Origin: Escherichia coli
GTDB lineage: Bacteria > Pseudomonadota > Gammaproteobacteria > Enterobacterales > Enterobacteriaceae
NCBI RefSeq assembly: GCF_024502345.1
Contig: NZ_JALDNN010000001.1
Direction: 5' to 3' (one strand)
Length of the DNA: 64,000 nucleotides
In this document: piece after piece, positions 1 to 64,000 of the stretch
Position numbering within the stretch: the first letter of the stretch is position 1
How the letters are laid out: every line of letters starts with the position of its first letter
Position numbers and translations under genes: made by a program
The notes under the pieces: model-generated
Databases searched by the model: none
What the model was told of the DNA's origin: nothing
What the model saw: the letters and a program-made list of their open reading frames with translations, nothing else

Positions 1-240
1 ATCACTATCACACAGTTCCGGCCCGCTATGAGTGGCATGTCAGTATGCGGTGATGCGCTTAACGGTGACGAGTGGCCATTTACCTGGCGGATAAATGCGC
101 CACAAACAACGATCAAGTATTCGCTTGCTGGCGCGTCCTACTGCGGAGATCCGCTCGCATCGTGGGGCAATAAACAACTGGAGTGTTCAATCAACAAAAT
201 TGCCCCATCCCATCTGAACATCATTTTCAATTATTCATAA
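1..240 (+). CDS. 3' end of a phage structural gene (probably tail fibre), partial; reading frame is open from window start
   Basis: Frame 1 is open from position 1 to the stop at 238-240; sits directly upstream of tail-fibre-like and Tfa genes. Product assignment is by context only. Confidence 0.35.
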   Translation: MTITQFRPAMSGMSVCGDALNGDEWPFTWRINAPQTTIKYSLAGASYCGDPLASWGNKQLECSINKIAPSHLNIIFNYS

Positions 241-291
241 CTGATATTTCCCCCTCTGATTTTATCGCTTAACACTAAGTGAGGATTAACT

Positions 292-924
292 ATGCTCCGA
301 ATCGGGCAAGTCGAAGCCACTGCAACGCAGGATGGCAAATATACTGATGGAAGTGTTGCTGGTGGTATTGCCGCAACGAGGCTGCGGGCAGCAGCGTTTA
401 ATGCCATGCAGGAAGAGTTAGCGCATATCGTAGAGTCAGCAGGATTGGCGCTCGACATTAACGATATGACTCAGGTTTTAAAAGCCATTCAAAAACTCAC
501 ACTGAGCCGTGCAAACCCATTTGCCGATATCAAATCAGATGGTGCAGCGGCGATTTCTACGGCTCTCACAAACCTTGGATTGGGCGAAGCGGCGAAATGT
601 AACGTTGGAACTAGTGCTAACCAGATCCCCGATATGTCGTTTTTCACATATTCAAACGGTGTTTATAGATTCCCCAATGGGCTGATTCTGCAAATATTTA
701 ACAGGGTAACATCAACTACAGATACAACTACAGCATTTACTTTCCCTACGGTTTTTCCTGATTCATGCCACGGCATTTTTTCGACATATAACTCGGGGAC
801 AGCAGGTAACTACTACACGTTCAATAATGTGACTCCTGCGGGTGCAAATATGCAGGCGTTTCTCGGGTCGCCCACACCTACCAAGGGCGGCAGTACTGCA
901 ACAATAGTTGCGTTCGGGAGGTAA
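292..924 (+). CDS. phage tail-fibre-like / receptor-binding-module protein (210 aa), hypothetical
   Basis: ATG at 292 preceded by GAGGA; stop overlaps the start region of the downstream Tfa gene (TAATAATG). Size and position resemble short side-tail-fibre genes that pair with tfa in lambdoid cryptic prophages; called by context, not by recognised motif. Confidence 0.45.
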   Translation: MLRIGQVEATATQDGKYTDGSVAGGIAATRLRAAAFNAMQEELAHIVESAGLALDINDMTQVLKAIQKLTLSRANPFADIKSDGAAAISTALTNLGLGEAAKCNVGTSANQIPDMSFFTYSNGVYRFPNGLILQIFNRVTSTTDTTTAFTFPTVFPDSCHGIFSTYNSGTAGNYYTFNNVTPAGANMQAFLGSPTPTKGGSTATIVAFGR

Positions 925-926
925 TA

Positions 927-1352
927 ATGCAATACGCCTATAGCCAGTCGCAGAATCTGTTTTATGTGCGTGAGTGGGAGCGTGACTACGGGGATTCATG
1001 GCCTCAAGATTGCCTTGATGTATCCGACGAGCAATTCAGAGAGTTCAGTGTTGAGCAAGCACCTGGAAAGGTTCGCTCACCAGGTATTGATGGTCTTCCA
1101 TGCTGGATTGACGTGCCACCGCCAACGCAAGACGAATTAATCGCTATAGCTGCTGCAGAAAAACAGCGACTGATTGCTGCTGCTAACGAATTTATGAATG
1201 GGAAGCAATGGCCCGGTAAGGCGGCAATTGGTCGGCTGAAAGGCGATGAGTTGTCGCAGTACAACTTGTGGCTGGATTATCTCGACGCCCTAGAAGCGGT
1301 CGACACCTCCAGCGCACCAGATATCAACTGGCCTATTCAGCCGGAAGTGTAG
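927..1352 (+). CDS. tfa: phage tail fibre assembly protein (Tfa family)
   Basis: 141-aa product ends ...LDALEAVDTSSAPDINWPIQPEV, matching the conserved Tfa C-terminal motif (lambda Tfa ends ...VDTSTAPDIEWPAVPV). GGGAGG Shine-Dalgarno upstream. Confidence 0.75.
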   Translation: MQYAYSQSQNLFYVREWERDYGDSWPQDCLDVSDEQFREFSVEQAPGKVRSPGIDGLPCWIDVPPPTQDELIAIAAAEKQRLIAAANEFMNGKQWPGKAAIGRLKGDELSQYNLWLDYLDALEAVDTSSAPDINWPIQPEV

Positions 1353-1492
1353 GCCATTCCGGGTCTGCTGTATCAACGTGCATCAGCAGCACCCGGTATT
1401 TCTTTCACTCGCTTAGAGCGGTGGTTTCTTCCTCCGTCGCAATACCTGCATCAACAGCATCCTGACGCCGGTCAATCTCTGAGTCTGCCTGC

Positions 1493-1520
1493 GCTCGTAA
1501 ACCAACCTTTTTTATAACCA
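1493..1520. other. candidate Hin/Gin/Pin-family crossover site (hix/gix-like)
   Basis: CTCGTAAACCAACCTTTTTTATAACC resembles gix (TTCCTGTAAACCGAGGTTTTGGATAA), about 60 bp upstream of the invertase gene. The match is imperfect and no partner site was found in the window. Confidence 0.3.
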
Positions 1521-1576
1521 TCAAAAATCTGGTGATGCTTCGCCGTTTCTCCTGTTTTCATAACAGGAGAAATCCC

Positions 1577-2131
1577 ATGATTTACGGTTATGCCCGAGTA
1601 TCAACAAACCACCAGGACACTGAATTGCAACTAACGGCGCTCAAGTCAGCGGGTTGTGAGAAAATTTTTGAAGAGCATGCCAGCGGGAGGAAATCGAATC
1701 GGCCGGTTCTAAAACGGCTCATCGCCACTATGCAGCCGGGGGATGAACTGGTGGTATGGAAACTAGATCGCCTCGGGCGAAGCATGCGAAATTTAGTGCT
1801 GCTGGTCGACGAACTCCGACAGCGGGGCATTCACTTTAAGAGCCTCACGGACAGCATTGATACATCAAGTCCAATGGGGCGTTTTATATTTCACATCATG
1901 TCAGCGCTGGCGGAAATGGAAAGAGAGTTAATCGTCGAACGCACCCGGGCTGGATTAGCGGCTGCGCGGGAAAAAGGGAGAATAGGTGGCAGACGTCCAA
2001 AATTAACTCCCGAGCAATGGGCACAGGCTGGGAGATTAATATTAAACGGCGTGGATAGAAAACAAGTGGCAATAATTTATGATGTCGCTGTATGCACGCT
2101 TTATAAAAAATTTCCGGTGGGGCAGGCTTAA
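1577..2131 (+). CDS. pin: site-specific DNA invertase, serine recombinase (Pin/Gin/Hin/Cin family)
   Basis: 184-aa product starting MIYGYARVSTNHQDTELQ, with the catalytic Ser in YARVST and a C-terminal HTH; AGGAGA Shine-Dalgarno 7 nt upstream. The longer ORF from 1532 is an in-frame upstream Met. Confidence 0.9.
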   Translation: MIYGYARVSTNHQDTELQLTALKSAGCEKIFEEHASGRKSNRPVLKRLIATMQPGDELVVWKLDRLGRSMRNLVLLVDELRQRGIHFKSLTDSIDTSSPMGRFIFHIMSALAEMERELIVERTRAGLAAAREKGRIGGRRPKLTPEQWAQAGRLILNGVDRKQVAIIYDVAVCTLYKKFPVGQA

Positions 2132-2173
2132 ATGATAAAAGGGCAGCTGCTAGATAGGCTGCCCGTCAAAGTA

Positions 2174-2437
2174 TTATCCATTTTGCCGGACAGTTGGAAA
2201 TTCAGACGTCAGCCACATGTCAGATTCATCAAACATTTCCTCCAGCATACGGTTCAGCTTTTCCCGATCACTTTTGCTGGCATCACTATTTAAGCCGTTC
2301 GCCTGCATCGGCTTTACCTTCACTTCGGCATCAGGAAAAATCTGGTGCACCCGCTTCGTTAGTTCAGCCAGGATGATCTCTCTGGCCCCTTGGAGTCCTT
2401 CAACATTTCGCTTGTCATAAACCAGTTCAACAAACAT
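2174..2437 (-). CDS. dinI: DinI-family DNA-damage-inducible protein (prophage-encoded)
   Basis: 87-aa product MFVELVYDKRNVEGLQGAREIILAELTKRVHQIFPDAEVKVKP...DMWLTSE matches the DinI family in length and sequence; LexA box about 60 bp upstream. Confidence 0.8.
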   Translation of the reverse strand: MFVELVYDKRNVEGLQGAREIILAELTKRVHQIFPDAEVKVKPMQANGLNSDASKSDREKLNRMLEEMFDESDMWLTSEFPTVRQNG

Positions 2438-2495
2438 ACCGATCCTCTCATAAGTGAAAATTGCCTGTGCTTGATCTGTTTTTATAAAAATACTA

Positions 2496-2511
2496 CTGTA
2501 TATGCATACAG
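2496..2511. promoter_or_regulatory. LexA (SOS) box, CTGTATATGCATACAG
   Basis: Perfect CTGT-N8-ACAG palindrome with AT-rich spacer, between the divergent dinI-like gene and the two-gene cassette. A possible sigma70 promoter (TTGATC-17-TACTGT) for the plus-strand cassette ends just upstream of the box. Confidence 0.65.
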
Positions 2512-2536
2512 TCAATAAGCGAGTGAGGGTGCGTTC

Positions 2537-2776
2537 ATGCCTCGTCAACCGGATATTCGTGCTGCTTTTATTGCGGCCATACAGCAAAACCCGAAGGGCT
2601 ATCTCTGCCTGCATACAGACAGATTCATCGCTGAACTGCAGGAGAGGCGCTGGCACTTCAGCCAGGCGGATGCAAATTCATGGATCGAACGATACCAGCC
2701 AGACTTCGCCGATAAGACGACAAACGGAAGTGAGAACCGATACTGGATCCTGCGTAACATGGGGAGGGTTTTCTAA
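2537..2776 (+). CDS. hypothetical small protein (79 aa), first gene of a coupled two-gene cassette
   Basis: ATG with GAGGG Shine-Dalgarno 7 nt upstream; stop overlaps the start of the next ORF (TAATG). Soluble, Trp-rich, no recognisable family. Confidence 0.45.
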   Translation: MPRQPDIRAAFIAAIQQNPKGYLCLHTDRFIAELQERRWHFSQADANSWIERYQPDFADKTTNGSENRYWILRNMGRVF

Positions 2777-3096
2777 TGGGGTTTCCATCGCCAGCCATGG
2801 ATTACCAGGAGCAGCGCATGACAATAGATGTTATCTGTGGTGTAGATAACAACTGCCGGGTTATTGAAACTTCATGCGGCTGGGCCGTTATAAACGTCAG
2901 TCTTAAGCCAGAAGGAGGGGATACGTTGCTGGTTAGCATGGACGGGAGAAACCAGTTCGTGAAGCTAATGGGCCACGCGCTGATCACTCAAGATGGTGAA
3001 GCGATAGAAGGGGAAGCTTTGAATGACGTAACGGTACACGGCGTTCTAACACATACACTTAACCAAGTTAAGGACGATAAATCGCCTGTAATGTAG
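2776..3096 (+). CDS. hypothetical acidic protein (106 aa), second gene of the coupled cassette
   Basis: ATG overlaps the upstream stop by 1 nt; GGGGAGGG Shine-Dalgarno upstream; followed by a hairpin terminator. No recognisable family; alternative in-frame start at 2797 (MDYQEQ). Confidence 0.45.
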   Translation: MGFPSPAMDYQEQRMTIDVICGVDNNCRVIETSCGWAVINVSLKPEGGDTLLVSMDGRNQFVKLMGHALITQDGEAIEGEALNDVTVHGVLTHTLNQVKDDKSPVM

Positions 3097-3161
3097 CGTG
3101 TAAATGTCGGGGGTTATTCCCCCATTTTTCCCCAATGATTCCCCGTACAAATTTCAAACAT

Positions 3162-3190
3162 AAAAAAACCAGCCGTAAGAGGCTGGTTTT
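3162..3190 (-). terminator. rho-independent terminator downstream of proL (probably bidirectional)
   Basis: CCAGCC-GTAAGA-GGCTGG hairpin flanked by an A-run on the plus strand and a T-run on the minus strand, directly 3' of the tRNA and 3' of the plus-strand cassette. Confidence 0.6.
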
Positions 3191-3201
3191 CAATGTGTTT
3201 T

Positions 3202-3278
3202 TGGTCGGCACGAGAGGATTTGAACCTCCGACCCCCGACACCCCATGACGGTGCGCTACCAGGCTGCGCTACGTGCCG
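3202..3278 (-). tRNA. proL: tRNA-Pro (anticodon GGG)
   Basis: Reverse complement reads CGGCACGTAGCGCAGCCTGGTAGCGCACCGTCATGGGGTGTCGGGGGTCGGAGGTTCAAATCCTCTCGTGCCGACCA: 77 nt, cloverleaf-compatible, encoded CCA end. Confidence 0.95.
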
Positions 3279-3352
3279 ACTCGTGGCTGCTAATACTACC
3301 GTTTTCCACACCGATTGCAAGTAAGATATTTCGCTAACTGATTTATAATTAA

Positions 3353-5113
3353 TCAGTTAGCGATAAAACGCTTCTCGTCTGTCAGTACTTGCAATAACAA
3401 ACTTAACTGTGGTTTTTCATCTTTCACTCTTTCACCACGTAAGTTGTAAGTGCGGTATTTACCGTTATTGTTCAGCACCAGCGTCTTTTTCGGAGTGGTA
3501 ATTGCCAGCGTATCGTTATCCGCTGCGGTAACCCAGTAATGACGGCGTTGAGGGTTGAACAAATCCTGACCTTGCGAATATTCGCTGGCAGGTGTGCTGA
3601 CATGTAGCAGGCGTTGCATCAGCGTCGTCATCAGATCGGTATGATCAGTCAGAGCATTAATACGCTGCGCCGGCGTGCCTGGCCAGTGAATCACTAATGG
3701 CACCTGCAGATGACCGTGGGACCAGTCAAAGGTTTCTTCCTCTTCGCTCAGTGGAATACCCCGAGCGGCAGTGATAATCACCACCGTATTGTCCAGTTTG
3801 CCAGAATCACGCAGTGCATTGAGCACACGGTTGATCTGGTCATCGACATTGCCTGCCGCCCGGCTATATTTCCGTGCAAATGCCTGCTGATTGCTGTCGT
3901 CAATGTTAGTACCATTGAAAGAGACCCACGAGAACCAGCGGTTATCTTCTTGTGCGTAGCGTCCCAGCCAGTTGATCCACTGCGTGGCGGTCTGCTCGTC
4001 GGATTGGGTGCGTACGCTCGGCATCGAGAAATCTGACAACAATGCCTGGCGATACAGCGGGCTGGTAAAGCCATCTGATGAGAATAACCCCAGCTGATAG
4101 CCTTGCTGATTAAGCGCAGTAATTAATGCCGCAGGCGTACGGGTCGACAGAATGCCGTCCATATAGCTCGGCGAGATGCCATAGAACAGGCCAAAGATGC
4201 CGTTGTCTGTAGTGTTGCCGGAGCTCATATGGCGCGTGAACGAAATATTTTGCTCAGCAAAACCTGCCAGCGCAGGCATCTGCTTCTCGAAGCGTGAGTA
4301 GTTCAGGCCATCGACAGTAATCAACAGCACATTCTGCCCGGTGCCCATATCGCGATAGCGCAGTTCGCTTAACGGATACTGAACGGAAACGGCGTCTGGA
4401 TTACCTTGCTCAATAAGACGGCGTTGATACTCCTGCGCATCAAGCAGGCCATGCTTCTCAAGAAAACGTCGCGCCGTCATCGGGTACGAAAGCGGCAGGT
4501 TAGCGCGCTGCATGGTGATAGGGCGATAGAAGTTGGCATCGGCCCAGATATACACCACATGCGAGGCGATAAAGGCGATAAATAAGAATGCGGCCAGCGG
4601 GCGCGCGAAGCGTCGACGACGCGTCAGGCTGCGCAGCTTTTGCCAGCTCCACGTCGCAAACACCAGTTCAAGCAATAAAATAACCGGCACGCTGATGAAC
4701 ATCAGCTGCCAGTCGCGCGCCATCTCATTTTCGTCTGGGTTGATAACCAGTTGCCAGACGATGGGATTAAGATGGAGATGGAAACGAGTAAAGACTTCGC
4801 TATCGATCAGTAATAGCGTCATTCCCGCCGTTGCCAGAATGACGGACAAAAACCTCATCAGCCTCTGGGAGCCGACGATAAAGGTCAGCGGGAAGAGGAT
4901 CAGCAAGTAGGTGGCGAACACCAGGAAGCTGAAATGGCCGATAATGCTTACGTAGGAATAAATGCGACCAGCAAGCGTGGTCGGCCAGTCGGCGATAAAC
5001 AGGTAACGGCTGCCAATGACGAGCGAAAGCAGAATATTGAACAGTGCAAACCAGTGCCCCCAACTGACCATCTGGGAGACTTTTTCACGGTAGCGCTGAC
5101 GATGAGTTACCAT
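3353..5113 (-). CDS. yejM: inner-membrane cardiolipin transport / LPS-regulation protein PbgA (YejM)
   Basis: 586-aa ORF recognised as YejM; conserved position upstream of proL. Confidence 0.9.
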   Translation of the reverse strand: MVTHRQRYREKVSQMVSWGHWFALFNILLSLVIGSRYLFIADWPTTLAGRIYSYVSIIGHFSFLVFATYLLILFPLTFIVGSQRLMRFLSVILATAGMTLLLIDSEVFTRFHLHLNPIVWQLVINPDENEMARDWQLMFISVPVILLLELVFATWSWQKLRSLTRRRRFARPLAAFLFIAFIASHVVYIWADANFYRPITMQRANLPLSYPMTARRFLEKHGLLDAQEYQRRLIEQGNPDAVSVQYPLSELRYRDMGTGQNVLLITVDGLNYSRFEKQMPALAGFAEQNISFTRHMSSGNTTDNGIFGLFYGISPSYMDGILSTRTPAALITALNQQGYQLGLFSSDGFTSPLYRQALLSDFSMPSVRTQSDEQTATQWINWLGRYAQEDNRWFSWVSFNGTNIDDSNQQAFARKYSRAAGNVDDQINRVLNALRDSGKLDNTVVIITAARGIPLSEEEETFDWSHGHLQVPLVIHWPGTPAQRINALTDHTDLMTTLMQRLLHVSTPASEYSQGQDLFNPQRRHYWVTAADNDTLAITTPKKTLVLNNNGKYRTYNLRGERVKDEKPQLSLLLQVLTDEKRFIAN

Positions 5114-5132
5114 AACCTGTTATCTGTTTCCC

Positions 5133-5360
5133 TTAGTGCGCTTTGTCTTCGTTGATAGAGGACTGTAATGCGCGGGCAAAAGAGTTGGCAATTGCCTGGC
5201 GTTGGGCCGGGGCAATGCTGGTGTTGATAAGGTTAGTGACCATGTTGCCTAACACCATCAGGGAAAGGTCGGTCGGAGCCTTATGTTTTTCCAGTACGTT
5301 GAGCAGCTCTGCGAGCAATTGTTCAACCTGTTCATCACTGTAGCGGGAAATTTGTGGCAT
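5133..5360 (-). CDS. yejL: UPF0352 protein YejL
   Basis: 75-aa ORF recognised as YejL. Confidence 0.85.
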
Positions 5361-5541
5361 AAATCGAAATCAGTTAGTTGATGAAAGGGCAACATATTAC
5401 CGTAGCAACGGTTTTTTTTCTGCTTTTTTATGCGTTAAATCATTCTCGTTACGCTGCCTTCTGTAAAATGACCGCCATCTTTTATTGCGTCGCTTAACCG
5501 GCGGTGGTTGAATACCGCCCGGTCTTAAAGGAGAGTTTATC

Positions 5542-6549
5542 ATGAGTCTGGATATCAACCAGATTGCTCTGCACCAGCTTATCAAGCGTAATGAGCAGAA
5601 CCTTGAGCTGGTGTTGCGCGATTCATTGCTGGAACCGACAGAAACCGTCGTTGAGATGGTGGCAGAACTGCATCGGGTCTATAGCACCAAAAATAAAGCT
5701 TACGGCTTGTTTAGCGAAGAGAGTGAACTGGCGCAGACGCTGCGCTTACAGCGTCAGGGCGAAGAGGACTTTCTGGCATTTAGCCGCGCGGCAACCGGTC
5801 GCCTGCGTGACGAATTAGCGAAATATCCTTTTGCTGACGGTGGATTCGTGCTGTTTTGTCACTACCGTTATCTGGCGGTGGAGTATTTGCTGGTGGCAGT
5901 TCTGAGCAACCTGAGCAGTATGCGCGTTAACGAAAATCTCGACATCAACCCAACCCATTATCTTGATATCAATCATGCGGATATTGTTGCGCGTATCGAT
6001 TTAACCGAATGGGAAACCAATCCAGAGTCCACCCGCTATCTCACTTTCCTGAAAGGGCGAGTAGGGCGCAAAGTGGCGGATTTCTTTATGGATTTCCTCG
6101 GGGCCAGCGAAGGTTTAAACGCGAAAGCGCAAAACCGTGGGCTGTTGCAAGCGGTTGATGATTTCACTGCCGAAGCACAACTGGATAAAGCAGAGCGACA
6201 GAACGTGCGCCAGCAGGTTTATAGCTACTGTAATGGGCAGCTGCAGGCAGGCGAAGAGATCGAACTGGAGTCGCTGTCGAAAGAGCTGGCAGGCGTCAGC
6301 GAAGTGAGCTTCACGGAGTTTGCGGCTGAAAAAGGCTACGAACTGGAAGAGAGCTTCCCGACAGACCGTAGCACACTGCGTCAGTTGACGAAGTTTGCCG
6401 GTAGCGGCGGTGGCTTGACTATTAACTTTGATGCGATGCTGTTAGGTGAACGCATCTTCTGGGATCCAGCAACCGATACCTTGACCATTAAAGGCACGCC
6501 GCCGAATTTGCGCGACCAATTGCAGCGCCGGACGTCTGGCGGCAATTAA
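5542..6549 (+). CDS. yejK: nucleoid-associated protein YejK (NdpA)
   Basis: 335-aa ORF recognised as YejK. Confidence 0.9.
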
Positions 6550-6568
6550 TCGGTTTTGTGTTCTGAAT

Positions 6569-6602
6569 GCCAGATGCGGCGTGAACGCCTTATCTGGCCT
6601 GC
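6569..6602. repeat. REP-like palindromic element
   Basis: GCCAGATGCGGCGTGAACGCCTTATCTGGCCTGC, imperfect palindrome typical of REP/PU units. Confidence 0.55.
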
Positions 6603-6642
6603 AAAAAATAGCAATACCGTAATCAGCATAATCTGCAGATAC

Positions 6643-6670
6643 AAAAAACCCCGCCGGAGCGGGGTTTTTT
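6643..6670. terminator. bidirectional rho-independent terminator between convergent yejK and rplY
   Basis: AAAAAA-CCCCGCCGGAGCGGGG-TTTTTT: GC hairpin flanked by A-run and T-run. Confidence 0.85.
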
Positions 6671-6686
6671 ACAACTTATTCAGCAA

Positions 6687-7079
<393 letters not shown>

Positions 7080-7095
7080 TCAATCAAAACTACCA

Positions 7096-8856
7096 TTAAC
7101 CGCGTAATTCGTGCGCCCGACGAAAACGACCTTCGTAATCGAACACTTTTTCACGCACTTGCCAGTACTGACCTTTCATGCGGGCGACGACAAAATCCGG
7201 ATGTCGCAGTAAGGCTTGCTGGGCGAGGATATCGGCGGCGGTGATCCAGCGCAGAGGGATGCCCGGTGTGCGCGTATGCGGGCGGATAAAAAGCTGCTCG
7301 AAGGCAGTTCGCTGGGCGGGCGTTTGCAGACGGAAACGCTCACTCACATCCGCGCCGTCTTCATCGTAATAGGTGATTTTCAACCATTCGCCTTTCTCGT
7401 CGTGCCCATGCTGCAAAGACATGCCGCTACAGCGTAATACCAGCGCGTCTTTCAGTCGTAGCGCCGCTTTTAACATATCGTCAGGATCAACCAGTACCGT
7501 GTCACATTCGCGGCAGCGGCGAGCGGCAATATCATTTTCTGCGTTACATTGCGGGCAATTTTTAAAACGGAAACGGAAGTCACACTGTTCGCGATGACCG
7601 TCGTCATCTTCAAACCATCCCTGGCAGCGGCGACCAAAGTGTTCAATCAATGTTCCGTCAGCGGTCGTTTTCCCCCAAAAGGTGTTAGCAAAGCCGCAGG
7701 CAGGGCAGAAAACCTGTACCGGAACGTTGTCACTTTTGCCTTTCGGTGTACCAACTTCCGGCGCGTAGAGGTCGTGAGGATTACCCGCATAATCAAGAAT
7801 TAAGCAATCAGTCTTGCCAGGAGCGAGACGCAGACCGCGCCCGACAATCTGTTGGTAAAGACTCACTGATTCGGTAGGGCGCAGAATGGCGATAAGATCG
7901 ACGTGCGGGGCGTCAAATCCGGTGGTCAGTACCGCGACGTTGACCAGATAGCGAAAACGCTGGGCTTTAAAATTTTCAATTAACACATCGCGCTCAGCGC
8001 CGGGGGTGTCGCCAGTAATCAGTGCAGCATCTTCGGCGGGTAGTAATCCCACAATCTCTTTTGCGTGTTCAACGGTGGCGGCGAAAATCATCACCCCTTT
8101 GCGCGTTGCAGCAAACTCCATAATCTGGCTGATGATGTGCGGGGTAATACGTTGTTGTTTTTTTAGCTCGCGGTTGAGATCGGCTTCGCTGAACAGCCCA
8201 TTACTCTGTGCCTGCAAGCGGCTGAAATCGTATTGCACTACTGGCATATCCAGTCGTTCTGGCGGCGTCAGATAGCCGTGTTTAATCATATAACGCAGCG
8301 GCAGTTCATAAATGCAGTCACGGAAAAGGGCTTTCTCATCGCCGCGTACCATGCCGTGATAATGGAACTGGTAGATCCAGCCTTTGCCCAGTCGAAAAGG
8401 CGTGGCAGTCAGCCCCAGCAGGCGTAAGTGGGGATTCACTTTTGTCAGGTGAGTGAGGATTTGCTGATACTGGCTCTCTTCATCGTCACCAATACGGTGA
8501 CATTCATCGACAATCAACAGCGAAAATTCACCCTGAAAGGCATCAAGATTACGGGCGACCGACTGCACGCTGCCAAATACCACTTTACCGTGGCTCTCTT
8601 TGCGCTTTAGCCCGGCGGCAAAAATATCGGCTTCCAGCCCCAGCGCCTGATACTTTGCATGGTTTTGCGCCACCAGTTCTTTAACGTGTGCCAGCACCAG
8701 TACGCGACCACGAGCCAGCCGTGCCAGTTCCGCTATCACCAGGCTTTTACCTGCGCCGGTGGGCAGCACGATAACGGCAGGGGTTTTATGACGACGAAAA
8801 TGGTTGAGCGTGGCATCCACGGCTTCTTGCTGATATGGGCGAAGTGTAAAAATCAT
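7096..8856 (-). CDS. radD: ATP-dependent helicase RadD (YejH), superfamily 2
   Basis: 586-aa ORF with Walker A (LPTGAGKS) and DECH box; recognised as YejH/RadD. Confidence 0.9.
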
Positions 8857-9005
8857 GGTCTCGCGTAGGTAGATTATTCTGCTAATAGTATGCCACGGAT
8901 CTTTTTCCCTTGAGGGATGTTATTAGACCGCTATACTGGGCAGACAACAGTTCAGATTTTCGGGTCATTACCCGACCTCCGTTTTTTACAGGCAAAATCA
9001 CACAC

Positions 9006-9701
9006 ATGCGACTTGATAAATTTATCGCACAGCAACTCGGTGTTAGCCGTGCTATTGCCGGGCGTGAAATCCGCGGCAATCGTGTCACCGTTGATGGCGA
9101 AATCGTCCGCAATGCAGCGTTCAAACTGCTCCCTGAACACGATGTTGCTTATGATGGCAATCCGCTGGTGCAGCAACACGGCCCACGTTATTTCATGCTC
9201 AACAAGCCCCAGGGCTATGTTTGCTCAACTGATGACCCGGATCACCCAACGGTGCTCTATTTTCTGGATGAACCTGTGGCGTGGAAACTGCACGCGGCGG
9301 GGCGGTTGGATATTGATACCACCGGTCTGGTGCTGATGACTGACGACGGTCAGTGGTCGCATCGCATTACTTCTCCGCGTCATCATTGCGAGAAGACCTA
9401 TCTGGTGACGCTGGAATCACCCGTAGCTGACGATACGGCAGAGCAATTTGCCAAAGGCGTACAGCTGCATAACGAAAAAGATCTCACTAAGCCAGCGGTG
9501 CTGGAAGTGATTACCCCTACGCAGGTCCGTCTGACCATCAGCGAAGGGCGTTATCATCAGGTGAAACGCATGTTCGCCGCTGTGGGTAACCATGTGGTTG
9601 AGCTGCATCGTGAACGTATTGGCGGTATTACGCTGGATGCTGATTTAGCCCCCGGTGAATATCGTCCGTTAACTGAAGAAGAAATTGCCAGCGTCGTCTA
9701 A
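9006..9701 (+). CDS. rsuA: 16S rRNA pseudouridine(516) synthase RsuA
   Basis: 231-aa product from [15 protein letters not shown]... (S4 domain plus pseudouridine synthase core); the ORF from 8910 is an upstream in-frame extension. Confidence 0.9.
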
Positions 9702-9728
9702 CTTTTCCATGACTTTCAGGAGCCCGTT

Positions 9729-10919
9729 GTGACCACCCGACAGCATTCGTCGTTTGCTATTGTTTTTATCCTTGGCCTGCTGGCCATGTTGATGCCGCTG
9801 TCGATTGATATGTATCTGCCCGCGCTACCGGTAATTTCAGCGCAGTTTGGCGTACCTGCGGGCAGTACGCAGATGACCCTCAGTACTTATATTCTGGGCT
9901 TTGCGTTGGGGCAGTTAATCTACGGGCCGATGGCAGACAGCTTTGGGCGTAAGCCGGTGGTTCTTGGCGGTACGCTGGTGTTTGCCGCCGCCGCGGTGGC
10001 GTGTGCGTTGGCACAAACCATCGATCAGCTGATTGTGATGCGTTTCTTCCACGGGCTGGCGGCGGCTGCGGCCAGCGTGGTTATCAACGCTTTGATGCGT
10101 GATATCTACCCGAAAGAAGAGTTCTCGCGGATGATGTCGTTTGTCATGCTGGTGACGACCATTGCACCGCTGATGGCACCGATAGTTGGCGGCTGGGTGC
10201 TGGTGTGGCTGAGCTGGCATTACATCTTCTGGATCCTCGCCGTGGCGGCGATTCTGGCTTCGGCAATGATCTTCTTTCTGATCAAAGAAACCTTACCACC
10301 GGAGCGTCGCCAGCCTTTTCACATTCGTACCACTATTGGTAACTTTGCGGCGCTGTTCCGTCATAAGCGTGTCCTGAGTTATATGCTTGCCAGTGGTTTC
10401 AGCTTTGCCGGGATGTTCTCGTTCTTAAGCGCCGGACCGTTTGTCTACATTGAAATTAACCACGTCGCGCCGGAAAACTTTGGTTATTACTTTGCACTAA
10501 ACATTGTTTTCCTGTTCGTGATGACCATTTTTAACAGCCGCTTCGTCCGCCGTATTGGCGCGTTAAATATGTTCCGCTCGGGGTTGTGGATACAGTTTAT
10601 TATGGCGGCGTGGATGGTCATCAGTGCGCTGCTGGGGCTGGGATTCTGGTCGCTGGTGGTTGGCGTTGCGGCGTTTGTGGGCTGCGTGTCGATGGTGTCA
10701 TCCAATGCGATGGCGGTCATTCTTGATGAGTTTCCCCATATGGCGGGAACGGCATCTTCGCTGGCAGGAACCTTCCGTTTTGGCATAGGGGCAATTGTTG
10801 GCGCATTGCTTTCTCTTGCGACCTTTAACTCTGCATGGCCGATGATTTGGTCAATTGCATTCTGCGCAAGCAGCTCCATTCTCTTCTGTCTGTACGCCAG
10901 TCGACCGAAAAAACGGTGA
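9729..10919 (+). CDS. bcr: MFS efflux transporter Bcr (bicyclomycin/sulfonamide resistance)
   Basis: 396-aa multi-TM product recognised as Bcr; GTG start. Confidence 0.9.
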
Positions 10920-11251
10920 TCTATTGCACAACGAGGAAGCTAAAAGGCTTTCTTTGTTGATGCATGTCAACCACAAATCTATCATTCCCCCGATATATGT
11001 TTATTTTATGTAAAATCAATTTATGTAAAAAGTCACATCATTGTAGTTAAAAAGGTTGAGTTAGATCGCAGAAACGGGTACATATAGCCCCGCAAACGTG
11101 ACCACGCCCGCAGATATTACTTAAATCAGAGCCATAGAGGCCACGCAGGCGAGGCATCAATCTTTACGATCTGTATAAAGACGGATTGTTGATGATGTGT
11201 TAAAATTGATGTAAACAAATTGTGAAGTGAATGTGCTTCCGGGGAAAATAA

Positions 11252-11596
11252 GTGACTTCATTACAACTCTCAATCGTCCATCGACTGCCGCAGAACTATC
11301 GCTGGTCTGCTGGTTTCGCAGGTTCGAAGGTTGAACCGATTCCGCAAAATGGACCGTGCGGTGACAACAGCCTGGTGGCGCTTAAATTGCTTAGCCCGGA
11401 TGGTGATAATGCATGGTCGGTGATGTATAAACTAAGCCAGGCGTTAAGCGACATCGAAGTTCCATGTTCGGTGCTGGAGTGTGAAGGTGAGCCGTGCCTG
11501 TTTGTAAATCGCCAGGACGAGTTTGCTGCAACATGCCGATTGAAAAATTTTGGTGTGGCAATTGCCGAACCCTTTTCAAACTACAATCCTTTTTAA
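11252..11596 (+). CDS. yejG: uncharacterised protein YejG
   Basis: 114-aa ORF recognised as YejG. Confidence 0.85.
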
Positions 11597-11599
11597 GCG

Positions 11600-13189
11600 T
11601 CAGCTCAACGCCAGTAGCTGACGCGTATACTCCTGCTGCGGTGTGGCAAACACGCGCGCGCACGGTCCTTGTTCCACTACTTCCCCTTGTCGCAGTACGA
11701 TAACCTGATGACATAACGCGCGGACAACGTGCAAATCGTGGCTGATAAACAAATAGGCCAGTTGATGCTTTTGTTGCAATGATTTCAATAGCGTCAATAT
11801 TTGCGCCTGTACCGTTTTGTCGAGTGATGATGTCGGTTCATCAAGTATGATCAGCGAGGGCTTAAGAATTAATGCCCTGGCAATCGCAATACGTTGTCGC
11901 TGACCACCAGAGAACTCCGCCGGATAACGGTGGCGTGTTTCAGGATCTAATCCCACTTCATGCATCACGGCTATCACTTGTTGTTCGCGTTGTGCGGCAG
12001 AAAGCGTCGGCTGGTGAACCCGTAAGCCTTCCTCAATAATCTGCAAAACGTTGAGTCGTGGGTTGAGCGAGGAGTTTGGATCCTGAAATACCACCTGAAT
12101 GCGATGACGAATAGGTAACAGCTGGCGGCGATTTAAATTTTGCAGTGGCTGACCGTCAAAGATGATGCTGCCCTGAGAATTAATCAGTCGCAGCAGCGCC
12201 AGTCCCGTCGTACTTTTCCCGGAACCGGACTCGCCCACTAAACCCAGTGTTTCACCCGCTCGTAGCGTAAAACTGATGTTTTTCACCACCACATTATGAT
12301 CCACAATGCGCTTCAAAATCCCTTTGCGAATGGGGAAGGCAACCTGAAGCTGTTCAACATCCAGCAACGTTGAGGCAGGTTCTGGCAACGGCACTGGATC
12401 GCCTGACGATTCACTGTTGAGTAGCTTTTGTGTGTAAGGATGAGTGGGTGAGGCAAATAGCGTAGCGGCGTAATTTTGCTCGACACAGCGACCGTTTTGC
12501 ATTACCGCCACGCGGTGGGCCAGTTTTCTGACAATGCTGAGGTTATGAGTAATAAACAGCATGCCCATATTCAGCTCGCCTTGCAGTTCGCGCAACAGCT
12601 GTAAAATCTGCGCCTGGACAGAGACGTCCAGTGCGGTGGTCGGTTCATCGGCAATTAATAATTCCGGTCGCGTTAACAGCGCCATCGCAATCATCACCCG
12701 CTGGCGTTCGCCGCCGGAGAGCTGATGCGGATAATCTGTCAGCCGTTTTGCCGCCTGGCGGATACCAACGCGATCAAGGCAGTTAAGAATTTCGCCACGA
12801 GCCGCTTCCCGACGCATCCCGCGGTGGAGTGAAAGCACTTCATAAAGCTGTTTTTCCAGGGTATGCAATGGATTTAACGACACCATCGGCTCCTGAAAAA
12901 TCATGGCGATCTTATTACCACGTACGCCGCGCAACGTTTGATCGCTGGCATGAAGCAGCGATTCGCCATGAAAACGAATATCGCCGGAGAGATATTCAAC
13001 CGGCGGGGAAGGGAGCAGGCGTAAAATTGACAGCGCGGTAACGCTTTTGCCTGAACCAGACTCACCCACCAGCGCCAGCGTTTCGCCAGCCTCAATCTGT
13101 AGTGAAACATCATTTACTACTGTACGTACGGTTTGCTGATGGCGAAAACCCACCGACAAATCTTCAATCGCTAACAGAGTTTGCGTCAT
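11600..13189 (-). CDS. yejF: ABC transporter ATPase YejF (duplicated ATP-binding domains; peptide/microcin C uptake)
   Basis: Two Walker A motifs (GESGSGKS twice) and two LSGG signature motifs; start taken at MTQTLLAIE (529 aa). Confidence 0.9.
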
Positions 13190-13190
13190 G

Positions 13191-14216
13191 CTACACCGCC
13201 TTATTAGGATCAAATGCGTCGCGGACGGCTTCACCAATAAAGATCAGCAAAGACAATAATATCGCCACCGACAAGAAGGCGGTGATCCCAAGCCACGGGG
13301 CCTGAAGGTTATTTTTCCCTTGTAACAGCAGTTCACCGAGTGACGGTGAACCGAGCGGCAGACCGAAGCCGAGGAAATCGAGTGAGGTCAGGGTGGTGAT
13401 CGAACTACATAAAATAAACGGTAAAAAGGTGAGGGTCGCGACCATGGCATTAGGCAACATATGACGCAGGATGATACTGCGATCGCTGACGCCAAGCGCC
13501 TGCGCCGCACGAATGTAGTCGAAATTACGGGTACGTAAAAACTCCGCCCGCACCACGCCGACCAGACTCATCCAGCCAAACAAGACAGTAATTGCCAGCA
13601 GCCACCAGAAGTTAGGCTGTACGACGCTGGAAAGTAAAATAATCAAAAACAGCGTCGGCATCCCCGACCATACTTCAATAAAGCGTTGTCCCCAGAGATC
13701 GACTTTACCGCCGTAATAGCCTTGTAGCGCCCCCGCCAGCACGCCCATCACGCTGGAACAGAGAGTCAGCATCAGGCCAAACAGAACCGAGATCCGCGTG
13801 CCATAGAGAATACGTGCCAGCACATCGCCGCCGTTGGCATCCGTTCCCAGCCAGTTTTGCCGGGAGGGTGGAGAAGGGAAGGGCTTATCGGTAGCAAAGT
13901 TGATACTGGTAGCACCAAAGCGAATCGGTGCCCACAGTACCCAGCCGTTATTTTCCAGCCGTTGTTTCAGCCACGGGTCCTGATAATCAGCCTGACTTGC
14001 CAGAGGGCCGCCAAAATCGCTTTCACTGTAATTTTTCAACAACGGAAAATACCAACTGCCGTCATAACGCACCAGCAACGGTTTATCGTTGGCGATAAGT
14101 TCAGAACACAAACTCAAACCAAACAAAACGAGGAAAATCCATAACGACCAGTAGCCGCGACGGTTATGGCGAAAACGCGCCCAACGGGCCTGATTGACGG
14201 GGCTGAGTCGCGACAT
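13191..14216 (-). CDS. yejE: ABC transporter permease YejE
   Basis: 341-aa multi-TM ORF recognised as YejE; stop/start adjacent to yejF and yejB. Confidence 0.9.
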   Translation of the reverse strand: MSRLSPVNQARWARFRHNRRGYWSLWIFLVLFGLSLCSELIANDKPLLVRYDGSWYFPLLKNYSESDFGGPLASQADYQDPWLKQRLENNGWVLWAPIRFGATSINFATDKPFPSPPSRQNWLGTDANGGDVLARILYGTRISVLFGLMLTLCSSVMGVLAGALQGYYGGKVDLWGQRFIEVWSGMPTLFLIILLSSVVQPNFWWLLAITVLFGWMSLVGVVRAEFLRTRNFDYIRAAQALGVSDRSIILRHMLPNAMVATLTFLPFILCSSITTLTSLDFLGFGLPLGSPSLGELLLQGKNNLQAPWLGITAFLSVAILLSLLIFIGEAVRDAFDPNKAV

Positions 14217-15310
14217 TAACGTCCCTCAAAATCTATACGCGGATCGACCAGCGTATAGCTGATATCACTGACAATATTCAGCAGCAGGCCAATCAGGGTG
14301 AAAATATACAAGGTACCAAACATTACAGGATAATCGCGCGAGACGGTCGCTTCGTAGCCCAGTAAGCCAAGACCATTGAGTGAAAACATCACCTCAATCA
14401 GCAGCGAGCCGGTAAAAAACATGCTGATAAACGTCGCCGGAAAACCGGCAATCACCAGCAGCATGGCGTTGCGGAACACATGTTTCCAGAGAATATTTTT
14501 TTCACTTACCCCTTTCGCACGCGCGGTCACCACGTATTGCTTGCGTACTTCATCAAGGAATGAGTTTTTTGTCAGCATAGTCAGCGCCGCAAAGCCACCA
14601 ATCACCGTCGCCAGCACCGGCAGCGTGATATGCCACAGATAATCGGTGATTTTCTGATACCACGGCAGCGAATCAAAGTTAGCGGAAACCAGGCCGCGTA
14701 GAGGGAACAGGTCGAAATAGCTGCCGCCTGCGAAGAAGACAATCAGCAGGATGGCAAACAAAAAGGCCGGAATGGCGTAGCCGATGATGATAAATGCGCT
14801 ACTCCAGACGTCAAAGCGGCTCCCATTATAAACAGCTTTGCGAATGCCTAACGGAATCGACACCAGATAGATAATCAGCGTGCTCCATAATCCGAGGGTG
14901 ATGGAAACCGGCAGACTGTCTTTAATCAGCGTCAGCACCGAGGCGCTGCGAAACAGGCTATCGCCAAAATCAAAGCGGATGTAGTCCCAGAGCATTTTGA
15001 AGTAACGTTCGTGGATCGGCTTATCGAAACCGTAGCGATGAGTGATCTCGGCGATCACTTCTGGATCTAATCCGCGTCCGCCACGGTAATTACTGTCGCT
15101 GATATTGCCGACACCCGTTTGCGCATGGCTGGCACGAACACCTTCACCGCCTGCGCCGGGTAATACTCCGGCATTACCAAACTCAATGGCGGCGATGGCC
15201 TGGTCGATCGGACCGCCAGGCGCAATTTGCACGATGAAAAAGTTGATAGTGATAATCGCCCATAACGTTGGGATCACCAGCAACAGACGGCGAATCAGAT
15301 AAGCGCCCAT
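14216..15310 (-). CDS. yejB: ABC transporter permease YejB
   Basis: 364-aa multi-TM ORF recognised as YejB. Confidence 0.9.
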
Positions 15311-17125
15311 CTACTCTCCCTGTTGCCTGGCTGACGGCAGTTTGGCCGCTTTATTAACGTCATACCACCAGGTATCGATACCCAGGCTGTAAACAGGGCG
15401 TACAGCGGGTTGGGAGAATTTATCCCACCAGGCGAGACGGTCTTCCGCCATGTACCACATTGGCAGCATGTAATAATTCCACGTTAATACGCGATCCAGT
15501 GCTCGCCCTAACGGCAGTAATTTTTCTTTATTTCCCTGCGCGGCAATAATTTGGTTGATCAGCGAGTCGATAACCGGGCTTTGCACGCCGGGGGCATTAT
15601 AAGTGGAATTGATATATTCCGATGACCAGGAAATCTGTAAATCGGAACTGGGCCACGGCATCGCCCGCCATACGCGCGGCATCATGTCATAGTCGCGACT
15701 GCGCATGCGGTTGGTGATTTGCGAGTTATCCACCTTGCGAATGTCCATGTTGATACCCAGCCGTTGCAGGCTGTGCTGGAACGGCAATACCCACTGACTA
15801 TTGCTGCTTGCAGGAAGCAATAATTCAAAGCTGAGTGGCTGACCCGTTGTGGCATTAACGCGTTGCTGACCCTTCAGCACCCAGCCCGCTTCGTTGAGAA
15901 GTTTGTCGGCTTTTAACAGGTTGTCACGATCGTAGCCATCGCCTTTAGATACCGGCGGCTGGTAGATTTGTGTGAAGACTTCTGACGGTAGATCTTTTTT
16001 CATTGGTGCCAGAAGCACCAGCTCCGCGGCGTCGGGGTAATTTCTGGCCGCGTATTCGGTATTCTGAAAATAACTGTTCGTGCGACTCCAGGCATTGTAA
16101 AACAACGCCTTGTTCATCCATTCAAAGTCAAAGGCGAGGGTGATTGCTTCGCGGACCCGGCGATCGCTGAATACCGGACGTTGGATATTAAACGCCAGCC
16201 AGCGCGTATCCTGGGCTGATTCGTTCTTTTGCTCATCTTTGATGATGTATTTTTTATCGAAATTTTTACCGGTATAACGCGTGGCCCAGTTTTTAGCGTC
16301 GTTTTCCATACGCAAATCAAAGGCACCTGCTTTAAACGCTTCAAAGGCGACATTATCATCGAGGTAATAATCGTAGCGAATGGTGTCGAAATTCCAGCGT
16401 CCACGGTTTACCGGTAAGTTTGCTGCCCAGTAATCTTTCACGCGGGAATAGACAATATTTTGCCCCATTTTCCAGGACGTAATTCGGTACGGACCACTGG
16501 CAAGCGGAGGCGTGGCGAGTGGATCGCTAAGTTTGTGATCCTTCCAGTACTTTTCTGGAAATACCGGCAGCGAAAACAGACTCAACATATCTTCTTTGCC
16601 GGGTTTAGCTAACTCAATGCGCACGGTTAACGGCGCAATGGCTTTGACGGTGGTGCCTTTGTAGACCAGACGAAATTGCGGCACGCCTTCGGTCATAAAT
16701 TTTTGAAAAGTAAACTCTACATCGCGGGCAGTAATGGGCGAACCATCATGAAAACGGGCGCGCGGATTAATAGCTACCTCCACCCAGGAATAATCGTCAG
16801 CATAGCGTGCACTTTCAGCAATCAGCGGGTAATAACTGCCTGGTTCGTCATCGGAAGTCGTAAATAGCGTGTCGTACAGCTGCTCGGTGCGTGCGCCCGG
16901 GTTGCCGCGCAGTGCATAGCGGTTGAAATTATCGAAGGTGCCGAGGGCTGACAACGTTATCTGCCCACCTTTTGGCGCGGCGGGGTTCACATAATCAAAA
17001 TGGTTGAAATTAAACGCGTACCGGGGTTCGCCCAGCACGGCAAAGGCATAGCTTTCCTTGATAGCCTGCGCCTGCGCACCAAAGGTGAACAGAGCGATAA
17101 ACAGCAGCAGTATGCGCACAATCAT
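15311..17125 (-). CDS. yejA: periplasmic oligopeptide-binding protein YejA
   Basis: Signal peptide followed by a family-5 solute-binding domain; start taken at the second Met (MIVRILLL); the longest ORF runs to 17131. Confidence 0.85.
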   Translation of the reverse strand: MIVRILLLFIALFTFGAQAQAIKESYAFAVLGEPRYAFNFNHFDYVNPAAPKGGQITLSALGTFDNFNRYALRGNPGARTEQLYDTLFTTSDDEPGSYYPLIAESARYADDYSWVEVAINPRARFHDGSPITARDVEFTFQKFMTEGVPQFRLVYKGTTVKAIAPLTVRIELAKPGKEDMLSLFSLPVFPEKYWKDHKLSDPLATPPLASGPYRITSWKMGQNIVYSRVKDYWAANLPVNRGRWNFDTIRYDYYLDDNVAFEAFKAGAFDLRMENDAKNWATRYTGKNFDKKYIIKDEQKNESAQDTRWLAFNIQRPVFSDRRVREAITLAFDFEWMNKALFYNAWSRTNSYFQNTEYAARNYPDAAELVLLAPMKKDLPSEVFTQIYQPPVSKGDGYDRDNLLKADKLLNEAGWVLKGQQRVNATTGQPLSFELLLPASSNSQWVLPFQHSLQRLGINMDIRKVDNSQITNRMRSRDYDMMPRVWRAMPWPSSDLQISWSSEYINSTYNAPGVQSPVIDSLINQIIAAQGNKEKLLPLGRALDRVLTWNYYMLPMWYMAEDRLAWWDKFSQPAVRPVYSLGIDTWWYDVNKAAKLPSARQQGE

Positions 17126-17206
17126 CTGCAACGGATTTCCTTTTACTCATCATTAGCCGCAATCCGGCATGCTTTCACTATGAATAATAAGGGACGTAAG
17201 CACACC

Positions 17207-18763
17207 TTACCACTGCGGCGTATACGGTTTCTTCAGCCAGCGGACAAAATCGTCCAGCGGTAACGGGCGACTAATCCAGTAGCCTTGCATGAAATTAACG
17301 CCGCGTTCGCTTAGCCATCGCGCCTGTTCCGGCGTTTCGACCCCTTCAGCAACCGTCAGCATATTGAGGCGTTTCGCCAGCGTCAGCACCGCGTCAAGTA
17401 CGGGTGAAGTGATCGTTTCCGTACCGATGGCGTTGATAAATCCACGGTCAATTTTCAGATAATCGAGCGTAAAACGCTCAAGATAGATAAGCGCGCTGTG
17501 CCCGGTGCCGAAGTCATCAATAGCAATTTCTATGCCGACCGAGTGCAGCCAGGCGAAGAGTTGTGTGGCTTCTTGCTCTTTCAGCATATCGCGCTCGGTA
17601 ATTTCCAGCACAATCTGGAAATGGTGTGCGGGCAGGGAAGTGAGCAGTTTCTGGATATCTGCTTTAAAGCTTTCGCTGTGCAGATGGTCCGGCGCAATGT
17701 TAATACCAAATTTGACGCCTACCGGCAGCACTTTTTCTAATTCTGCGGCATCGCGGGCAATTAACTCAAACAGGTGCTGAGTCAGCGGCACAATCATCTT
17801 TTGAGATTCGGCAAAGTTAATGAAGGCATCCGGGGGAATTTCTCCCGCGACAGGATGCCGCCAGCGTAGCAGTACTTCCAGGCCCGTTACTCGCAAAGCT
17901 TGTGTATCCACCACCGGTTGATACGCCACGTAAAATTGTTCGCGCTTGATGGCGGTCATGATTTCTCTGCCGGGGCGCATACGTACGCTCATCAGGTAAT
18001 AGCAGAGCAGGCCAACGACAGTTCCACTCATGCCGCCCAGTAAAAATGCGTACCACACATCGTTCCATGTCCAGTCATCTGCATAAAGCCGAACGGTCAG
18101 AGGAATGCCCGCAATTTTAGTTTCACGGACTGGCATGTCGGTTAATTCATTAACGTTCATCAAACGTGAAGAAAAGGTAGATAGCGCAGTATTACCAATA
18201 ATGAGGGCGACGCCATCGTAATCTTCCTGCCTTGAACTATAAAAGAGAGAAGGCGTCAGGTTGAGATTCAGAGCGGCAAAGACGCCGCTATTTTTCAGCA
18301 AAGGGTTGCGATACCAGATGACGATTGCGGGTTTGTTCGGCACCATCGGCGTGCCGGGTAAGATCGCCATATCGACGTTTTTATTAATGTCGAGCGCCGG
18401 AATCAATTCATTGAGTGGAATGTCCATCTCACCGGTCGCAGATGAACAGAATGTTTTTTTATCTTTCACCAGCACAAACGTACGGACATTCATGCTAAAC
18501 GCCGCGCGGGCGGTCAGTTCGGGGTTAGCCTGCTGGCAGGTATCTAAGGTCAGCGGCTGGAGCCGGTCAGTAGTGGATTTCAGGTCGGCAAAATAGGTAT
18601 CGAGATACTTTTGTACGTCGGTAATCAGTGTGTCGTATTTGACTTCGTGCTTATGCCAGGCCACTAAAAACTGAAGGCAACTCACCAGTATCGCAATCAT
18701 TACGCCTGCAACAATGCAGGTAAGCAGGAGCTTACGTCCAGAATTGGGAGCGCGTATGAACAT
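17207..18763 (-). CDS. rtn: EAL-domain membrane protein Rtn (c-di-GMP phosphodiesterase family)
   Basis: 518-aa product with N-terminal TM/periplasmic region and C-terminal EAL domain (EVLLRW..., DDFGTGHS). Confidence 0.85.
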   Translation of the reverse strand: MFIRAPNSGRKLLLTCIVAGVMIAILVSCLQFLVAWHKHEVKYDTLITDVQKYLDTYFADLKSTTDRLQPLTLDTCQQANPELTARAAFSMNVRTFVLVKDKKTFCSSATGEMDIPLNELIPALDINKNVDMAILPGTPMVPNKPAIVIWYRNPLLKNSGVFAALNLNLTPSLFYSSRQEDYDGVALIIGNTALSTFSSRLMNVNELTDMPVRETKIAGIPLTVRLYADDWTWNDVWYAFLLGGMSGTVVGLLCYYLMSVRMRPGREIMTAIKREQFYVAYQPVVDTQALRVTGLEVLLRWRHPVAGEIPPDAFINFAESQKMIVPLTQHLFELIARDAAELEKVLPVGVKFGINIAPDHLHSESFKADIQKLLTSLPAHHFQIVLEITERDMLKEQEATQLFAWLHSVGIEIAIDDFGTGHSALIYLERFTLDYLKIDRGFINAIGTETITSPVLDAVLTLAKRLNMLTVAEGVETPEQARWLSERGVNFMQGYWISRPLPLDDFVRWLKKPYTPQW

Positions 18764-18943
18764 GATTCCGTTAATTTCCTGAAATTACGACAACATTTAA
18801 AAGATAACAATGACCGGACTATAGCCTGGATCAAGACGCGGAAACATCATTTTCTCTGATGAATGAAAACAAAAAAGCACTGCCTAAGCAGTGCTTTCAG
18901 TTAACTCGTCAGGATAGCCAAGGGATTGCATCCAAACGGTTTA

Positions 18944-19510
18944 TTAGCTGCGGCTGAGAACCCGGCGTGCTTCGTTGTAACGCTTCTTCCAGTACGGTTC
19001 ATTCATGCTGGAAATAATAACACCACTGCTGGTGGAAGCATGGACAAACTGATTGTTGCCGATATAAATACCGACATGGCGTCCCGTTGAACCGGCACGG
19101 AACAGAACTAAATCACCCGTACGCAAATTACTGCGGGAAACAGATTTACCCATTTCCTGCTGTTCGTAAGTCGAACGCGGAAGTTCTAAGCCAAATTGCT
19201 CACGGAATGTACGCTGTACAAAACCAGAACAATCGATACCTTTTTTAGTGCTGCCGCCCAGACGATAACGTACGCCTTTCCAGTCAGCATACTGATCCAT
19301 AATTCGCGATTTTACGTCGACATTACGAACCAGGTTTTCAAATTCATCCTGAGAAGCTTGCAGTGATGATGTTTCACTACCCACTGCACGTGTCTCAGGA
19401 TGCATATTCTTTGCGGTGTTATTTGCACTACATGCAGAAAGCAGAACCGCTACTGCAATCGCGGGGATCCCGCGCAAGATATATCTCAAAATCGGTTGAG
19501 ATTTGACCAT
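18944..19510 (-). CDS. mepS: murein DD-endopeptidase MepS (Spr), NlpC/P60 lipoprotein
   Basis: 188-aa product with lipobox (LLSAC) and NlpC/P60 core (GIDCSGFV...H). Confidence 0.9.
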
Positions 19511-19921
19511 GTTGTTTGTTTTCCCTTGAAGTCCTTAACGACAAATATCGTTATAAAAAAATGCCAAGCGACACGAGACTAATTACCTGGGCATGTTGAA
19601 ACAATTCCTTAAGGCCAAATCTGTGGACTAACGCACAAAATTATATGCTGTGAGGATAATCTACCGCCGAGGCAAAACGAGTTCGAGATTACCCGATTGG
19701 TGCGGTCTTGGCGAGCGGTTTTACATGATTTTTTATAAGAAAAAGTGATACAGAAAGTTAATAAGCGGGATTGGTCAATTAAAGTACGATTGAGTGAAAC
19801 GCATGCAATCCATTCATTTACTTAGAGAATGATTTTTGCTTTCGATGGATGAAAGCACGGTGCGCATCATCAGGATTATCCTCACTATAAAAATAAACCT
19901 GATGATGTTAATTACTGTGAG

Positions 19922-20635
19922 TTATTTGTTTTGGAAATGTTTGTTTTTTCCCGGTAGTGATTTGTCAAAAAAAGTGATTAATCGATCACTTAATGGCGTC
20001 AGCAACACCCAGGGCAAACCGATCAATATCACGGTCATCGAACCGACAATGATGTCAGTAAACCAGTGTGCGCCAATCATTACTCTGGGAAACGCAAAAA
20101 CCACAAAAATAATAAGGGCGATAAGACCTGCAACTTTGCCGAAATAACGCCACATGAATGCCGAAAAAATAAGCAGCATCATGCCGTGATCGCCGGGAAA
20201 GCTATCTCGTGAGGCATCTTTCGTGGGAACAGAGAGCAGTTCGCTGACGCGGTTAATATCGGTAAAAGTCAATGTTGGGCTGGCCCGTTTTACAGGAATT
20301 AATGCCTGACCCAGCTGGTTTAATACCACTGCAGTTAATAGCATGACCAGACCAATAATCACGATACGTCGTCTGCCAGGGGCGTTTTCTTTCAGCCAGA
20401 AACTCAGCATCAACATACCCATCGCCAGCAGTGAACAACCGTCGAAGGCGCGATTGTTGGTCAATGCAACCAGCCACAAAAAGGCCTTACTTTCGACCAG
20501 TTTCTGATTAAAGAAATAAAAAATATCCGCATCAATCGGCAACCAGAATCCATGATTAACGGGAATATACCAGGAAAGAAACAGCGCGAGGCCGACAATA
20601 TTCAACAACACTATTTGCGGCAAATTTTTAATCAT
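19922..20635 (-). CDS. lpxT: lipid A 1-diphosphate synthase LpxT (PAP2 family)
   Basis: Start taken at MIKNLPQIVLL (237 aa); multi-TM PAP2-like protein. The ORF to 20671 is an upstream extension. Confidence 0.85.
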   Translation of the reverse strand: MIKNLPQIVLLNIVGLALFLSWYIPVNHGFWLPIDADIFYFFNQKLVESKAFLWLVALTNNRAFDGCSLLAMGMLMLSFWLKENAPGRRRIVIIGLVMLLTAVVLNQLGQALIPVKRASPTLTFTDINRVSELLSVPTKDASRDSFPGDHGMMLLIFSAFMWRYFGKVAGLIALIIFVVFAFPRVMIGAHWFTDIIVGSMTVILIGLPWVLLTPLSDRLITFFDKSLPGKNKHFQNK

Positions 20636-20673
20636 ATTTTCTCTAATTATCTTACTGAAAAACGCAGGCAACC

Positions 20674-21660
20674 TTACGCGGTAGTCGCTAAACGAAGCTT
20701 CAACAGCGCGCTCTGCAAGGCATTCCAGTCAGCTTCGCTGCTGGAAATCAGCTCAATACGACTGTCCGGTGGCGCAACGTTTTGCGTTTCAATGTGCAGG
20801 TCATCGCCCTGACGGTTGATTCGCACCAGCCCTTCGGGAATACGCAGCACGCCTTTGACGCGTTCCACCGGTGCAAGTCGCGCCCATTCCAGAATGCCAA
20901 TGGTGTCGAATACCGTATCAGCGTCGAATATCCAGCCGCAGGCCTGATGTCCTTGTCCACTGTTCAGACTGCGACGCCAGCGTTGATGCTCTGGCAGGCT
21001 TAACGCTGCTAACCCTTTTTTCACGACATGCTGATGAGAATGCGCGGCGCTGGCGGGCAACTCGGCTAAATTGCGACGCGGCAAATCCAGAAGATGACCG
21101 TCAACTTTCCCATGCTCACTGTGAATTAATTGCCGATCGCCACCATTTTGCTGCCACCAGCGCTGTAGCGCTTGCTCGCTTTCAGGTGTCGCACGGTCGG
21201 ATTTATTGGCGACAATGATGTCTGCGGCAGCCAGCTGGTCACGGAAGTTTTCATTGCTGGCGCTTTTTTCGTCCAGCAGCAGGCGTGGATCGAGAATGCA
21301 CAACGTGGCGCGTAGATCTATCCACGGTTCATAGACTGGTGCGGTTAAGAGATCGAGGATCTGTTTCGGATGGCCCAGCCCGGTCGGCTCTATCAACAAG
21401 CGGTCTGGTTTTCCCTGACGCAGTAAGGTATTCAACCCTACCTGCATGGGTAAACCATTAACGCAGCACATGCAGCCGCCGGGGATCTCTTTCAGCAGTG
21501 CGCCGCTATCGGCGAGCAAAGCACCATCAATTCCGACTTCCCCAAATTCATTAACCAGTACCGCCCATTTTTCGTTGGGATCTTTATGGGCTAACAGATG
21601 AAGAATCGACGTGGTTTTCCCGCTGCCGAGAAAACCGGTGATGAGGTTGGTCCTGGTCAC
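20674..21660 (-). CDS. yeiR: CobW/COG0523-family GTPase YeiR (zinc-associated)
   Basis: 328-aa product with GFLGSGKTT P-loop and CxCC motif. Confidence 0.85.
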   Translation of the reverse strand: MTRTNLITGFLGSGKTTSILHLLAHKDPNEKWAVLVNEFGEVGIDGALLADSGALLKEIPGGCMCCVNGLPMQVGLNTLLRQGKPDRLLIEPTGLGHPKQILDLLTAPVYEPWIDLRATLCILDPRLLLDEKSASNENFRDQLAAADIIVANKSDRATPESEQALQRWWQQNGGDRQLIHSEHGKVDGHLLDLPRRNLAELPASAAHSHQHVVKKGLAALSLPEHQRWRRSLNSGQGHQACGWIFDADTVFDTIGILEWARLAPVERVKGVLRIPEGLVRINRQGDDLHIETQNVAPPDSRIELISSSEADWNALQSALLKLRLATTA

Positions 21661-21777
21661 AACGGCTCCGCAATACTCTGGTAAGTTAACTGAGCGTTAA
21701 TCCTGGCTAAAAACGGCAGAAAAGAGAAGGGGAGAGCGGACTAAGGCGAGCTTCATCCGCTTTAACCGCAGAAATCG

Positions 21778-23244
21778 TTAAATTTTGAGGGTGTTTAATA
21801 GCGCCTGATGCGCGCCGAATTGTGCGATTTGTTGCCAGGCTTGTTCGATGGCCTGCACAAAATGCGGGTTATCTGGCAGATCATCACCGAAAACTTCACG
21901 CAGGGAAAGCAGGGCGGTGACGCGTTGTTCACTGCTGCTGCCCGCAACAAGTTCGCGAATTTTATCGCTAAGCGGATCGCGAACATCAATGGCATTTCCG
22001 GCATCATCAACGCCGCTGACGTAACGCATCCAGCCTGCAACGCCTAATGCCAGCAACGACCAGTCCGTTTCGCGCCCCAGATGTATGCGAATACCTGCCA
22101 GCATGCGTTGCGGTAATTTCTGGCTGCCATCCATCGCGATTTGCCAGGTCTTATGTTTCAGCGCCGGATTAGCAAAACGTGCAATTAACTTATCCGCATA
22201 TTGTGTTAAATCGACATCTTTAATCCGCAGTGTCGGCGCTTGCTCATCCAGCATTAATGTTCTGTCGGCATGGCGAAATGCGCGATCCTGCATGCAATCA
22301 CTGATATGGGCGAATCCTGAGAGGTAACCCAGATAAGCGAGAAAAGAGTGGCTGCCATTAAGCATCCGCAGTTTCATCTCTTCCCATGGCAGGACATCAT
22401 TCACCATTTGTACACCTGCGACTTCCCAGGCAGGACGCCCAGCGACGAAGTTATCTTCCACTACCCACTGGATAAACGGTTCGCAGCTAATCGCGCAGGG
22501 ATCATTCACCCCCAGATGCTGGCTGATTTCCGCCAGTGATTCGTCGGTTGCAGCCGGAACAATGCGGTCGACCATGGTTCCCGGAAAACTGACGTGTTCT
22601 TTTATCCACCCGGCGAGTTCTGGCGAACGTTTTTCTGCCATTCCCAGCACCGCGTTTTTCACCACATGGCCATTGTCGGGAATATTGTCGCAGGAGAGCA
22701 CGGTAAACGGTGTAAGGCCGCGCTCACGGCGGCGTTTCAGTGCTTCGACGAGAATACCCGGTGCGGAGTGAGGTTCTTCAGGGGTTTGTAGATCGTGAAT
22801 AATCCGCGGATTGCTGGTGTCGAGTGCACCGGTGGCCGGGTCAATACAATAGCCTTTTTCGGTAATCGTCAGGGAAACAATTGCCACCTGTGGCTCGCAA
22901 AATTTCTCAATAATTGCCGCTAAGGAATCCAGTTTTGCATTCAGGCATTCGTGAACGGCACCGACAATTATCGCCTGATTGCCGTCCGCCCCTTTCTCCA
23001 GCACGGTGTATAAATGGTTCTGTGCGCGGAGCTGGCTCATCAGTTGATCACCGCTGAACAAGCTGATTTCACAGATCCCCCAGTCACCGCCCTGGGCATT
23101 CAGCACACGATCGGTCAGTAACGCCTGATGTGCGCGGTGAAAGGCTCCAAAGCCAAAATGAACGATACGTGATTGCAACTGCTGGCGATCGTAGCGTGGA
23201 GCGTGTACATGATGCGGGAGCGTAACGGAGGCGATTGTATTCAT
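21778..23244 (-). CDS. yeiQ: mannitol-dehydrogenase-family oxidoreductase YeiQ
   Basis: Recognised as YeiQ; start taken at MNTIASV (488 aa); the ORF extends to 23253. Confidence 0.8.
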   Translation of the reverse strand: MNTIASVTLPHHVHAPRYDRQQLQSRIVHFGFGAFHRAHQALLTDRVLNAQGGDWGICEISLFSGDQLMSQLRAQNHLYTVLEKGADGNQAIIVGAVHECLNAKLDSLAAIIEKFCEPQVAIVSLTITEKGYCIDPATGALDTSNPRIIHDLQTPEEPHSAPGILVEALKRRRERGLTPFTVLSCDNIPDNGHVVKNAVLGMAEKRSPELAGWIKEHVSFPGTMVDRIVPAATDESLAEISQHLGVNDPCAISCEPFIQWVVEDNFVAGRPAWEVAGVQMVNDVLPWEEMKLRMLNGSHSFLAYLGYLSGFAHISDCMQDRAFRHADRTLMLDEQAPTLRIKDVDLTQYADKLIARFANPALKHKTWQIAMDGSQKLPQRMLAGIRIHLGRETDWSLLALGVAGWMRYVSGVDDAGNAIDVRDPLSDKIRELVAGSSSEQRVTALLSLREVFGDDLPDNPHFVQAIEQAWQQIAQFGAHQALLNTLKI

Positions 23245-23423
23245 AGGAGTCACGTCTTAGTAACGATTAATTAACAATAACAGTGTAAAGTTATATGACA
23301 GCAATTGAAATTGGTCTGGATTGTTAATGCGATGAAGTGTGAGGGCGATCAATCAACGAGTGAATATTGCGGGCGTAAGGTGTTCAGGAAGCGCAAAATA
23401 GAAGATTGGTATAATAAATTAAA

Positions 23424-23452
23424 AAAGGGACAGCCTGAGCTATCCCTTTTCT
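23424..23452 (-). terminator. rho-independent terminator downstream of yeiP
   Basis: Hairpin AAGGGATAGC-TCAG-GCTGTCCCTT followed by a T-run on the minus strand. Confidence 0.6.
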
Positions 23453-23466
23453 GCATGCGGCTGAAG

Positions 23467-24039
23467 TTAGTCAGCACGCCCCATATAACGGCGTTCTTCG
23501 ATATGGATACGAATTTTTTCGCCCGGGCTTAAGTATTCTGGTACCTGAATCACCAGACCAGTGCTCAATGTCGCCGGTTTGTTACGGGCGCTGGCAGATG
23601 CCCCTTTGATGCCTGGTGCGGTTTCAACGATTTCCAGATCAACGGTCTGCGGCAGCTCAAGCGCCAGCAGTTGACCGTCCCAGGTCAGCACCTGCATGTC
23701 CGGCATGCCGCCCTCTGGCATAAACAGCAACTCTTCTTCAATCTGATCTTTGGTGAAGGTATACGGGGTATAGTCTTCTTTATCCATAAAGACATATTCG
23801 TTGCCATCGACATAGGAGAAGTCAACGTAACGGCGGGTCAGCGTCACGGTGTCAACGATATCATCTCCTTTGAAACGCTCTTCTACTTTCAGCCCGGTAC
23901 GGACATCAGAAAAACGCATTTTGTACAGCGTAGCGGCACCGCGGGCAGTGGGCGACTGAATATCAATGTCCTTAACCAGCAGCAGTTTGCCGTTGTAATT
24001 CAGTACCATACCTTTTTTAATTTCGTTCGCTCTTGGCAT
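23467..24039 (-). CDS. yeiP: elongation factor P-like protein YeiP (EfpL)
   Basis: 190-aa product from [25 protein letters not shown]...; the long ORF to 24294 is an upstream extension. Confidence 0.9.
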
Positions 24040-24193
24040 CGAAAAATTCCTGTAGTCGAAAATGTCAAAAATATCGCGACAAAGTACTCGCGACGGGCCT
24101 TTCGGGCAAGTGGTATTCGCACTTTTGCTGGTGCAAAAAAGGTGGTACTGTGCGCGCTCATCAATCCGGTGGTTAACCTTAAGAGAACAACGT

Positions 24194-24448
24194 ATGGAAT
24201 GCCGTCCGGGTTGCGGGGCGTGTTGCACTGCCCCTTCAATTTCCAGCCCTATTCCCGGTATGCCAGATGGCAAGCCCGCCAATACGCCCTGCATTCAGCT
24301 TGATGAACAGCAACGCTGTAAAATTTTCACCTCGCCACTGCGGCCGAAAGTCTGTGCAGGCTTACAAGCCAGCGCTGAAATGTGCGGTAACTCGCGTCAG
24401 CAGGCAATGACCTGGCTTATCGATCTGGAAATGCTGACTGCGCCTTAA
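24194..24448 (+). CDS. yeiW: UPF0153 Cys-rich protein YeiW
   Basis: 84-aa product [33 protein letters not shown]...; the ORF from 24062 is an upstream extension. Confidence 0.8.
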
Positions 24449-25626
24449 ACATCTTTAATCCGCAGTAAGCAAAACAGAGTGGCGATAATCATCACCATCG
24501 CAAACCAGAACACAGCGTGATAATTCCAGATCTCGGCGACGATGCCCGCCACAGATCCTGCGATGATCCAGCCCACGCGCGACGTGTTGGTATAGAGCGT
24601 GGTGGCTGAACCTGCCTGACCGGGCATCAAATCCTGAAAATAGAGCATCCCGATGCCGCCCAGAATGCCAATAAAAATAGCATTTAGCAGCTGCAAGCCC
24701 AACAGAATGGCAGGTGAATGCGCCATCAGCATTCCTGCGTAAAAACAGACGCCACCCACGGCGGCAACGCGCATTAAGAAGCGCTTACCCAGACGTTTGG
24801 CAAAATATCCGGCAATCAACATGGTCGGGATTTCCAGCCCGGCGGCGGTCCCCATCATCACACCGGCCAGTTTCTCGGGAAGATGCAGTTCGTTGATAAT
24901 AAATAGCGGCATGTTGATGATGTACAGGCTGTTCGAGCCCCACATCAATGTACAAATGACAAACAGCAGCAGCGTATCGCGACGGTTACGGCGCGGCGCT
25001 TCAACCGTGCCGGTCGCCAGCGGAAGCTCTTTTTGCATCGACGGTAAAAACAGCCACACCATCACGCCGCAAACAATAAATGCTACCGCTGCGCTCAGAT
25101 ACATTACCGTAAAGCTGAAACCCATCGCTAAGGCATAAGCCAGCGGTGGGCCAATGACCCATGCCAGTGAAACCTGAGCGCGTAAAAAAGAGCTGAACAT
25201 CACCGCCTCACGTCCGGTTTTGTCGGCATGTTCACGGGCAAGGGCAAACATTTGCGGGTTAGCGGTCGAGCCAAAGCTGCTAAGAAAGACGCCAACGAAT
25301 AGCAAAACAAAGTAGTTGCGATTCCAGGCAAAAAGGGTGCAGGCCAGCACGCCTAACAGGCAGCAAAAGACAATCAGCGATTTGCGATCGCCGCGCTTAT
25401 CAGAGCGCCCGGCGAGAAACTGACTCACCAGAATCCCAATGACAGCGCTGCCGGTAAAGAAGAATCCCACCATCGCCGGACGGGCATGTACTTCATCGGT
25501 AAGAAAAATACTGAGTATCGGGGTTTGCAGAGCGCCCGCAATACCGGTGAGAAAGGCAACGATTAAAAACGCCGTCGAGGTCAGGTCAAACGATTTCGCG
25601 CTGGAGACTGCGGGGGAGTTATGCAT
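24445..25626 (-). CDS. setB: MFS sugar efflux transporter SetB
   Basis: 393-aa 12-TM product recognised as SetB. Confidence 0.9.
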
Positions 25627-25892
25627 GCTGGTCGATCACTGGAAGAGGAAGACGCGGAGTTTACGCTGCTTGTCAGAAAATAAACAGACAGCGAAATCAA
25701 AAGCGCCACGAATAATCAAAATGCCATTTCACTGTTGCTGATTGGCTGCTGACGCTGCTGAAATGAAATTGCTGATAACGGATTTTCCCATCAGCAATTC
25801 GGAAAAATGACAAAAAATTGTGCAGCACATCAAACTTTTGCTCATAACTTTACGGCTTTCCTTGCGTGCTGAAACAGAAGTATTATGCTTTC

Positions 25893-25907
25893 TTGAAACG
25901 TTTCAGC
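25893..25907. promoter_or_regulatory. Cra (FruR) operator candidate, distal
   Basis: TTGAAACGTTTCAGC, palindromic match to the Cra consensus upstream of fruB. Confidence 0.6.
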
Positions 25908-25958
25908 GCGATCTTGTCTTTAACCCTAAGCCAGGTTGGCGCTTTTTTTCTCATAGAA

Positions 25959-25979
25959 GCTGAATCGTTTCAATTCAGC
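25959..25979. promoter_or_regulatory. Cra (FruR) operator candidate, proximal
   Basis: GCTGAATCGTTTCAATTCAGC, palindromic, 15 bp upstream of the fruB start. Confidence 0.65.
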
Positions 25980-25993
25980 AAGAGAGGAGAACT

Positions 25994-27124
25994 ATGTTCC
26001 AGTTATCCGTACAGGACATCCATCCGGGCGAAAAGGCCGGAGACAAAGAAGAGGCGATTCGCCAGGTCGCTGCGGCGCTGGTGCAGGCCGGTAATGTAGC
26101 AGAAGGCTACGTCAATGGCATGCTGGCGCGCGAACAGCAAACCTCAACGTTCCTCGGCAATGGTATTGCTATTCCACACGGCACTACCGACACCCGCGAT
26201 CAGGTGCTGAAAACCGGCGTTCAGGTATTTCAGTTCCCGGAAGGCGTCACTTGGGGTGACGGTCAGGTAGCGTACGTAGCGATCGGTATTGCTGCCAGCT
26301 CGGATGAGCATCTGGGCCTGCTACGCCAGCTGACCCACGTACTGAGCGATGATTCCGTTGCTGAACAACTGAAGTCAGCAACAACAGCAGAAGAACTTCG
26401 CGCATTGCTGATGGGCGAAAAGCAGAGTGAGCAGCTGAAGCTCGACAACGAAATGCTGACGCTGGATATCGTCGCCAGCGATCTGCTGACTCTTCAGGCG
26501 CTGAACGCTGCGCGTCTGAAAGAAGCGGGGGCAGTTGACGCCACTTTCGTCACCAAAGCCATCAATGAACAACCGCTGAACCTCGGACAGGGCATCTGGC
26601 TGAGCGATAGCGCCGAAGGCAATTTGCGTAGCGCGATTGCTGTAAGCCGTGCGGCAAATGCTTTTGATGTGGACGGCGAAACGGCAGCCATGCTGGTGAG
26701 TGTGGCGATGAATGACGATCAGCCCATTGCGGTTCTTAAGCGTCTCGCTGATTTGTTGCTCGACAATAAAGCTGACCGCTTGCTGAAAGCGGATGCGGCA
26801 ACGTTGCTGGCGCTGCTGACCAGCGATGATGCGCCGACCGACGACGTGTTAAGCGCGGAGTTTGTGGTGCGCAATGAACACGGCCTGCATGCTCGTCCAG
26901 GTACCATGCTGGTCAACACCATTAAACAATTTAACAGTGATATTACCGTGACAAACCTTGATGGCACCGGCAAACCGGCAAACGGACGTAGTCTGATGAA
27001 AGTTGTGGCACTTGGCGTTAAGAAAGGTCATCGCCTACGCTTTACCGCCCAGGGTGCAGATGCTGAACAGGCGCTGAAAGCAATCGGCGACGCTATCGCT
27101 GCTGGTCTTGGGGAGGGCGCATAA
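25994..27124 (+). CDS. fruB: fructose PTS multiphosphoryl transfer protein FruB (EIIA-M-FPr)
   Basis: 376-aa product recognised as FruB with C-terminal HPr-like domain. Confidence 0.95.
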
Positions 27125-28062
27125 TGAGCAGACGTGTTGCTACTATCACCCTTAATCCGGCTTATGACCTTGTTGGTTTCTGCCCGGAAATTGAACGCGG
27201 CGAAGTGAACCTGGTGAAAACCACCGGTCTGCATGCGGCGGGTAAAGGCATCAACGTGGCCAAAGTATTAAAAGACCTGGGAATTGATGTCACCGTTGGC
27301 GGCTTCCTCGGTAAAGACAATCAGGATGGTTTTCAGCAACTGTTCAGCGAGCTGGGCATTGCCAACCGTTTCCAGGTTGTACAGGGGCGCACCCGAATTA
27401 ACGTTAAGCTGACGGAAAAAGACGGCGAAGTGACCGACTTCAACTTCTCGGGTTTTGAAGTCACTCCCGCCGACTGGGAACGCTTTGTGACTGATTCTCT
27501 GAGCTGGCTCGGTCAGTTCGATATGGTCTGTGTCAGCGGAAGCTTACCGTCAGGCGTCAGCCCGGAAGCGTTCACCGACTGGATGACTCGCCTGCGTAGT
27601 CAGTGCCCTTGCATTATCTTTGATAGTAGCCGTGAAGCGTTAGTAGCAGGTTTGAAAGCGGCACCGTGGCTGGTGAAACCTAATCGCCGCGAGCTGGAAA
27701 TCTGGGCAGGCCGTAAACTGCCTGAAATGAAAGATGTGATTGAAGCTGCGCATGCGCTGCGTGAACAAGGTATTGCGCATGTCGTTATTTCACTGGGTGC
27801 CGAAGGCGCGCTTTGGGTTAATGCCTCCGGCGAATGGATCGCCAAACCACCGTCAGTCGATGTCGTAAGCACCGTTGGCGCAGGGGATTCTATGGTTGGT
27901 GGCCTGATTTATGGCTTGCTAATGCGTGAATCCAGTGAACACACACTGCGTCTGGCGACTGCTGTTGCAGCCCTGGCGGTAAGTCAAAGCAATGTGGGTA
28001 TTACCGATCGTCCGCAGTTGGCCGCAATGATGGCGCGCGTCGACTTACAACCTTTTAACTGA
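27124..28062 (+). CDS. fruK: 1-phosphofructokinase FruK
   Basis: 312-aa PfkB-family product recognised as FruK; translationally coupled to fruB. Confidence 0.95.
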   Translation: MSRRVATITLNPAYDLVGFCPEIERGEVNLVKTTGLHAAGKGINVAKVLKDLGIDVTVGGFLGKDNQDGFQQLFSELGIANRFQVVQGRTRINVKLTEKDGEVTDFNFSGFEVTPADWERFVTDSLSWLGQFDMVCVSGSLPSGVSPEAFTDWMTRLRSQCPCIIFDSSREALVAGLKAAPWLVKPNRRELEIWAGRKLPEMKDVIEAAHALREQGIAHVVISLGAEGALWVNASGEWIAKPPSVDVVSTVGAGDSMVGGLIYGLLMRESSEHTLRLATAVAALAVSQSNVGITDRPQLAAMMARVDLQPFN

Positions 28063-28078
28063 CAGCAGGAGAGGCATA

Positions 28079-29770
28079 ATGAAAACGCTGCTGATTATTG
28101 ACGCTAATCTCGGTCAGGCACGCGCCTATATGGCGAAGACCCTGCTGGGCGCGGCGGCGCGAAAAGCAAAACTGGAAATCATCGACAATCCGAACGACGC
28201 AGAAATGGCGATTGTTCTCGGTGATTCCATCCCGAACGACAGCGCGCTGAACGGTAAAAATATCTGGCTGGGCGATATTTCCCGGGCAGTTGCGCACCCT
28301 GAGCTGTTCCTGAGTGAAGCCAAAGGCCATGCGAAACCTTACACTGCGCCGGTCGCTGCGACAGCACCGGTTGCCGCCAGCGGTCCGAAACGCGTAGTTG
28401 CGGTGACTGCTTGCCCGACTGGCGTAGCACACACCTTTATGGCGGCTGAAGCCATTGAAACCGAAGCGAAAAAACGTGGCTGGTGGGTGAAAGTTGAAAC
28501 CCGTGGTTCTGTTGGTGCGGGTAATGCAATCACTCCCGAAGAAGTAGCCGCAGCGGATCTGGTGATTGTGGCGGCAGATATCGAAGTGGATCTGGCGAAA
28601 TTTGCTGGTAAACCGATGTATCGTACCTCTACCGGTCTGGCGCTGAAGAAAACCGCGCAGGAACTGGATAAAGCGGTTGCTGAAGCAACGCCGTATGAAC
28701 CGGCGGGCAAAGCTCAAACGGCGACCTCTGAAGGTAAGAAAGAGAGTGCAGGCGCATACCGTCACTTGCTGACGGGCGTCTCTTACATGCTGCCGATGGT
28801 CGTTGCAGGTGGTCTGTGTATCGCGCTTTCTTTTGCTTTTGGTATCGAAGCGTTTAAAGAGCCGGGTACGTTGGCAGCGGCGCTGATGCAGATTGGTGGT
28901 GGTTCAGCCTTTGCGCTGATGGTGCCGGTACTGGCAGGTTACATTGCCTTCTCCATTGCCGATCGTCCGGGCCTCACGCCGGGTCTGATTGGCGGTATGC
29001 TGGCGGTCAGCACCGGTTCTGGCTTTATTGGCGGTATTATTGCGGGCTTCCTGGCTGGTTACATTGCGAAGTTAATTAGTACGCAACTGAAACTGCCACA
29101 GAGTATGGAGGCGCTGAAACCAATCCTGATCATTCCGCTAATTTCCAGTCTGGTGGTCGGTCTGGCGATGATCTACCTGATCGGTAAACCAGTTGCTGGC
29201 ATTCTCGAAGGGTTGACTCACTGGCTGCAGACCATGGGGACTGCGAATGCGGTTCTGCTGGGGGCGATCCTCGGTGGCATGATGTGTACTGACATGGGCG
29301 GTCCGGTAAATAAAGCAGCGTACGCATTCGGTGTGGGTCTGCTGAGTACTCAAACCTATGGCCCGATGGCGGCGATTATGGCGGCAGGTATGGTGCCACC
29401 GCTGGCAATGGGCCTGGCAACAATGGTGGCGCGTCGCAAATTCGACAAAGCGCAGCAGGAAGGTGGCAAAGCCGCTCTGGTACTGGGACTGTGCTTTATT
29501 TCGGAAGGTGCAATTCCGTTTGCTGCTCGTGATCCGATGCGTGTGCTGCCGTGCTGTATCGTGGGTGGGGCGCTGACTGGCGCAATCTCAATGGCGATTG
29601 GTGCGAAACTGATGGCACCGCACGGTGGTCTGTTTGTTCTGCTGATCCCTGGCGCTATTACGCCGGTACTGGGTTACCTGGTAGCAATTATTGCCGGTAC
29701 GCTGGTGGCGGGTTTGGCCTATGCCTTCCTGAAACGTCCGGAAGTGGACGCAGTAGCGAAAGCCGCGTAA
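28079..29770 (+). CDS. fruA: fructose PTS EIIB'BC component FruA
   Basis: 563-aa product recognised as FruA. Confidence 0.95.
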   Translation: MKTLLIIDANLGQARAYMAKTLLGAAARKAKLEIIDNPNDAEMAIVLGDSIPNDSALNGKNIWLGDISRAVAHPELFLSEAKGHAKPYTAPVAATAPVAASGPKRVVAVTACPTGVAHTFMAAEAIETEAKKRGWWVKVETRGSVGAGNAITPEEVAAADLVIVAADIEVDLAKFAGKPMYRTSTGLALKKTAQELDKAVAEATPYEPAGKAQTATSEGKKESAGAYRHLLTGVSYMLPMVVAGGLCIALSFAFGIEAFKEPGTLAAALMQIGGGSAFALMVPVLAGYIAFSIADRPGLTPGLIGGMLAVSTGSGFIGGIIAGFLAGYIAKLISTQLKLPQSMEALKPILIIPLISSLVVGLAMIYLIGKPVAGILEGLTHWLQTMGTANAVLLGAILGGMMCTDMGGPVNKAAYAFGVGLLSTQTYGPMAAIMAAGMVPPLAMGLATMVARRKFDKAQQEGGKAALVLGLCFISEGAIPFAARDPMRVLPCCIVGGALTGAISMAIGAKLMAPHGGLFVLLIPGAITPVLGYLVAIIAGTLVAGLAYAFLKRPEVDAVAKAA

Positions 29771-29925
29771 TAAAAGGTGTGTTACAGGGCAGAAATTTAC
29801 TGCCCTGTATCATTGGATGAGCGCAAAGAGAATGACCGGTTTGTGAATGTAATTTTATGAATTTAAATGGTTTTATCTTTCAGTAGAAACCTGAAACGTT
29901 CATCAAATACTAAGGTTATTTCCTC

Positions 29926-29954
29926 AAGGGCAGATTCTTTTCTGCCCTTTTTTA
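29926..29954 (+). terminator. rho-independent terminator of fruBKA
   Basis: AAGGGCAGA-TTCTT-TCTGCCCTT hairpin followed by TTTTT. Confidence 0.8.
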
Positions 29955-30193
29955 GTGTTCATGTTCTGTGCATCCCGTCACAAATTCCTCGCTTTTGTAA
30001 TTCAGGCATTTAATCGCATTTTGTGAGCCTGCTCAAATCTGCCCATTTTGCCTCTCTGGCGGTAATTTACTTTACGTAAAACATGCATACTATGAGCACA
30101 TGTTTAAATATGAACACATGTTTAAACCGTCTTTGCAGTATCTATATTCTTGTGGATTGACAGGGTTGGTAATTTTTTACCAGAGGACGTGCT

Positions 30194-31135
30194 ATGCGCG
30201 AAAAGGATTATGTCGTAATTATAGGTTCGGCGAATATTGATGTCGCCGGATATTCACATGAATCATTAAATTATGCGGATTCAAATCCAGGTAAAATAAA
30301 ATTTACGCCTGGTGGGGTAGGGCGAAATATTGCACAAAACCTGGCGTTGCTGGGTAACAAAGCCTGGCTACTGAGCGCAGTAGGCAGTGATTTTTATGGT
30401 CAATCGCTGCTAACGCAAACCAATCAATCTGGCGTTTATGTCGATAAATGCCTGATTGTGCCGGGAGAAAATACGTCGAGCTATTTATCATTACTCAATA
30501 ATACCGGTGAAATGCTGGTTGCTATAAATGACATGAATATTAGCAACGCTATTACAGCTGAATATCTCGCACAGCACCGTGAATTTATTCAGAGGGCAAA
30601 GGTCATTGTCGCGGACTGTAATATCAGTGAAGAGGCACTGGCATGGATTCTGGATAATGCTGCCAACGTACCCGTATTTGTCGATCCGGTTTCAGCGTGG
30701 AAATGTGTCAAAGTGCGCGACCGTCTAAATCAGATCCACACTCTCAAGCCAAACCGCCTTGAAGCGGAAACCCTGAGTGGGATTGCGCTGTCAGGGCGTG
30801 AAGATGTGGCAAAAGTTGCTGCCTGGTTCCATCAACATGGCCTGAACCGACTGGTATTGAGCATGGGCGGCGATGGCGTTTATTACAGTGATATCAGCGG
30901 TGAAAGTGGCTGGTCTGCCCCGATCAAAACCAATGTTATTAATGTTACCGGAGCGGGCGATGCCATGATGGCGGGACTTGCTTCGTGTTGGGTAGACGGA
31001 ATGCCGTTTGCCGAATCTGTTCGTTTCGCACAGGGATGTTCGTCAATGGCGCTCTCCTGTGAATACACCAATAACCCCGATTTATCGATTGCCAACGTTA
31101 TATCGTTAGTGGAGAACGCAGAATGTCTGAATTAA
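30194..31135 (+). CDS. psuK: pseudouridine kinase PsuK (YeiC), PfkB family
   Basis: 313-aa product recognised as YeiC/PsuK. Confidence 0.9.
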   Translation: MREKDYVVIIGSANIDVAGYSHESLNYADSNPGKIKFTPGGVGRNIAQNLALLGNKAWLLSAVGSDFYGQSLLTQTNQSGVYVDKCLIVPGENTSSYLSLLNNTGEMLVAINDMNISNAITAEYLAQHREFIQRAKVIVADCNISEEALAWILDNAANVPVFVDPVSAWKCVKVRDRLNQIHTLKPNRLEAETLSGIALSGREDVAKVAAWFHQHGLNRLVLSMGGDGVYYSDISGESGWSAPIKTNVINVTGAGDAMMAGLASCWVDGMPFAESVRFAQGCSSMALSCEYTNNPDLSIANVISLVENAECLN

Positions 31136-32061
31136 AAATTTCCCCTGAATTATTACAAATTTCCCCGGAAGTGCAGGACGCTTTAAAAAACAAAAAACCG
31201 GTTGTGGCGCTGGAATCGACCATTATTTCTCACGGGATGCCGTTCCCACAAAATGCCCAGACCGCAATTGAAGTAGAAGAAACTATTCGTAAACAGGGCG
31301 CAGTACCTGCCACTATCGCAATTATTGGCGGCGTGATGAAAGTGGGTTTAAGCAAAGAAGAAATTGAATTACTGGGTCGTGAAGGGCATAACGTGACCAA
31401 AGTTAGTCGTCGCGATTTACCTTTTGTTGTTGCCGCCGGAAAAAATGGCGCAACCACTGTGGCTTCAACGATGATTATTGCGGCGCTTGCCGGAATTAAA
31501 GTATTTGCCACCGGGGGAATTGGTGGTGTGCATCGCGGGGCGGAACATACCTTCGATATTTCTGCCGATTTGCAAGAACTGGCAAATACTAATGTCACCG
31601 TTGTTTGTGCCGGGGCGAAATCTATTCTCGATTTAGGATTAACCACTGAGTATTTAGAAACCTTCGGTGTGCCGTTAATTGGCTATCAGACTAAAGCGCT
31701 GCCTGCGTTTTTCTGCCGTACCAGCTCGTTTGACGTCAGCATTCGTCTCGACAGCGCCAGTGAAATTGCCCGTGCAATGGCGGTGAAATGGCAAAGCGGG
31801 CTGAACGGTGGCCTCGTGGTAGCGAACCCGATCCCGGAACAGTTTGCGATGCCGGAGGAATCTATCAATGCAGCCATAGATCAAGCCGTCGCCGAAGCCG
31901 AAGAGCAGGGCGTTATTGGTAAAGAAAGTACACCGTTCCTGCTGGCGCGCGTTGCTGAGCTGACCGGCGGTGACAGCCTGAAATCCAATATCCAGCTGGT
32001 GTTCAACAACGCCATTCTGGCGAGTGAAATTGCCAAAGAATACCAGCATCTCGCGGGTTAA
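31123..32061 (+). CDS. psuG: pseudouridine-5'-phosphate glycosidase PsuG (YeiN)
   Basis: 312-aa product recognised as YeiN/PsuG; overlaps the psuK 3' end. Confidence 0.9.
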   Translation: MSELKISPELLQISPEVQDALKNKKPVVALESTIISHGMPFPQNAQTAIEVEETIRKQGAVPATIAIIGGVMKVGLSKEEIELLGREGHNVTKVSRRDLPFVVAAGKNGATTVASTMIIAALAGIKVFATGGIGGVHRGAEHTFDISADLQELANTNVTVVCAGAKSILDLGLTTEYLETFGVPLIGYQTKALPAFFCRTSSFDVSIRLDSASEIARAMAVKWQSGLNGGLVVANPIPEQFAMPEESINAAIDQAVAEAEEQGVIGKESTPFLLARVAELTGGDSLKSNIQLVFNNAILASEIAKEYQHLAG

Positions 32062-32088
32062 TTTCTGACGGGCAGAAAGCCGTCGCCC
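32062..32088 (+). promoter_or_regulatory. conserved leader motif upstream of psuT (alternative hairpins)
   Basis: TTTCTGACGGGCAGAAAGCCGTCGCCC; near-identical copy upstream of nupX; can fold as TTTCTG/CAGAAA, GACGG/CCGTC or GGGC/GCCC stems. Confidence 0.4.
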
Positions 32089-32154
32089 GTACTCATCAAG
32101 CATACCAAAACCTGGCGCTGACGCCGGGTTTACTGGCATGAAGGGAAAATCATT

Positions 32155-33405
32155 ATGGATATAATGAGAAGTGTTGTGGGGATGGTGGTGTTACTGGCAA
32201 TAGCATTTCTGTTGTCAGTGAATAAAAAGAGCATCAGTTTGCGCACGGTTGGAGCCGCACTGCTGCTGCAAATCGCTATTGGTGGCATCATGCTCTACTT
32301 CCCACCGGGAAAGTGGGCAGTAGAACAGGCGGCATTAGGCGTTCATAAAGTGATGTCTTACAGTGATGCCGGTAGCGCCTTCATTTTTGGTTCGCTGGTT
32401 GGGCCGAAAATGGATGTCCTGTTTGACGGTGCGGGTTTTATCTTCGCCTTTCGCGTACTTCCGGCGATTATTTTCGTTACTGCGCTCATCAGTCTGCTGT
32501 ACTACATTGGCGTGATGGGGCTGCTGATTCGCATCCTTGGCAGCATTTTCCAGAAAGCTCTTAACATCAGCAAAATCGAATCTTTTGTCGCAGTCACAAC
32601 TATTTTCCTCGGGCAAAATGAGATCCCGGCGATCGTTAAACCGTTTATCGATCGCATGAATCGCAACGAGTTGTTTACCGCAATTTGTAGCGGGATGGCG
32701 TCCATTGCTGGTTCGATGATGATTGGTTATGCTGGAATGGGCGTACCAATTGACTACCTGTTAGCGGCATCGCTGATGGCGATCCCAGGTGGTATTTTGT
32801 TTGCACGTATTCTTAGCCCGGCCACCGAGCCTTCGCAGGTCACATTTGAAAATCTGTCGTTCAGCGAAACGCCGCCAAAAAGCTTTATCGAAGCGGCGGC
32901 GAGCGGTGCGATGACCGGGCTGAAAATCGCCGCTGGTGTAGCGACGGTGGTAATGGCGTTTGTCGCAATTATTGCGCTGATCAACGGCATTATCGGCGGA
33001 ATTGGTGGCTGGTTTGGTTTCGCCAATGCCTCTCTGGAAAGTATTTTTGGCTATGTGCTGGCACCGCTGGCGTGGATCATGGGTGTGGACTGGAGTGATG
33101 CCAATCTTGCGGGTAGCCTGATTGGGCAGAAACTGGCGATTAACGAATTCGTCGCTTACCTGAGTTTCTCCCCATACCTGCAAACGGGCGGCACGCTGGA
33201 AGTGAAAACCATTGCGATTATCTCCTTTGCGCTTTGTGGTTTTGCTAACTTTGGTTCTATCGGTGTTGTCGTTGGCGCATTTTCGGCTATTTCGCCAAAA
33301 CGTGCTCCAGAAATCGCCCAGCTTGGTTTACGGGCGCTGGCAGCAGCAACGCTTTCCAACCTGATGAGTGCGACTATTGCCGGGTTCTTTATTGGTCTGG
33401 CGTAA
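32155..33405 (+). CDS. psuT: CNT-family nucleoside transporter PsuT (YeiM)
   Basis: 416-aa multi-TM product recognised as YeiM/PsuT; paralog of NupX. Confidence 0.9.
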   Translation: MDIMRSVVGMVVLLAIAFLLSVNKKSISLRTVGAALLLQIAIGGIMLYFPPGKWAVEQAALGVHKVMSYSDAGSAFIFGSLVGPKMDVLFDGAGFIFAFRVLPAIIFVTALISLLYYIGVMGLLIRILGSIFQKALNISKIESFVAVTTIFLGQNEIPAIVKPFIDRMNRNELFTAICSGMASIAGSMMIGYAGMGVPIDYLLAASLMAIPGGILFARILSPATEPSQVTFENLSFSETPPKSFIEAAASGAMTGLKIAAGVATVVMAFVAIIALINGIIGGIGGWFGFANASLESIFGYVLAPLAWIMGVDWSDANLAGSLIGQKLAINEFVAYLSFSPYLQTGGTLEVKTIAIISFALCGFANFGSIGVVVGAFSAISPKRAPEIAQLGLRALAAATLSNLMSATIAGFFIGLA

Positions 33406-33415
33406 TGCTCGATTT

Positions 33416-33457
33416 GTAGACCGGATAAAACGTATTAAGCGTTGCATCCGGCAATCG
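33416..33457. repeat. REP-like palindromic element downstream of psuT
   Basis: GTAGACCGGATAAAACGTATTAAGCGTTGCATCCGGCAATCG (CCGGAT...ATCCGG arms). Confidence 0.5.
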
Positions 33458-33475
33458 CGCTATTGCAAATAATTT

Positions 33476-34135
33476 TTACTGCATCATCCCGGAGAATTTA
33501 TTCTCCGGGTCCATCTCCAGCGCCAGTCCTGACAACTGCTTTCTGTTTTTAATGAGATACCCTTTCTTGCTTTTAGTTAATAAACCGTCGTGAATGAATT
33601 GCGCGAGAACATATAAAAGATGTCGATAAGAAACGCCTAAATACTCTGCCGCTTGCGTATGCTTTTCGTGATAAAGATCACCTTCCTGCGAGAGTAATAT
33701 AAAAGCTGCCAGGCGATTAACTAACGGAAATGATTGATTCTGAGTTAAAGAAACAATATTACGATAATTTTTATGACTTAAGGTGACGCAGAGTTTTCGT
33801 AAAAATAGCGTGTCGTTTAATAACAGCGGGCGGTAATGTTTCATAGAGAGCGCAAGGCACCAACACTCTTCAATAGCCTGCACCGCACGCGGTTCATGGT
33901 CTTTGTCGATTAACTCAATCTCACCAATAAAACAGGGGGCGGCAAAGAAATCGATCAGCGACACGCGACCATTAGCAAGCGTGGCGTAAAGCCTGGCGCG
34001 GCCTCGCGTCAGATAAAACAGCCAGGACGGCTGTTGCCCTTCCTGCACAATGTAGTCACGCGCTAAAAAATGAAACAGCCGCGTATCGGCTGAAACATCC
34101 GTTAAAAAGCAATCCTTAAACGCGGATTCACTCAT
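33476..34135 (-). CDS. yeiL: Crp/Fnr-family transcriptional regulator YeiL
   Basis: Cyclic-nucleotide-binding-like domain plus C-terminal HTH; start taken at MSESAFKD (219 aa), the ORF extends to 34174. Confidence 0.8.
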
Positions 34136-34303
34136 CAATTGCAGCTTAAGATCATTATTGTGGATTTCTTTCACGATGTTTATCCGCTGTGAGATTTCTC
34201 ATATTTAGCATACGTACGCTGTTGTTAAGATTCAATCATCGGCCCGGTCGAATTTTCTTTGCTGTAGAAAAAATAACGCAACTGGAAACAGAGGAAATAA
34301 ACA

Positions 34304-35245
34304 ATGGAAAAGAGAAAAATTATTCTGGATTGTGATCCGGGTCATGATGATGCTATTGCAATGATGATGGCAGCGAAACATCCGGCGATTGATTTATTAG
34401 GCATCACTATTGTAGCGGGTAATCAGACGCTTGATAAAACATTAATTAATGGCCTGAATGTTTGCCAGAAACTGGAGATTAATGTTCCGGTTTATGCGGG
34501 GATGCCGCAACCCATTATGCGTCAACAAATCGTTGCCGATAATATTCACGGTGAAACCGGACTGGATGGCCCGGTATTCGAGCCGCTGACCCGCCAGGCA
34601 GAAAGTACCCACGCGGTGAAATACATCATTGATACCCTGATGGCAAGCGATGGCGATATCACTCTGGTGCCGGTTGGTCCGCTTTCAAATATCGCGGTGG
34701 CAATGCGTATGCAACCCGCGATCCTGCCCAAAATCCGTGAAATTGTGCTAATGGGCGGCGCTTACGGTACAGGCAACTTCACGCCATCTGCCGAGTTCAA
34801 CATCTTTGCTGACCCGGAAGCCGCACGCGTGGTGTTCACCTCCGGCGTTCCATTAGTGATGATGGGCCTCGATCTTACCAACCAGACCGTTTGCACCCCG
34901 GACGTAATTGCTCGGATGGAAAGGGCAGGCGGCCCTGCCGGAGAGCTGTTCAGCGACATCATGAACTTCACTCTCAAAACGCAGTTCGAAAACTACGGCC
35001 TGGCTGGCGGCCCGGTGCACGACGCCACCTGCATCGGTTATCTGATTAACCCTGATGGCATTAAAACCCAGGAGATGTACGTCGAAGTGGACGTCAACAG
35101 TGGCCCTTGCTATGGGCGTACCGTCTGCGACGAGCTGGGCGTTCTTGGCAAGCCCGCTAATACCAAAGTCGGCATCACTATTGATACCGACTGGTTCTGG
35201 GGCTTAGTCGAAGAGTGCGTGCGCGGCTACATCAAAACCCATTAA
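34304..35245 (+). CDS. rihB: pyrimidine-specific ribonucleoside hydrolase RihB
   Basis: 313-aa product with N-terminal DCDPGHDD inosine-uridine hydrolase motif. Confidence 0.9.
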
Positions 35246-35292
35246 GTGTTGATAACAAGCCGGGTCAGTATCGCAAGATCCAAGCCCGGCTA

Positions 35293-35319
35293 TTTCTGAT
35301 GGGCAGAAAGCCGTCGCCC
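35293..35319 (+). promoter_or_regulatory. conserved leader motif upstream of nupX (paralogous to the psuT leader)
   Basis: TTTCTGATGGGCAGAAAGCCGTCGCCC, 26/27 identical to the psuT leader; the single difference keeps pairing as a G-U wobble. Confidence 0.4.
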
Positions 35320-35344
35320 AATATGACATGAAGAGATAATAACT

Positions 35345-36595
35345 ATGGATGTCATGAGAAGTGTTCTGGGAATGGTGGTATTGCTGACGATTGCGTTTTT
35401 ACTGTCAGTAAACAAGAAGAAGATCAGCCTGCGTACCGTTGGCGCGGCGTTAGTGTTACAGGTCGTGATTGGCGGGATTATGCTTTGGTTACCGCCAGGG
35501 TGTTGGGTCGCTGAAAAAGTCGCTTTTGGCGTGCATAAAGTGATGGCGTACAGCGACGCGGGTAGCGCATTTATCTTCGGTTCGCTGGTCGGGCCGAAAA
35601 TGGACACGCTGTTTGATGGCGCAGGATTTATCTTTGGTTTCAGAGTGTTACCGGCAATTATCTTCGTCACCGCGCTGGTGAGTATTCTCTATTACATCGG
35701 TGTGATGGGGATCTTAATTCGCATTCTCGGCGGTATATTCCAGAAAGCATTAAATATCAGCAAGATCGAGTCATTCGTCGCGGTCACTACCATTTTCCTC
35801 GGGCAAAACGAAATTCCGGCAATCGTCAAACCCTTTATCGATCGTCTGAATCGCAATGAATTATTTACAGCGATTTGTAGTGGCATGGCCTCGATTGCTG
35901 GTTCGACAATGATTGGTTACGCCGCACTGGGCGTACCTGTGGAATATTTGCTGGCGGCATCGTTAATGGCGATCCCAGGCGGAATCTTGTTTGCCCGCCT
36001 GTTAAGCCCGGCTACGGAATCTTCGCAGGTTTCTTTTAATAACCTCTCTTTCACCGAAACACCGCCAAAAAGCATTATTGAAGCCGCCGCGACAGGGGCA
36101 ATGACCGGGCTGAAAATCGCCGCAGGTGTGGCGACAGTAGTGATGGCATTTGTCGCCATCATTGCGTTAATTAACGGTATTATCGGCGGCGTTGGCGGCT
36201 GGTTTGGTTTTGAACATGCCTCGCTGGAGTCCATTTTAGGTTATCTGCTGGCCCCACTGGCGTGGGTAATGGGTGTTGACTGGAGTGATGCGAATCTTGC
36301 CGGGAGTTTGATTGGACAGAAACTGGCAATAAATGAATTTGTCGCTTATCTCAATTTCTCACCCTATCTGCAAACGGCTGGCACTCTGGATGCTAAAACC
36401 GTGGCGATTATTTCCTTCGCGTTGTGCGGTTTCGCTAACTTTGGTTCTATCGGGGTGGTGGTGGGGGCGTTTTCTGCGGTTGCACCACACCGTGCGCCGG
36501 AAATCGCCCAGCTTGGTTTACGCGCGCTGGCGGCGGCGACACTTTCTAACCTGATGAGTGCCACCATTGCCGGGTTCTTTATTGGTTTAGCGTAG
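35345..36595 (+). CDS. nupX: CNT-family nucleoside permease NupX
   Basis: 416-aa multi-TM product recognised as NupX. Confidence 0.9.
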   Translation: MDVMRSVLGMVVLLTIAFLLSVNKKKISLRTVGAALVLQVVIGGIMLWLPPGCWVAEKVAFGVHKVMAYSDAGSAFIFGSLVGPKMDTLFDGAGFIFGFRVLPAIIFVTALVSILYYIGVMGILIRILGGIFQKALNISKIESFVAVTTIFLGQNEIPAIVKPFIDRLNRNELFTAICSGMASIAGSTMIGYAALGVPVEYLLAASLMAIPGGILFARLLSPATESSQVSFNNLSFTETPPKSIIEAAATGAMTGLKIAAGVATVVMAFVAIIALINGIIGGVGGWFGFEHASLESILGYLLAPLAWVMGVDWSDANLAGSLIGQKLAINEFVAYLNFSPYLQTAGTLDAKTVAIISFALCGFANFGSIGVVVGAFSAVAPHRAPEIAQLGLRALAAATLSNLMSATIAGFFIGLA

Positions 36596-36607
36596 TGTGC
36601 GATTTAT

Positions 36608-36646
36608 GAGCCGGATAAGATGCGGTCAAGCGTCGAATCCGGCAAC
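36608..36646. repeat. REP-like palindromic element downstream of nupX
   Basis: GAGCCGGATAAGATGCGGTCAAGCGTCGAATCCGGCAAC. Confidence 0.5.
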
Positions 36647-36650
36647 ATTG

Positions 36651-37739
36651 TTACACCATTGGCACTAATGAAAGCGCGTTATCGGCAGACAGGGTAGGGT
36701 TGTTTAAGCTGCCGCTGGCGCGTGAAATTGCCGCGCAGGCTACCGCAAAACGGGCGCTGTCGCGGAAACTGTATCCTTCAAGAAAGCTATATACCAGGCC
36801 CGCCATAAAACCATCGTCAGCACCAAAACTGTCTACTGTCGTATGCGCTGGCGCGGTCAGCAAAAATTGTTCTCCATCCTTTTCGCTGCAATAAACTGAC
36901 TCATCGGGCAAATAAACAAACAGTTGCTGAACACCTTGCTGATGCAACGCATTCACTGCAGCATTACGGTCAGCATCGCTGGTGATCGCCTGTCCCCATA
37001 AAATTTCCAGCTCCGGTAAAGTGGGTTTCAGGGTGTGAATATGCGCCAGCCAGTGTTTGATTTTGCCCGCTTTGAATTCTGAAACGGTATCGACAAACAC
37101 CGGGATCTCATCAGCGAGGGTAAAGACCCATTCCAGCGCCTCGGCTGTCAGGTTGCAATCAGCCAGTACCACGCCCGCATGACGAAGTAAATCGCGCGAC
37201 CCGTTCAGTAGTTGCGGTGTCAACTGTTCCAGCAGATGGGTATCGTTAATCGCCAGCACGGTTTGATCGTCTCGATTGGCAATTGCCAGATACGTCGATG
37301 TGCTTTGACCATGCAAACGAACGCAGCCGGAGACATTCACGCCGGCGCGGCGCGTTTCTTCCAGGAGCATTTCGCCATAAAAGTCATCGCCAATCACTGA
37401 AAGCAAATGGACGTCACGGCCTAACAGCGCCAGATTGTGGGCGATATTGCGTCCAACGCCGCCTGCCGAGCAATGAATTGTACCGGGATGAGAAGCCGCT
37501 TGCGGGTAATGGATATCCGCCATCCCGCGAATATCCATATTGATTGTCCCCACCACTACGCAGTATTCCTGCTCGGTGAGAATGTAACCTTTGCCTTTAA
37601 TCCGGCCTTTGCGCATTAAATCCATAATATGCGCCGCAACGCGCGAACGACTGATTTGCAGCATGTTCGCAATTTCGTTCTGCTGAATCAGCGGGTTACG
37701 CCGTAAAATTGCAAGGATCTCCTTTTCCCGGTTATTCAT
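36651..37739 (-). CDS. yeiI: PfkB-family kinase with N-terminal HTH domain, YeiI
   Basis: 362-aa product; N-terminal winged HTH plus ribokinase-like domain paralogous to PsuK. Confidence 0.85.
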   Translation of the reverse strand: MNNREKEILAILRRNPLIQQNEIANMLQISRSRVAAHIMDLMRKGRIKGKGYILTEQEYCVVVGTINMDIRGMADIHYPQAASHPGTIHCSAGGVGRNIAHNLALLGRDVHLLSVIGDDFYGEMLLEETRRAGVNVSGCVRLHGQSTSTYLAIANRDDQTVLAINDTHLLEQLTPQLLNGSRDLLRHAGVVLADCNLTAEALEWVFTLADEIPVFVDTVSEFKAGKIKHWLAHIHTLKPTLPELEILWGQAITSDADRNAAVNALHQQGVQQLFVYLPDESVYCSEKDGEQFLLTAPAHTTVDSFGADDGFMAGLVYSFLEGYSFRDSARFAVACAAISRASGSLNNPTLSADNALSLVPMV

Positions 37740-37741
37740 CT

Positions 37742-38599
37742 TCAGGCTACCGCTTTTTCAGTTTGTTGCGCTTTCAGCCAGGCGATCTCTTCTGCCCAGA
37801 TATCCGGGTTGATGGTTTCAAGGATCAGCGGAATGCCGTCGAAACGGTCGTCCTGCATGATCCAGCGGAACGCATCATGACCGATATTGCCTTCACCGAG
37901 GCTATGATGGCGGTCAACGCGGCTGCCAAAGGTGCTTTTCGCATCGTTAAGGTGCATCCCGCGCAGATACTTAAAGCCGACAATACGGGCAAAATCAGCG
38001 AACGTTTTCTCGCATTCGGCTGGAGTACGCAAATCATACCCGGCAGCGAAAGCATGGCAGGTATCAATGCAGACGCCGACGCGGGATTTATCTTCCACGC
38101 CGTCGATAATCGCCGCGAGATGTTCGAATTTAAACCCTAAGTTACTGCCCTGACCGGCGGTGTTTTCAATCACCGCGGTCACACCTTGAGTTTTATCCAG
38201 CGCAATGTTGATGGATTCGGCAATACGCGCAAGGCAATCCTCTTCTGAAATCTGCATCAGATGGCTGCCAGGGTGGAAGTTGAGCAAAGAAAGCCCCAGC
38301 TGTTCGCAACGCTGCATTTCATCTATAAAGGCATCGCGCGATTTTTCCAGAGCTTCAGTGACCGGATGTCCGAGGTTAATCAGATAACTGTCGTGGGGAA
38401 GAATTTGCGCCGATGTGTAGTGATATTTTTCACAGGCGGCTTTGAATTCATCGATGGTTTGCGTCGTGAGCGGTGCGGCACGCCACTGACGTTGGTTTTT
38501 GGTGAACAAGGCAAACGCGGTTGCGTCGATTTCGGCGGCGCGAATTGCGGCATTTGCCAGACCGCCAGCAGCACTAACGTGCGCTCCAATGTATTTCAT
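37742..38599 (-). CDS. nfo: endonuclease IV (AP endonuclease)
   Basis: 285-aa product [14 protein letters not shown]... recognised as Nfo. Confidence 0.95.
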
Positions 38600-38672
38600 G
38601 CGAGGACTCCTGTTAAACCCGCTGGAGGAAAACGGTAATGATAGCGGGTTAACAGGAGCAAGATGTAGTGGT

Positions 38673-39722
38673 TTATGCGATGACGCTTTGAATCACATAG
38701 TTAATCGCACCACCACCAACAATCAGCCAGGCAAACAGAACCAGTGCCATCAGCAGAGGTTTCGCCCCGGCTTTTTTCAGCGCGCTGACGTGAGTGGTCA
38801 GACCCAGCGCCGCCATCGCCATTGCCAGCAGGAAGGTATCCAGCGTTACCAGCATGTTCACCACGCTCTGCGGTAACAGGTGGAACGAGTTAAAGATGGC
38901 AACTACGATGAACAAGATGGCAAACCACGGAATAGTGATTTTGCTTTTCTCGCCGCTGTTCGCCCCAGACAGCTGTTTAACACGCGCCGCCAGCAGGATG
39001 AGGAACGGAGCCAGCATCATCACGCGCAGCATTTTGGAAATAACTGCTGCGTTTTCCGCATCCGGGCTGATGGCATGACCTGCCGCCACCACCTGCGCCA
39101 CTTCGTGCACAGTAGAACCAATGTAGATACCGAAAGTTTCCGGACTAAACCATTGAGACATCAGCGGATATATCGCCGGGTAGAGGAAAATCGCGATGGT
39201 CCCGAAGATAACAACGGTTGCAACAGCCACGGTTACTTTACTGGCTTCCGCTTTCACTACCGGCTCAGTCGCCAGTACCGCGGCAGCACCACAGATACTG
39301 CTACCGGCACCGATCAACCAGCTGGTGTGCTTATCCAGACCAAACACTTTCTGCCCCAGGAAGCAAGCCAGCAGGAAGGTACTGGACAGCGTCAACACGT
39401 CAATGATGATCCCACTGATACCGACATCGGCAATTTGCGAGAACGTCAGACGGAAGCCATAAAGAATGATACCCAGACGTAATAAATATTGCTTGGCAAA
39501 CAGCACACCACCGTCACAGCTTTTCCAGATGTGCGGATAGATGGTGTTGCCTAAAACCATCCCCAACAAGATTGCGAGGGTGAGGGCACTAAACCCGGCA
39601 CCCGCAACCGCGGGAATGGAACCACCCCACAGGGCGACCCCGGTGATAACTGCACTCAGGGCTAACCCCGGAATAAAATGCCACAGTGTACGATGTTGTT
39701 TCTGTAAGGTGATATTCGTCAT
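38673..39722 (-). CDS. yeiH: UPF0324 inner membrane protein YeiH
   Basis: 349-aa multi-TM product recognised as YeiH. Confidence 0.85.
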
Positions 39723-39820
39723 AACCCTCTCCTTTAACCGGGCATAAGGTTACGACTAACTGGTTTAAAAATAAAATTGATTATATATTTATAATTAATC
39801 TTTATAAGTGGTAAGCGACT

Positions 39821-40702
39821 ATGCACATCACCCTCCGGCAGTTGGAAGTTTTTGCAGAAGTATTGAAAAGTGGATCAACCACCCAGGCGTCGGTGATGCT
39901 GGCGTTGTCGCAATCAGCAGTGAGCGCAGCCTTGACCGACCTGGAAGGGCAGCTTGGCGTGCAACTGTTTGATCGCGTGGGGAAAAGACTGGTTGTTAAT
40001 GAACACGGGCGGCTGCTCTATCCGCGTGCGTTGGCATTGCTTGAACAGGCGGTTGAAATCGAACAACTGTTTCGCGAAGACAACGGCGCGATTCGTATCT
40101 ATGCCAGTAGTACCATCGGTAACTACATTCTGCCTGCAGTTATCGCCCGTTATCGCCATGATTATCCGCAGTTGCCGATTGAACTTAGCGTTGGGAACAG
40201 CCAGGACGTGATGCAAGCGGTGCTGGATTTCCGCGTTGATATTGGCTTTATTGAAGGACCGTGCCACAGCACTGAAATCATTTCTGAACCGTGGCTGGAA
40301 GACGAGCTGGTGGTTTTCGCCGCGCCGACTTCGCCGTTGGCTCGTGGTCCGGTCACCTTAGAACAGCTGGCCGCTGCGCCGTGGATCCTGCGTGAACGCG
40401 GTTCCGGCACGCGGGAGATTGTCGATTATCTATTGCTGTCACATTTACCGAAGTTTGAGATGGCGATGGAATTAGGTAACTCCGAGGCAATCAAACATGC
40501 GGTGCGTCATGGGTTGGGAATTAGTTGCCTGTCGCGACGGGTGATTGAAGATCAATTGCAGGCAGGCACATTAAGTGAAGTTGCGGTCCCTCTGCCGCGC
40601 CTGATGCGTACGTTGTGGCGTATACATCATCGGCAAAAACACCTTTCCAACGCGCTACGGCGCTTTCTGGACTATTGCGATCCCGCGAATGTACCGCGTT
40701 AA
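39821..40702 (+). CDS. yeiE: LysR-type transcriptional regulator YeiE
   Basis: 293-aa product with N-terminal LysR HTH; divergent from yeiH. Confidence 0.9.
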
Positions 40703-40906
40703 GTTGCTGTACAAGAACATGCTGGTGCTGTGTCGATTTCGTGACGCAGCGCCCTCAGCATGCATTCGCCAGAAAAGAGATTGGCTGCTTTACTTATAAT
40801 CCCTGGGCGATCATGAAGGTGTCTTATAACCGTGTATTTCTGCCGGAAGGATTGCCAATCGTCTGCTACAATCGCGCCTCATTTTTAAGATGGATAGCAT
40901 TTTTGT

Positions 40907-42376
40907 ATGGTTTCCGAAACTAAAACCACAGAAGCGCCGGGCTTACGCCGTGAATTAAAGGCGCGTCACCTGACGATGATTGCCATTGGCGGTTCCATCG
41001 GTACAGGTCTTTTTGTTGCCTCTGGCGCAACGATTTCTCAGGCAGGTCCGGGCGGGGCATTGCTCTCGTATATGCTGATTGGCCTGATGGTTTACTTCCT
41101 GATGACCAGTCTCGGTGAACTGGCTGCATATATGCCGGTTTCCGGTTCGTTTGCCACTTACGGTCAGAACTATGTTGAAGAAGGCTTTGGCTTCGCGCTG
41201 GGCTGGAACTACTGGTACAACTGGGCGGTGACTATTGCCGTTGACCTGGTTGCAGCTCAGCTGGTCATGAGCTGGTGGTTCCCGGATACACCGGGCTGGA
41301 TCTGGAGTGCGTTGTTCCTCGGCGTTATCTTCCTGCTGAACTACATCTCTGTTCGCGGCTTTGGTGAAGCGGAATACTGGTTCTCACTGATCAAAGTCAC
41401 GACAGTTATTGTCTTTATCATCGTTGGCGTGCTGATGATTATCGGTATCTTCAAAGGCGCGCAGCCTGCGGGCTGGAGCAACTGGACAATCGGCGAAGCG
41501 CCGTTTGCTGGTGGTTTTGCGGCGATGATCGGCGTAGCTATGATTGTCGGCTTCTCTTTCCAGGGAACCGAGCTGATCGGTATTGCTGCAGGCGAGTCCG
41601 AAGATCCGGGGAAAAACATTCCACGCGCGGTACGTCAGGTGTTCTGGCGAATCCTGTTGTTCTATGTGTTCGCGATTCTGATTATCAGCCTGATTATTCC
41701 GTATACCGATCCGAGCCTGCTGCGTAACGATGTTAAAGACATCAGCGTCAGTCCGTTCACCCTGGTGTTCCAGCACGCGGGTCTGCTCTCTGCGGCGGCG
41801 GTGATGAACGCAGTTATTCTGACGGCGGTGCTGTCAGCAGGTAACTCCGGTATGTATGCGTCTACTCGTATGCTGTACACCCTGGCGTGTGACGGTAAAG
41901 CGCCGCGCATTTTCGCTAAATTGTCGCGTGGTGGCGTGCCGCGTAATGCGCTGTATGCGACGACGGTGATTGCCGGTTTGTGCTTCCTGACCTCCATGTT
42001 TGGCAACCAGACGGTATACCTGTGGCTGCTGAACACCTCCGGGATGACGGGTTTTATCGCCTGGCTGGGGATTGCCATTAGCCACTATCGCTTCCGTCGC
42101 GGTTACGTATTGCAGGGACACGACATTAACGATCTGCCGTACCGTTCAGGTTTCTTCCCACTGGGGCCGATCTTCGCATTCATTCTGTGTCTGATTATCA
42201 CTTTGGGCCAGAACTACGAAGCGTTCCTGAAAGATACCATTGACTGGGGCGGCGTAGCGGCAACGTATATTGGTATCCCGCTGTTCCTGATTATTTGGTT
42301 CGGCTACAAGCTGATTAAAGGAACTCACTTCGTACGCTACAGCGAAATGAAGTTCCCGCAGAACGATAAGAAATAA
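40907..42376 (+). CDS. lysP: lysine-specific permease LysP (APC family)
   Basis: 489-aa multi-TM product recognised as LysP. Confidence 0.95.
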   Translation: MVSETKTTEAPGLRRELKARHLTMIAIGGSIGTGLFVASGATISQAGPGGALLSYMLIGLMVYFLMTSLGELAAYMPVSGSFATYGQNYVEEGFGFALGWNYWYNWAVTIAVDLVAAQLVMSWWFPDTPGWIWSALFLGVIFLLNYISVRGFGEAEYWFSLIKVTTVIVFIIVGVLMIIGIFKGAQPAGWSNWTIGEAPFAGGFAAMIGVAMIVGFSFQGTELIGIAAGESEDPGKNIPRAVRQVFWRILLFYVFAILIISLIIPYTDPSLLRNDVKDISVSPFTLVFQHAGLLSAAAVMNAVILTAVLSAGNSGMYASTRMLYTLACDGKAPRIFAKLSRGGVPRNALYATTVIAGLCFLTSMFGNQTVYLWLLNTSGMTGFIAWLGIAISHYRFRRGYVLQGHDINDLPYRSGFFPLGPIFAFILCLIITLGQNYEAFLKDTIDWGGVAATYIGIPLFLIIWFGYKLIKGTHFVRYSEMKFPQNDKK

Positions 42377-42397
42377 GTTTCCTCCCTTCCTTGCTAA

Positions 42398-42422
42398 GCC
42401 CTCTCAACCGAGAGGGCTTTTT
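42398..42422 (+). terminator. rho-independent terminator of lysP
   Basis: GCCCTCTC-AACC-GAGAGGGC hairpin followed by TTTTT. Confidence 0.85.
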
Positions 42423-42473
42423 CAATTCCATTTCCCTGACAAATCATGCGGATATAAAATTTAACATTTGGAT

Positions 42474-42500
42474 TGATAATTGTTATCGTTTGCATTATCG
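42474..42500. promoter_or_regulatory. Fur box candidate in the cirA promoter region
   Basis: GATAATTGTTATCGTTTGCATTATCG, overlapping matches to the Fur consensus GATAATGATAATCATTATC, upstream of cirA. Confidence 0.55.
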
Positions 42501-42669
42501 TTACGCCGCAATCAAAAAAGGCTGACAAATCAGGGGCTGTTCCGGCTTTCTGGGATGATCACCTGCATAAAAAATAAGTCCACCGCGATGCTGCCGTACG
42601 CAAGGGGACGTGAAGAAGATGTGAGCGATAACCCATTTTATTTTCGTAGTTACCTCATGGAGATATGGA

Positions 42670-44649
42670 ATGTTTAGGTTGAACCCTTTCGTACGGGTCG
42701 GGCTGTGTTTGTCCGCTATTTCTTGTGCATGGCCTGTGTTAGCGGTCGATGATGATGGCGAAACGATGGTTGTCACTGCATCTTCCGTTGAACAAAACCT
42801 TAAAGATGCACCCGCCAGTATCAGCGTCATTACCCAGGAAGACCTGCAGCGAAAACCGGTACAGAATCTGAAGGATGTCCTCAAAGAAGTGCCTGGCGTA
42901 CAACTGACGAACGAAGGGGATAACCGTAAGGGCGTTAGTATTCGTGGTCTGGACAGCAGCTACACCCTGATTCTTGTCGACGGTAAACGCGTTAACTCCC
43001 GCAATGCCGTCTTCCGCCACAATGATTTCGATCTGAACTGGATCCCGGTCGATTCCATCGAACGTATTGAAGTGGTCCGTGGCCCGATGTCGTCGCTGTA
43101 CGGTTCCGATGCGCTCGGCGGTGTAGTGAATATCATCACCAAAAAAATCGGTCAGAAATGGTCGGGTACCGTTACCGTCGATACCACCATTCAGGAACAT
43201 CGCGATCGCGGTGATACCTATAACGGTCAGTTCTTTACCAGCGGACCATTAATTGACGGTGTGCTAGGAATGAAAGCTTACGGCAGCCTGGCAAAACGTG
43301 AAAAGGATGACCCGCAAAACTCAACGACCACCGATACTGGAGAAACGCCGCGTATTGAAGGATTCTCCAGCCGCGACGGCAATGTCGAATTTGCCTGGAC
43401 ACCGAATCAAAATCACGATTTTACTGCCGGATACGGTTTCGACCGTCAGGATCGTGATTCCGACTCGCTGGACAAAAACCGCCTGGAACGCCAGAACTAC
43501 TCCGTCAGCCATAATGGGCGTTGGGATTACGGCACCAGCGAACTGAAATACTACGGTGAGAAAGTCGAGAACAAAAACCCTGGCAACAGCAGCCCGATAA
43601 CTTCCGAAAGCAATACGGTCGACGGCAAATACACGTTGCCGCTGACGGCGATTAATCAGTTTCTCACGGTTGGCGGTGAATGGCGTCACGACAAACTTAG
43701 CGATGCGGTGAACCTGACCGGGGGAACCAGCTCCAAAACGTCTGCCAGCCAGTACGCGCTGTTTGTGGAAGATGAATGGCGGATCTTCGAGCCGCTGGCG
43801 CTGACGACCGGCGTGCGTATGGACGATCACGAAACCTACGGTGAACACTGGAGTCCGCGTGCCTACCTGGTTTATAACGCCACCGACACCGTAACGGTGA
43901 AAGGGGGCTGGGCGACGGCATTTAAAGCACCTTCTCTGTTGCAACTTAGCCCTGACTGGACGAGCAATTCCTGCCGTGGCGCATGTAAGATTGTGGGTAG
44001 CCCGGATCTGAAACCAGAAACCAGCGAAAGTTGGGAGCTGGGGCTTTACTACATGGGTGAAGAAGGCTGGCTGGAAGGGGTTGAATCCAGCGTTACCGTT
44101 TTCCGTAACGATGTGAAAGATCGTATCAGCATCAGCCGTACGTCTGACGTCAATGCTGCACCGGGCTACCAAAACTTTGTTGGTTTTACAGCGAACGGTG
44201 TGCCGGTATTTAGCTACTACAACGTTAACAAAGCACGTATTCAGGGCGTGGAAACCGAGCTGAAAATTCCGTTCAACGATGAATGGAAACTGTCACTCAA
44301 CTACACCTACAACGATGGTCGTGATGTCAGCAACGGCGAAAACAAACCGCTATCCGATCTGCCGTTCCATACCGCTAACGGTACGCTGGACTGGAAACCG
44401 CTGGCGCTGGAAGACTGGTCATTCTATGTTTCTGGTCACTATACCGGGCAGAAACGAGCCGACAGCGCGACGGCTAAAACACCGGGCGGTTATACCATCT
44501 GGAATACCGGCGCGGCCTGGCAGGTGACTAAAGACGTCAAACTGCGCGCAGGCGTGCTGAACCTTGGCGACAAGGATCTCAGTCGTGACGACTACAGCTA
44601 TAACGAAGACGGACGTCGTTACTTTATGGCAGTGGATTATCGCTTCTGA
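42670..44649 (+). CDS. cirA: TonB-dependent catecholate siderophore / colicin I receptor CirA
   Basis: 659-aa product with signal peptide, TonB-box plug and C-terminal ...YRF beta-barrel terminus. Confidence 0.95.
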
Positions 44650-44680
44650 TAAGAAGATGCCCGGCGAACCGGGCGGACTT

Positions 44681-45550
<870 letters not shown>

Positions 45551-45774
45551 TCATCATACCGTTTATTCAGTGTGCTGTGAGTAACTTTCACTTCCGTATT
45601 TGCATAACGATGTTTTAACATCTGCTGATGAAAGGCAGCGGCAATTACAATAATTATCGCTGTGAATACTGGATTATGTGCGCCGCCTCACGCACAATAA
45701 TCAGGCTGTAAATCAGCTTAATAACTTTGCCCCCACGCAGGGCGGAGGCGTCACACCTGCAGGAGAAATCATAA

Positions 45775-46443
45775 ATGCCATCACTCAGTAAAGAAGCGGC
45801 CCTGGTTCATGAAGCGTTAGTTGCGCGAGGACTGGAAACACCGCTGCGCCCGCCCGTGCATGAAATGGATAACGAAACGCGCAAAAGCCTTATTGCTGGT
45901 CATATGACCGAAATCATGCAGCTGCTGAATCTCGACCTGGCTGATGACAGTTTGATGGAAACACCGCATCGCATCGCTAAAATGTATGTCGATGAAATTT
46001 TCTCCGGTCTGGATTACGCCAACTTCCCGAAAATCACCCTCATTGAAAACAAAATGAAGGTCGATGAAATGGTCACCGTGCGCGATATCACTCTGACCAG
46101 TACCTGTGAACACCATTTTGTTACCATCGATGGCAAAGCGACGGTGGCTTATATCCCGAAAGATTCGGTGATCGGTCTGTCAAAAATTAACCGTATTGTG
46201 CAGTTCTTTGCCCAGCGTCCGCAGGTGCAGGAACGTCTGACGCAGCAAATTCTCATTGCGCTACAAACGCTGCTGGGCACCAATAACGTGGCTGTCTCTA
46301 TCGACGCGGTGCATTACTGCGTGAAGGCGCGAGGCATCCGCGATGCAACCAGTGCCACGACAACGACCTCTCTTGGTGGATTGTTCAAATCCAGTCAGAA
46401 TACGCGCCACGAGTTTCTGCGCGCTGTGCGTCATCACAACTGA
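45775..46443 (+). CDS. folE: GTP cyclohydrolase I
   Basis: 222-aa product recognised as FolE. Confidence 0.95.
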
Positions 46444-46459
46444 TTAAAAGGCAGGAACC

Positions 46460-47617
46460 ATGGAGCGCAACGTCACGCTCGATTTTGTTCGCGGCGTCGC
46501 CATTCTGGGGATCCTGCTATTAAACATCAGCGCCTTTGGGCTACCAAAGGCGGCTTATCTTAATCCCGCCTGGTACGGCGCTATTACGCCGCAGGATGCA
46601 TGGACCTGGGCATTTCTCGATCTCATCGGCCAGGTGAAATTCCTCACGCTTTTTGCGCTGCTGTTTGGTGCTGGCCTGCAAATGTTGCTGCCCCGTGGCA
46701 GACGCTGGATCCAGTCGCGGTTAACGCTGTTAGTCTTGCTGGGCTTTATTCACGGTTTATTGTTCTGGGACGGCGATATTCTGCTGGCTTACGGGCTGGT
46801 GGGCTTAATCTGCTGGCGGCTGGTGCGCGATGCGCCATCGGTAAAAAGCCTGTTTAATACCGGCGTCATGCTTTATCTGGTGGGGCTTGGCGTTTTGCTG
46901 TTATTGGGGTTGATTTCCGATAGCCAGACCAGCCGCGCCTGGACGCCGGATGCATCGGCTATTTTGTATGAAAAATACTGGAAGCTTCACGGCGGCGTTG
47001 AAGCGATCAGTAATCGTGCCGATGGTGTTGGCAACAGTTTACTGGCACTGGGCGCACAGTATGGCTGGCAACTGGCAGGGATGATGCTCATTGGTGCGGC
47101 GCTGATGCGCAGCGGCTGGCTGAAAGGGCAGTTCAGCTTACGTCACTATCGTCGTACTGGTTTTGTGCTGGCGGCGATTGGGGTGACCATTAACCTTCCT
47201 GCCATCGCCCTGCAATGGCAGCTGGACTGGGCGTATCGCTGGTGTGCCTTCTTACTTCAAATGCCGCGGGAACTGAGTGCGCCGTTTCAGGCGATTGGCT
47301 ATGCGTCGCTTTTTTATGGTTTCTGGCCGCAATTGAGCCGCTTTAAGCTGGTGCTTGCGATCGCCTGCGTCGGACGGATGGCGCTGACCAACTATCTATT
47401 GCAAACGCTGATTTGTACCACGCTTTTTTACCACCTCGGTTTGTTTATGCATTTTGACCGCCTGGAGCTGCTGGCGTTTGTTATTCCGGTATGGCTGGCG
47501 AATATCCTCTTCTCTGTTATCTGGCTGCGTTACTTCCGCCAGGGGCCGGTGGAATGGCTCTGGCGTCAGTTAACTTTGCGTGCTGCCGGACCGGCAATAT
47601 CTAAAACATCAAGATAA
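46460..47617 (+). CDS. yeiB: DUF418-family inner membrane protein YeiB
   Basis: 385-aa multi-TM product recognised as YeiB. Confidence 0.85.
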   Translation: MERNVTLDFVRGVAILGILLLNISAFGLPKAAYLNPAWYGAITPQDAWTWAFLDLIGQVKFLTLFALLFGAGLQMLLPRGRRWIQSRLTLLVLLGFIHGLLFWDGDILLAYGLVGLICWRLVRDAPSVKSLFNTGVMLYLVGLGVLLLLGLISDSQTSRAWTPDASAILYEKYWKLHGGVEAISNRADGVGNSLLALGAQYGWQLAGMMLIGAALMRSGWLKGQFSLRHYRRTGFVLAAIGVTINLPAIALQWQLDWAYRWCAFLLQMPRELSAPFQAIGYASLFYGFWPQLSRFKLVLAIACVGRMALTNYLLQTLICTTLFYHLGLFMHFDRLELLAFVIPVWLANILFSVIWLRYFRQGPVEWLWRQLTLRAAGPAISKTSR

Positions 47618-47758
47618 CGATCTGGATCACATTCGTTAACAAAACGGCTGTAACCGTTTCCATTGCTGTGACTCGATTCACGAAGTCCTGTATTCAGTGC
47701 TGACAAAATAGCCGGCAGCAAGCAGTCATTTACTGCAATCTCATAACAGGTAGTGAAT

Positions 47759-48799
47759 ATGATCACCATTCGTGATGTAGCGCGTCAGGCTGGCGTCTCT
47801 GTGGCAACGGTTTCCCGGGTGCTCAATAACAGCACGCTGGTCAGTGCCGACACGCGTGAAGCAGTAATGAAAGCCGTGAGTGAGCTGGATTATCGGCCAA
47901 ACGCCAATGCCCAGGCGCTGGCAACTCAGGTTAGCGACACCATTGGCGTGGTGGTGATGGACGTTTCTGATGCGTTTTTCGGCGCGCTGATAAAAGCGGT
48001 GGATCTGGTCGCTCAGCAGCATCAGAAATACGTGCTAATCGGCAATAGCTATCATGAAGCGGAAAAAGAGCGTCACGCCATTGAGGTGTTAATTCGCCAG
48101 CGTTGTAATGCGTTGATTGTTCACTCAAAAGCATTGAGTGACGATGAACTGGCGCAATTTATGGATAACATTCCCGGTATGGTGTTAATCAACCGCGTTG
48201 TGCCGGGGTTCGCCCATCGTTGCGTTTGCCTGGATAATCTCAGCGGTGCCCGAATGGCGACGCGCATGTTGCTGAATAACGGTCATCAACGTATTGGTTA
48301 TCTTTCTTCCAGTCACGGCATTGAAGATGACGCCATGCGTAAAGCAGGCTGGATGAGTGCGTTGAAAGAGCAGGATATTATTCCGCCGGAAAGCTGGATT
48401 GGCACTGGCACGCCGGACATGCCGGGCGGTGAGGCGGCGATGGTTGAACTGCTGGGGCGCAATCTACAACTTACCGCTGTATTTGCTTATAACGACAATA
48501 TGGCTGCTGGCGCACTGACAGCATTAAAAGATAATGGCATTGCGATTCCGTTACATCTCTCAATCATCGGTTTCGATGATATTCCCATCGCCCGTTACAC
48601 CGACCCGCAATTAACGACCGTGCGTTATCCCATTGCTTCAATGGCTAAATTAGCCACCGAACTGGCCTTGCAGGGGGCAGCAGGCAATATTGATCCTCGT
48701 GCCAGCCACTGTTTTATGCCGACGTTAGTGCGTCGCCATTCTGTCGCAACGCGCCAGAATGCGGCGGCGATCACTAACTCAACAAATCAGGCGATGTAA
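47759..48799 (+). CDS. galS: LacI-family galactose isorepressor GalS
   Basis: N-terminal LacI HTH ([24 protein letters not shown]); the ORF begins 2 codons upstream at 47753. Confidence 0.9.
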
Positions 48800-48809
48800 C
48801 CGCTTTCAA
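48794..48809. promoter_or_regulatory. GalS/GalR operator candidate of the mgl promoter
   Basis: ATGTAACCGCTTTCAA matches the 16-bp GalR/GalS operator consensus at 11 of 16 positions; overlaps the galS stop codon. Confidence 0.45.
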
Positions 48810-48811
48810 TC

Positions 48812-48827
48812 TGTGAGTGATTTCACA
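48812..48827. promoter_or_regulatory. CRP binding site candidate of the mgl promoter
   Basis: TGTGAGTGATTTCACA, both consensus half-sites (TGTGA-N6-TCACA) intact. Confidence 0.65.
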
Positions 48828-49078
48828 GTATCTTAACAATGTGATAGCTATGATTGCACCGTTTTAACGTTGTAACCCGTATGTAACAGTGAATAATCAC
48901 TTTCACCGAGGTAATAGCGTCATAACAACAATTAAAGCCGTTTTCTGGAGCGTTACCGGGCATGGAAGAACGAATTTTAAAAAGTGAGCTTCGGCGTTCA
49001 GTAACACTTCATTAACTCTACTGCCCCGCCGAGCATTTATCTCAAGCACTACCCTGCATAAGAAAAACCGGAGATACC

Positions 49079-50077
49079 ATGAATAAGAAGGTGTTAACCC
49101 TGTCTGCTGTGATGGCCAGCATGTTATTCGGTGCCGCTGCACACGCTGCTGATACTCGCATTGGTGTAACAATCTATAAGTACGACGATAACTTTATGTC
49201 TGTAGTGCGCAAGGCTATTGAGCAAGATGCGAAAGCCGCGCCAGATGTTCAGCTGCTGATGAATGATTCTCAGAATGACCAGTCCAAGCAGAACGATCAG
49301 ATCGACGTATTGCTGGCGAAAGGGGTGAAGGCACTGGCAATCAACCTGGTTGACCCGGCAGCTGCGGGTACGGTGATTGAGAAAGCGCGTGGGCAAAACG
49401 TGCCGGTGGTTTTCTTCAACAAAGAACCGTCTCGTAAGGCGCTGGATAGCTACGACAAAGCCTACTACGTTGGCACTGACTCCAAAGAGTCCGGCATTAT
49501 TCAGGGCGATTTGATTGCTAAACACTGGGCGGCGAATCAGGGTTGGGATCTGAACAAAGACGGTCAGATTCAGTTCGTACTGCTGAAAGGTGAACCGGGC
49601 CATCCGGATGCAGAAGCACGTACCACTTACGTGATTAAAGAATTGAACGATAAAGGCATCAAAACTGAACAGTTACAGTTAGATACCGCAATGTGGGACA
49701 CCGCTCAGGCGAAAGATAAGATGGACGCCTGGCTGTCTGGCCCGAACGCCAACAAAATCGAAGTGGTTATCGCCAACAACGATGCGATGGCAATGGGCGC
49801 GGTAGAAGCACTGAAAGCACACAACAAGTCCAGCATTCCGGTGTTTGGCGTCGATGCGCTGCCAGAAGCGCTGGCGCTGGTGAAATCCGGTGCACTGGCG
49901 GGCACAGTACTGAACGATGCTAACAACCAGGCGAAAGCGACCTTTGATCTGGCGAAAAACCTGGCCGATGGCAAAGGTGCGGCTGATGGCACCAACTGGA
50001 AAATCGACAACAAAGTGGTCCGCGTACCTTATGTTGGCGTAGATAAAGACAACCTGGCTGAATTCAGCAAGAAATAA
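49079..50077 (+). CDS. mglB: periplasmic galactose/glucose-binding protein MglB
   Basis: 332-aa product with signal peptide; recognised as MglB. Confidence 0.95.
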
Positions 50078-50137
50078 GACTGATTGGGCGCAGTCGTTTA
50101 CTGCGCCCTTATTGTATGGCCAACAAGGTAAAATTAT

Positions 50138-51658
50138 ATGGTCAGCTCAACGACTCCGTCTTCCGGGGAATACTTGTTGGAAATGAGCGGTATCAACAAG
50201 TCCTTTCCTGGTGTTAAGGCACTTGATAACGTTAATTTAAAAGTCCGGCCACATTCTATCCATGCATTAATGGGGGAAAACGGTGCAGGAAAATCGACAT
50301 TATTAAAATGCCTGTTTGGTATTTATCAAAAAGACTCCGGCACCATTTTATTCCAGGGTAAAGAGATCGATTTCCATTCCGCCAAAGAGGCACTGGAAAA
50401 TGGTATTTCGATGGTACACCAGGAGTTAAACCTGGTATTACAACGTTCGGTGATGGATAACATGTGGCTGGGGCGATATCCCACCAAAGGCATGTTTGTC
50501 GATCAGGACAAAATGTACCGCGAAACCAAAGCGATTTTTGATGAACTGGATATTGATATCGATCCGCGTGCGCGCGTCGGCACATTATCCGTTTCGCAAA
50601 TGCAGATGATCGAAATCGCAAAAGCGTTTTCCTATAACGCGAAAATTGTGATTATGGATGAACCGACTTCTTCGTTAACCGAAAAAGAGGTCAATCATCT
50701 GTTCACTATTATTCGTAAATTAAAAGAGCGCGGCTGCGGTATTGTTTATATCTCGCATAAAATGGAAGAAATCTTCCAGTTATGTGATGAAGTTACCGTA
50801 TTGCGCGACGGTCAGTGGATCGCCACCGAACCGCTGGCAGGACTGACGATGGACAAGATCATCGCCATGATGGTTGGGCGTTCTCTTAACCAGCGTTTCC
50901 CTGACAAAGAAAACAAGCCGGGCGAAGTCATCCTCGAGGTGCGTAACCTGACGTCACTGCGCCAGCCGTCGATCCGTGATGTCTCGTTTGATCTGCATAA
51001 AGGGGAGATCCTCGGTATTGCCGGTCTGGTGGGGGCGAAACGTACCGATATTGTTGAGACGTTATTTGGTATTCGCGAGAAATCGGCTGGCACCATTACG
51101 TTGCACGGCAAAAAGATCAATAACCATAATGCCAACGAAGCCATAAACCACGGATTTGCACTGGTAACTGAGGAGCGCCGCTCAACGGGGATTTATGCCT
51201 ATCTGGATATTGGTTTTAACTCGTTAATTTCCAATATTCGCAACTACAAAAATAAAGTTGGTTTACTGGATAACTCGCGGATGAAAAGCGATACCCAGTG
51301 GGTGATTGATTCGATGCGGGTAAAAACACCGGGGCATCGGACGCAAATTGGTTCGCTCTCCGGTGGTAATCAGCAAAAGGTGATTATTGGGCGCTGGCTA
51401 CTAACGCAACCGGAAATATTAATGCTCGATGAACCGACGCGCGGTATTGATGTCGGGGCGAAGTTTGAGATCTATCAGTTAATTGCCGAACTGGCGAAGA
51501 AAGGCAAGGGGATTATTATTATCTCCTCTGAAATGCCTGAGTTGTTAGGGATAACAGACCGTATTCTGGTCATGAGCAATGGTCTCGTTTCCGGAATTGT
51601 CGATACAAAAACAACAACGCAAAACGAAATTCTGCGTCTTGCGTCTTTGCACCTTTAA
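50138..51658 (+). CDS. mglA: galactose/methyl-galactoside ABC transporter ATPase MglA
   Basis: 506-aa product with duplicated ABC domains (GENGAGKST Walker A). Confidence 0.95.
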
Positions 51659-51673
51659 GATTAGGGGCTTCCC

Positions 51674-52684
51674 ATGAGTGCGTTAAATAAGAAAAGTTTT
51701 CTTACTTACCTGAAAGAGGGCGGTATTTACGTCGTTCTTTTAGTTTTGCTGGCGATTATTATTTTCCAGGACCCAACATTTTTAAGTCTGTTGAACTTAA
51801 GTAATATTCTCACCCAGTCATCGGTGCGTATTATTATCGCGCTCGGCGTGGCAGGGTTAATTGTCACCCAGGGGACCGACCTTTCTGCGGGGCGTCAGGT
51901 AGGGCTGGCGGCAGTGGTGGCAGCGACATTATTGCAGTCCATGGATAACGCCAACAAAGTGTTCCCGGAAATGGCGACGATGCCGATTGCGCTGGTTATT
52001 CTGATTGTCTGTGCCATTGGTGCGGTGATCGGTTTGATCAACGGTCTGATTATCGCTTATCTCAACGTGACGCCGTTCATTACCACGCTCGGCACGATGA
52101 TCATCGTCTATGGCATCAACTCGCTCTATTACGACTTTGTCGGGGCGTCGCCAATTTCTGGATTTGACAGTGGCTTCTCTACCTTTGCTCAGGGCTTTGT
52201 CGCGCTGGGGAGTTTCCGTCTCTCTTACATCACCTTCTACGCGTTGATTGCGGTGGCGTTCGTCTGGGTGTTGTGGAACAAAACCCGCTTCGGTAAGAAC
52301 ATTTTTGCTATTGGCGGTAACCCGGAAGCGGCAAAAGTATCTGGTGTCAATGTCGGCCTGAACCTGCTGATGATCTACGCGTTGTCTGGTGTGTTCTATG
52401 CCTTCGGCGGGATGTTAGAAGCCGGACGTATCGGCTCTGCCACCAACAACCTCGGCTTTATGTATGAACTGGATGCTATCGCGGCGTGCGTGGTAGGCGG
52501 TGTATCGTTCAGCGGCGGTGTGGGGACGGTGATTGGCGTGGTGACCGGGGTAATTATTTTTACCGTCATCAACTATGGCCTGACGTATATCGGCGTAAAC
52601 CCATACTGGCAGTACATCATCAAAGGGGCGATTATTATCTTCGCCGTAGCGCTGGATTCACTGAAATACGCGCGTAAGAAGTGA
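51674..52684 (+). CDS. mglC: galactose ABC transporter permease MglC
   Basis: 336-aa multi-TM product recognised as MglC. Confidence 0.95.
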   Translation: MSALNKKSFLTYLKEGGIYVVLLVLLAIIIFQDPTFLSLLNLSNILTQSSVRIIIALGVAGLIVTQGTDLSAGRQVGLAAVVAATLLQSMDNANKVFPEMATMPIALVILIVCAIGAVIGLINGLIIAYLNVTPFITTLGTMIIVYGINSLYYDFVGASPISGFDSGFSTFAQGFVALGSFRLSYITFYALIAVAFVWVLWNKTRFGKNIFAIGGNPEAAKVSGVNVGLNLLMIYALSGVFYAFGGMLEAGRIGSATNNLGFMYELDAIAACVVGGVSFSGGVGTVIGVVTGVIIFTVINYGLTYIGVNPYWQYIIKGAIIIFAVALDSLKYARKK

Positions 52685-52743
52685 TGTGATTGTGGTCCGC
52701 ATTCGGTCATAAACGCACATAACATCATGATCTGTGTGGTTTT

Positions 52744-52918
52744 GTAGGCCGGATAAGGCGTTCACGCCGCATCCGGCGACAGGAGCCAAATGCCGGATGC
52801 AACGCTGGCGCGTTTTATCCGGCCTACAATGAGTTCAACATACTGATTTGTATGGTTTTGTAGGCCGGATAAGGCGTTCAAGCCGCATCCGGCGACAGGA
52901 ACTAAATGCCGGATGCGT
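52744..52918. repeat. BIME: cluster of REP/PU palindromic units
   Basis: Two near-identical copies of TAGGCCGGATAAGGCGTTCA(C/A)GCCGCATCCGGCGACAGG with inverted partner units, between mglC and preA. Confidence 0.85.
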
Positions 52919-52926
52919 CTCTGGTT

Positions 52927-54162
52927 TTACAACGTTACCGGGTGTTCTTTCTCGCCTTTCTTAAACTTCACTTCCCCGAGCTCAATACAACCCACCGGGC
53001 AGACGTGACCACAAAGCAGACAACCCACACATTTCTCGGTATTACAATGCGGTGTGCGGGTTTTCTCGCTCCATTCCATCGCCTGGTGACCGCCGTCGTA
53101 ACAGGAAATATAACAGCGTCCACAGCCAACACATTTATCAAGATTGATACGGGGATAGACAATATAACTGCGGTCTAAATCTTCCGCCGGGACAATATTG
53201 TTATTCGCCAGACCTACCATCTCCTGCAACGAATCAAATCCCTGATCGGCGAGATAATGCGATAACCCGCTCGCCATATCTTCTACGATGCGATAGCCGT
53301 ACTGCATAATGCCGGTGGTGACCTGTAACGTTGCTGCGCCGAGCAATAAAAACTCCGCCGCATCCTCCCAGGTTTCAATGCCGCCGATACCGCTGATTGG
53401 GAAATCGCGCAGTTCTGGATGGGTGCGCATTTGCTGAATGAAGCGCAGGGCGATCGGTTTTACCGCTTTACCGGAATATCCGGAAATACTCGATTTTCCG
53501 TTAACGATCGGCATACCGATTTTCTGATTAAGATCGATATTGGTGATGGATTTAACGGTGTTAATCGCCGCAATGCCATCTGCGCCGCCGCGCTTCGCCG
53601 CCAGCGCCACTTCGCACATATCACCGATATTCGGCGTCATCTTCGCCAGCATTGGCAGCGTGGAACCCCGTTTCACTGCCCGACAATATTTTTCTACCAG
53701 CTCCGGGCTTTGCCCGACATCGCTACCCATCGCATGAGAAGTCATTTGCGGACAGGAGAAGTTACACTCGATCATATCCGCGCCAGCTTCTTGCACCAGG
53801 CGCGCCAGCTCCTCCCATTGCTGCTCATTTTCCCCCATGATCGAAGCGATCAATACTTTGTCCGGGTAATCTTCCTTCAGCCGACGCAGGGCGGCCAGAT
53901 TCTCTTCCAACGGATGTTCAGCAATCTGCTCCATATTTTTGAAGCCGATAAAACCGGTATCTTCTTTCACCAGATGATCAAAACGCGGCGAGACTTCGTT
54001 GGCGATAAAAAAGCCGATCGTTTTAAACACCACACCGCCCCAACCTGTGTCGTAGGCTTTGGCACACATCTCATAGCAGTTGCCTACCGGCGAAGAAGAG
54101 AGGCAGAACGGGTTGGGAAACTTCACGCCGCAAAAAGTAATCGAAAGATCTTTCGTTAACAT
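52927..54162 (-). CDS. preA: NAD-dependent dihydropyrimidine dehydrogenase subunit PreA (YeiA)
   Basis: Dihydroorotate-dehydrogenase-like domain plus C-terminal 2x[4Fe-4S] ferredoxin motifs; start taken at MLTKDLS, the ORF extends to 54168. Confidence 0.9.
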
Positions 54163-55394
54163 GAGCAAGCTCCCTCTAAATAGTGATGAATCGCCTCGGC
54201 GGCTTCTTTCCCGGTTTTCACGGCATAGACCACGGTTTTGTCACCCTCAACAATATCGCCCGCAGCAAAGACTTGCGGATCGCGGGTCTGATAATTTTGT
54301 GTATTGATAGTGTTACGCTGCGGCTCTAACTCCGCAAAGGCATCCAGTCTGGCATGCTGACCGACGGCGAGAATAATTTTATCTGCCGCCATCGTCAGTT
54401 CGCCCGGTAACCGTACATGCTTAAACGTGACTTTATTGCCTTCCACGACTACTGGCGTGAATCCATCGATGATCGAAACGCCCAGCTCTTGGGCGCTGGT
54501 AAACTCTTTTTCGCTTGCCGGAAACTCATCTAACTCTTCACGCGCTACGCAAGTTACCGCCTGACAGCCGAGAACTTTCAGCGTGCTGGCTACGTCCATC
54601 GCGACATCACCGCCGCCGATAATTAATGCGCTTTGTGGAATGCTGATATCGCCTTGCGCCTGTCGTACACGTTGCAGGCAGTCGACGGCAATCTCAACGT
54701 CACTATGCTCAAACAGCGGTAGCCCGGAACCGCTTGATAACCCCACGGTGACCAGTACCGCGCGGTTTTCTGCTTTCAGCTGCTCAAGGGTGAGTGTGTT
54801 ACCGACTTCGTTGTTGCACTTAATGGTCACGCCCATTTTTTCAATACGGGCGATCTCTGCATCCAGCACTGATTGCGGTAACCGGAATTGCGGAATACCG
54901 TTACGCAACCAGCCACCGGGGTGCGCTTCTTTCTCATAAATCGTGACGTCATAACCCTGGTTTGTCAGTGTTACACTGGCCTGCAATCCGGCAGGACCTG
55001 CGCCAATAATCGCGACTTTGCCGAGCGTTTTAGTACCGGGCTGATAAATTTCCATCCCAGTTTGTTGTTCAAAATCAGTAACAAAACGCTGTAAGCGACC
55101 GATATCAATGGGAGTATCAACACCGGCACGGGTACAACCGCTTTGACATAATTTCTCCGTCGGGCACACTCTGGCACAAACGGCACCGAGGGCATTATTT
55201 TCGCGAATTGTCTCGGCAGCGCCTTTAAAATTACGAAAGTAGATTGAGCGAATAAATTTCCCCGGATCGGTCTGTGCCGGGCAAGCCTGACTACAGGGAG
55301 CGTCATGACATAATAAACAGCGAGAGGCTTCTTTAATCGCCAGTAAAGGCGTAAAAGCCGGAGTGAGTTCATCCAGATAATTTTGTTGCGGCAT
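54156..55394 (-). CDS. preT: NAD-dependent dihydropyrimidine dehydrogenase subunit PreT (YeiT)
   Basis: 412-aa product with glutamate-synthase-beta-like FAD/NAD domains (GAGPAG). Confidence 0.9.
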
Positions 55395-55423
55395 GTGATC
55401 TTCCTTAATGCTATGAGTAATTA

Positions 55424-55552
55424 AGGCGAACGCTAAATATACTCGTCATACTTCAAGTTGCATGTGCTGCGTCTGCGTTCGCTCACCCCAGTCACTTACT
55501 TATGTAAGCTCCTGGGGACTCACTCACTTGTCGCCTTCCTGCAACTCGAATT
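55424..55552. repeat. ERIC (IRU) repetitive element
   Basis: Contains CGCTCACCCCAGTCACTTACTT (reverse complement of the ERIC2 primer) and ATGTAAGCTCCTGGGGA (ERIC1R-like), flanked by the GCGAACGC/GCGTTCGC inverted repeat. Confidence 0.75.
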
Positions 55553-55712
55553 ATTTAGAGTATAAATATTGCGTGCTGATATTAAGGCTATGCGCGTGGG
55601 GAAATTTATACTGTGAAAGGATTCACAAATAGCTGCGGTTCAGAATGTTATATCCGCAGCTTATTGAGTGAAGTAATAATTATTCTCAATAATTAACAGA
55701 AAAGAGAAAATA

Positions 55713-57708
<1,996 letters not shown>

Positions 57709-57837
57709 GGCGTTGCCTCATAATCATGTAATGGGATAACAGTTTACGAACCCGTTATGGCTTTATATGTGATCTGAATCTCATTAATTATGCAACACGT
57801 GAAACTTACATCAAAAATGCGCGACGTATCGCAAATT

Positions 57838-58964
<1,127 letters not shown>

Positions 58965-59166
58965 TTAATTCGTAAAACGTGCTACCGATCACATTAAGAA
59001 ATCAGCGCTTATTTTTTCGCTCCCCGGCATTACGCAATGCGCAACGAACTCAGGCATACATCAAGCATAGAGAGGGATTGCAGTTTGCAGCAATCCCTCT
59101 TTGTAGACCTTTAATCCGCTGACCATAGGCGCTAACATAGCGCCTCATTATTTTGCGGGTGATGAT

Positions 59167-60117
59167 ATGCGTGTGTTACTGGCACCGATGGAGGGAGTGC
59201 TTGACTCTCTGGTGCGTGAATTGCTGACCGAAGTTAACGACTACGATCTGTGCATCACCGAGTTTGTCCGCGTGGTGGATCAACTGCTGCCGGTAAAAGT
59301 CTTTCATCGCATTTGCCCTGAGCTACAAAACGCCAGCCGGACACCATCTGGTACGCTGGTGCGCGTGCAGTTGTTAGGTCAGTTCCCACAATGGCTGGCA
59401 GAGAACGCCGCCCGTGCGGTGGAGTTAGGTTCCTGGGGCGTGGATCTCAATTGCGGCTGCCCGTCGACAACGGTTAACGGTAGCGGCGGCGGGGCGACGT
59501 TACTCAAAGATCCTGAACTCATCTACCAGGGGGCAAAAGCGATGCGTGAAGCTGTACCGGCGCATTTGCCTGTCAGCGTGAAAGTGCGTCTGGGCTGGGA
59601 CAGCGGTGAGAAGAAATTTGAAATCGCCGATGCGGTTCAACAGGCTGGCGCTACGGAGCTGGTGGTGCATGGGCGGACGAAAGAGCAGGGTTACCGCGCG
59701 GAGCATATTGACTGGCAGGCGATTGGCGAGATTCGCCAGCGGCTGAATATTCCGGTGATTGCCAACGGTGAAATCTGGGACTGGCAGAGCGCGCAACAAT
59801 GCATGGCGATCAGCGGCTGCGACGCAGTGATGATTGGTCGCGGGGCGCTCAATATTCCCAACCTGAGCCGGGTGGTAAAATATAACGAACCGCGAATGCC
59901 GTGGCCGGAGGTGGTTGCTTTGCTGCAAAAATATACCCGTCTGGAAAAGCAGGGCGATACCGGGTTATATCACGTAGCGCGGATTAAACAGTGGTTGAGT
60001 TATTTGCGTAAAGAATACGATGAAGCAACAGAATTATTTCAGCATGTTCGGGTGTTGAATAATTCCCATGATATTGCAAGGGCTATTCAGGCAATTGATA
60101 TCGATAAGCTGCGATAA
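59167..60117 (+). CDS. dusC: tRNA-dihydrouridine(16) synthase DusC
   Basis: Product with conserved Dus catalytic Cys (LNCGCP) and TIM-barrel flavin-binding pattern; recognised as DusC/YohI. Confidence 0.9.
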
Positions 60118-60504
60118 TAGTGGAATCGCAGCTTATCAGAGACAATGAATCGCTTATTCAGCTTCATCATCTTGTTGCGCTCCTTTCATGAACTAAGCCA
60201 CATATTGCCACTGGCGCAAGGTGCGCGCAGAGGGAGGACAATCGCCTCCTCCCCCTGCACCCCCGGGCTCTGGCGAACAAAATCGCCGCTGCGCGGTACC
60301 TTCAGCTTATCCCCTTCGGCTACCGGGTCGGGCGCGAGGTAACGTCCTTGTAAGACGCGCCCTCAGCCCACATCCATGTGGGCTGCCCCGGCCTTCGGGG
60401 AACGCTTCAGCGATTTTGACGCCACCAACACCGGAGCTGTTTGCAAATCAAGTACAAAAAATATCTAGTTCCTGACCTGACAACTTATATGCCATATCTG
60501 ATTT

Positions 60505-60588
60505 TTAAAATATCATCTTAAATACGCCAGTCACCACCAGTAGCCCAATCAGGAAAATAATCAATACAGCCCAGAGTATAATTTTCAT
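60505..60588 (-). CDS. yohP: 27-aa small hydrophobic membrane protein (YohP-like)
   Basis: Minus-strand ORF MKIILWAVLIIFLIGLLVVTGVFKMIF, below the ORF-track size cutoff; identification is from memory of the K-12 small protein. Confidence 0.55.
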   Translation of the reverse strand: MKIILWAVLIIFLIGLLVVTGVFKMIF

Positions 60589-60800
60589 TGGCGTTCCTTT
60601 ATTTGTGAGTGCTGAATAAGTATAGGAAAAAACGAAGCCCTTCGCTGTCATTTATAAGTGATTAAGATAAATCGGAGAATATCATTCACTTAGTCTATAT
60701 TTTTCTGGGTATGTCGTTTTATTGCTACTGATGTATTGCCACGCGGGTGATGCTGCCAACTTACTGATTTAGTGTATGATGGTGTTTTTGAGGTGCTCCA

Positions 60801-61076
60801 GTGGCTTCTGTTTCTATCAGCTGTCCCTCCTGTTCAGCTACTGACGGGGTGGTGCGTAACGGCAAAAGCACCGCCGGACATCAGCGCTATCTCTGCTCTC
60901 ACTGCCGTAAAACATGGCAACTGCAGTTCACTTACACCGCTTCTCAACCCGGTACGCACCAGAAAATCATTGATATGGCCATGAATGGCGTTGGATGCCG
61001 GGCAACCGCCCGCATTATGGGCGTTGGCCTCAACACGATTTTCCGCCATTTAAAAAACTCAGGCCGCAGTCGGTAA
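60801..61076 (+). CDS. insA: IS1 InsA (transposition repressor / N-terminal transposase part)
   Basis: 91-aa product [43 protein letters not shown]... Confidence 0.95.
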
Positions 61077-61498
61077 CCTCGCGCATACAGCCGGGCAGTG
61101 ACGTCATCGTCTGCGCGGAAATGGACGAACAGTGGGGATACGTCGGGGCTAAATCGCGCCAGCGCTGGCTGTTTTACGCGTATGACAGGCTCCGGAAGAC
61201 GGTTGTTGCGCACGTATTCGGTGAACGCACTATGGCGACGCTGGGGCGTCTTATGAGCCTGCTGTCACCCTTTGACGTGGTGATATGGATGACGGATGGC
61301 TGGCCGCTGTATGAATCCCGCCTGAAGGGAAAGCTGCACGTAATCAGCAAGCGATATACGCAGCGAATTGAGCGGCATAACCTGAATCTGAGGCAGCACC
61401 TGGCACGGCTGGGACGGAAGTCGCTGTCGTTCTCAAAATCGGTGGAGCTGCATGACAAAGTCATCGGGCATTATCTGAACATAAAACACTATCAATAA
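60995..61498 (+). CDS. insB: IS1 InsB reading frame (expressed as InsAB' by -1 frameshift)
   Basis: 167-aa ORF in the -1 frame relative to insA, recognised as IS1 InsB. Confidence 0.9.
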
Positions 61499-61588
61499 GT
61501 TGGAGTCATTACCTGCCACGCGAAACTAAAAAATATATCGCAACACACGGTAATCTCCGCGCACCGTTTCTTACCTGATTATTCCCCC

Positions 61589-63025
61589 ATGAATCGTGAT
61601 TCCTTTTATCCAGCCATCGCCTGTTTTCCGCTGTTACTGATGCTGGCCGGGTGTGCGCCTATGCATGAAACCCGCCAGGCGTTAAGCCAGCAAACGCCCG
61701 CTGCACAAGTTGACACCGCATTACCCACGGCGCTGAAAAATGGTTGGCCAGACAGCCAATGGTGGCTGGAGTATCACGATAATCAGCTCACTTCATTAAT
61801 TAACAATGCACTACAGAACGCACCGGATATGCAGGTGGCTGAACAGCGCATTCAGCTAGCTGAAGCCCAGGCGAAGGCAGTTGCCACTCAGGATGGTCCG
61901 CAGATCGACTTTTCGGCGGATATGGAGCGGCAAAAAATGTCGGCAGAAGGGCTAATGGGGCCGTTTGCTCTGAACGATCCGGCCGCAGGTACGACCGGTC
62001 CGTGGTACACCAACGGAACTTTTGGCTTAACGGCGGGCTGGCATCTCGATATCTGGGGAAAGAATCGGGCGGAGGTTACTGCCCGCCTGGGTACGGTTAA
62101 AGCACGGGCGGCGGAACGCGAGCAAACCCGCCAATTGCTGGCTGGCAGCGTAGCCCGCCTGTACTGGGAGTGGCAAACCCAGGCGGCGTTAAACACGGTC
62201 TTGCAGCAAATAGAAAAAGAGCAGAACACCATTATCGCGACCGATCGCCAGCTATATCAGAACGGGATTACTTCTTCAGTTGACGGTGTGGAAACCGATA
62301 TTAATGCCAGCAAAACCCGGCAGCAGCTCAACGATGTCGCGGGGAAAATGAAAATTATTGAGGCACGGTTAAGCGCACTTACAAATCACCAGACAAAGTC
62401 ATTGAAGCTTAAACCGGTCGCGTTGCCGAAAGTGGCAAGCCAGCTTCCTGATGAACTGGGGTACTCCTTACTGGCCCGGCGGGCAGATTTGCAGGCGGCG
62501 CACTGGTACGTTGAGTCATCGCTAAGCACCATTGATGCGGCAAAAGCGGCATTTTATCCTGACATCAACCTGATGGCCTTCCTGCAACAGGATGCGTTGC
62601 ACTTAAGCGATCTGTTCCGTCATTCCGCGCAGCAAATGGGCGTTACGGCAGGCCTGACGCTACCTATTTTCGATAGTGGTCGTCTTAACGCCAATCTCGA
62701 TATCGCAAAAGCCGAAAGCAACTTGTCTATCGCCAGCTACAACAAAGCGGTGGTTGAAGCGGTGAATGACGTGGCGCGGGCAGCCAGTCAGGTTCAGACA
62801 CTTGCGGAGAAAAACCAGCATCAGGCGCAAATTGAGCGCGATGCCTTGCGTGTGGTAGGTCTTGCGCAGGCGCGCTTTAACGCGGGCATCATTGCTGGTT
62901 CCCGCGTCAGCGAAGCCAGAATCCCCGCGCTGCGTGAGCGGGCCAATGGCCTGTTATTGCAAGGGCAGTGGCTGGATGCTTCCATTCAACTCACTGGTGC
63001 GTTGGGCGGGGGTTACAAACGCTGA
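61589..63025 (+). CDS. mdtQ: outer-membrane efflux lipoprotein MdtQ (OprM/NodT family), full-length
   Basis: 478-aa uninterrupted ORF with lipoprotein signal (LLMLAGC); recognised as the yohG/mdtQ product. Confidence 0.85.
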   Translation: MNRDSFYPAIACFPLLLMLAGCAPMHETRQALSQQTPAAQVDTALPTALKNGWPDSQWWLEYHDNQLTSLINNALQNAPDMQVAEQRIQLAEAQAKAVATQDGPQIDFSADMERQKMSAEGLMGPFALNDPAAGTTGPWYTNGTFGLTAGWHLDIWGKNRAEVTARLGTVKARAAEREQTRQLLAGSVARLYWEWQTQAALNTVLQQIEKEQNTIIATDRQLYQNGITSSVDGVETDINASKTRQQLNDVAGKMKIIEARLSALTNHQTKSLKLKPVALPKVASQLPDELGYSLLARRADLQAAHWYVESSLSTIDAAKAAFYPDINLMAFLQQDALHLSDLFRHSAQQMGVTAGLTLPIFDSGRLNANLDIAKAESNLSIASYNKAVVEAVNDVARAASQVQTLAEKNQHQAQIERDALRVVGLAQARFNAGIIAGSRVSEARIPALRERANGLLLQGQWLDASIQLTGALGGGYKR

Positions 63026-63077
63026 TGATATGCGCCTTCTATACTTAACGTTTATTCAGCGTTAAGTGGAGAACTCG

Positions 63078-63839
63078 ATGGCACAGGTTGCGATTATTAC
63101 CGCCTCCGATTCGGGGATCGGCAAAGAGTGCGCGTTATTACTGGCGCAGCAGGGGTTTGATATTGGTATTACCTGGCACTCAGATGAAGAAGGGGCAAAA
63201 GATACTGCGCGTGAGGTAGTTAGCCACGGCGTACGTGCGGAGATGGTGCAGCTGGATCTCGGTAAACTGCCAGAAGGTGCGCAGGCGCTGGAGAAACTCA
63301 TTCAACGGCTGGGGCGTATTGATGTGCTGGTGAATAATGCGGGCGCAATGACCAAAGCGCCGTTTCTTGATATGGCTTTCGATGAGTGGCGCAAGATTTT
63401 TACCGTTGATGTCGATGGTGCATTTTTATGCTCACAAATTGCGGCCCGCCAGATGGTGAAACAAGGGCAGGGCGGTCGCATCATCAACATTACGTCGGTA
63501 CATGAACATACGCCGCTGCCGGATGCCAGCGCCTACACAGCCGCTAAACATGCGTTCGGTGGGTTAACCAAAGCGATGGCGCTGGAGCTGGTCAGGCATA
63601 AGATTTTGGTGAACGCAGTCGCGCCTGGGGCGATCGCCACGCCAATGAATGGCATGGATGACAGCGACGTGAAGCCCGACGCGGAGCCTTCGATTCCTCT
63701 GCGGCGTTTTGGCGCAACGCATGAGATTGCCAGCCTGGTAGCGTGGCTGTGCTCAGAGGGCGCAAATTACACCACCGGGCAGTCGTTGATAGTGGATGGC
63801 GGCTTTATGTTGGCGAATCCGCAGTTCAACCCAGAATAG
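63078..63839 (+). CDS. yohF: short-chain dehydrogenase/reductase YohF
   Basis: TASDSGIG Rossmann motif and YxxxK catalytic motif; start taken at MAQVAIIT (253 aa), the ORF begins at 63066. Confidence 0.85.
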   Translation: MAQVAIITASDSGIGKECALLLAQQGFDIGITWHSDEEGAKDTAREVVSHGVRAEMVQLDLGKLPEGAQALEKLIQRLGRIDVLVNNAGAMTKAPFLDMAFDEWRKIFTVDVDGAFLCSQIAARQMVKQGQGGRIINITSVHEHTPLPDASAYTAAKHAFGGLTKAMALELVRHKILVNAVAPGAIATPMNGMDDSDVKPDAEPSIPLRRFGATHEIASLVAWLCSEGANYTTGQSLIVDGGFMLANPQFNPE

Positions 63840-63880
63840 CGCAGTGAGGTGCGTGGTTATTTCAATGGGTAAAATTTTGG

Positions 63881-63955
63881 TAGGCATGATAAGACGCACA
63901 AGCGTCGCATCAGGCATGGTGCACCGGATGTCGGATGCGGCGCGAACGCCTTACC
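63881..63955. repeat. REP/PU palindromic units
   Basis: AGGCATGATAAGACGCACAAGCGTCGCATCAGGCATG and GATGCGGCGCGAACGCCTTACC, REP-like palindromes downstream of yohF. Confidence 0.6.
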
Positions 63956-64000
63956 CAGGGCAATGGTTTTACGCCTGATGATCCGGCTTTTTCTTCCCGC

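Follow-up and report, generated by a model that had tools for sequence, protein, structure and literature searches.

A small RNA hairpin predicted ahead of the paralogous transporter genes psuT and nupX in Enterobacteriaceae

The psuT and nupX leaders

The window analysed here is a 64-kb stretch (64,000 nt) of K-12-like Escherichia coli sequence, in the orientation opposite to that of the RefSeq record. The region of interest is the psuK-psuG-psuT / yeiL / rihB-nupX cluster, for which gene identities were taken from the RefSeq annotation of E. coli genomes, including K-12 MG1655. Its genes, and the two copies of a 27-nt motif that lie in the spacers ahead of the two transporter genes, are as follows.

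30194–31135, + strand: psuK
31123–32061, + strand: psuG (stop codon 32059–32061)
32062–32088, + strand: psuT copy of the 27-nt motif, TTTCTGACGGGCAGAAAGCCGTCGCCC, in the psuG-psuT spacer and starting at the next base after the psuG stop
32155–33405, + strand: psuT
33476–34174, − strand: yeiL
34304–35245, + strand: rihB (stop codon 35243–35245)
35293–35319, + strand: nupX copy of the 27-nt motif, TTTCTGATGGGCAGAAAGCCGTCGCCC, in the rihB-nupX spacer
35345–36595, + strand: nupX

The original prediction had pointed out that the psuG-psuT and rihB-nupX spacers share this motif, and its account of the positions and of the single C/T change was accurate: the copies are identical at 26/27 positions. 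A chance match is not expected; with up to three mismatches allowed, the motif matched at these two places and nowhere else in the window, and at none in 100 shuffles. By pairwise alignment of the spacers, homology between the two leaders starts one base 5′ of the motif, gives way to a 41-nt insertion in the psuT leader and is found again from the Shine-Dalgarno/start region onwards. There, both leaders do end in the similar CATGAAG...ATGGAT sequence noted earlier, which corresponds to a purine-rich ribosome-binding site followed by conserved N-terminal codons; in other genera, the purine-rich core and ATGGA are the only parts of this region that are conserved. The psuT and nupX coding sequences are 78% identical overall and 51% identical at third codon positions. 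If the third-position value is taken as the per-site identity, the probability of 26 matches in 27 is about 3e-7, so the identity of the motif copies is not explained by neutral survival since the duplication.

Judging from the comparison across genera described below, the conserved core of the motif is a single small RNA hairpin of 23 nt, here called HP1, that precedes psuT and nupX in Enterobacteriaceae. It consists of a 6-bp G+C-rich stem (ACGGGC/GCCCGT in the psuT copy) closing an 11-nt loop. Leaders are called psuT-type if they follow psuG and nupX-type if they follow rihB (typing by gene order). HP1 and the remaining leader parts in the window are listed below.

32068–32090, + strand: HP1, psuT copy; 5′ arm ACGGGC 32068–32073, loop AGAAAGCCGTC 32074–32084, 3′ arm GCCCGT 32085–32090
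32091–32107, + strand: linker ACTCATCAAGCATACCA; C/A-rich and G-poor, with semi-conserved ATCA (32095–32098) and ATACC (32102–32106) boxes
32108–32131, + strand: second hairpin, HP2, AAACCTGGCG-CTGA-CGCCGGGTTT; 10 bp, then just 3–4 U (RNAalifold consensus)
32140–32157, + strand: ribosome-binding region of psuT; GAAGGG 32140–32145, ATG 32155–32157
35258–35291, + strand: hairpin HP0, AGCCGGGT...GCCCGGCT; predicted by folding, past the rihB stop and directly 5′ of the nupX motif
35299–35321, + strand: HP1, nupX copy; 5′ arm (A)TGGGC 35299–35304, loop AGAAAGCCGTC 35305–35315, 3′ arm GCCCA(A) 35316–35321
35330–35347, + strand: ribosome-binding region of nupX; GAAGAG 35330–35335, ATG 35345–35347

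The psuT copy of HP1 begins 6 nt past the psuG stop codon, scores 41.2 bits (E 9e-9) with a covariance model and has a minimum free energy of −11.1 kcal/mol when folded in isolation. The motif around it opens with a 6-nt 5′ flank (TTTCTG), runs through the 5′ arm and loop and stops 4 nt into the 3′ arm. The nupX copy, which is of the K-12 type, forms 5 pairs (35300–35304 with 35316–35320) and leaves the outermost A·A unpaired; it scores 36.7 bits (E 1.5e-7) and folds at −8.3 kcal/mol. These two were the only HP1 copies that the covariance model found in the window, the next best score being 14 bits. The C/T difference between the motif copies had been read as a G-U wobble that preserves pairing, an interpretation that did not survive, as conservation does not extend to the stem concerned. 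In HP1 itself, it is instead one half of a compensatory change, C32069:G32089 in psuT corresponding to T35300:A35320 in nupX (C:G and U:A in the RNA), and the partner of the variant base in nupX, A35320, lies one base outside the 27-nt motif.

HP2 is restricted to psuT-type leaders and the nupX leader of Klebsiella spallanzanii, and is missing from the nupX leader in the window. Across species it has 7–10 bp, an A-tract before it and 3–4 U after it, and its stability in six species (−10.8 to −15.2 kcal/mol) gives it the look of a weak terminator. The layout of psuT-type leaders, shared by the K. spallanzanii nupX leader, is HP1 at 6–10 nt past the psuG stop, then the linker, HP2 and the purine-rich ribosome-binding site, whose core is present in all leaders. 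HP2 was apparently lost from most nupX leaders through a deletion between two CCTGGC repeats, as the sequences suggest. The linker is unpaired in the consensus structure and holds most of the SNPs seen within E. coli. At the site of HP0, every genus has a different, non-homologous hairpin. The rihB-nupX spacer has the short K-12-type form in 5,414/5,414 complete E. coli genomes with a match, lacking about 12 nt that include a ATCAGACC box and the outermost HP1 pair; the long form was seen in one divergent Escherichia strain (locus L001) alone. An upstream open reading frame, ATGAAGGGAAAATCATTATGGATATAA, was considered and rejected, as neither its frame nor its presence is conserved in other genera.

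Conservation and covariation of HP1

Leaders of orthologues were gathered without reference to the motif, and the 170 nt 5′ of each transporter start were compared. A protein-anchored scan with one genome per species yielded psuT loci from an Escherichia strain, E. albertii and three Citrobacter species, together with the nupX-type locus of Superficieibacter, psuT homologues of Serratia and Hafnia (73% identical) and many distant CNT transporters. A protein search, followed by retrieval of the encoding contigs, added Buttiauxella, Klebsiella michiganensis, K. spallanzanii, Kluyvera, Enterobacter hormaechei, another Enterobacter, Leclercia, Entomohabitans and a metagenome-assembled contig (L091); several of these genomes hold both paralogues. 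HP1 was present in 23/23 extracted leaders (18 distinct sequences). A metagenome scan anchored on the start region TCATTATGGAYGTNATGMG returned mostly unrelated contigs, with at least two real leaders (L114 and L132) among the 80 loci listed. With these two included, the final alignment comprised 20 psuT/nupX leaders of distinct sequence, drawn from about ten genera of enterobacteria.

In this alignment, 96.7% of HP1 stem cells are paired (20 sequences), compared with 33–53% when the 3′ partner is slid by 1–3 columns. Three of the six pairs show double-sided changes (AU/GC, CG/UA and GC/AU), and the covariation score was reached by 0/500 shuffles, which ignore phylogeny. The independent compensatory events are few, about 3–5, and the paralogues are able to exchange sequence. 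The hairpin is thus conserved across enterobacterial genera and well outside the psuT/nupX pair of E. coli. The stem variants (5′ arm/3′ arm) are as follows, with two more variants contributed by the metagenome contigs L114 and L132.

ACGGGC/GCCCGT: E. coli psuT, Superficieibacter nupX, Enterobacter nupX
ATGGGC/GCCCAT: nupX of the divergent Escherichia strain (L001), Buttiauxella
GCGGGC/GCCCGC: K. michiganensis psuT, K. spallanzanii nupX, Entomohabitans nupX
ACAGGC/GCCTGT: Enterobacter psuT, Leclercia psuT
GTGGGC/GCCCGT: E. albertii
ATGGGC/GCCCGT: Kluyvera
ACGGGT/GCCCGT: L091 nupX

The two Enterobacter paralogues have very different hairpins (ACAGGC-AGTTTGCGGTC-GCCTGT versus ACGGGC-GATCCCGGGTT-GCCCGT), with stem and loop length preserved in each. 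RNAalifold recovered HP1 independently from whole leaders of both types: it is the sole predicted structure of nupX-type leaders, while psuT-type leaders have HP1, the independent HP2 and a weak, non-covarying hairpin at the start codon. When the hairpin of each species is folded alone, HP1 is also its minimum-free-energy structure (−8 to −19.5 kcal/mol). HP1 lies anywhere between 23 and 66 nt from the start codon and is retained where HP2 is lost, so its role is likely to be independent of HP2 and of exact ribosome-binding-site spacing. When the covariance model was run on 83 loci, including distant CNT homologues from Burkholderia, Vibrio, Pasteurellaceae, Halomonas and others, the real hits were enterobacterial psuT/nupX leaders alone. 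One weak hit, inside a coding sequence of a high-G+C genome, is probably due to chance. In Serratia and Hafnia, with PsuT 73% identical, the corresponding spacer contains a longer hairpin that differs from HP1.

Conservation is not confined to base pairing. The loop is 11 nt long in 20/20 variants, with positions 3–8 free to vary, and the flanks are rich in indels. Seven columns are invariant (G14, G15, G25, T26, G28, C29 and C30), corresponding to the GG/CC in the middle of the stem, the loop-closing G on the 3′ side and a GT at loop positions 9–10. For a possible helix within the loop (positions 2:10, 3:9 and 4:8), 2:10 is always G-U or A-U, and 3:9 and 4:8 pair in only about half of the sequences. 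In the nupX leader of Enterobacter, the loop can zip into a longer helix of 12 continuous pairs with a 3-nt loop.

The imperfect pairs indicate which strand carries the structure. Within the stem, such pairs occur in E. albertii (two), Kluyvera and L091; read on the + strand, each is G-U or U-G, and A·C does not occur. Variation within E. coli follows the same pattern: A32068>G in strain IAI1 gives a G-U pair, and A32068>G together with C32069>T in strain Nissle gives a G-U and a U-G pair, while the other spacer SNPs of five diverse E. coli strains fall in the linker or 3′ of HP2 and spare the stems. If the opposite strand were read, every wobble variant would become an A·C mismatch. As the wobbles, including the E. 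coli SNPs, are all G-U on the sense strand, HP1 appears to be an mRNA hairpin. The arms also covary within single genomes, with C:G in psuT versus U:A in nupX of E. coli, and A:U in psuT versus G:C in nupX of Enterobacter. HP1 shows the compensated pairing across species, on the transcribed strand, that marks a conserved cis-acting mRNA hairpin, and we consider it very probable that it is maintained by selection as such on the sense strand.

The near-identity of the two E. coli motif copies needs a separate explanation. The E. coli nupX motif matches that of E. coli psuT at 26/27 positions, compared with 22/27, 19/27 and 14/27 for the nupX motifs of Buttiauxella, Kluyvera and Enterobacter, respectively. 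It shares 11/11 loop and 6/6 5′-flank positions with E. coli psuT, versus at most 9/11 and 3/6 with nupX orthologues, and the 5′ flank TTTCTG is common to Escherichia alone. The loop and 5′ flank of E. coli nupX are of the Escherichia/Citrobacter psuT type, and its stem (U:A) and downstream sequence are of the nupX type. This mosaic suggests that a short tract of the psuT leader was copied onto the nupX leader by gene conversion in the Escherichia lineage, and the simplest reading is that this event set the 27-nt boundaries. The 26/27 identity therefore overstates conservation, about a dozen of the 27 positions being fixed or nearly so across the genera aligned. A general caution follows: the striking identity within one genome reflected local conversion, and the conserved feature is smaller than the motif and does not correspond to the stems drawn from a single genome.

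Candidate roles of HP1

Searches for a known family or signal at the motif were largely negative. An E-value search of 29500–37500 against Rfam 15 gave chance-level hits, the sole overlap with the motif being isrJ at 18.9 bits (gathering score 37; E 7.5). Weak naRNA4/REP-like hits were seen off the motif, at 33419–33483 and 36609–36654. The K-12 RefSeq annotation has no feature in either spacer. HP1 is followed by ACTCATCA or AATATGAC and no U-run, and a scan for terminators (at least 5 T in 8 after a G+C-rich hairpin) found nothing at HP1 or HP2. The loop and 3′ arm read GCGGTCGCC in most genera and GCCGTCGCC in E. coli, in partial resemblance to GGCGGTAG, which we take to be the core of the RfaH ops element, a signal in the non-template strand of long leaders. 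To our knowledge, psu and nupX are not RfaH targets, and we judged the resemblance to be a coincidence of sequence.

Published data sets offered little on these leaders. E. coli 3′-end mapping supplements (Term-seq, bicyclomycin) have no end in either spacer, and for this region list bicyclomycin-sensitive sites antisense to nupX and yeiL alone (PMC7815308). None of these genes is in the tables of an Hfq RIL-seq study in nitrogen starvation (PMC10954441), and the Hfq CLASH chimeras CpxQ-psuT, CpxQ-nupX and CyaR-nupX all lie inside coding sequence, the leaders being absent (PMC7213987). An Hfq-dependent small RNA derived from the 3′ UTR (HP1-linker-HP2) was considered and rejected, given a U-tail of 3–4 nt and the absence of a leader entry from the two Hfq data sets. 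In transport assays, NupX showed weak uptake of uridine and cytidine; for PsuT, whose name comes from operon context, no uptake of gemcitabine, xanthosine, uridine or cytidine was detected (PMC11241209). Our literature search on psuT, nupX, yeiL and rihB found nothing about the leaders. As they are absent from the published maps, the operon genes are probably little expressed in laboratory conditions.

Our preferred reading is that HP1 is a cis-acting processing or decay boundary that sets transporter expression apart from that of the upstream enzyme genes, to which we assign a probability of roughly 0.4. HP1 would act in cis on polycistronic psuK-psuG-psuT and rihB-nupX transcripts, marking the 5′ edge of the transporter cistron with a fixed structure that serves as a processing site or a barrier to decay. 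Such a barrier would let the membrane-transporter segment reach a level different from that of the upstream cytosolic enzyme genes; in psuT-type leaders HP2 may add weak termination, and HP1 itself would function without switching between alternative stems. The boundary model is favoured because HP1 is independent of start-codon spacing and of HP2, and has no alternative fold. The original prediction had listed an RNase processing site between operon genes among its options, and a role in processing or stability is possible on the present comparison. Two features fit the boundary model less well. The constant 11-nt loop, the invariant loop GU, the GG/CC and G28 would be superfluous for a generic decay barrier and point to sequence-specific recognition. 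In addition, HP0, which follows rihB in nupX-type spacers, could already serve as a 3′ barrier.

The constant loop and its invariant GU fit a trans-acting partner better, which makes recognition of HP1 by an RNA-binding protein, or by a small RNA that kisses the loop, a serious rival, although we hold it to be somewhat unlikely. Such a factor would co-regulate both transporters post-transcriptionally. Seven invariant columns and a fixed loop length represent constraint beyond pairing, the element has been kept in both paralogues since an old duplication (third-position identity 51%), and its variable position relative to the start codon is what a recruitment site might show. However, there is no known candidate factor, no gene apart from the transporter co-occurs with both contexts, and the Hfq CLASH and RIL-seq tables have no leader interaction. 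Moreover, two copies per genome do not amount to a wider regulon, and since the loop zips up in some species (Enterobacter nupX), a single-stranded recognition loop is not universal. A more specific version, for which we would give rather longer odds, is that HP1 is the recognition hairpin of a novel post-transcriptional regulator (a protein or a small ligand-responsive fold) through which expression of PsuT and NupX, both of the CNT family, would follow how much pseudouridine or pyrimidine nucleoside is available. If this regulator-recognition reading were true, HP1 would define a new class of cis-regulatory RNA, very small and confined to Enterobacteriaceae.

It is very improbable that HP1 lacks a function, being an incidental hairpin in a remnant of the duplication that gene conversion has kept similar. 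In favour of this view, the E. coli copies have likely undergone conversion, about 12 nt and the outermost pair are gone from the mainstream E. coli nupX leader, and expression is poor, as judged from absence in published maps. Conversion fails, however, to explain conservation between genera or the retention of the stem by both of the divergent Enterobacter copies. Nor would lack of function lead us to expect double compensatory changes at three pairs and within-species stem SNPs that keep pairing, while the flanking spacer sequence diverges freely.

The original prediction had favoured a structured leader, common to the paralogous transporters, with several mutually exclusive stems, in the manner of an attenuator or riboswitch-like element. 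The structured leader holds, with a hairpin conserved outside the pair; the competing stems do not, since two of the three proposed are not conserved. The TTTCTG/CAGAAA stem pairs in 59% of cells (18 distinct sequences), is specific to Escherichia and shows no covariation. The GACGG/CCGTC stem, also Escherichia-specific, is 71% paired (18 distinct sequences), with no double changes and a score not above shuffles. Only GGGC/GCCC stands, in the extended form that is HP1 (96–97% paired, covarying). Alternation between such stems, possibly in response to nucleosides and controlling termination or translation of the transporter, is therefore very unlikely to be what HP1 does. In its favour, alternative stems are possible in E. 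coli: when the psuT spacer is folded as a single sequence, GACGG/CCGUC pairs, with bases from the end of psuG also taking part; this arrangement is absent elsewhere. Terminator-like HP2 lies downstream in psuT-type leaders, and a hairpin with an A-rich tail loosely recalls very small riboswitches. On the other side, we found no conserved alternative pairing, antiterminator or pseudoknot: folds truncated before the 3′ arm of HP2 share no partner for its 5′ arm in six species, and the best complementary run between the loop and downstream sequence was no better than with shuffled tails in 19/19 leaders. Most nupX leaders, moreover, have HP1 without HP2. A riboswitch class was likewise rejected, as there is no multi-element aptamer or Rfam match, the nupX-type consensus is HP1 alone, and a lone 6-bp hairpin offers little ligand-binding architecture.

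A double-stranded DNA operator, in which ACGGGC-N11-GCCCGT is bound by a dimeric transcription factor (such as YeiL or a LysR-type protein) that controls an internal transporter promoter, has in its favour a perfect interrupted palindrome, the proximity of yeiL (CRP/FNR family) to rihB-nupX in many genomes and an N11 spacing that resembles the T-N11-A of LysR boxes, but we rejected it as the main reading and give it very little weight, as the arms covary within one genome, against the half-site preference expected of a single protein, imperfect pairs are G-T on the + strand only, a scan of the + strand downstream of HP1 found no sigma-70-like promoter, the K-12 nupX leader has just 23 nt between HP1 and the ATG, and K. 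michiganensis psuKGT has HP1 with no yeiL at the locus.

Overall, we regard HP1 as a modest but well-supported new candidate for a cis-regulatory RNA hairpin; its general kind is familiar, and the operons that carry it have been little studied. Kept by both paralogues, it provides a handle on the regulation of pseudouridine catabolism by psuKGT and of nucleoside scavenging by rihB-nupX, and leads to the prediction that the transporter cistrons and the enzyme genes ahead of them are under separate control.

Comparison with known systems

HP1 resembles the stem-loops between cistrons that give parts of an operon different mRNA stability or expression, such as the malE-malF REP hairpins and the hairpins of the pap and puf operons. 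Like these, HP1 is a stable hairpin between co-directional operon genes and has no U-tract, and it separates genes for soluble enzymes from one for a membrane transporter, the amounts needed of the two probably differing. Unlike these, which are generic or repetitive and without sequence conservation, HP1 has two copies, a constant loop and invariant loop bases, and is linked to the downstream transporter gene via gene duplication. REP/BIME elements are also G+C-rich palindromes in E. coli intergenic spacers, but HP1 is always 5′ of psuT or nupX, has two copies per genome and has no similarity to the REP consensus families; across 5,424 E. coli genomes, a motif-containing query had a median of 2 matches per genome, and on these matches we rejected its identification as such a repeat.

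Protein-bound mRNA hairpin operators include lambda boxB (bound by N), the RAT element (BglG/SacY) and the ThrRS operator. HP1 shares with them a short leader hairpin, constrained loop nucleotides and a covarying stem, but its 11-nt loop matches none of them in size and sequence, and its gene neighbourhood suggests no binding protein. RAT and boxB, furthermore, work with a terminator, whereas most nupX leaders are without one. Intrinsic terminators and attenuators resemble HP1 in having a G+C-rich leader stem, and psuT-type leaders have HP2 with its A-tract and 3–4 U; in contrast, HP1 is followed by ACUCAUCA or AACGAG with no U-run, and there is no conserved antiterminator. Finally, the preQ1-I type of minimal riboswitch consists of one hairpin and an A-rich tail. 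The HP1 leader has a comparable short stem, a loop of ~11 nt and an A/C-rich tail, upstream of a gene for a transporter of nucleoside-like compounds, but differs in its conserved nucleotides, in having no supported loop-tail pseudoknot and no Rfam match.

Hairpins in the psuG-psuT spacer

Besides HP1, the conserved hairpin upstream of both psuT and nupX, the following structures were considered for the spacer between psuG and psuT:

Window 32108-32131: HP2, a 10-bp hairpin (AAACCTGGCG-CTGA-CGCCGGGTTT)
Window 32150-32166: an RNAalifold-predicted small A/U hairpin (CAUUAU-GGAU-AUAAUG)
L006-L009 (comparison loci), about 2385-2440: a different hairpin of ~50 nt that Serratia, Hafnia and a 'Klebsiella sp.' carry between psuG and psuT

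HP2, which is kept in every psuT-type leader compared, has an A-tract on its 5' side and just 3–4 U on its 3' side, and it could act as a weak internal terminator in the psuG-psuT spacer. It is missing from most nupX leaders, where it was apparently lost by a deletion with two CCTGGC repeats as endpoints. The A/U hairpin, as modeled, could enclose the psuT start codon. Because its pairs (CAUUAU/AUAAUG) show zero covariation and its 3' arm is coding sequence, its conservation may be owed to the protein sequence.

The base of the L006-L009 hairpin is conserved (CCTGAAAGG...CCTTTCAGG), with AAATAAAAA standing 5' of it. This hairpin resembles an intrinsic terminator on the minus strand, yet both neighboring genes are on the plus strand.

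The rihB-nupX spacer and the apparent mobility of its genes

Two features were relevant for the second transporter locus:

Window 35258-35291: HP0, a hairpin directly 3' of the rihB stop codon
Window 33476-36595: the yeiL-rihB-nupX block

The hairpin at the HP0 position differs genus by genus and is non-homologous among genera, the pattern that a generic 3' barrier or a rihB terminator would be expected to show. Spacer length was compared between window 35316-35344 and 5655-5701 of L001, a divergent Escherichia nupX locus. The short E. coli spacer, which was found in all complete E. coli genomes having a match (5,414/5,414), is without ~12 nt (the ATCAGACC box) and without the outermost HP1 pair. 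The L001 strain, although labelled E. coli, retained the longer spacer, which is the ancestral form.

Placement of the entire block varies among genera: E. albertii and Citrobacter do not have it in the psuT to yeiI interval, Enterobacter carries it upstream of psuK, and K. spallanzanii and Buttiauxella have it as a stand-alone unit. On this evidence, the block acts like a movable module of three genes.

Published RNA data and REP-like matches

Previously published datasets and Rfam matches fall within the cluster as follows:

Window 32155-32230: CpxQ-psuT chimera region, psuT codons about 6-22
Window 33406-34300 and the nupX region: bicyclomycin sites, on the strands opposite yeiL and nupX
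Window 33419-33483: naRNA4 match, psuT-yeiL convergent spacer
Window 36609-36654: naRNA4 match, nupX-yeiI convergent spacer

In Hfq CLASH, CpxQ formed chimeras with both the psuT 5' coding region and nupX, and CyaR formed them with nupX (PMC7213987 supplements). The nupX chimeras also lie in coding sequence. These chimeras suggest that the membrane-protein mRNAs are under small-RNA control that is separate from the leader hairpin. Tables of sites responding to bicyclomycin (Rho inhibition) include sites antisense to yeiL and to nupX (PMC7815308), which indicates Rho-terminated read-through or antisense transcription within the cluster. The matches to naRNA4, a REP-derived RNA, are weak; they are probably REP elements, unconnected with the 27-nt motif common to both transporter spacers.

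Follow-up and report, generated by a model that had tools for sequence, protein, structure and literature searches.

A conserved hairpin in the leaders of the paralogous nucleoside transporter genes psuT and nupX as a probable cis-acting control element

Genes and features of the locus

The psuKGT and rihB-nupX genes lie in a 64-kb window, by which we mean the whole stretch of Escherichia coli DNA that was analyzed, and they form two modules (Table 1). Module B comprises psuK-psuG-psuT and the convergent gene yeiI; module A comprises rihB-nupX and yeiL, which is always divergent from rihB in this module. The transporter genes psuT and nupX are the last genes of psuKGT and of module A, respectively. 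Both encode members of the CNT/NupC family, which was defined by three Pfam domains (PF01773 Nucleos_tra2_N, PF07670 Gate, and PF07662 Nucleos_tra2_C) over a membrane protein of ~400 aa; the assignment was based on precomputed matches to 99%-identical cluster representatives and to all orthologs, and on the RefSeq annotation. The first-pass annotation had labeled the locus a nucleoside salvage island, in agreement with the existing annotation, and had described two 416-aa paralogs, each preceded by a conserved leader motif and followed by a REP-like hairpin; all three parts of that description hold. The substrate of PsuT has been inferred only from its operon, and NupX transports uridine and cytidine weakly (PMC11241209); YeiI is without an assigned function (PMC9061257).

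Table 1. Genes, leaders, hairpins, and sites of the locus, with positions in the window
Feature	Position	Strand	Description	Basis
psuK	30194-31135	+	Enzyme gene of module B	ORF; RefSeq name in matching E. coli record; PfkB Pfam on orthologs
psuG	31123-32061	+	Enzyme gene of module B	ORF; RefSeq name; Indigoidine_A Pfam on orthologs
psuG-psuT intercistronic leader	32062-32154	+	93 nt: H1, linker, H2, SD	
H1, psuT leader	stem 32068-32073/32085-32090; loop 32074-32084	+	11-nt loop AGAAAGCCGUC	Folding; covariation; CM 47.1 bits
H2 hairpin	32108-32131	+	AAACCUGGCG-CUGA-CGCCGGGUUU	Folding; RNAalifold
psuT CDS	32155-33405	+	416 aa, CNT/NupC-family transporter	ORF; RefSeq name
REP-like unit after psuT	33420-33454	+		Fold z-score -2.6; weak naRNA4 match
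yeiL	33476-34174	-	CRP/FNR-family regulator	ORF; RefSeq name; cNMP_binding and HTH_Crp_2
Palindrome TGTGAGATTTCTCATA	34188-34203		CRP/FNR-type, yeiL-rihB divergent region	
rihB	34304-35245	+	Pyrimidine ribonucleoside hydrolase	ORF; RefSeq name; IU_nuc_hydro
rihB-nupX intercistronic leader	35246-35344	+	99 nt: H0, H1, SD	
H0 hairpin	35259-35290	+	GCCGGGU...GCCCGGC, then UAUUUCUGAU	Folding
H1, nupX leader	stem 35300-35304/35316-35320; loop 35305-35315	+	Loop AGAAAGCCGUC	Folding/covariation; CM 43.4 bits
nupX CDS	35345-36595	+	416 aa, CNT/NupC-family transporter	ORF; RefSeq name; Pfam
REP-like unit after nupX	36610-36645	+		Fold z-score -3.7; weak naRNA4 match
yeiI	36651-37739	-	HTH-PfkB kinase, 40% identical to PsuK	ORF; RefSeq name

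Age of the paralogs and distribution of the modules

PsuT and NupX align without gaps and are 88% identical and 95% similar; their coding sequences are 78% identical overall, 51% identical at third codon positions, and 46% identical at fourfold-degenerate sites, values at which synonymous sites are saturated. The third-position identity of the paralogs (0.51) is as low as that of orthologs from different genera (0.49-0.54). In a neighbor-joining tree, the PsuT sequences formed a clade and the NupX sequences a basal grade. Module B was found alone in E. albertii, three Citrobacter, K. michiganensis, and Leclercia TB492, and module A alone in Salmonella, Buttiauxella, L. adecarboxylata, K. spallanzanii, Superficieibacter, and H11S18/Dryocola. 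Where both modules are present, the gene order is B-A-yeiI in E. coli (5365 of 5426 genomes), Kluyvera, and Entomohabitans, and A-B-yeiI in Enterobacter hormaechei.

Because third-position identity is this low, and because of the tree topology and the separate occurrence of the modules, psuT and nupX are, as judged by these sequence comparisons, ancient paralogs and not the products of a recent local duplication in E. coli. The duplication would have occurred close to the root of the Enterobacteriaceae, once Hafnia and Serratia had branched off. On the comparative map the neighboring genes are reassigned: yeiL goes with rihB-nupX, and yeiI, which accompanies module B in other genera, with psuKGT. 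The fruA-nfo interval acts as a slot for the two modules, which come, go, and change order there, and the paralogous transporter genes can serve as recombination substrates.

A leader block shared by psuT and nupX

The window contains exactly two copies of TTTCTGAYGGGCAGAAAGCCGTCGCCC, at 32062-32088 and 35293-35319; no further match with up to three mismatches was found in the window, and none in 100 shuffles. Pairwise alignment of the 5' flanks gave a 28-nt block (27 identities), a 41-nt insertion specific to psuT, and ~25 conserved nucleotides up to the ATG, and only 7 of the 1224 windows of 28 nt in the psuT and nupX coding sequences reach 27/28 identity. The first-pass annotation would have been refuted by flanking similarity limited to generic REP and Shine-Dalgarno features; on the 5' side, the 27/28 block extends the similarity beyond a Shine-Dalgarno sequence. 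A BLAST search of a 39-nt block against 5,426 E. coli genomes returned a median of two places per genome, namely the known leaders, and no further near-identical copy.

Between genera, the psuT leader is ~80% identical, whereas third codon positions are ~52% identical. For psuT-type leaders from Escherichia, Citrobacter, and Kluyvera, the identity is 79-84%, with 50-56% at third positions. The nupX leader of K. spallanzanii shows a similarity equal to that found among psuT-type leaders. These comparisons support joint inheritance of leader and transporter gene in both paralog lineages; the duplication would have taken the ~90-nt leader along, and purifying selection would then have kept it in both. 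Both E. coli copies have the TTTCTGA flank, the loop AAA, and C23, all lineage-specific states, which suggests that local gene conversion inflates their 27/28 identity.

A covarying hairpin with a conserved loop

RNAalifold predicted two hairpins in the psuT-type leader and likewise recovered the stem of the first, H1, which combines a G+C-rich stem of 5-6 bp with an 11-nt loop (consensus AGnnnGCsGUC). H1 is present in 20-22 distinct leaders from ten genera and from both paralog lineages, and it occurs in loci that have only module A as well as in those that have only module B. In 20 distinct sequences, 93.6% of the cells pair, compared with 33-52% when the partner column was slid. Compensatory changes affect three pairs (C-G/U-A, G-C/A-U, and A-U/G-C), and the observed covariation score was reached by none of 500 shuffles, although these statistics are modest, the sample comprising ~12 independent lineages. 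Seven G·U wobbles stand against one A·C, the pattern expected of the sense RNA strand. In the loop, G21, G24, and U25 are invariant, conservation reaches 90% or more at A16, G17, and C22, and 8 of the 11 unpaired positions are at least 70% conserved across genera in which synonymous sites are saturated. H1 is followed by GUACUCAU or AAUAUGAC rather than a U-tract and thus does not have the form of an intrinsic terminator.

A covariance model of H1, searched against 1.5 Mb of NupC-family loci, matched only leaders of the psuT/nupX clade; the single extra match, in locus L067 (E = 0.017), was rejected, lying inside a called ORF (6971-7387). When the whole region and each leader alone were compared with Rfam 15 under permissive filters, no match came near its gathering threshold, and the best sub-threshold scores (isrJ, 18.9 bits against a gathering threshold of 37; FsrA, 14.6 bits against 80) were both driven by H2. 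Metagenomes were scanned with YGGGCAGNNNGCSGTCGCCCR, and viral sequences with the same pattern minus its two outer bases. At least nine metagenome matches had a PsuT homolog downstream, and those listed were all on Escherichia-like contigs. The remaining matches among those listed were mostly on G+C-rich contigs, and those inspected in contigs of moderate GC content lay inside long open reading frames; we read these as chance matches.

Some lineages have replaced the loop: the nupX leaders of Leclercia and E. hormaechei and the psuT leader of Entomohabitans carry a longer self-complementary hairpin instead, and in Serratia and Hafnia the H1 position is occupied by a different long hairpin. Because some lineages swap the H1 loop for other hairpins, a stable hairpin rather than the loop sequence may be what matters.

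Other features of the leaders

The second hairpin, H2, was found in psuT-type leaders and in the nupX leader of K. spallanzanii; most nupX-type leaders are without it. Its A-tract, 7-bp GC stem, and UUU(U) run make it terminator-like but weak, the run having only three or four U residues. A terminator scan of the leaders called neither H1 nor H2, and RNAalifold gave no conserved helix that competes with H2 as an antiterminator would. The H1-H2 linker AUCAnnnAUACC contains conserved unpaired nucleotides. In the nupX leader, folding predicts the hairpin H0, possibly a leaky rihB terminator; other nupX-type leaders have a hairpin at this position by eye, and its sequence is not conserved.

Several further candidates were rejected. 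An H-type pseudoknot between the 5' flank (UUUCU) and the loop (AGAAA) would pair in only 63% of cells in 20 sequences. An upstream ATG at 32138 opens a short ORF (MKGKSLWI*) that overlaps the start of psuT; several genera lack it, and the leader motif falls in one frame in the psuT leader and in another in the nupX leader, which argues against a leader peptide. The sequence GCGGTCGCCCG, considered for its resemblance to the RfaH ops element, agrees with it at no more than 8 of 12 positions, deviates in E. coli at key positions, and stands in the wrong context. Inspection of the leader sequences gave no conserved complementarity of the H1 loop or flanks to the ribosome-binding site, and a sigma-70 promoter scan found no promoter-like site in either leader. 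A published set of E. coli 3' ends (PMC7815308 supplements) has no entry for psuT, psuG, or rihB and none in either leader; its sole entries here are antisense to nupX and antisense to yeiL. In Superficieibacter, the positions of the pseudoknot pairing show an apparent compensatory change (UGACU/AGUCA).

REP-like hairpins and the 3' flanks

The hairpins downstream of psuT and nupX lie inside the ranges that had been given for them earlier (33416-33457 and 36608-36646). We defined a REP as an extragenic imperfect palindrome of 30-40 nt with GCCGGATA...ATCCGGC arms common to other genomic copies. Both units belong to this class: their arms are common to the REPs at 52749-52892, their folds are stable, and they weakly match naRNA4, which is REP-derived. 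The psuT hairpin has the CCGGATA...ATCCGG form of these canonical REPs, and the nupX hairpin has the same arms except for AATCCGG at its 3' end; the exact pattern [CT]ATCCGG did not list the nupX unit.

The ~14 nt between stop codon and REP also align between psuT and nupX. Kluyvera and Entomohabitans have the E. coli gene order yet unrelated 3' flanks. Strain SCPM-O-B-8794 has a 3' conversion tract, with a third-position identity of 0.87 in the last window, and the psuT 3' end and flank of E. albertii equal the nupX flank of E. coli. The similarity of the two REPs continues for ~14 nt into non-REP sequence, an extension due to recombination of the 3' gene ends in Escherichia; on the sequence comparisons, the 3' similarity is ordinary and Escherichia-specific, and recombination or gene conversion between the paralog 3' ends accounts for it. 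The earlier suggestion that a regulatory-plus-coding unit was duplicated therefore survives for the leader, which was inherited in both paralog lineages, but not for the REP and the 3' flank, whose similarity is confined to Escherichia. A leader-transporter-REP module would have flank homology dating to the duplication on both sides; only the 5' homology is ancient.

Function of H1

We propose that H1 is an undescribed cis-acting leader RNA and a probable control element. H1 would form in the sense transcript, at the junction of enzyme gene and transporter gene, and would act there in cis at the post-transcriptional level; together with H2 in psuT-type leaders, it would set the amount of transporter made from the polycistronic mRNA. 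A factor encoded outside the locus may read the loop sequence-specifically and then affect read-through, processing, or translation initiation. To the explanation as a whole, namely that ancient paralogs co-inherited a leader kept by selection, that H1 exerts cis-acting control, and that the 3' REP similarity is a separate matter, we assign a probability of about 55%. How E. coli regulates its uptake of pseudouridine and pyrimidine nucleosides is essentially uncharacterized, and H1 gives a concrete and cheap handle on it; if a ligand or protein does read the loop, an RNA-level regulator would be added to a well-studied genome.

The strongest alternative, though we think it unlikely, is that H1 is a generic intercistronic stability or processing hairpin (a 3' exonuclease barrier or an RNase E landmark) that uncouples the mRNA levels of enzyme and transporter and whose loop is unread. 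Such a role would suit the finding of some hairpin at the H1 site in every leader, including the loop-replaced lineages and the outgroups Serratia and Hafnia, as well as the missing U-tract, by which H1 is no terminator itself, and the linker 3' of H1, which is single-stranded and A/U- and C-rich. However, a stability hairpin has no need of a loop with 8 of 11 positions at least 70% conserved and three invariant, and REPs, the usual doers of this job, vary freely here.

A bolder version of the control-element proposal, which we regard as doubtful, is that the ~90-nt leader (H1, the linker, and H2) represents a new class of cis-regulatory RNA in the Enterobacteriaceae, either a small riboswitch or a site for an RNA-binding regulator, which would sense pyrimidine-nucleoside status (e.g., pseudouridine from RNA turnover) and gate CNT transporters inside operons, including those of E. 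coli. It is improbable that the same leader works as a small riboswitch or attenuator, responding to a pyrimidine nucleoside or catabolite (pseudouridine, uridine, uracil, or ribose-5-P) by switching H2-mediated termination or translation. Its position upstream of nucleoside transporters, its independence of local protein regulators, the conserved unpaired nucleotides in loop and linker, the resemblance of H2, with its flanking A and U tracts, to a weak terminator, and the lack of a match to known RNA families are consistent with sensing; nevertheless, H1 is a simple structure of very small size, neither a pseudoknot nor an antiterminator pairing proved to be conserved (the lone candidate pseudoknot helix being the one that pairs in 63% of cells), H2 is wholly absent from most nupX-type leaders, and no instance was seen upstream of other genes in the E. 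coli genomes, the NupC-family loci, or the listed scan matches. Set against a riboswitch aptamer, the leader shows a single helix with covariation and has conserved nucleotides in its loop and linker, but it lacks a multi-helix core.

The odds are poorer still for the motif as a double-stranded DNA operator, an inverted repeat GGGC-N11-GCCC bound by YeiL, YeiI, or the nearby LysR-type YeiE at an internal transporter promoter. A 5-bp inverted repeat with a fixed 11-bp spacing, in a locus that encodes two HTH proteins, would fit an operator, but on the sense strand, and only there, G·U pairs exceed A·C pairs 7 to 1, the conserved spacer has no symmetry, and neither leader contains a sigma-70-like promoter. 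Moreover, the motif is kept in loci without an adjacent yeiL (Citrobacter, E. albertii, and K. michiganensis; L003-L006, L089, L092) and in loci without an adjacent yeiI (Salmonella, Buttiauxella, and K. spallanzanii; L084, L085, L088, L012), so that H1 does not track the presence of either gene, as judged by adjacent genes at the locus. CRP-like sites lie upstream of psuK and in the yeiL-rihB region; the CRP/FNR-type palindrome in the yeiL-rihB promoter region, a candidate YeiL or CRP operator, was found in 9 of the 10 genera examined and is absent from both transporter leaders. Binding of YeiL or YeiI to the leaders, as the first-pass annotation had envisaged, is therefore unlikely, the motif being present in loci without the adjacent regulator gene and the palindrome sitting elsewhere.

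Very improbable, finally, is a functionless leader similarity produced in E. coli by paralog gene conversion, as at the 3' ends: the two E. coli copies do share derived states unseen in other genera, and conversion is documented at the 3' end, but H1 is conserved across genera and paralog lineages in separate genomes (e.g., Salmonella nupX and Citrobacter psuT) and therefore cannot be explained by within-genome conversion, and the adjacent 5' coding region has no conversion tract (third-position identity of 0.38-0.43 in the first windows).

Comparison with known systems

The 3' hairpins resemble REP/BIME palindromes in being imperfect palindromes of ~35 nt, of the CCGGATAA...CATCCGGC type, located just after stop codons and between convergent genes; they differ in nothing unusual, being degenerate single units. 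In the known regulation of E. coli nucleoside transporters, CytR and CRP control nupC and nupG at the DNA level, through their promoters. The targets are nucleoside transporters in psuT and nupX as well, and CRP-like sites are present at the two positions named above, whereas H1 lies inside operons, shows RNA-type covariation, and has no match to a CRP- or CytR-like site.

The preQ1-I RNA (Rfam RF00522) is a small hairpin-plus-tail riboswitch that shares with H1 a ~5-bp stem, a ~11-nt loop, a conserved A-rich tail, and a position upstream of a transporter gene; in contrast, H1 has no Rfam match, no supported loop-tail pseudoknot, and an unrelated sequence. Intercistronic stabilizer hairpins give differential expression within operons, as exemplified by the REPs in malE-malF. 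Like these, H1 is located between a gene for a highly needed soluble protein and a membrane-transporter gene; unlike these, it has a loop conserved across genera and is unique to two leaders rather than a dispersed repeat. Protein-recognized mRNA hairpins with conserved loops include lambda boxB, bound by N, the phage MS2 coat-protein operator, and the thrS operator. Although H1 has a longer loop (11 nt) and an unrelated sequence, and is intercistronic rather than at the transcript 5' end, it shares with these hairpins a short stem that may covary, a conserved loop, and a location in an mRNA leader, and by analogy it would likewise act in cis.

Organization and age of the psuT-nupX locus

The genes in the window, a segment of the E. 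coli chromosome, lie in the order fruA, psuK, psuG, psuT, yeiL(-), rihB, nupX, yeiI(-), nfo(-), yeiH(-), yeiE, lysP, and the 8-kb stretch around psuT and nupX was matched in 5,425 of 5,426 complete E. coli genomes, with a best identity of 98.9%. As the first-pass annotation had stated, psuT and nupX are paralogs encoding 416-aa proteins; the products are 88% identical without gaps, and the coding sequences are 78% identical overall, a value that falls to 51% at third positions and to 46% at fourfold-degenerate sites. NupX is an inefficient transporter of uridine and cytidine; transport of uridine, cytidine, and xanthosine by PsuT was not detected, and its role with pseudouridine was inferred from the operon (PMC11241209). 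In production strains, psuT was deleted to block pseudouridine re-uptake (PMC13090712). Among E. coli proteins, the uncharacterized YeiI is the nearest relative of pseudouridine kinase (PMC9061257). On the minus strand, yeiI begins 2 nt past the stop codon of nfo (37739-37742), so that yeiI is probably cotranscribed with nfo. Between 30000 and 38000, the window differs from the best-matching genome, E. coli KL53, at 89 clustered positions (from 31000 to 34000, 0-2 differences per 500 nt; elsewhere, 5-15), a pattern that indicates a recombination mosaic.

Related loci, gathered by a species-level genome scan and protein look-ups, contained two separable modules: module B (psuK-psuG-psuT with convergent yeiI) and module A (yeiL(-)-rihB-nupX). 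The arrangement B-A-yeiI was found in Kluyvera, Entomohabitans, and E. coli (5,365 of 5,426 genomes, with 80% or more of the 8-kb psuK-yeiI stretch covered by a match), and A-B-yeiI in Enterobacter hormaechei. Module B stood alone in E. albertii, three Citrobacter, Klebsiella michiganensis, and Leclercia sp. TB492; module A stood alone in the fruA-nfo slot of Salmonella enterica, Buttiauxella, and Leclercia adecarboxylata, and outside that slot in K. spallanzanii, Superficieibacter, and H11S18/Dryocola. Judged by gene order, yeiL goes with rihB-nupX and yeiI with psuKGT. In module-A-only genomes yeiI is absent and nfo directly adjoins nupX.

In a neighbor-joining tree, PsuT formed a clade and NupX a basal grade within Enterobacteriaceae. 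The transporter of the psuK-psuG-psuT operon of Serratia and Hafnia matched PsuT and NupX alike at about 73%, and the third-position identity of the paralogs (0.51) was at the level of inter-genus orthologs (0.49-0.54). These three observations date the duplication to approximately the base of the family. The earlier evolutionary reading thus needs to be corrected: the paralogs are ancient, and the modules, which occur alone, together, and in reversed order, can be separated. In Serratia, Hafnia, and 'Klebsiella sp. BIGb0407' (L007-L010, ~5800-8000), the alignment of the kinase before psuG with YeiI began about 160 nt upstream of where its alignment with PsuK did, and we read this as a predicted N-terminal extension like the HTH region of YeiI.

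A conserved hairpin in the psuT and nupX leaders

The motif TTTCTGAYGGGCAGAAAGCCGTCGCCC occurred only twice in the window with up to three mismatches allowed, once before each transporter gene, and had zero matches in shuffled sequence. On the 5' side, the flank-inclusive alignment of the paralogs consisted of a 28-nt block in which 27 positions agree, a 41-nt stretch unique to the psuT leader, and about 25 conserved nt ending at the ATG. The proposal of a conserved leader motif before both genes was thus borne out, and the 27/28 match in non-coding sequence is far over the neutral level given by the third-position (51%) and fourfold-site (46%) identities.

Across 24 leaders from 11 genera, the core of H1, a short hairpin in these intercistronic leaders, was in register and gapless in 21, from ten genera. 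Its consensus was Y-R-G-G-Y [A-G-n-n-n-G-C-s-G-U-C] R-C-C-Y-R (loop in brackets); in 20 distinct sequences, alignment columns G13, G14, G21, G24, T25, G27, C28, and C29 were invariant, and G12, C15, A16, G17, and C22 were at least 90% conserved. Pairing held in 93.6% of cells, versus 33-52% with the partner column slid. Three of the seven pairs showed compensatory changes (C-G/U-A at 11-31, G-C/A-U at 12-30, and A-U/G-C at 10-32). The covariation score was never matched in 500 shuffles, and RNAalifold recovered the same five core pairs. The 22 distinct sequences contained seven G·U wobbles versus one A·C, the asymmetry expected for folding of the sense RNA strand. These comparisons show that the intercistronic leaders of both paralogs share, in H1, a conserved hairpin that covaries on the sense strand and whose loop is conserved in sequence; it was passed on through the duplication and is kept by purifying selection.

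In psuT-type leaders, H1 is followed by a linker, AUCAnnnAUACCAAAA, that is also conserved, and by another hairpin, H2; between H1 and the ATG these leaders are ~80% identical among Escherichia, Citrobacter, and Kluyvera, versus ~52% at third positions. H2 is retained in the nupX leader of K. spallanzanii, which shares 79% identity with the psuT leader of E. coli. The ancestral leader therefore comprised H1, linker, and H2, and most nupX leaders lost H2 later. The nupX leader of E. coli SCPM-O-B-8794 (L002, 11090-11202) retains 12 extra nt, a TAACGGGATCAGACC-type segment missing from that of the window. In Serratia, Hafnia, and 'Klebsiella sp. BIGb0407', the place of H1 in the psuT leaders is taken by a different long hairpin that is conserved (CCUGAAAGGUGG...CACCUUUCAGG).

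Features of the psuT-nupX locus (window coordinates)
Feature	Position	Description
CRP-like site, fruA-psuK	29967-29982	TGTGCATCCCGTCACA
CRP-like site, fruA-psuK	30022-30037	TGTGAGCCTGCTCAAA
Leader motif, psuT	32062-32088	
H1 of psuT	32068-32090	loop 32074-32084
H2, psuT-type leaders	32108-32131	A-tract, 7-bp GC stem, UUU
uORF	32138-32164	ATG AAG GGA AAA TCA TTA TGG ATA TAA (MKGKSLWI, stop); overlaps psuT start; not conserved in every genus
Perfect palindrome at psuT start codon	32150-32167	TCATTAT-GGAT-ATAATGA; start codon inside; folds in MFE structure
psuT	32155-33405	416 aa
REP-like palindrome after psuT	33420-33454	stable fold; fits canonical REP pattern
CRP/FNR-type palindrome, yeiL-rihB	34188-34203	TGTGAGATTTCTCATA; near-perfect, 16 bp, CRP/FNR spacing, TGTGA-N6-TCACA-like
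H0, nupX-type leaders	35259-35290	variable hairpin past rihB stop codon
Leader motif, nupX	35293-35319	
H1 of nupX	35300-35320	loop 35305-35315
nupX	35345-36595	416 aa
REP-like palindrome after nupX	36610-36645	stable fold; REP arms but one base (AATCCGG), outside exact pattern
REP reference cluster	52749-52892	three canonical units (BIME-like array)

Recent recombination at the 3' ends

The 3' alignment of the paralogs runs through ~14 nt past the stop codon and then the REP-like (repetitive extragenic palindrome) hairpin. Such a hairpin had been noted after each transporter gene and is present at both, with a stable fold, REP arms, and a weak match to the REP-derived naRNA4 model. Kluyvera and Entomohabitans have the E. 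coli gene order, yet the sequence 3' of both transporter genes is unrelated. In SCPM-O-B-8794, the last ~180 nt of psuT and nupX are homogenized in a conversion tract (L002, 12300-12530; identity at third positions reaches 0.87 over the final interval compared); its nupX also ends at a different stop, with 30 nt inserted ahead of the REP. In E. albertii, the last ~30 nt of psuT, the REP, and the yeiI flank (L003, 3420-3520) correspond to E. coli nupX (36560-36660), not to E. coli psuT, consistent with a crossover between the paralogs having deleted yeiL-rihB-nupX. The 3' ends thus recombine within Escherichia, and their homogenization is recent. With the unrelated flanks of Kluyvera and Entomohabitans, this makes the REP part lineage-specific and ordinary. 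Of the regulatory-plus-coding unit proposed to have been duplicated, the leader and coding sequence were inherited together, and the REP and 3' flank came later.

Local regulators and CRP/FNR-type sites

In nine of ten genera with yeiL-rihB-nupX, the divergent yeiL-rihB region carries, next to the yeiL start, a conserved 16-bp palindrome of CRP/FNR type, T(G/A)TGAGATTTCTCATA, which is absent from the psuT and nupX leaders. The window copy is likely an operator of YeiL (or CRP) and the natural candidate site for YeiL; the literature found under these gene names held no report of it. Each CRP-like site between fruA and psuK is one mismatch off TGTGA-N6-TCACA. The conservation of H1 requires neither local regulator, since it is kept in loci without adjacent yeiL and in loci without adjacent yeiI.

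Possible role of H1

We propose, with a probability of about 0.55, that H1 acts in cis, as an RNA element, and would tune transporter output from the polycistronic mRNA, that its loop would be recognized by a factor encoded elsewhere (protein, RNA, or small ligand), and that in psuT-type leaders it would act jointly with the terminator-like H2. A hairpin with a structural role alone, in stability or processing, seems unlikely, although two facts favor it: some lineages have swapped the H1 loop for a longer perfect hairpin, and Serratia and Hafnia carry a different hairpin at this position. A riboswitch is improbable, and a DNA operator slightly more so. The two E. coli leaders share derived states (TTTCTGA flank, loop AAA, C23), and part of their near-identity probably stems from local conversion; conversion cannot account for leader conservation across genera and paralogs, and a functionless conversion product is very improbable.

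When 1.5 Mb of NupC-family loci from many phyla were searched with a covariance model of H1, the only hits were leaders of the psuT/nupX clade, and the block had exactly two copies per E. coli genome at BLAST sensitivity. Among the matches listed from pattern scans of metagenome and viral contigs, new instances came from Escherichia only; the others listed lay mostly on G+C-rich contigs, and the moderate-GC ones inspected lay within long ORFs, so we regard them as chance matches. The exact 19-mer GGGCAGAAAGCCGTCGCCC also occurs in the IMG/VR contig IMGVR_UViG_3300006654_000150 (2633-2670), within a longer, terminator-like hairpin followed by CUUUUU (AGAGGGC...GCCCUCU-CUUUUU); about one such chance match is expected among 91 pattern matches.

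Rfam has no family matching H1, a published map of E. coli 3' ends lists nothing in the leader, and the papers that full-text searching on these gene names turned up contain no description of it. The H1 leader hairpin deserves a small experimental test. The paralogy and the REP elements are either already known or ordinary; H1 is an undescribed conserved RNA hairpin.

Follow-up and report, generated by a model that had tools for sequence, protein, structure and literature searches.

The anticancer drug 5-fluorouracil is inactivated by a bacterial dihydropyrimidine dehydrogenase, the product of the preTA operon, and the work on this activity was carried out in the Escherichia coli K-12 backgrounds MG1655 and BW25113 (bioRxiv 10.1101/820084; PMC11185696). 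In the 64,000-nucleotide stretch of E. coli DNA analyzed here, referred to as the window, a repeated element of the ERIC family (also known as IRU or RU-1) occupies the intergenic region between yeiS and preT, its proximal end 43 nt upstream of the preT ATG. K-12 MG1655, one of the two backgrounds of the 5-fluorouracil work, lacks this element. What gives this copy its local interest is its site, directly downstream of a conserved predicted CRP promoter of the operon, and the question raised by the locus is whether such an insertion modifies preTA expression or is simply carried in its leader. The evidence presented below leans toward the latter, a co-transcribed and largely neutral MITE insertion that probably causes little or no change in translation initiation.

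Identity and surroundings of the element

The preliminary description of this DNA had placed a full ERIC/IRU copy between yeiS and preT, at positions 55424-55552. Comparison with the E. coli RU-1/ERIC and Salmonella SeRU-1 reference sequences (Delihas 2007, PMC2759123, Table 1a) bore out the identification and corrected the limits. The segment 55438-55564 is identical to the 127-nt E. coli consensus at 113 of 127 positions (89%), with no gap from end to end, and to SeRU-1 at 117/127, also without gaps. A misidentification of the repeat, which the same description had named as a refuting outcome, was ruled out by this full-length alignment. The limits first given do include the ERIC but are offset, taking in 14 nt of the left flank and missing the last 12 nt of the element. 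The primer sites lead to the same identification. The - strand has an exact match to the ERIC2 primer at 55480-55501, and the + strand has a match to ERIC1R, with one mismatch, at 55502-55523; each primer site occurs only once in the 64-kb window, and neither was matched in any of 100 dinucleotide-preserving shuffles. The presence of an ERIC at this locus is far above chance level.

The features of the region are collected in Table 1. The repeat finder identified terminal inverted repeats, TATACTC...GAGTATA, with 25-nt arms that are 80% complementary. These ends are like those of Salmonella SeRU-1, while the arms of the E. coli consensus are TATACCC...GGGTATA. The - strand of the element, which is the preT sense strand, corresponds to the consensus orientation of Hulton and of Wilson and Sharp, and the + strand to the orientation of the 42-codon open reading frame (ORF) described by Delihas. 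Length, central and terminal inverted repeats, TA ends, intergenic location and multicopy nature are all those of the ERIC family, and no essential difference was found. At 127 bp the element is too short to encode a transposase. The ERIC/IRU/RU-1 family has been known since 1990-91 (Sharples & Lloyd 1990, Hulton et al. 1991, Wilson & Sharp 2006). The copy at preT is a bona fide full-length non-autonomous MITE and an ordinary member of a family whose structure and polymorphism were already known.

Table 1. Coordinates of the ERIC element and of the features that surround it in the window.
Feature	Position	Strand	Basis or remarks
preT (yeiT) coding sequence, NAD-dependent dihydropyrimidine dehydrogenase subunit	54156-55394	-	RefSeq annotation of identical loci; followed by preA
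preT Shine-Dalgarno sequence, AAGGAAG	55400-55406	-	In both alleles, a small native hairpin sequesters part of it
Full-length ERIC/IRU/RU-1 element, 127 bp	55438-55564	-	Consensus alignment, primer sites, filled/empty comparison
Terminal inverted repeat, preT-proximal	55438-55462		25-nt arm, starts with TA (55438-55439)
56-codon ORF from ERIC-borne frame, antisense to preT	55462-55632	+	Judged spurious
Central inverted repeat of ERIC (hairpin tip)	55486-55517		Repeat finder; spanned by the ERIC-PCR primer sites (55480-55523)
Terminal inverted repeat, preT-distal	55540-55564		25-nt arm, ends with TA (55563-55564)
Predicted preT transcription start	55577 (+/- 1-2 nt)	-	Geometry; conserved AG 8-9 nt after TAGCCT
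Predicted -10 hexamer, TAGCCT, of a class II CRP-dependent preT promoter	55585-55590	-	Conservation and spacing
CRP-binding core, TGTGA-N6-TCACA, palindromic	55612-55627		Perfect match, center at 55619.5
Terminator-like hairpin after yeiS, GCTGCGG...CCGCAGC then UAUUUG	55626-55666	-	Repeat finder
yeiS	55713-55952	-	ORF list, RefSeq annotation
sanA	55955-56674	-	ORF list, RefSeq annotation

Elsewhere in the window, a match to the Rfam family naRNA4 (nucleoid-associated ncRNA 4/REP-type repeat; 52747-52824, + strand, 85.8 bits) lies just downstream of preA, and a tRNA gene (3205-3278) and an L25 (rplY) ribosomal-protein leader (6993-7018) were found on the - strand. With cdd-sanA-yeiS-preTA at the other end, we take this arrangement to be consistent with the K-12 order at 48-49 min, in reverse. 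The genes sanA and yeiS form a two-gene operon (PMC12176290), and the terminator-like hairpin that follows yeiS, which was not called by the consensus terminator scan, sets this operon apart from preTA.

The reverse-complement frame of the ERIC is open and continues into the 56-codon ORF of the + strand, which brings up the possibility that the region encodes a small protein. The ERIC part of this ORF translates to YTRHTSSC...NSNYLEY, as does the RU-1 frame of Delihas, who reported fusions of the ERIC frame to genes elsewhere (PMC2759123). Nonetheless, coding activity at this locus is highly improbable. The ORF runs antisense to preT, no evidence of a promoter or a Shine-Dalgarno sequence was found for it, RefSeq has no annotation there in the genomes listed, with the exception of one 'hypothetical protein' under an ERIC match, and the ORF is destroyed in the alleles that lack the element, which are those of about 60% of the strains.

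Filled and empty alleles and the history of the insertion

The distribution of the element was surveyed by comparing the segment 55250-55800 with 5,426 complete E. coli genomes using megablast. An allele was considered filled when the match covered at least 80% of the query, and empty when two matching pieces spanned 426 instead of 551 bp. The preT locus was found in 5,425 of the 5,426 genomes, and the element was present at this location in 2,199 of the 5,426 (~40%), with about 3,226 genomes carrying the empty allele. These results substantiated the earlier suggestion that the element is strain-variable. K-12 MG1655 and O157 belong to the empty group, and E24377A is filled with a copy that is 100% identical.

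Alignment of both kinds of alleles defined the insertion. The empty allele reads GCTAAA-TA-AATATT and the filled one GCTAAA-TA-[123 bp]-TA-AATATT, which makes the filled allele 125 bp longer. The TA dinucleotides at both ends of the element are the duplicated target represented by the single TA of the empty allele, a duplication that reviews describe as expected of ERIC insertion. The comparison of filled and empty alleles thus confirmed the limits of the element.

The empty alleles occur in two flanking haplotypes, one that shares 97.7-99.5% identity with the window and one, K-12-like, that shares 94.4%; the band of 90-95% identity that corresponds to the latter included 1,467 megablast records. 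The yeiS-preT region of the K-12-like haplotype (compared with positions 55395-55720 of the window) is near-identical to those of Escherichia sp. E1V33 and E. whittamii. At the insertion point it reads ...ATTTAC/TAAAC..., which resembles the fused outer ends of an ERIC of the E. albertii type described below. The resemblance may be coincidental or may reflect a scar left by excision.

The filled alleles are not uniform either. In 237 genomes, such as that of E. coli M217, the locus contains a 205-bp 'long ERIC', produced by an insertion of 78 bp inside the ERIC between the positions equivalent to 55476 and 55477 of the window. The inserted sequence, GGTTATTCGGCCCATCCATGGGCC...GGATTTG, includes several small hairpins. 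The long form was also seen at a second locus, with ~91% identity. Escherichia sp. MOD1-EC7003 has an element of the window type with the 78-bp insertion and a central deletion.

When the 127-bp element alone was used as the query, at least one match covering at least 80% of it was found in 5,425 of the 5,426 genomes, with a median of 6 megablast places per genome (range, 1-11). Among the matches listed, nearly all had no RefSeq annotation underneath, the exception being the 'hypothetical protein' in one genome, and variation of this kind would consequently be invisible in gene-based comparisons. The closest paralogue found is the ERIC located between cusC and cusF in K-12-type genomes, which is identical to the window copy at 124 of 127 positions. 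The two copies differ in their contexts. That of cusC-cusF is situated 7 nt past the cusC stop codon, inside an operon, and its orientation relative to transcription is the opposite of that of the preT copy, which is in a leader. Moreover, in contrast to the polymorphic copy at preT, the cusC-cusF copy seems to be close to fixation in E. coli, as most genomes with an empty preT locus still show a 98.4% ERIC match.

The near identity to the cusC-cusF copy, together with a clean empty site within near-identical flanks, led us to favor a recent insertion at a spot that ERICs would have used before. Earlier use is suggested by other genomes. E. albertii has a diverged ERIC of exactly 127 bp located within a few nucleotides of the same point (1318-1460 of its locus sequence), identical to the window copy at 99/127 positions, with ends TTTACCC...GGGTAAA and a predicted folding energy of -55.9 kcal/mol. 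'E. coli E69' retains a remnant (1385-1465 of its locus sequence) that has these same ends but lacks the center. The same two genomes offer arguments for a different history, in which the ERIC would already have been at the site before E. coli and E. albertii split and the empty alleles would be losses through excision. Two other observations go in this direction. The motif GAGTCC is common to the window and E. albertii copies and absent from both consensus sequences and the cusC-cusF copy, and a divergence of 22% is plausible for neutral sites when the first 300 nt of preT have diverged by 10%. However, we consider an ancient presence less likely than a recent insertion. Unless gene conversion took place, it is hard to reconcile with the 124/127 identity to the cusC-cusF paralogue. 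Furthermore, in the close empty allele the flanks, 99.5% identical to those of the filled one, enclose nothing but the TA, as would be expected of a pre-insertion site, and Citrobacter and several Escherichia lineages are empty. An attempt to show that the E. coli and E. albertii copies are orthologous, by means of derived bases common to both, was abandoned because one of the motifs, GCGAC, is also found in the cusC-cusF paralogue and GAGTCC alone is too weak. The existence of ERIC-derived sequences at the same spot in E. albertii and 'E. coli E69' could mean that they were retained by selection rather than neutrality.

The predicted promoter and leader of preTA

The effect of the insertion depends on where transcription of preTA starts. 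A perfect CRP-binding core is located upstream of the ERIC, one of two in the 64-kb window, where 0.07 would be expected by chance. It was kept in all 25 preT loci compared (24 related loci from Escherichia, Citrobacter and Pseudocitrobacter plus that in the window), and yeiT is among the known CRP targets that were also recovered by genomic SELEX (PMC3105977). The hexamer TAGCCT is likewise present in the 25 loci, in 24 of them exactly 21 nt after the CRP core. The two motifs are separated by variable sequence, and the stretch downstream of TAGCCT differs among the loci in both length and sequence. With CRP centered at -41.5, the hexamer falls at -12 to -7. This layout fits a class II CRP-dependent promoter starting near position 55577, even though TAGCCT is a weak -10 element that matches at 3 of 6 positions. 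The model receives weak support from O157 grown in glucose minimal medium, where yeiT is up-regulated ~2-fold at a growth transition. The class II architecture that we propose for preTA is apparently not described in the literature searched; the preTA papers contained nothing on promoters or strain variation in expression.

Two other observations concern the same motifs. The second perfect CRP core of the window (TGTGAGTGATTTCACA) is located at 48812-48827, ~4 kb beyond preA, where, judging by its position, it presumably belongs to the known mglB/galS regulatory region. In E. coli BS15R-A, an IS1 was found inserted at the window equivalent of 55584/55585, the downstream edge of the predicted -10 hexamer, so that the ERIC and preT are cut off from TAGCCT and the CRP site, which probably silences or rewires preTA in that strain.

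Under the class II model, the ERIC would extend from +14 to +140 and the preT leader would grow from 58 to 183 nt. A different -10 hexamer could place the insertion in a more sensitive location. The sequence AATATT (55565-55570; TATTAT in K-12) abuts the insertion site and fits a class I promoter with CRP at -61.5. If this hexamer is the one in use, the start site would be located inside the first nucleotides of the ERIC; the insertion would then have taken place between the -10 and the start, and initiation on ERIC sequence (the pyrimidine-rich TATACTCT) would weaken or shift transcription. The K-12 TATTAT occupies the -10 position expected for CRP centered at -61.5, and the close empty allele has AATATT at that same position, directly abutting the target TA. 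Although this class I layout was favored at first, it was demoted because the hexamer is unconserved in Citrobacter and TAGCCT at the class II spacing is invariant in the 25 loci. By hand count, Citrobacter has CACTTT at the equivalent position, and in E. whittamii the hexamer is shifted by 1 nt. The distance between CRP and the AATATT region varies between genera, unlike that of TAGCCT, which stays at -12 to -7. A perturbed promoter is in our opinion quite unlikely, and even then the CRP site and the -10 would remain intact and almost all of the ERIC would still be transcribed. In both promoter models the insertion spares the ORF, its Shine-Dalgarno sequence and the promoter elements (CRP site and -10), and essentially the whole ERIC is predicted to be transcribed together with preT. 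Scans for consensus sigma-70 promoters and intrinsic terminators detected neither within the ERIC on the preT strand.

The RNA that would result from this transcription was analyzed by thermodynamic folding. On the preT sense strand, the ERIC folds into a single hairpin of 41 bp at -52.7 kcal/mol (z = -7.5), and on the + strand it folds at -38.9 kcal/mol (z = -4.4). The difference is due to G-U pairs, of which the sense-strand fold has four and the + strand fold has none. The claim in the preliminary description that the ERIC is transcribed as a structured RNA is thus very probably right, considering the predicted location of the element at +14 to +140 of the leader and its hairpin fold. Pairing was also compared across five ERIC sequences: the two published consensus sequences, the copies of the window and of cusC-cusF, and that of E. 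albertii at the preT locus. In this comparison 96.6% of the cells were paired, with four pairs changed on both sides, compared with 29-40% when the partners were slid, counts that indicate consistency with the known ERIC hairpin and no more, as the sample is small and the structure was derived from one member. Outside the element, the flanking segment 55426-55433 (GCGAACGC) is perfectly complementary to the internal ERIC segment 55475-55482 (GCGTTCGC), and this pairing competes with the canonical hairpin in folds that do not include the outer stem.

Partition-function folding of the predicted leaders gave no indication that the hairpin reaches the ribosome-binding site. The probability of being unpaired over positions -20 to +15 was 0.69 in the filled allele versus 0.69 in the empty allele, and that of the Shine-Dalgarno sequence was 0.37 in both. 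Other assumed start sites produced similar results. Since accessibility is equal in both alleles, translational masking is not predicted; in these calculations, which ignore co-transcriptional folding, ribosomes, RNases and Hfq, the ERIC behaves as a self-contained hairpin insulated from the ribosome-binding site. A fold in which the 5' ERIC arm pairs with preT codons 3-7 was considered as a way to mask the ribosome-binding site and rejected: it accounted for 0.3% of the ensemble, and only when the start was truncated inside the ERIC.

Effect on preTA expression and comparison with known elements

These observations can be assembled in a simple proposal. An ERIC, most simply a selfish or near-neutral one derived from a master copy like that of cusC-cusF, would have inserted at a TA dinucleotide in the preTA leader, duplicating it, at a point ~13 nt downstream of the predicted start of the conserved class II promoter activated by CRP. 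This would have disrupted neither the preT coding sequence nor its Shine-Dalgarno sequence, CRP site or -10 hexamer. The whole element would be co-transcribed, so that the leader would increase from ~58 to ~183 nt and gain a self-contained 41-bp hairpin. As this hairpin is predicted to be insulated from the ribosome-binding site, translation initiation would most likely undergo little or no change, and any effect would be exerted through altered mRNA processing or half-life, for example by RNase III or RNase E acting at or near the hairpin. A modest influence of this kind on stability is a real possibility.

A structured insertion of 125 nt in a short leader often alters mRNA levels, and for this reason the qualification of the preT ERIC as near-neutral may be wrong. 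In a strong form of the interpretation given in the preliminary description, the transcribed hairpin could change preTA expression 2-fold or more through mRNA stability or processing, and filled and empty strains would then differ in their reduction of uracil and 5-fluorouracil. The position of the ERIC wholly inside the predicted leader and the high stability of its hairpin are compatible with such an effect. Precedents are the hairpins of ERIC and other MITEs, which according to reviews influence how stable the adjoining transcripts are in Yersinia and Neisseria, and the ERIC-like Vibrio RNA V_AS5, seen as discrete transcripts (PMC2665243). However, the predicted accessibility of the ribosome-binding site is unchanged, and strong constraint is argued against by the 78-bp internal insertion tolerated in 237 genomes and by the central deletions in related genomes. 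A change of that size in expression is, in our view, possible but not the expected outcome. An even more consequential proposal is that the ERIC at +14 is non-neutral, so that ~40% of the strains would differ heritably in CRP-dependent dihydropyrimidine dehydrogenase output and hence in the inactivation of 5-fluorouracil in the gut, and that the sharing of the spot by more than one ERIC sequence type reflects selection on leader structure, not a TA-rich hotspot. We regard this combination as unlikely.

Irrespective of the answer, the presence of a structured 125-nt insertion in the predicted leader of ~40% of the sequenced E. coli constitutes a natural experiment on the relation between a 5'-leader ERIC and expression, and the element is a possible source of strain differences in drug metabolism. 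The literature search found no paper linking ERIC with yeiT, yeiS or preT.

In the literature searched, the one experimentally supported ERIC mechanism with which the preT copy can be compared is that of Yersinia enterocolitica ERICs (De Gregorio et al. 2005), in which, as described in reviews (PMC3184786, PMC2229807, PMC10969869), translating ribosomes unmask an RNase E site in one repeat arm and the upstream transcript is degraded. According to the same reviews, the effect needs the element to be near a stop codon and in one orientation (PMC3184786, PMC2229807, PMC10969869). The preT and Yersinia elements have in common the family, the hairpin fold, the TA duplication and, in the case of the preT copy by prediction, co-transcription. 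Unlike the Yersinia destabilizers, the preT ERIC lies within a 5' leader and has no ORF close upstream: a distance of 148 nt, which includes the terminator-like hairpin, separates it from the yeiS stop codon, and preT follows it. The stop-codon-adjacent, destabilizing element in the 2005 work of De Gregorio and colleagues is reportedly the one in the 'B' orientation. Comparison with the cusC-cusF copy, also adjacent to a stop codon, suggests that the orientation of the preT ERIC is opposite to that of the destabilizing type. The Yersinia mechanism, which operates at the 3' ends of genes and is orientation-dependent, is not directly transferable to a copy located in a leader and in the other orientation, and this weighs against the hairpin as a modifier of preTA expression.

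The Correia or NEMIS elements of Neisseria resemble the preT ERIC in being small MITEs with TA ends that are co-transcribed and whose repeat arms form double-stranded RNA stems in leaders. They belong to an unrelated sequence family, however, and are cleaved by RNase III, a cleavage that is not known from E. coli ERICs. In addition, some Correia elements carry promoters or IHF sites, none of which were detected in the preT ERIC.

A search of the element against Rfam returned no family at the gathering score, and with relaxed thresholds the preT-sense strand aligned with the full length (positions 1-129) of the covariance model RF02818, V_AS5 (Vibrio RNA AS5), at 46.7 bits (E = 2e-9), below the gathering score of 96 that defines membership. 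In Vibrio cholerae, sRNA-seq and northern blotting revealed V_AS5 as an RNA (Liu et al. 2009, PMC2665243). ERIC and V_AS5 share the same long-hairpin architecture, and the preT ERIC is a distant relative of this RNA rather than a member of its family.

Follow-up and report, generated by a model that had tools for sequence, protein, structure and literature searches.

In the stretch of Escherichia coli DNA analysed here (64,000 nt, referred to below as the window; nearest match E. coli strain GF3-3, 99.1%), the coding sequence of dusC runs straight into a perfect inverted repeat that takes in the stop codon. What is this repeat doing at the end of the gene? It might shape the 3' end of the mRNA, act as a site in the DNA, or be a by-product of the events that formed the spacer between dusC and its convergent neighbour, yohP. 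In E. coli genomes that are 97–99% identical to the window, the gene is annotated as tRNA dihydrouridine(16) synthase DusC. Literature on dusC in combination with terminator, sRNA or yohP yielded no account of its 3' end, and dusC is not mentioned in the supplementary files of PMC7815308 that were consulted.

The stem-loop at the end of dusC

The features of the region, in window coordinates, are as follows.

59167–60117, + strand: dusC (from the ORF list), 316 aa, ending ...IDIDKLR, with the stop codon TAA at 60115–60117
60103–60115, + strand: left arm of the repeat, GATAAGCTGCGAT; the four sense codons that close dusC (GAT AAG CTG CGA; D K L R), then T, the first base of the stop codon
60116–60124, + strand: loop, AATAGTGGA, 9 nt; completes the stop codon (AA) and contains a further in-frame stop, TAG (60118–60120)
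60125–60137, + strand: right arm, ATCGCAGCTTATC; non-coding, an exact inverted copy of the left arm, single-copy in the genome
60138–60215, + strand: candidate Rho-loading (rut-like) stretch, proposed from its composition (44% G+C, C/G = 1.62)
60163–60466 (core from about 60157 or 60170 to 60428), - strand, which is its RNA-like sense here: repeated structured element of ~300 bp, inverted in the K-12-type haplotype
60505–60588, - strand: yohP, encoding a 27-aa small membrane protein, convergent with dusC (ORF list and annotation in matching genomes)

A preliminary description of this sequence proposed a perfect 12-bp inverted repeat around an 11-nt loop that contains the dusC stop codon. Both 12-mers are present, and one extra pair (T60115-A60125) lengthens the stem to 13 bp: the repeat finder returns 13 perfect pairs (60103–60115/60125–60137), 100% complementary and 9 nt apart. 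The loop is hence 9 nt rather than 11 nt long; the stop codon does fall in the loop region, with TAA spanning the last stem pair and the loop. The whole of 60103–60137 reads GATAAGCTGCGAT-AATAGTGGA-ATCGCAGCTTATC.

Folded as + strand RNA, this sequence reaches -20.3 kcal/mol (z = -6.26), and none of 200 shuffled sequences folded as well. The - strand RNA gives -21.1 kcal/mol (z = -6.0), and the hairpin as DNA gives -14.2 kcal/mol. Six of the 13 stem pairs are G-C, and the hairpin persists when it is folded within a 221-nt context. The tail on the 3' side of the stem—AGAGACAAUG (AGAGACAATG) on the + strand, GATATCAATT on the - strand—contains no U-tract in either direction, and a consensus scan for intrinsic terminators makes no call at the hairpin. 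The earlier statements that no T-run follows the repeat, and that it is not a canonical intrinsic terminator, are thus borne out, the former on both strands.

Dinucleotide shuffling of the 64-kb window yields 0.033 perfect stems of 13 bp or more with a 3–20-nt loop per shuffled window (in 3% of shuffles). Such a stem is unusual for a single window, but the figure extrapolates to about two by chance per ~4.6-Mb genome. The window itself contains two perfect short-loop stems of this length. The second is a 13-bp inverted repeat at 3331–3363 (TCGCTAACTGATT-TATAATT-AATCAGTTAGCGA), with no T-run after it on the + strand. Among Rfam matches with E ≤ 1, the sole overlap with the dusC hairpin is a chance-level match to snoZ199, a eukaryotic snoRNA (60131–60198, minus strand; 22.9 bits against a gathering threshold of 47, E = 0.83), which covers just the last 7 nt of the right arm. 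The hairpin is a real and very stable, but ordinary, feature.

Two forms of the dusC-yohP spacer

The hairpin belongs to one of two forms of the spacer between dusC and yohP. The form seen in the window (haplotype A) occurs in 2002 of 5426 complete E. coli genomes (~37%). Each of these has a single copy of the 65-nt hairpin region, invariably located at dusC. K-12 and most other E. coli (~63%) carry haplotype B, which is without the hairpin. In haplotype B, dusC ends ATC GAG AAA CTC TAA and encodes 315 aa as opposed to 316, and the end of the gene folds locally at about -7 kcal/mol at best. The 272-bp core of the spacer is the reverse complement of that in the window, at 88% identity. Since most E. 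coli do without the hairpin, it is dispensable.

In position and possible effect the hairpin resembles REP/BIME and other enterobacterial palindromic repeats, which are likewise extragenic palindromes at gene 3' ends and can stabilise the upstream mRNA. It differs from them in being single-copy (one place per genome in 2002 genomes) and in having one coding arm.

Of the species representatives, E. albertii, E. whittamii, Escherichia sp. E1V33 and 'E. coli E69' carry haplotype A, and two further Escherichia clusters carry haplotype B. In E. albertii a deletion has removed yohP and all but the first ~95 nt of the neighbouring element; the hairpin is retained, and the sequence then joins directly to the mdtQ upstream region (L008 about 1090–1400; L101 about 12000–12300). 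Conservation of the stem among dusC orthologs, with compensatory changes, had been suggested as a check on the significance of the repeat. The outcome is divided: the stem persists in the haplotype-A lineages of Escherichia, with one compensatory change, but it is not conserved in the dusC of other genera and is absent from the ~63% of E. coli that include K-12.

Outside Escherichia, the 3' flank of dusC is unrelated. The right arm is absent from Citrobacter, Salmonella and other genera and is, with the ~390-bp spacer, specific to Escherichia. The Citrobacter amalonaticus-type dusC ends ...K L R/H stop (AAA TTG CGT TAG), and is followed by a canonical terminator (GGCCACCGGAGTGGCC + T-run) and then by the end of yohP. 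As the K-L-R ending is common to this dusC and that of the window, the left arm can be taken as native, ancestral coding sequence. As for the right arm, no other source copy was found in the genome, and a local inverted duplication of the final 13 nt of dusC is its probable origin.

Outside Escherichia, dusC often ends within or beside a hairpin of some kind, and hairpins with unrelated stems occur at the stop codon itself. These were read by eye, as individual cases, among 80 orthologous loci; two automated surveys of the same loci were set aside (one was fixed-length, and the control distribution of the other was lower than its signal). Some Citrobacter spp. (L011, L012, L021) have the stop-codon hairpin CGGCCA-TAATAGG-TGGCCG plus CGTCAT/ATGACG, with no U-tract, while Pectobacterium (L024, L027, L030, L032, L033, L049) has GGTGAGC...GCTCACC at the dusC stop, with a U-rich tail; in both genera the loop takes in the stop codon. 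A hairpin at this 3' end is therefore a recurrent arrangement, which suggests that stop-codon hairpins are commonplace at the compact convergent pair dusC/yohP.

The surroundings of the hairpin escaped the preliminary description. Some 20–25 nt beyond it begins the ~300-bp repeated structured element listed above, the orientation of which depends on the haplotype (the counterpart of its core in the K-12-type form is L001 1777–2047). E. coli genomes hold about 3–4 copies, located in the dusC-yohP, aqpZ-lysO and putP-efeU spacers and at one further site, and Klebsiella has up to 12 places in one record (L084–L088 and L120–L125 are element-copy loci). In MG1655 the element carries no annotation. 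Its only Rfam signal is a full-length match to TwoAYGGAY (RF01731) at 60280–60419 on the minus strand, at 28.4–30.9 bits and so below the gathering threshold of 43. With respect to the AYGGAY motif, the first loop (AUGGAU) fits, and the second (AAGGAC or AGGGAU) has a purine at a Y position. When 12 copies are aligned, compensatory double changes are seen at 15 of the 79 pairs of their consensus fold; on this basis we regard the element as a genuine structured element. Its identification as a BoxC/TMECO triplex repeat was considered and rejected on consensus mismatch. The element family, missed by Rfam at threshold, and its orientation dimorphism are in our view more interesting than the hairpin.

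Could the hairpin be a part of this mobile or repeated element? This was rejected: the hairpin region is single-copy, and the element begins only after the gap given above. An active invertible switch was likewise rejected. The two orientations are only 88–89% identical (88.6% for the two dusC-locus copies), and the aqpZ copy is a closer match (94.9%) to that of K-12. In neither haplotype are there inverted-repeat pairs of at least 9 nt at both boundaries of the inverted segment, which rules out terminal inverted repeats or recombination sites of that size around it. From these comparisons, the orientation dimorphism is best read as old, or as the result of re-insertion or gene conversion, and not as an active switch.

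The aqpZ and putP copies are flanked on the corresponding side, within 0–25 nt, by the canonical terminator of the neighbouring gene, and 'gene end - hairpin - element' is thus a common layout. Two smaller features of the element at dusC were also considered. Firstly, a third copy of CAGCTTATC lies inside it, at 60303–60311, and is complementary to GATAAGCTG of the dusC left arm; the copy is probably there by chance (p about 0.03) and has not been preserved in E. whittamii. Secondly, a 65-aa ORF (60145–60342) starts 8 nt past the hairpin. Its candidacy as a hairpin-regulated small gene was dropped: the ATG is lost in E. whittamii (AGG) and in E69 (ATA), and the frame is not common to the other copies of the element, so that the ORF looks spurious.

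Alleles of the stem

Alleles of the hairpin were counted by allele-specific searches among the 2002 carrier genomes. A perfect stem accompanied by a substitution just outside it (A60138T) is found in 1109 carriers and the exact allele of the window in 36, so that the perfect stem is kept in at least 1145 of the 2002. In a further 489 carriers, C60133T converts a G-C pair to G.U. Among the remaining carriers, the O157:H7 allele has a second G.U pair that results from A60104G, a change of Asp to Gly. One strain has a 4-nt duplication in the loop, and metagenome contig L114 has a synonymous change, CTG to CTA, that breaks one stem pair. The stem of E. whittamii and E69 contains one mismatch and one G.U pair. 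In E. albertii, AAG has become AGG in the left arm (Lys to Arg) and T has become C in the right arm, a compensatory replacement of A-U by G-C; the top of the E. albertii stem is disrupted, and one lineage has a further mismatch.

On the + strand, the perfect stem folds at -20.3 kcal/mol, and the G.U alleles and one E. albertii allele at -17.3 to -18 kcal/mol. Weaker alleles are those of E. whittamii and E69 (-14 to -15 kcal/mol) and of E. albertii L008, the weakest (-13.4 kcal/mol). A stem of -13.4 kcal/mol or lower is present in every haplotype-A lineage (E. coli, E. albertii, E. whittamii, sp. E1V33 and 'E69').

Does this variation bear the mark of selection? In the ten alleles, 96.2% of cells are paired, and one pair shows a double change (the single event in E. 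albertii). The covariation score of these ten alleles is matched in 15 of 500 shuffles, which does not count as significant on the calibration of the method. The stem has undergone five transitions; pairing survives as wobble on the + strand in three cases and on the - strand in two, as neutrality predicts; an attempt to assign the functional strand by means of G.U-compatible variants, promising early on, was abandoned when more alleles gave this result. Alignments counted by hand show roughly three times as many changes per nucleotide in the right arm as in the 33 nt that follow it, and E. coli and E. albertii have the same sequence at 60138–60170. The short divergence time is by itself enough to explain why the stem persists across Escherichia. 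Overall, the alleles point only weakly to selection for the hairpin.

Roles and origins considered for the hairpin

The reading that we favour, tentatively, is one of mRNA protection: the hairpin could well be a lineage-specific, U-less terminal stem-loop that caps the 3' end of the dusC mRNA. This corresponds to the transcript-stabilising 3' hairpin of the preliminary description, the option that its anatomy suits best. Dar & Sorek 2018 (PMC6061677) reported that the steady-state 3' ends of Rho-dependent E. coli transcripts lie directly downstream of stable stem-loops. These are of terminator-like size, have no U-rich tails, are followed by an enrichment of C over G, and give protection from PNPase and RNase II (PMC6061677). 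The dusC hairpin shares with this class (i) a stable, terminator-sized stem-loop, (ii) the lack of a U-rich tail, (iii) an excess of C over G just downstream, and (iv) a position at the end of an ORF, before a long untranslated region. It departs from the class in that its stem takes in the final four codons and some of the stop codon, and in being carried by only ~37% of E. coli. The published Term-seq work concerns strain K-12, which is without the dusC hairpin. The excess of C is local: C/G is 1.62 in the 78 nt after the stem (60138–60215) versus 0.67–0.68 within and upstream of it. This bias may simply mirror the G-rich sense strand of the neighbouring element, which lies on the other strand.

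The match in anatomy to the published class, together with the jump in C/G from 0.68 to 1.62, leads us to favour a course of read-through, Rho termination and trimming. RNA polymerase would read through the hairpin, there being no U-tract, and the ribosome would halt at the UAA in the loop region. The untranslated, C-rich and G-poor stretch downstream would then allow diffuse termination by Rho, after which 3'-to-5' exonucleases (PNPase, RNase II) would degrade the RNA as far as the base of the 13-bp stem. The product would be a defined and protected dusC 3' end in which the entire ORF and its stop codon are retained. All of the steps that involve RNA ends, Rho or exonucleases are ones that we infer from the likeness to the published class. 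Most carriers have the stem as a perfect palindrome, so that it folds equally well on the convergent yohP/element transcript and could cap that RNA too.

A hairpin of this kind carries little weight on its own; it would be another U-less stem-loop that sets or protects an mRNA end, in this case at a non-essential tRNA-modification gene. The locus does, however, provide a natural experiment, in that close strains differ cleanly in the presence of the hairpin and in the orientation of the element. Given these clean differences, a comparison of dusC/yohP transcript ends and stability between such strains could test the protective stem-loop model in vivo without engineering.

A neutral origin is almost as probable as a protective cap, given that K-12 and most E. 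coli do not have the hairpin and that the signal of selection is weak. The hairpin would in this case be a by-product without selected function, left at the margin of a rearrangement-prone spacer by local inverted duplication or by templated mutation of the quasipalindrome type, and carried along with one of the two old haplotypes. Quasipalindrome or template-switch mutations (Ripley, Lovett and others) are a suitable class for comparison. The dusC hairpin resembles them in having a perfect short inverted repeat with a small spacer and one pre-existing arm, and in the paired, two-arm change of E. albertii; it differs in that no imperfect precursor or intermediate allele was found among its alleles, and its origin by this route is presumed. 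The right arm repeats the adjacent coding 13-mer exactly in inverted orientation, has no other copy in the genome, and lies ~20 nt from the boundary of the 272-bp segment that is reverse-complemented in the other haplotype. Also in keeping with neutrality are the non-significant covariation, the strand-neutral wobble pattern, the tolerance of disruptive variants, the faster evolution of the right arm relative to its flank (hand count), and the extrapolated chance expectation of about two perfect 13-bp stems per genome. Set against these are the stem of -13.4 kcal/mol or lower that all carrier lineages have kept since before the split of E. coli and E. albertii, and the one compensatory change in the latter. 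Moreover, by extension from PMC6061677, a stem of -20 kcal/mol at an mRNA 3' end would impede exonucleases whether it was selected or not.

A more elaborate reading, which we think unlikely, ties the hairpin to the history of the element. On this view, a replication template-switch would have installed or flipped the TwoAYGGAY-like element between dusC and yohP and left the hairpin, an inverted duplication of the last 13 nt of dusC, as its junction scar. Both arrangements would then persist as an old, trans-species Escherichia polymorphism that swaps which mRNA carries a structured 3' UTR RNA, with the hairpin insulating the two transcripts in one of the two states. If this were true, the element would be in sense with yohP and accompanied by the hairpin in one state, and in sense with dusC and without the hairpin in the other.

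It is also improbable that the hairpin has its role on the minus strand, as the 3'-terminal structure of a convergent yohP transcript that would run through the element and meet the hairpin about 25 nt later. Folding is equally good on that strand (-21.1 kcal/mol, z = -6.0), which is also the RNA-like sense of the element here, and at the aqpZ and putP copies a strong hairpin (the terminator of the neighbouring gene) lies within 0–25 nt on the same side of the element. That strand likewise has no U-run after the stem, however, and common alleles act against it: C60133T (489 genomes) weakens the - strand hairpin to -14.4 kcal/mol, and the O157 lineage has -9.7 kcal/mol, while the + strand hairpin stays at -17 kcal/mol or lower.

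Very improbable and unsupported is a site that works at the level of DNA, be it a palindromic operator for a dimeric protein, as in the protein-binding palindrome that the preliminary description offered as its other option, or a cruciform or recombination site that flips the neighbouring element. The dyad symmetry is perfect (13 + 13 bp), and the boundary of the orientation polymorphism is close by. Yet a 9-bp spacer between 13-bp arms is atypical for operators, and common alleles break the symmetry of the DNA. The site being single-copy, there is none of the recurrence that would be looked for in a regulon. As for flipping, the far edge of the inverted segment has no inverted repeat to match, and the identity of only about 88% between orientations speaks against an active switch.

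Finally, it is hardly credible that the hairpin is a functional intrinsic (Rho-independent) terminator of dusC: it resembles canonical and bidirectional terminators, such as that of C. amalonaticus dusC/yohP (GGCCACCGGAGTGGCC + T-run) and those that other genera have at or near the same position, in being a strong stem-loop (13 bp, -20.3 kcal/mol, six G-C pairs) between convergent genes, at or near the dusC stop and foldable on both strands, but it has no U-tract on either strand (+ strand tail AGAGACAAUG), G-C in only 6 of 13 pairs, no recognisable similarity of sequence to them by eye, and no call in the consensus scan.

Two other features of the locus lie outside the spacer core. Between yohP and mdtQ, at about 60750–61500, the window has what we take to be an IS1 copy, presumably so from its likeness to InsA, with an InsA-like ORF at 60801–61076 and an InsB-like ORF at 60995–61498; IS1 is absent from this position in the matching E. 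coli genomes inspected (GF3-3, K-12). On the other side of dusC, in the divergent yohJ-dusC region, a terminator-like hairpin (AGGCGCTAACATAGCGCCT + CATTATTTTG) is located at 59127–59145 on the + strand, ~20 nt upstream of the dusC start.

Follow-up and report, generated by a model that had tools for sequence, protein, structure and literature searches.

The interval between dusC and yohP raises the question of what its GC-rich block is, and whether the pronounced structure of this block serves a function. In the 64,000-nucleotide stretch of Escherichia coli DNA analysed here (the window), the block has dusC (59167-60117, plus strand) as its left neighbour and yohP (60505-60588, minus strand, 27 amino acids) as its right neighbour. 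The high GC content pointed out by the first-pass annotation is real, reaching 0.66 over 60200-60399, whereas most of the intergenic DNA on either side has values of 0.32-0.42. Compared with shuffled sequence, the region also folds stably, with -135 kcal/mol (z = -4.5) for the minus strand and -113.8 kcal/mol (z = -3.5) for the plus strand. Two further features were found nearby: a perfect 13-bp inverted repeat, GATAAGCTGCGAT / ATCGCAGCTTATC, lying across the dusC stop codon (60103-60137), and a copy of IS1 between yohP and mdtQ (about 60747-61514, with insA/insB ORFs at 60801-61076 and 60995-61498), which is absent from that place in K-12.

Judged from its position and sequence, the block is the TRIP1c repeat, the same element as RRS-dusC. 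Window positions 60157-60428 match a K-12 segment between the same flanking genes (L001 5107-5377) with 88% identity over 272 nt in BLAST; the comparison with K-12 proposed by the first-pass annotation thereby returned a homologous element at the same locus, in the opposite orientation. The TRIP1 repeats, TRIP1a-e, were first listed by Rudd (1999) and described by Li et al. (2024; PMC10888264), who place TRIP1c at K-12 positions 2229122-2229394, 43-44 bp downstream of yohI, now dusC. This interval corresponds to L001 5123-5395 and overlaps the segment matched by the window. Moreover, the K-12 paralogues that we found independently, one between aqpZ and lysO and one beside putP that lacks 124 nt in its interior, coincide exactly with the published TRIP1a (aqpZ-ybjE, K-12 915016-915281) and TRIP1b (downstream of putP, with a 125-bp internal deletion) (PMC10888264). 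The Cox laboratory names the two full K-12 copies RRS-lysO and RRS-dusC, for "Replication Risk Sequence", and defines RRS-dusC by a 222-bp deleted region 58-281 bp downstream of dusC (PMC10592627). Carried over through the BLAST match, the equivalent of that deletion would lie at about 60208-60431 of the window, which is nearly the interval first singled out. The block had been called unexplained, and its recognition as a known repeat had been named as an observation that would speak against this description. Such a recognition is now at hand: the block is a named repeat with coinciding published K-12 coordinates and an experimentally supported function at the DNA level.

The suggestion that the block might belong to a repeat family other than REP and ERIC was correct, since it is a copy of a dispersed repeat, which differs in sequence from the REP units beside the yegH-asmA copy described below, and from ERIC in length and architecture. 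The search for the element elsewhere, also suggested by the first-pass annotation, showed that it is repeated within E. coli genomes and in other genera. A megablast search with 60150-60480 matched 5425 of the 5426 complete E. coli genomes, at a median of 3 places per genome (range 1 to 10). Three places are detectable by blastn in K-12 MG1655, and besides dusC-yohP the E. coli loci include aqpZ-lysO, putP-efeU (the K-12 copy with the internal deletion) and yegH-asmA. The window itself holds a single copy, recovered on the minus strand at 60271-60424 by our covariance model R1 (172.3 bits, E = 1e-41). Further copies were found in Klebsiella, Citrobacter, Enterobacter, Leclercia, Pluralibacter, Pseudescherichia, Pseudocitrobacter and E. 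albertii. One Klebsiella chromosome has the repeat in 12 places; in the other genera 3-12 copies are present, at unrelated loci that differ from genus to genus. No phage record was found with the element, and a transposase, terminal inverted repeats and a target duplication were looked for and not found. The K-12 putP-efeU interval was considered as an empty site for the target-duplication test and discarded, being actually a deleted copy. We also considered the RSA repeat, the 150/151-bp repeat of the old K-12 GenBank annotation. The length of the conserved core of our element (153-155 nt in all 38 copies compared) would fit, but MG1655 has three blastn-detectable places against six RSA copies, and this mismatch in copy number led us to reject the RSA identity.

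Several individual copies deserve mention. The yegH-asmA locus is not among the published TRIP1a-e. It holds a divergent copy (L131 1501-1861, L132 1501-1785, L127 8727-9031), about 83% identical to that of the window and with GUGAACG in the stem of hairpin E (see below); a minority of genomes have it at nearly full length, whereas K-12-like strains have a truncated form. Both orientations are found, the entire spacer being flipped between inverted REP units. In Citrobacter, two adjacent copies of different subtypes lie inverted to each other in a BIME-like pairing (L003 1377-1681 and 1710-2014; also in L013, L021, L078 and L095). The core of a Pseudescherichia vulneris copy (L086 3250-3554) contains an insertion of about 77 nt with a third hairpin, GAGCCCCAGGGAUGGGGCGAGC, whose loop is CAGGGAUG. 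Eleven near-identical copies were found in Enterobacter asburiae (L040-L050), with CCCTCTCCC...GGGAGAGGG palindromes on both flanks; several of them lie at contig ends, indicating that the repeat breaks short-read assemblies. The seven copies of Enterobacter sp. ENT03 (L113-L119) have almost identical cores and a strongly different hairpin E loop of about 38 nt, so that this loop, held in a GCGCUCU/AGAGCGC stem, is a hypervariable cassette within a uniform repeat. Finally, the 42-kb E. coli plasmid pZ1323HEC0475-2 carries an hcp-lysO-aqpZ-ybjD chromosomal segment with a mostly deleted TRIP1a copy (L008 1922-2058).

The repeated unit is larger than first reported. The first-pass annotation had delimited it at 60200-60420, but alignments with the K-12 dusC, aqpZ-lysO and putP-efeU copies extend the whole TRIP1c-type unit to about 60155-60466, with a 154-nt core at 60271-60424 (covariance model R1) closed by a long imperfect inverted repeat. 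All parts are described here on the minus strand, which is the G-rich strand and the one presenting ANGGA loops. The closing helix P1 has its 5' arm at 60408-60434, supported by folds, the inverted repeat and covarying pairs in helices 1-2, and its 3' arm at 60263-60291, supported by folds and including a small hairpin, CCGCGCAGCGG, at 60286-60296; in this 3'-arm region, all three pairs of helix 11 are changed on both sides. Inside P1, helices P2 and P3 (60305-60405, arms 60386-60405 and 60305-60328; helices 4-7) make up the junction on which hairpins B and C are displayed. Hairpin B (60364-60385) has the loop C[AUGGAU]G with its hexaloop at 60372-60377 and is supported by an inverted repeat and by covariation, helix 8 showing compensatory changes in four of its five pairs. 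Hairpin C (60330-60362) has the loop C[AAGGAC]G (hexaloop 60344-60349), and its helices 9 and 10 covary. Beyond the core lie hairpin D (60225-60260), formed by GUGCAGGGGGAGGA-GGCGAUUG-UCCUCCCUCUGCGC, and hairpin E (60174-60226), in which a conserved stem of 6-7 bp encloses a variable loop of about 35 nt. Helix 13 of hairpin E covaries, its stem being GCGCUCC/GGAGCGC, GCGCUCU/AGAGCGC or CGUUCAC/GUGAACG depending on the copy.

Seen against this fold, the motifs reported in the first-pass annotation take on a different meaning. The supposed perfect 22-bp palindrome at 60364-60385, CAGCCCACATCCATGTGGGCTG, is hairpin B. It is not a perfect palindrome, because its 10-nt arms flank a non-palindromic CC and its reverse complement differs at two positions; no match to it is expected from shuffles of the window. 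The adjacent CCCCG-CGGGG mini-hairpin, CCCCGGCCTTCGGGG, is indeed at 60386-60400, but it is not a general feature of the element: its pairing is specific to the subtype of the window, and in other copies the same bases pair elsewhere, in the conserved and covarying helices P2 and P3. The GGAGG...CCTCC inverted repeat is likewise present, but had been drawn too short, as its arms measure 12 nt (60227-60238 / 60247-60258) and the structure, a hairpin of 12-14 bp, reaches over 60225-60260.

Evidence that the fold is real comes from comparing copies. We aligned 43 copies in the G-rich orientation, for which RNAalifold gave 51 pairs. Changes on both sides were found in 24 of these pairs, and 97.8% of the cells form standard pairs. 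The covariation score was 0.308 against 0.127 in shuffles, none of 500 reaching the observed value, and it fell to 0.076 or below when the partners were slid by 1-3 columns. All 49 copies evaluated are more stable when the G-rich strand is folded than when its complement is (means -132.5 and -120.8 kcal/mol), a difference that may partly reflect G-richness itself. A comparison of G·U with A·C pairs as an indicator of strand was abandoned, since its outcome depends on the alignment (51 vs 48 with MAFFT, about 49 vs 4 with the RNAalifold structure). Overall, the G-rich strand adopts one common, strongly covarying multi-helix fold in the 43-49 copies compared, which come from about ten genera.

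Hairpin D bears on the published G4 motif (PMC10592627), as its 5' arm holds the G-runs of that motif. The window variant, GGGGGTGCAGGGGGAGGAGG (complement at 60245-60264), keeps the G-runs and has two substitutions relative to the K-12 motif, GGGGGTGCAGGGGGCGGCGG. Around 20 distinct, fully paired stem variants of hairpin D were found across copies, with the start of the loop, GGCG, conserved. Because the arm that pairs with the G-runs covaries with them, we infer that selection acts for the hairpin. On this structural model, hairpin D would sequester the G-runs and compete with a G-quadruplex.

The orientation of the window copy is the point in which it departs most clearly from K-12. The dusC and yohP flanks align to K-12 as reverse complement with 96% identity, whereas the element aligns plus/plus with 88%, so the element lies the other way round with respect to dusC and yohP. 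In junction-specific searches, 2001 genomes proved to have the junction of the window type and 3415 that of K-12, a natural dimorphism of 37:63 in which about 37% of the complete E. coli genomes have the window-type dusC copy. The dimorphism itself is not new, since TRIP1c has already been reported in both directions, in 2952 and 2789 genomes (Li et al., PMC10888264). The two dusC alleles did not arise by a recent flip of one into the other: with 95% identity, the K-12 dusC copy resembles the aqpZ copy more closely than it does the dusC copy of the window (88%), and the dusC-side junctions differ. The rearrangement reached the end of the gene, as the C-terminus of DusC reads ...IDKLR* in the window and ...IEKL* in K-12. 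Boundary inverted repeats, as a signal of site-specific inversion, were not seen at dusC-yohP.

Composition allows the replication strands to be assigned. GC skew on the plus strand of the window is positive in eight of eight 8-kb bins, making it the compositional leading strand, and the strand-biased motifs agree (Chi 11:3 and KOPS 8:0 in favour of plus). With the element inverted, its G-rich minus strand is therefore the leading-strand template. The G-rich strand is the lagging-strand template at both K-12 RRS loci (PMC10592627), an arrangement that the window does not share. The window copy is, in these terms, a natural "inverted RRS".

What this inversion would mean depends on the K-12 experiments. 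There, the G4 motif of the G-rich strand blocks Pol I, II and IV, and once the replisome has passed over an RRS, RecA and SSB occupy the gaps left behind, which measure up to 2 kb (PMC10592627). Deleting both copies was possible only in conjunction with an amplified insH7-insH8 region, global supercoiling changes in response to double deletion or inversion, and engineered inverted copies lose their RecA and SSB peaks (PMC10592627). In K-12, the structured G-rich lagging-strand template blocks the polymerases, a block that the Cox laboratory attributes to a G-quadruplex, and the replisome then leaves single-stranded gaps onto which RecA and SSB load. By analogy with the engineered strains, the window copy probably produces no K-12-type lagging-strand gaps in its own strain, and it may keep an orientation-independent role, such as the one that let those inverted strains grow. 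Taken together, we regard it as very likely that the block is a non-coding TRIP1c/RRS-dusC copy, of an element with a replication-gap role in K-12, which is inverted here with probable loss of K-12-type lagging-strand gaps.

What the copies conserve is the hairpin fold and two loops, suggesting that the active structure is probably more than a G-quadruplex alone. In all 49 copies, from about ten genera, hairpins B and C carry loops of the form C[A-N-G-G-A-Y]G in which only the N and Y positions vary; loop B reads CA[U/G]GGA[U/C]G throughout, and the two GGA motifs are 28 +/- 1 nt apart. The CsrA review names hairpins with ANGGAN hexaloops as high-affinity sites of RsmE, an AC/GU closing stem, and the bridging of two sites 10-63 nt apart by a CsrA dimer (PMC7652899). 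By sequence, the element presents both the hexaloops, of the kind recognised by RsmE and CsrA, and the spacing, and loop C in its K-12 form, UUACAGGGAUGU, agrees with 11 of the 12 positions in the CsrA SELEX consensus, RUACARGGAUGU. CsrA is unmentioned in the TRIP1 paper (PMC10888264), and the part of the RRS preprint available to us makes no mention of CsrA-type loops (PMC10592627).

The Rfam scan suggested by the first-pass annotation gave a single resemblance, to TwoAYGGAY (RF01731), on the same strand and over the full length of the model (28.4 bits, E = 0.046). This score lies below the gathering threshold of 43. A Citrobacter copy scored 25.6 bits, no TwoAYGGAY match was listed for an Enterobacter copy, and the Enterobacter, Citrobacter and metagenome-assembled copies gave only sub-threshold matches in Rfam. 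As for the defining features of that family, the element has helix P1; among 49 copies, 42 show AUGGAY in loop B and only about 12 show AYGGAY in loop C, which mostly reads ARGGAY. TwoAYGGAY shares its clan (CL00106) with RsmW, and its binding to CsrA is a proposal of Gardner and Eldai.

Related hairpins turned up in two other contexts. Selenomonadales/Selenomonadaceae metagenome-assembled genomes (L054-L066, L070-L075, L089-L091) contain a different repeat, present many times per genome, that starts with GGAGCCGUCAUGGAUGACGGCUCC and shares hairpin B, usually followed by a second hairpin with the loop ACAGGAUGU or ACAUGGAUGU; none of 19 of these loci (L054-L066, L070-L075) reaches the Rfam threshold of TwoAYGGAY. 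In addition, weak Rfam matches to Ysr224 (Yersinia sRNA 224) were obtained at L051 1823-1904 and L020 1161-1264. The reverse complement of the Ysr224 consensus contains two ANGGA-loop hairpins, GCGCCAGGGAUGGCGC and UACAUGGAUGUA, and from this consensus the annotated strand of Ysr224 may be the opposite of that of a TwoAYGGAY-like module.

Three other explanations have to be weighed against a role in replication. That the block codes for a small protein, such as the product of the 84-amino-acid ORF at 60221-60475 on the plus strand, is extremely improbable. A stop-free frame does run along the C-rich strand of most copies (median 91 codons), yet long open frames are expected at 65% GC, and the frame shifts inside three copies (L007, L098 and L087). 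Codon position 3 is slightly more variable (entropy 0.70, against 0.54 and 0.52 at positions 1 and 2), but the other two positions vary almost as much and the substitutions are accounted for by base-pair covariation. The first-pass annotation was therefore right in dismissing the overlapping ORFs as spurious, given that the three ORFs searched had no Pfam match, some copies are frameshifted and no coding-type substitution pattern was found, and right also about the ribosome-binding site, none being seen, nor a conserved start codon. A type I toxin or leader peptide starting from the AAGGAG...ATG of the left end was also considered and rejected: the ATG is missing in many copies, and the Shine-Dalgarno-like GGAG is one half of the hairpin E stem, reading GUGAACG in other genera. 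A role as RNA, either instead of or in addition to that in replication, is doubtful but has a real chance. A transcript of the G-rich strand, here continuing from yohP, would offer two ANGGA hairpins to be bridged by one CsrA dimer, and the element would link the transcript that contains it to CsrA, or would act by titrating CsrA, a role proposed for TwoAYGGAY. The sRNA and protein-binding options of the first-pass annotation may thus hold as a second layer, on account of the two CsrA-type loops. The invariance of both loops and of their spacing while the stems covary, the SELEX match of the K-12-type loop C, the hexaloop, closing-stem and bridging properties of CsrA sites (PMC7652899) and the sole Rfam resemblance, to a clan mate of RsmW proposed to bind CsrA, all agree with such a role, and our scan found no terminator-like site between yohP and the element. 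Nevertheless, promoters and terminators scanned over 60050-60750 gave none on the relevant strand and counts not above those of shuffled sequence, and upstream of P1 the family is poorly conserved. No sense bias exists relative to neighbouring genes: all copies lie near the 3' end of a gene, 16 between convergent genes, 5 between divergent genes and, in tandem contexts, 7 in sense and 9 in antisense. Furthermore, dusC, ybjE and efeU show no CsrA peak in the gene table of the K-12 CLIP-seq study, the stem of hairpin B has 9-10 bp where most SELEX ligands have 4 bp or fewer (PMC7652899), and the TwoAYGGAY score stays under its threshold.

The third explanation regards the element as in essence a MITE- or ERIC-type dispersed repeat, selfish or neutral, in which the fold matters only for spread or recombination, copies persist because insertions near gene 3' ends are harmless, and the K-12 replication effects are a by-product of a very stable structure. 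We hold this to be improbable. It would account for the variable copy number (1 to 10 per E. coli genome, up to 12 in one Klebsiella chromosome), the near-identity of copies within one Enterobacter genome, the different loci occupied in different genera, the position near gene 3' ends in whatever orientation, the common internal deletions (L008 and L133 among them), and the fact that identity is higher with a paralogue from another locus (95%) than between the two dusC alleles (88%). It is harder to reconcile with the failure to find a transposase, terminal inverted repeats, a target duplication or carriage by phages, with invariant loops that suggest a trans-acting partner, and with the inability of the Cox laboratory to delete both K-12 copies without a compensating amplification (PMC10592627). 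Some of these observations also weigh on the replication explanation itself. Its mechanism is known from K-12 alone, with the K-12 allele and orientation, and the window copy is two positions away from the K-12 G4 motif and 12% away from the K-12 dusC copy. The 37:63 dimorphism, the internal deletions and the 3-12 copies at unrelated loci in other genera fit poorly with a strict dependence on position and orientation, and the G-runs of the G4 motif form an arm of hairpin D with a covarying partner. Still, the block is already described in the literature as TRIP1c/RRS-dusC, and the DNA-level mechanism of the Cox laboratory is the best supported.

According to a further reading, the TRIP1/RRS repeats may be the enterobacterial counterpart of TwoAYGGAY RNAs, with the folded G-rich strand and its two loops, not the G-quadruplex, as the decisive feature; we think this unlikely. 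The loops would be bound by CsrA as RNA, or by a loop-specific factor on single-stranded DNA. Orientation would then have two consequences: it would place the CsrA-binding face on one of the two convergent transcripts, that of yohP here and that of dusC in K-12, and it would determine which polymerase, that of the lagging or of the leading strand, encounters the structure.

Returning to the replication role as the preferred explanation, the block gains a name, a literature and a role in replication and chromosome topology that has experimental support. The orientation found in about 37% of complete E. coli genomes is the one that abolished gaps when engineered in K-12, and these genomes provide a ready-made natural test of the model of conserved position and orientation. 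To what was already described, our data add a fold backed by covariation between copies of several genera, the two invariant loops of CsrA type and a further divergent locus, yegH-asmA, all of them leads and not demonstrations. The preserved hairpins, including the one that would sequester the G-runs, together with the CsrA-type loops, could refine or revise the G4 mechanism.

Compared with known systems, the window copy shares with the TRIP1 family its locus, sequence family, GC content and predicted "double-Y" RNA fold (PMC10888264); the GC content of 62-65% and the very stable predicted fold of TRIP1/RRS have their counterparts here in a GC of 0.66 and the minus-strand energy given above. 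It differs from K-12 TRIP1c in its opposite orientation and 12% divergence, and the family extends beyond the published TRIP1a-e to more divergent copies, such as that of yegH-asmA, and to copies in at least nine other genera. With RRS-dusC of K-12 it has in common a GC-rich, strongly structured sequence, and its G-rich strand keeps the G-runs of the G4 motif, with two substitutions. Structured extragenic repeats near the 3' ends of genes also include REP/BIME and ERIC (IRU), and REP-type palindromes flank some copies of the element, but our element is about 300 nt long (not about 35 or 127), has a multi-helix structure and occurs in far fewer copies. CsrB, CsrC and RsmW/X/Y/Z resemble it in their ANGGAN-type GGA hexaloops and in having two sites within bridging distance, whereas the repeat has only two sites per unit and no sequence homology to these RNAs. 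In TwoAYGGAY (RF01731; Weinberg 2010), a long closing P1 likewise surrounds two hairpins with A-Y/N-GGA-Y loops; the element described here differs in that its second loop is usually ARGGAY, it has the additional helices P2, P3, D and E, and it is a dispersed genomic repeat of the Enterobacteriaceae.

Follow-up and report, generated by a model that had tools for sequence, protein, structure and literature searches.

A strain-specific IS1 insertion between yohP and an intact mdtQ gene in Escherichia coli

Introduction

An insertion sequence lying immediately upstream of an efflux-related gene raises the question of whether it alters the expression of that gene or is carried as a passenger. The question arises here for an IS1 element located between yohP and mdtQ in a 64,000-nucleotide stretch of an E. 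coli genome, hereafter referred to as the window. E. coli has three poorly understood homologues of TolC, of which MdtQ is one (PMC11762307). According to a review, its function has not been elucidated and its promoter is without experimental confirmation; the review also places the gene, although labelled a pseudogene, among the conserved core genes of E. coli (PMC11762307). We therefore ask what was inserted and how, whether the insertion is found in other strains, what state the downstream gene is in, and whether any consequence for its transcription is to be expected.

Results and Discussion

Sequence and identity of the IS1 element

The element occupies positions 60746 to 61513 on the + strand, and its transposase reads towards mdtQ. 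It is a complete IS1 of the IS1B/IS1C type with a length of exactly 768 bp. The terminal inverted repeats, IRL GGTGATGCTGCCAACTTACTGAT (60746-60768, + strand) and IRR GGTAATGACTCCAACTTATTGAT (61491-61513, + strand), match at 18 of 23 positions, and IRR carries an outward −35-like box, TTGGAG, at 61500-61505 (PMC8764528). The sequence GGTGATGCTGCCAACTTACTGAT, starting at 60746, is the sole IS1 left end in the 64-kb window. Both expected reading frames, insA (60801-61076, + strand, 91 aa) and insB' (60995-61498, + strand, where the InsAB' product also ends), were found in the list of open reading frames. The programmed −1 frameshift motif TTAAAAAACTC (A6C), which leads from insA into insB', is located at 61050-61060 on the + strand. 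An inward promoter within IRL, CTGCCA-16-TATGAT (60753-60780, + strand), matches the consensus at 9 of 12 positions, and we take it to be the insA promoter from established knowledge of IS1.

A hand-built −1 frameshift fusion of InsAB' (232 aa) was used as the query in a profile search. It matched the IS1 family transposase profile NF033558 with a score of 243.8 bits (cut-off 100) across the whole profile (1-199 of 199). In gapless alignments, the element showed 2 mismatches in 768 bp to K-12 IS1B and IS1C and 7 mismatches to IS1A. The 766 bases held in common with the MG1655 IS1B/IS1C copies are collinear, and the inverted repeats, the insA/A6C/insB' layout and the 9-bp duplication are shared as well. 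The window copy differs from these at IS1 positions 127 and 704, and in its chromosomal site, which is occupied in none of the 5426 complete E. coli genomes. The IS1 copy of strain WWCOL-256, labelled by PGAP as an IS1B-family transposase, is 100% identical to that of the window. Length, inverted repeats, the insA/insB' frame, the transposase profile, the duplication and the near identity to known copies all place the element within IS1, and its sequence features are all intact.

Genomic neighbourhood and target site

The divergent neighbour of mdtQ is yohP (60505-60588, − strand), encoding a small membrane protein of 27 aa (NF011345, 67.3 bits) and annotated at every related locus; yohP in turn lies next to dusC (59167-60117, + strand). 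The left end of IS1 is 157 bp upstream of the yohP start codon. On the other side, 75 bp separate the IS1 end at 61513 from the mdtQ ATG at 61589, comprising 66 bp of native yohP-mdtQ spacer (61523-61588, + strand) and 9 duplicated bp. Of the 223-bp spacer, 157 bp on the upstream side are thus now cut off from mdtQ by the element. GC-content is 0.32-0.38 around the site and 0.381 in the 223-bp spacer, compared with 0.508 for the whole window. IS1 prefers AT-rich DNA as a target, and the AT-rich trough at the site fits this preference, which would be the driver of the insertion.

Across the 64-kb window, open reading frame lengths look intact. Two frames of equal length (586 aa; 3353-5113 and 7096-8856) suggested a duplication at first, but judging from the K-12 map they are presumably yejH and yejM, which are unrelated genes that happen to be equally long.

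Target duplication and reconstruction of the empty site

Each end of the element abuts a copy of the 9-bp sequence TGCCACGCG, the left copy at 60737-60745 and the right copy at 61514-61522. This 9-mer occurs exactly twice in the 64-kb window, each time touching an IS1 end, and a given flanking 9-mer would recur by chance at precisely the opposite junction with a probability of about 4^-9. The empty site was rebuilt in silico by deleting IS1 together with one copy of TGCCACGCG and was compared with loci encoding the identical MdtQ protein. The rebuilt site was identical at 1191 of 1191 bp to the IS1-free locus L016 (contig DBLUBN010000017.1 of GCA_054852445.1), and over their shared 5412 bp L016 and the window differ by a single mismatch. 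Given this identity with a near-identical relative, the flanks are contiguous, and only the insertion and the 9-bp duplication occurred. The single mismatch in 5412 bp further indicates that the transposition was clean, simple and very recent.

Mechanistically, the transposase cut TGCCACGCG with a 9-bp stagger, and the 9 bp were duplicated on both sides of the element during repair. No further rearrangement followed, and mdtQ was left with 66 native bp preceded by the duplicated 9 bp.

Alternatively, the element could mark the end of a larger rearrangement (a composite transposon, an inversion or a deletion) or be an assembly artefact. IS1 does take part in such an event at this locus in another strain (L028), where the target duplication is absent and the element is joined to an mglA fragment. 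In the window, however, the two 9-bp copies agree exactly, IS1-free relatives have the flanks joined without a difference over the 1191 bp compared, only one IS1 end is present, and the gene order dusC-yohP-mdtQ-yohF is that of K-12. These observations effectively refute both a rearrangement and an artefact. The first-pass annotation of the window, made from its sequence, had described a complete 768-bp IS1 with an intact 9-bp target duplication and a right end 75 bp from the mdtQ start, and it was accurate in each of these particulars.

Strain specificity of the junction

The main comparison set consisted of 5426 complete RefSeq E. coli genomes, with the window's own genome lying outside it; the best identity between the window and these genomes was 98.8-98.9% over 24.7 kb. 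This modest identity prompted the idea that the DNA might come from Shigella, which we regard as unlikely given a single IS1 in 64 kb and the intact look of the open reading frames. When the 5426 genomes were probed with 100 bp spanning the left junction, none showed a single-piece match of full length and high identity. Closest to it were IS1 copies displaced by a few bp (89% identity and a gap in the EA7 group) or a match that aligned in two pieces. For the right junction, a 45-mer was matched exactly neither among the GTDB species-representative genomes nor among the JGI metagenome contigs.

The absence of the junction from the 5426 genomes and from the contig collections indicates that the insertion is strain-specific. 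A comparison with the same locus in reference genomes had been proposed with the original annotation as a check on this point, and the answer, the exact junction in 0 of 5426 complete E. coli genomes, favours strain specificity. Being unique among these genomes, the junction is usable as a strain-specific marker. The insertion itself is textbook insertion sequence biology; the new fact is the insertion site only.

State of mdtQ and the K-12 allele

Downstream of IS1, mdtQ (yohG; 61589-63025, + strand) is intact and encodes a predicted NodT/TolC-type outer-membrane efflux lipoprotein of 478 aa. The protein matched the equivalog profile NF008524 along its entire length (residues 1-478 of 478; 1024.5 bits, cut-off 650) and scored 275.7 bits against the NodT profile TIGR01845. 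Its N-terminus, MNRDSFYPAIACFPLLLMLAGC, read directly from the translation, has the form of a lipoprotein signal peptide with the lipobox LAGC and Cys22.

In MG1655, mdtQ (b2139) is annotated as a pseudogene of 1436 bp. The alignment shows that the K-12 copy has lost one base of the A5 run (gene nucleotides 144-148), which leads to a stop at codon 70. The frequency of the two alleles was assessed with exact 61-mers across the lesion site in the 5426 genomes. The window (A5) version was present in 4587 genomes and the K-12 version in 355, the examples listed for the latter being K-12-type laboratory strains. In agreement, mdtQ was open over its full length in 13 of the 16 loci fetched first (L001-L016). 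The exceptions were the K-12 frameshift, an internal stop at codon 198 (L011) and an IS1 at the start codon (L001). Intact mdtQ is the normal allele of the species, and the K-12 allele is the exception.

The uninterrupted 478-aa frame and the frameshifted K-12 pseudogene had both been correctly recognised at first pass, the latter now being confirmed by the b2139 annotation and the A5 deletion. However, the contrast between them is not a noteworthy property of this strain, as 4587 of the 5426 genomes have the window allele and 355 that of K-12.

Intactness of mdtQ is also unlinked to IS1, because four IS1-free loci (L013-L016) have mdtQ DNA 100% identical to that of the window. At least 24 contigs carry the identical MdtQ protein, and in the 4 representative places displayed the neighbouring site is empty. 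It had been stated in advance that an mdtQ both intact and similarly expressed in strains lacking the insertion would speak against the insertion's significance; the part of that statement concerning intactness is borne out by these empty sites. As it stands, the finding is of little importance, being an ordinary IS1 insertion beside a gene that most E. coli have in intact form.

Possible effects on mdtQ transcription

Two regulatory consequences of the insertion were considered, activation of mdtQ from the IS1 right end and loss of its native promoter. In the first, the outward −35 box of IRR, or read-through from IS1, would raise the expression of mdtQ, a normally poorly expressed gene for an orphan outer-membrane efflux channel. 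The literature offers precedents for and against. The inverted repeat of IS1 carries an outward −35 box, and in ST131 an IS1 upstream of afaA raised transcription by about 7 log2 units, while an IS1 upstream of acrEF was linked to resistance (PMC8764528). In the same work, however, an IS1 upstream of osmB lowered expression and one upstream of ugd left expression unchanged; activation occurred only with optimal spacing to a −10 box (PMC8764528). The present locus resembles the afaA and acrEF cases in that the IS1 end is likewise close to the downstream start, and mdtQ, like acrEF, is of an efflux-related class (PMC8764528). It differs from them in the −10 partner at the needed spacing, which is poor in the window (6/12).

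A sigma-70 consensus analysis of positions 60400-61700 was carried out at a threshold of 9/12, complemented by a relaxed listing at 7/12; weak promoters, and those that depend on an activator or on a sigma factor other than sigma-70, escape such scans. Two sites reached 9/12, namely the inward promoter in IRL and a native site in or near yohP that the empty locus shares. At neither IS1 end within 60400-61700 was an outward or hybrid promoter of at least 9/12 found, and the remaining native spacer (61523-61588) had none at this level either. Apart from the IRL promoter, no site rose above chance expectation, whether IS1 was present or removed. In the relaxed scan, the sole candidate spanning the right junction was ATTACC-15-AAAAAT (7/12). 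The best partner of the IRR box TTGGAG (61500-61505), found by eye, was GAAACT at a spacing of 16 bp, a 6/12 combination that falls under the 7/12 listing. Judged by consensus only, an outward −35 box followed after 16-18 bp by a good −10 box is thus not present. The outward IS-end promoter acting on mdtQ that had been suggested from the first reading is therefore not supported, with nothing at 9/12 and TTGGAG-16-GAAACT at just 6/12.

Read-through offers a second route to activation. The transposase gene is oriented towards mdtQ, and between insB' and mdtQ nothing resembling a + strand terminator was found, so transcription could run from IS1 into mdtQ. The insA promoter of IS1, however, has low strength and is subject to repression by InsA. 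The orientation of independent insertions in the same spacer of other E. coli (12 of 15 as in the window) argues in favour of activation, while damage to mdtQ in three IS1 carriers, by IS1 in codons 1-3 (L001), a stop (L011) and IS421 (L029), argues against it. Taken together, we consider activation unlikely.

The second consequence would be silencing, in which IS1 severs mdtQ from its native promoter or activator sites and knocks down a dispensable gene. In the rebuilt empty spacer, three native candidates scored 8/12, all at 60651-60701 and upstream of the insertion point; of six further candidates at 7/12, four lie upstream of that point and two straddle it. Any real promoter among them would consequently have been removed or split by the insertion. 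The upstream candidates are now at least about 0.9 kb from the mdtQ ATG, compared with about 110-160 bp before. The gene is dispensable, as shown by its pseudogene status in K-12 and its disruption in several other strains. On the other hand, the native candidates are weak and no better than shuffled sequence (1 found, 1.3 expected), and the real mdtQ promoter might sit within the retained 75 bp. Silencing is a doubtful outcome, although a less remote one than activation.

RNA structure provided no additional signal: the mdtQ leader folds no more stably than its shuffled counterparts (z = 0.40). An inverted repeat on the − strand that resembles a terminator (61541-61566) was considered as a regulatory structure and dropped, as it is native and also present in L016.

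With no good hybrid promoter, and with the weak native candidates lying upstream of the insertion or straddling it, transcription that is unchanged or reduced is somewhat likelier than activation, should the insertion have any regulatory bearing. For mdtQ mRNA, the outcome of no material change takes, as a rough estimate, whatever share activation and reduction leave between them. Since the best pairing of the IRR −35 box reaches just 6/12, a regulatory effect on mdtQ stays speculation, and from sequence no such effect is apparent. In sum, the structural part of the first-pass annotation holds, including all of its coordinates, but the significance it implied is not supported, as intact mdtQ is the norm and no consensus promoter was found. 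The locus is very probably explained by a recent, simple IS1B/C transposition into the AT-rich yohP-mdtQ spacer, carried as a neutral or nearly neutral passenger; we infer such a passenger event in preference to a selected regulatory switch.

IS1 insertions near mdtQ in other E. coli

IS1 was found elsewhere in the dusC-yohP-mdtQ region in 42 of the 5426 genomes, representing at least 24 independent events. Near mdtQ, 29 records had the orientation of the window, and a synthetic query with IS1 inverted recovered 13 in the opposite orientation. An initial impression that all regional IS1 copies shared one orientation was an artefact of joining match pieces on one strand, and was abandoned when the inverted query gave these 13 additional records. 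For end mapping, 27 of the 42 records were fetched, yielding the at least 24 distinct events, with duplications of 8 or 9 bp.

Within or at the yohP-mdtQ spacer, 12 forward events were located −1, 26, 45, 50, 83, 96, 124, 142, 155, 187, 199 and 233 bp from the mdtQ ATG, and 3 reverse events at 45, 105 and 142 bp. Upstream of yohP, there were 3 forward and 6 reverse events. The regional insertions share the spacer and the element family with the window, and range from 1 bp inside the annotated mdtQ start to 233 bp upstream of the ATG. In contrast, none is at the 75-bp position of the window, the insertions of EC19 (50 bp) and the EA7 group (83 bp) coming nearest. They also include several IS1 variants, 93-100% identical to the window copy, in both orientations.

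The 12:3 orientation bias in the spacer had a binomial p = 0.035, and its comparison with the 3:6 ratio upstream of yohP gave p = 0.036 (Fisher's test); both tests are post hoc and uncorrected and concern small counts. As controls, two other spacers of the window were probed with IS1 in both orientations. The fruA>psuK spacer (423 bp, GC 0.376) yielded 14 IS1 records and the setB/fruB spacer (367 bp, GC 0.422) yielded 1. With 42 records against 14 and 1, the region upstream of mdtQ is a comparatively hot IS1 target, but not a unique one.

These counts bear on a further possibility, that the yohP-mdtQ spacer is a selected hot spot in which the IS1 right end rewires mdtQ, for example by relieving silencing, and of which the window would be a convergent instance. 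The excess over the control spacers and the 12:3 bias are compatible with some selection, although the bias probably reflects target preference. In L001, IS1 lies in mdtQ codons 1-3, and its 8-bp duplication TGAATCGT starts at base 2 of the ATG, which leaves the downstream mdtQ copy of this locus without the A. In L029, IS421 is inserted inside mdtQ. Together with L011, these IS1 carriers with a damaged mdtQ argue against simple selection for activation, and we regard a selected hot spot as highly improbable. The neutral or near-neutral passenger remains the preferred reading. If MdtQ levels were nonetheless changed by such insertions, they would constitute a natural IS1 'promoter swap' series, with at least 15 positions serving as an allelic series for mapping mdtQ regulation.

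One regional insertion had a different structure. In strain GF124.3 (L028), IS1 lies 45 bp upstream of mdtQ without a target duplication, and is joined to the mglA fragment mentioned above.

Recurrent IS1 Insertion Upstream of mdtQ

The region spanning dusC, yohP and mdtQ is a repeatedly hit IS1 target. Across 5426 complete E. coli genomes, 42 carried IS1 in this region, compared with 14 and 1 records in two control spacers from the window (fruA>psuK and setB/fruB, respectively). The 42 cases trace to no fewer than 24 separate insertion events; more than one IS1 variant is represented, in either orientation. The recurrent target corresponds to window positions 60118–61588 and was compared with loci L001–L011 and L017–L032 from other E. 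coli. Within the 223-bp yohP-mdtQ spacer, 12 events were in forward orientation, with the transposase reading towards mdtQ as in the window, versus 3 in reverse (p = 0.035, post hoc).

In strain GF124.3, a reverse-orientation IS1 (locus L028, 1504–2271) lies 45 bp upstream of mdtQ and has no target duplication. Its far side adjoins a truncated mglA, next to which mglC and preA are found with their order inverted. The arrangement resembles the product of an IS1-mediated rearrangement, one end of which falls within the mdtQ upstream spacer.

The mdtQ gene itself was damaged in some strains carrying IS1 nearby. In AVS0051, IS1 (locus L001, 2176–2943) is located at the gene start, flanked by an 8-bp duplication (TGAATCGT), and the PGAP-annotated mdtQ start coincides with the final IS1 base. 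The PO06101 gene contains an internal stop at codon 198, and that of YPE10 is interrupted by IS421.

Genomic Context of the Insertion

No close match to window 1–64000 was found among the 5426 complete RefSeq E. coli genomes, for which the best identity was 98.8–98.9% over 24.7 kb; unlike these, draft assembly GCA_054852445.1 was locally near-identical to the window. Within the mdtQ leader, minus-strand positions 61541–61566 hold an inverted repeat and adjoining T-run that resemble a terminator; the IS1-free locus of that assembly (L016) has them too, showing this repeat to be native. No minus-strand gene ends at the repeat, and the plus-strand RNA fold of the leader was not significant.

A GC-rich repeat block in the dusC-yohP interval (window about 60157–60430) matches the location of TRIP1c, a repeat described in the literature (PMC10888264). 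Relative to K-12 and many other strains, the block is inverted in the window (272-bp reverse-strand match, ~88% identity), an orientation shared with loci L003, L015 and L016.
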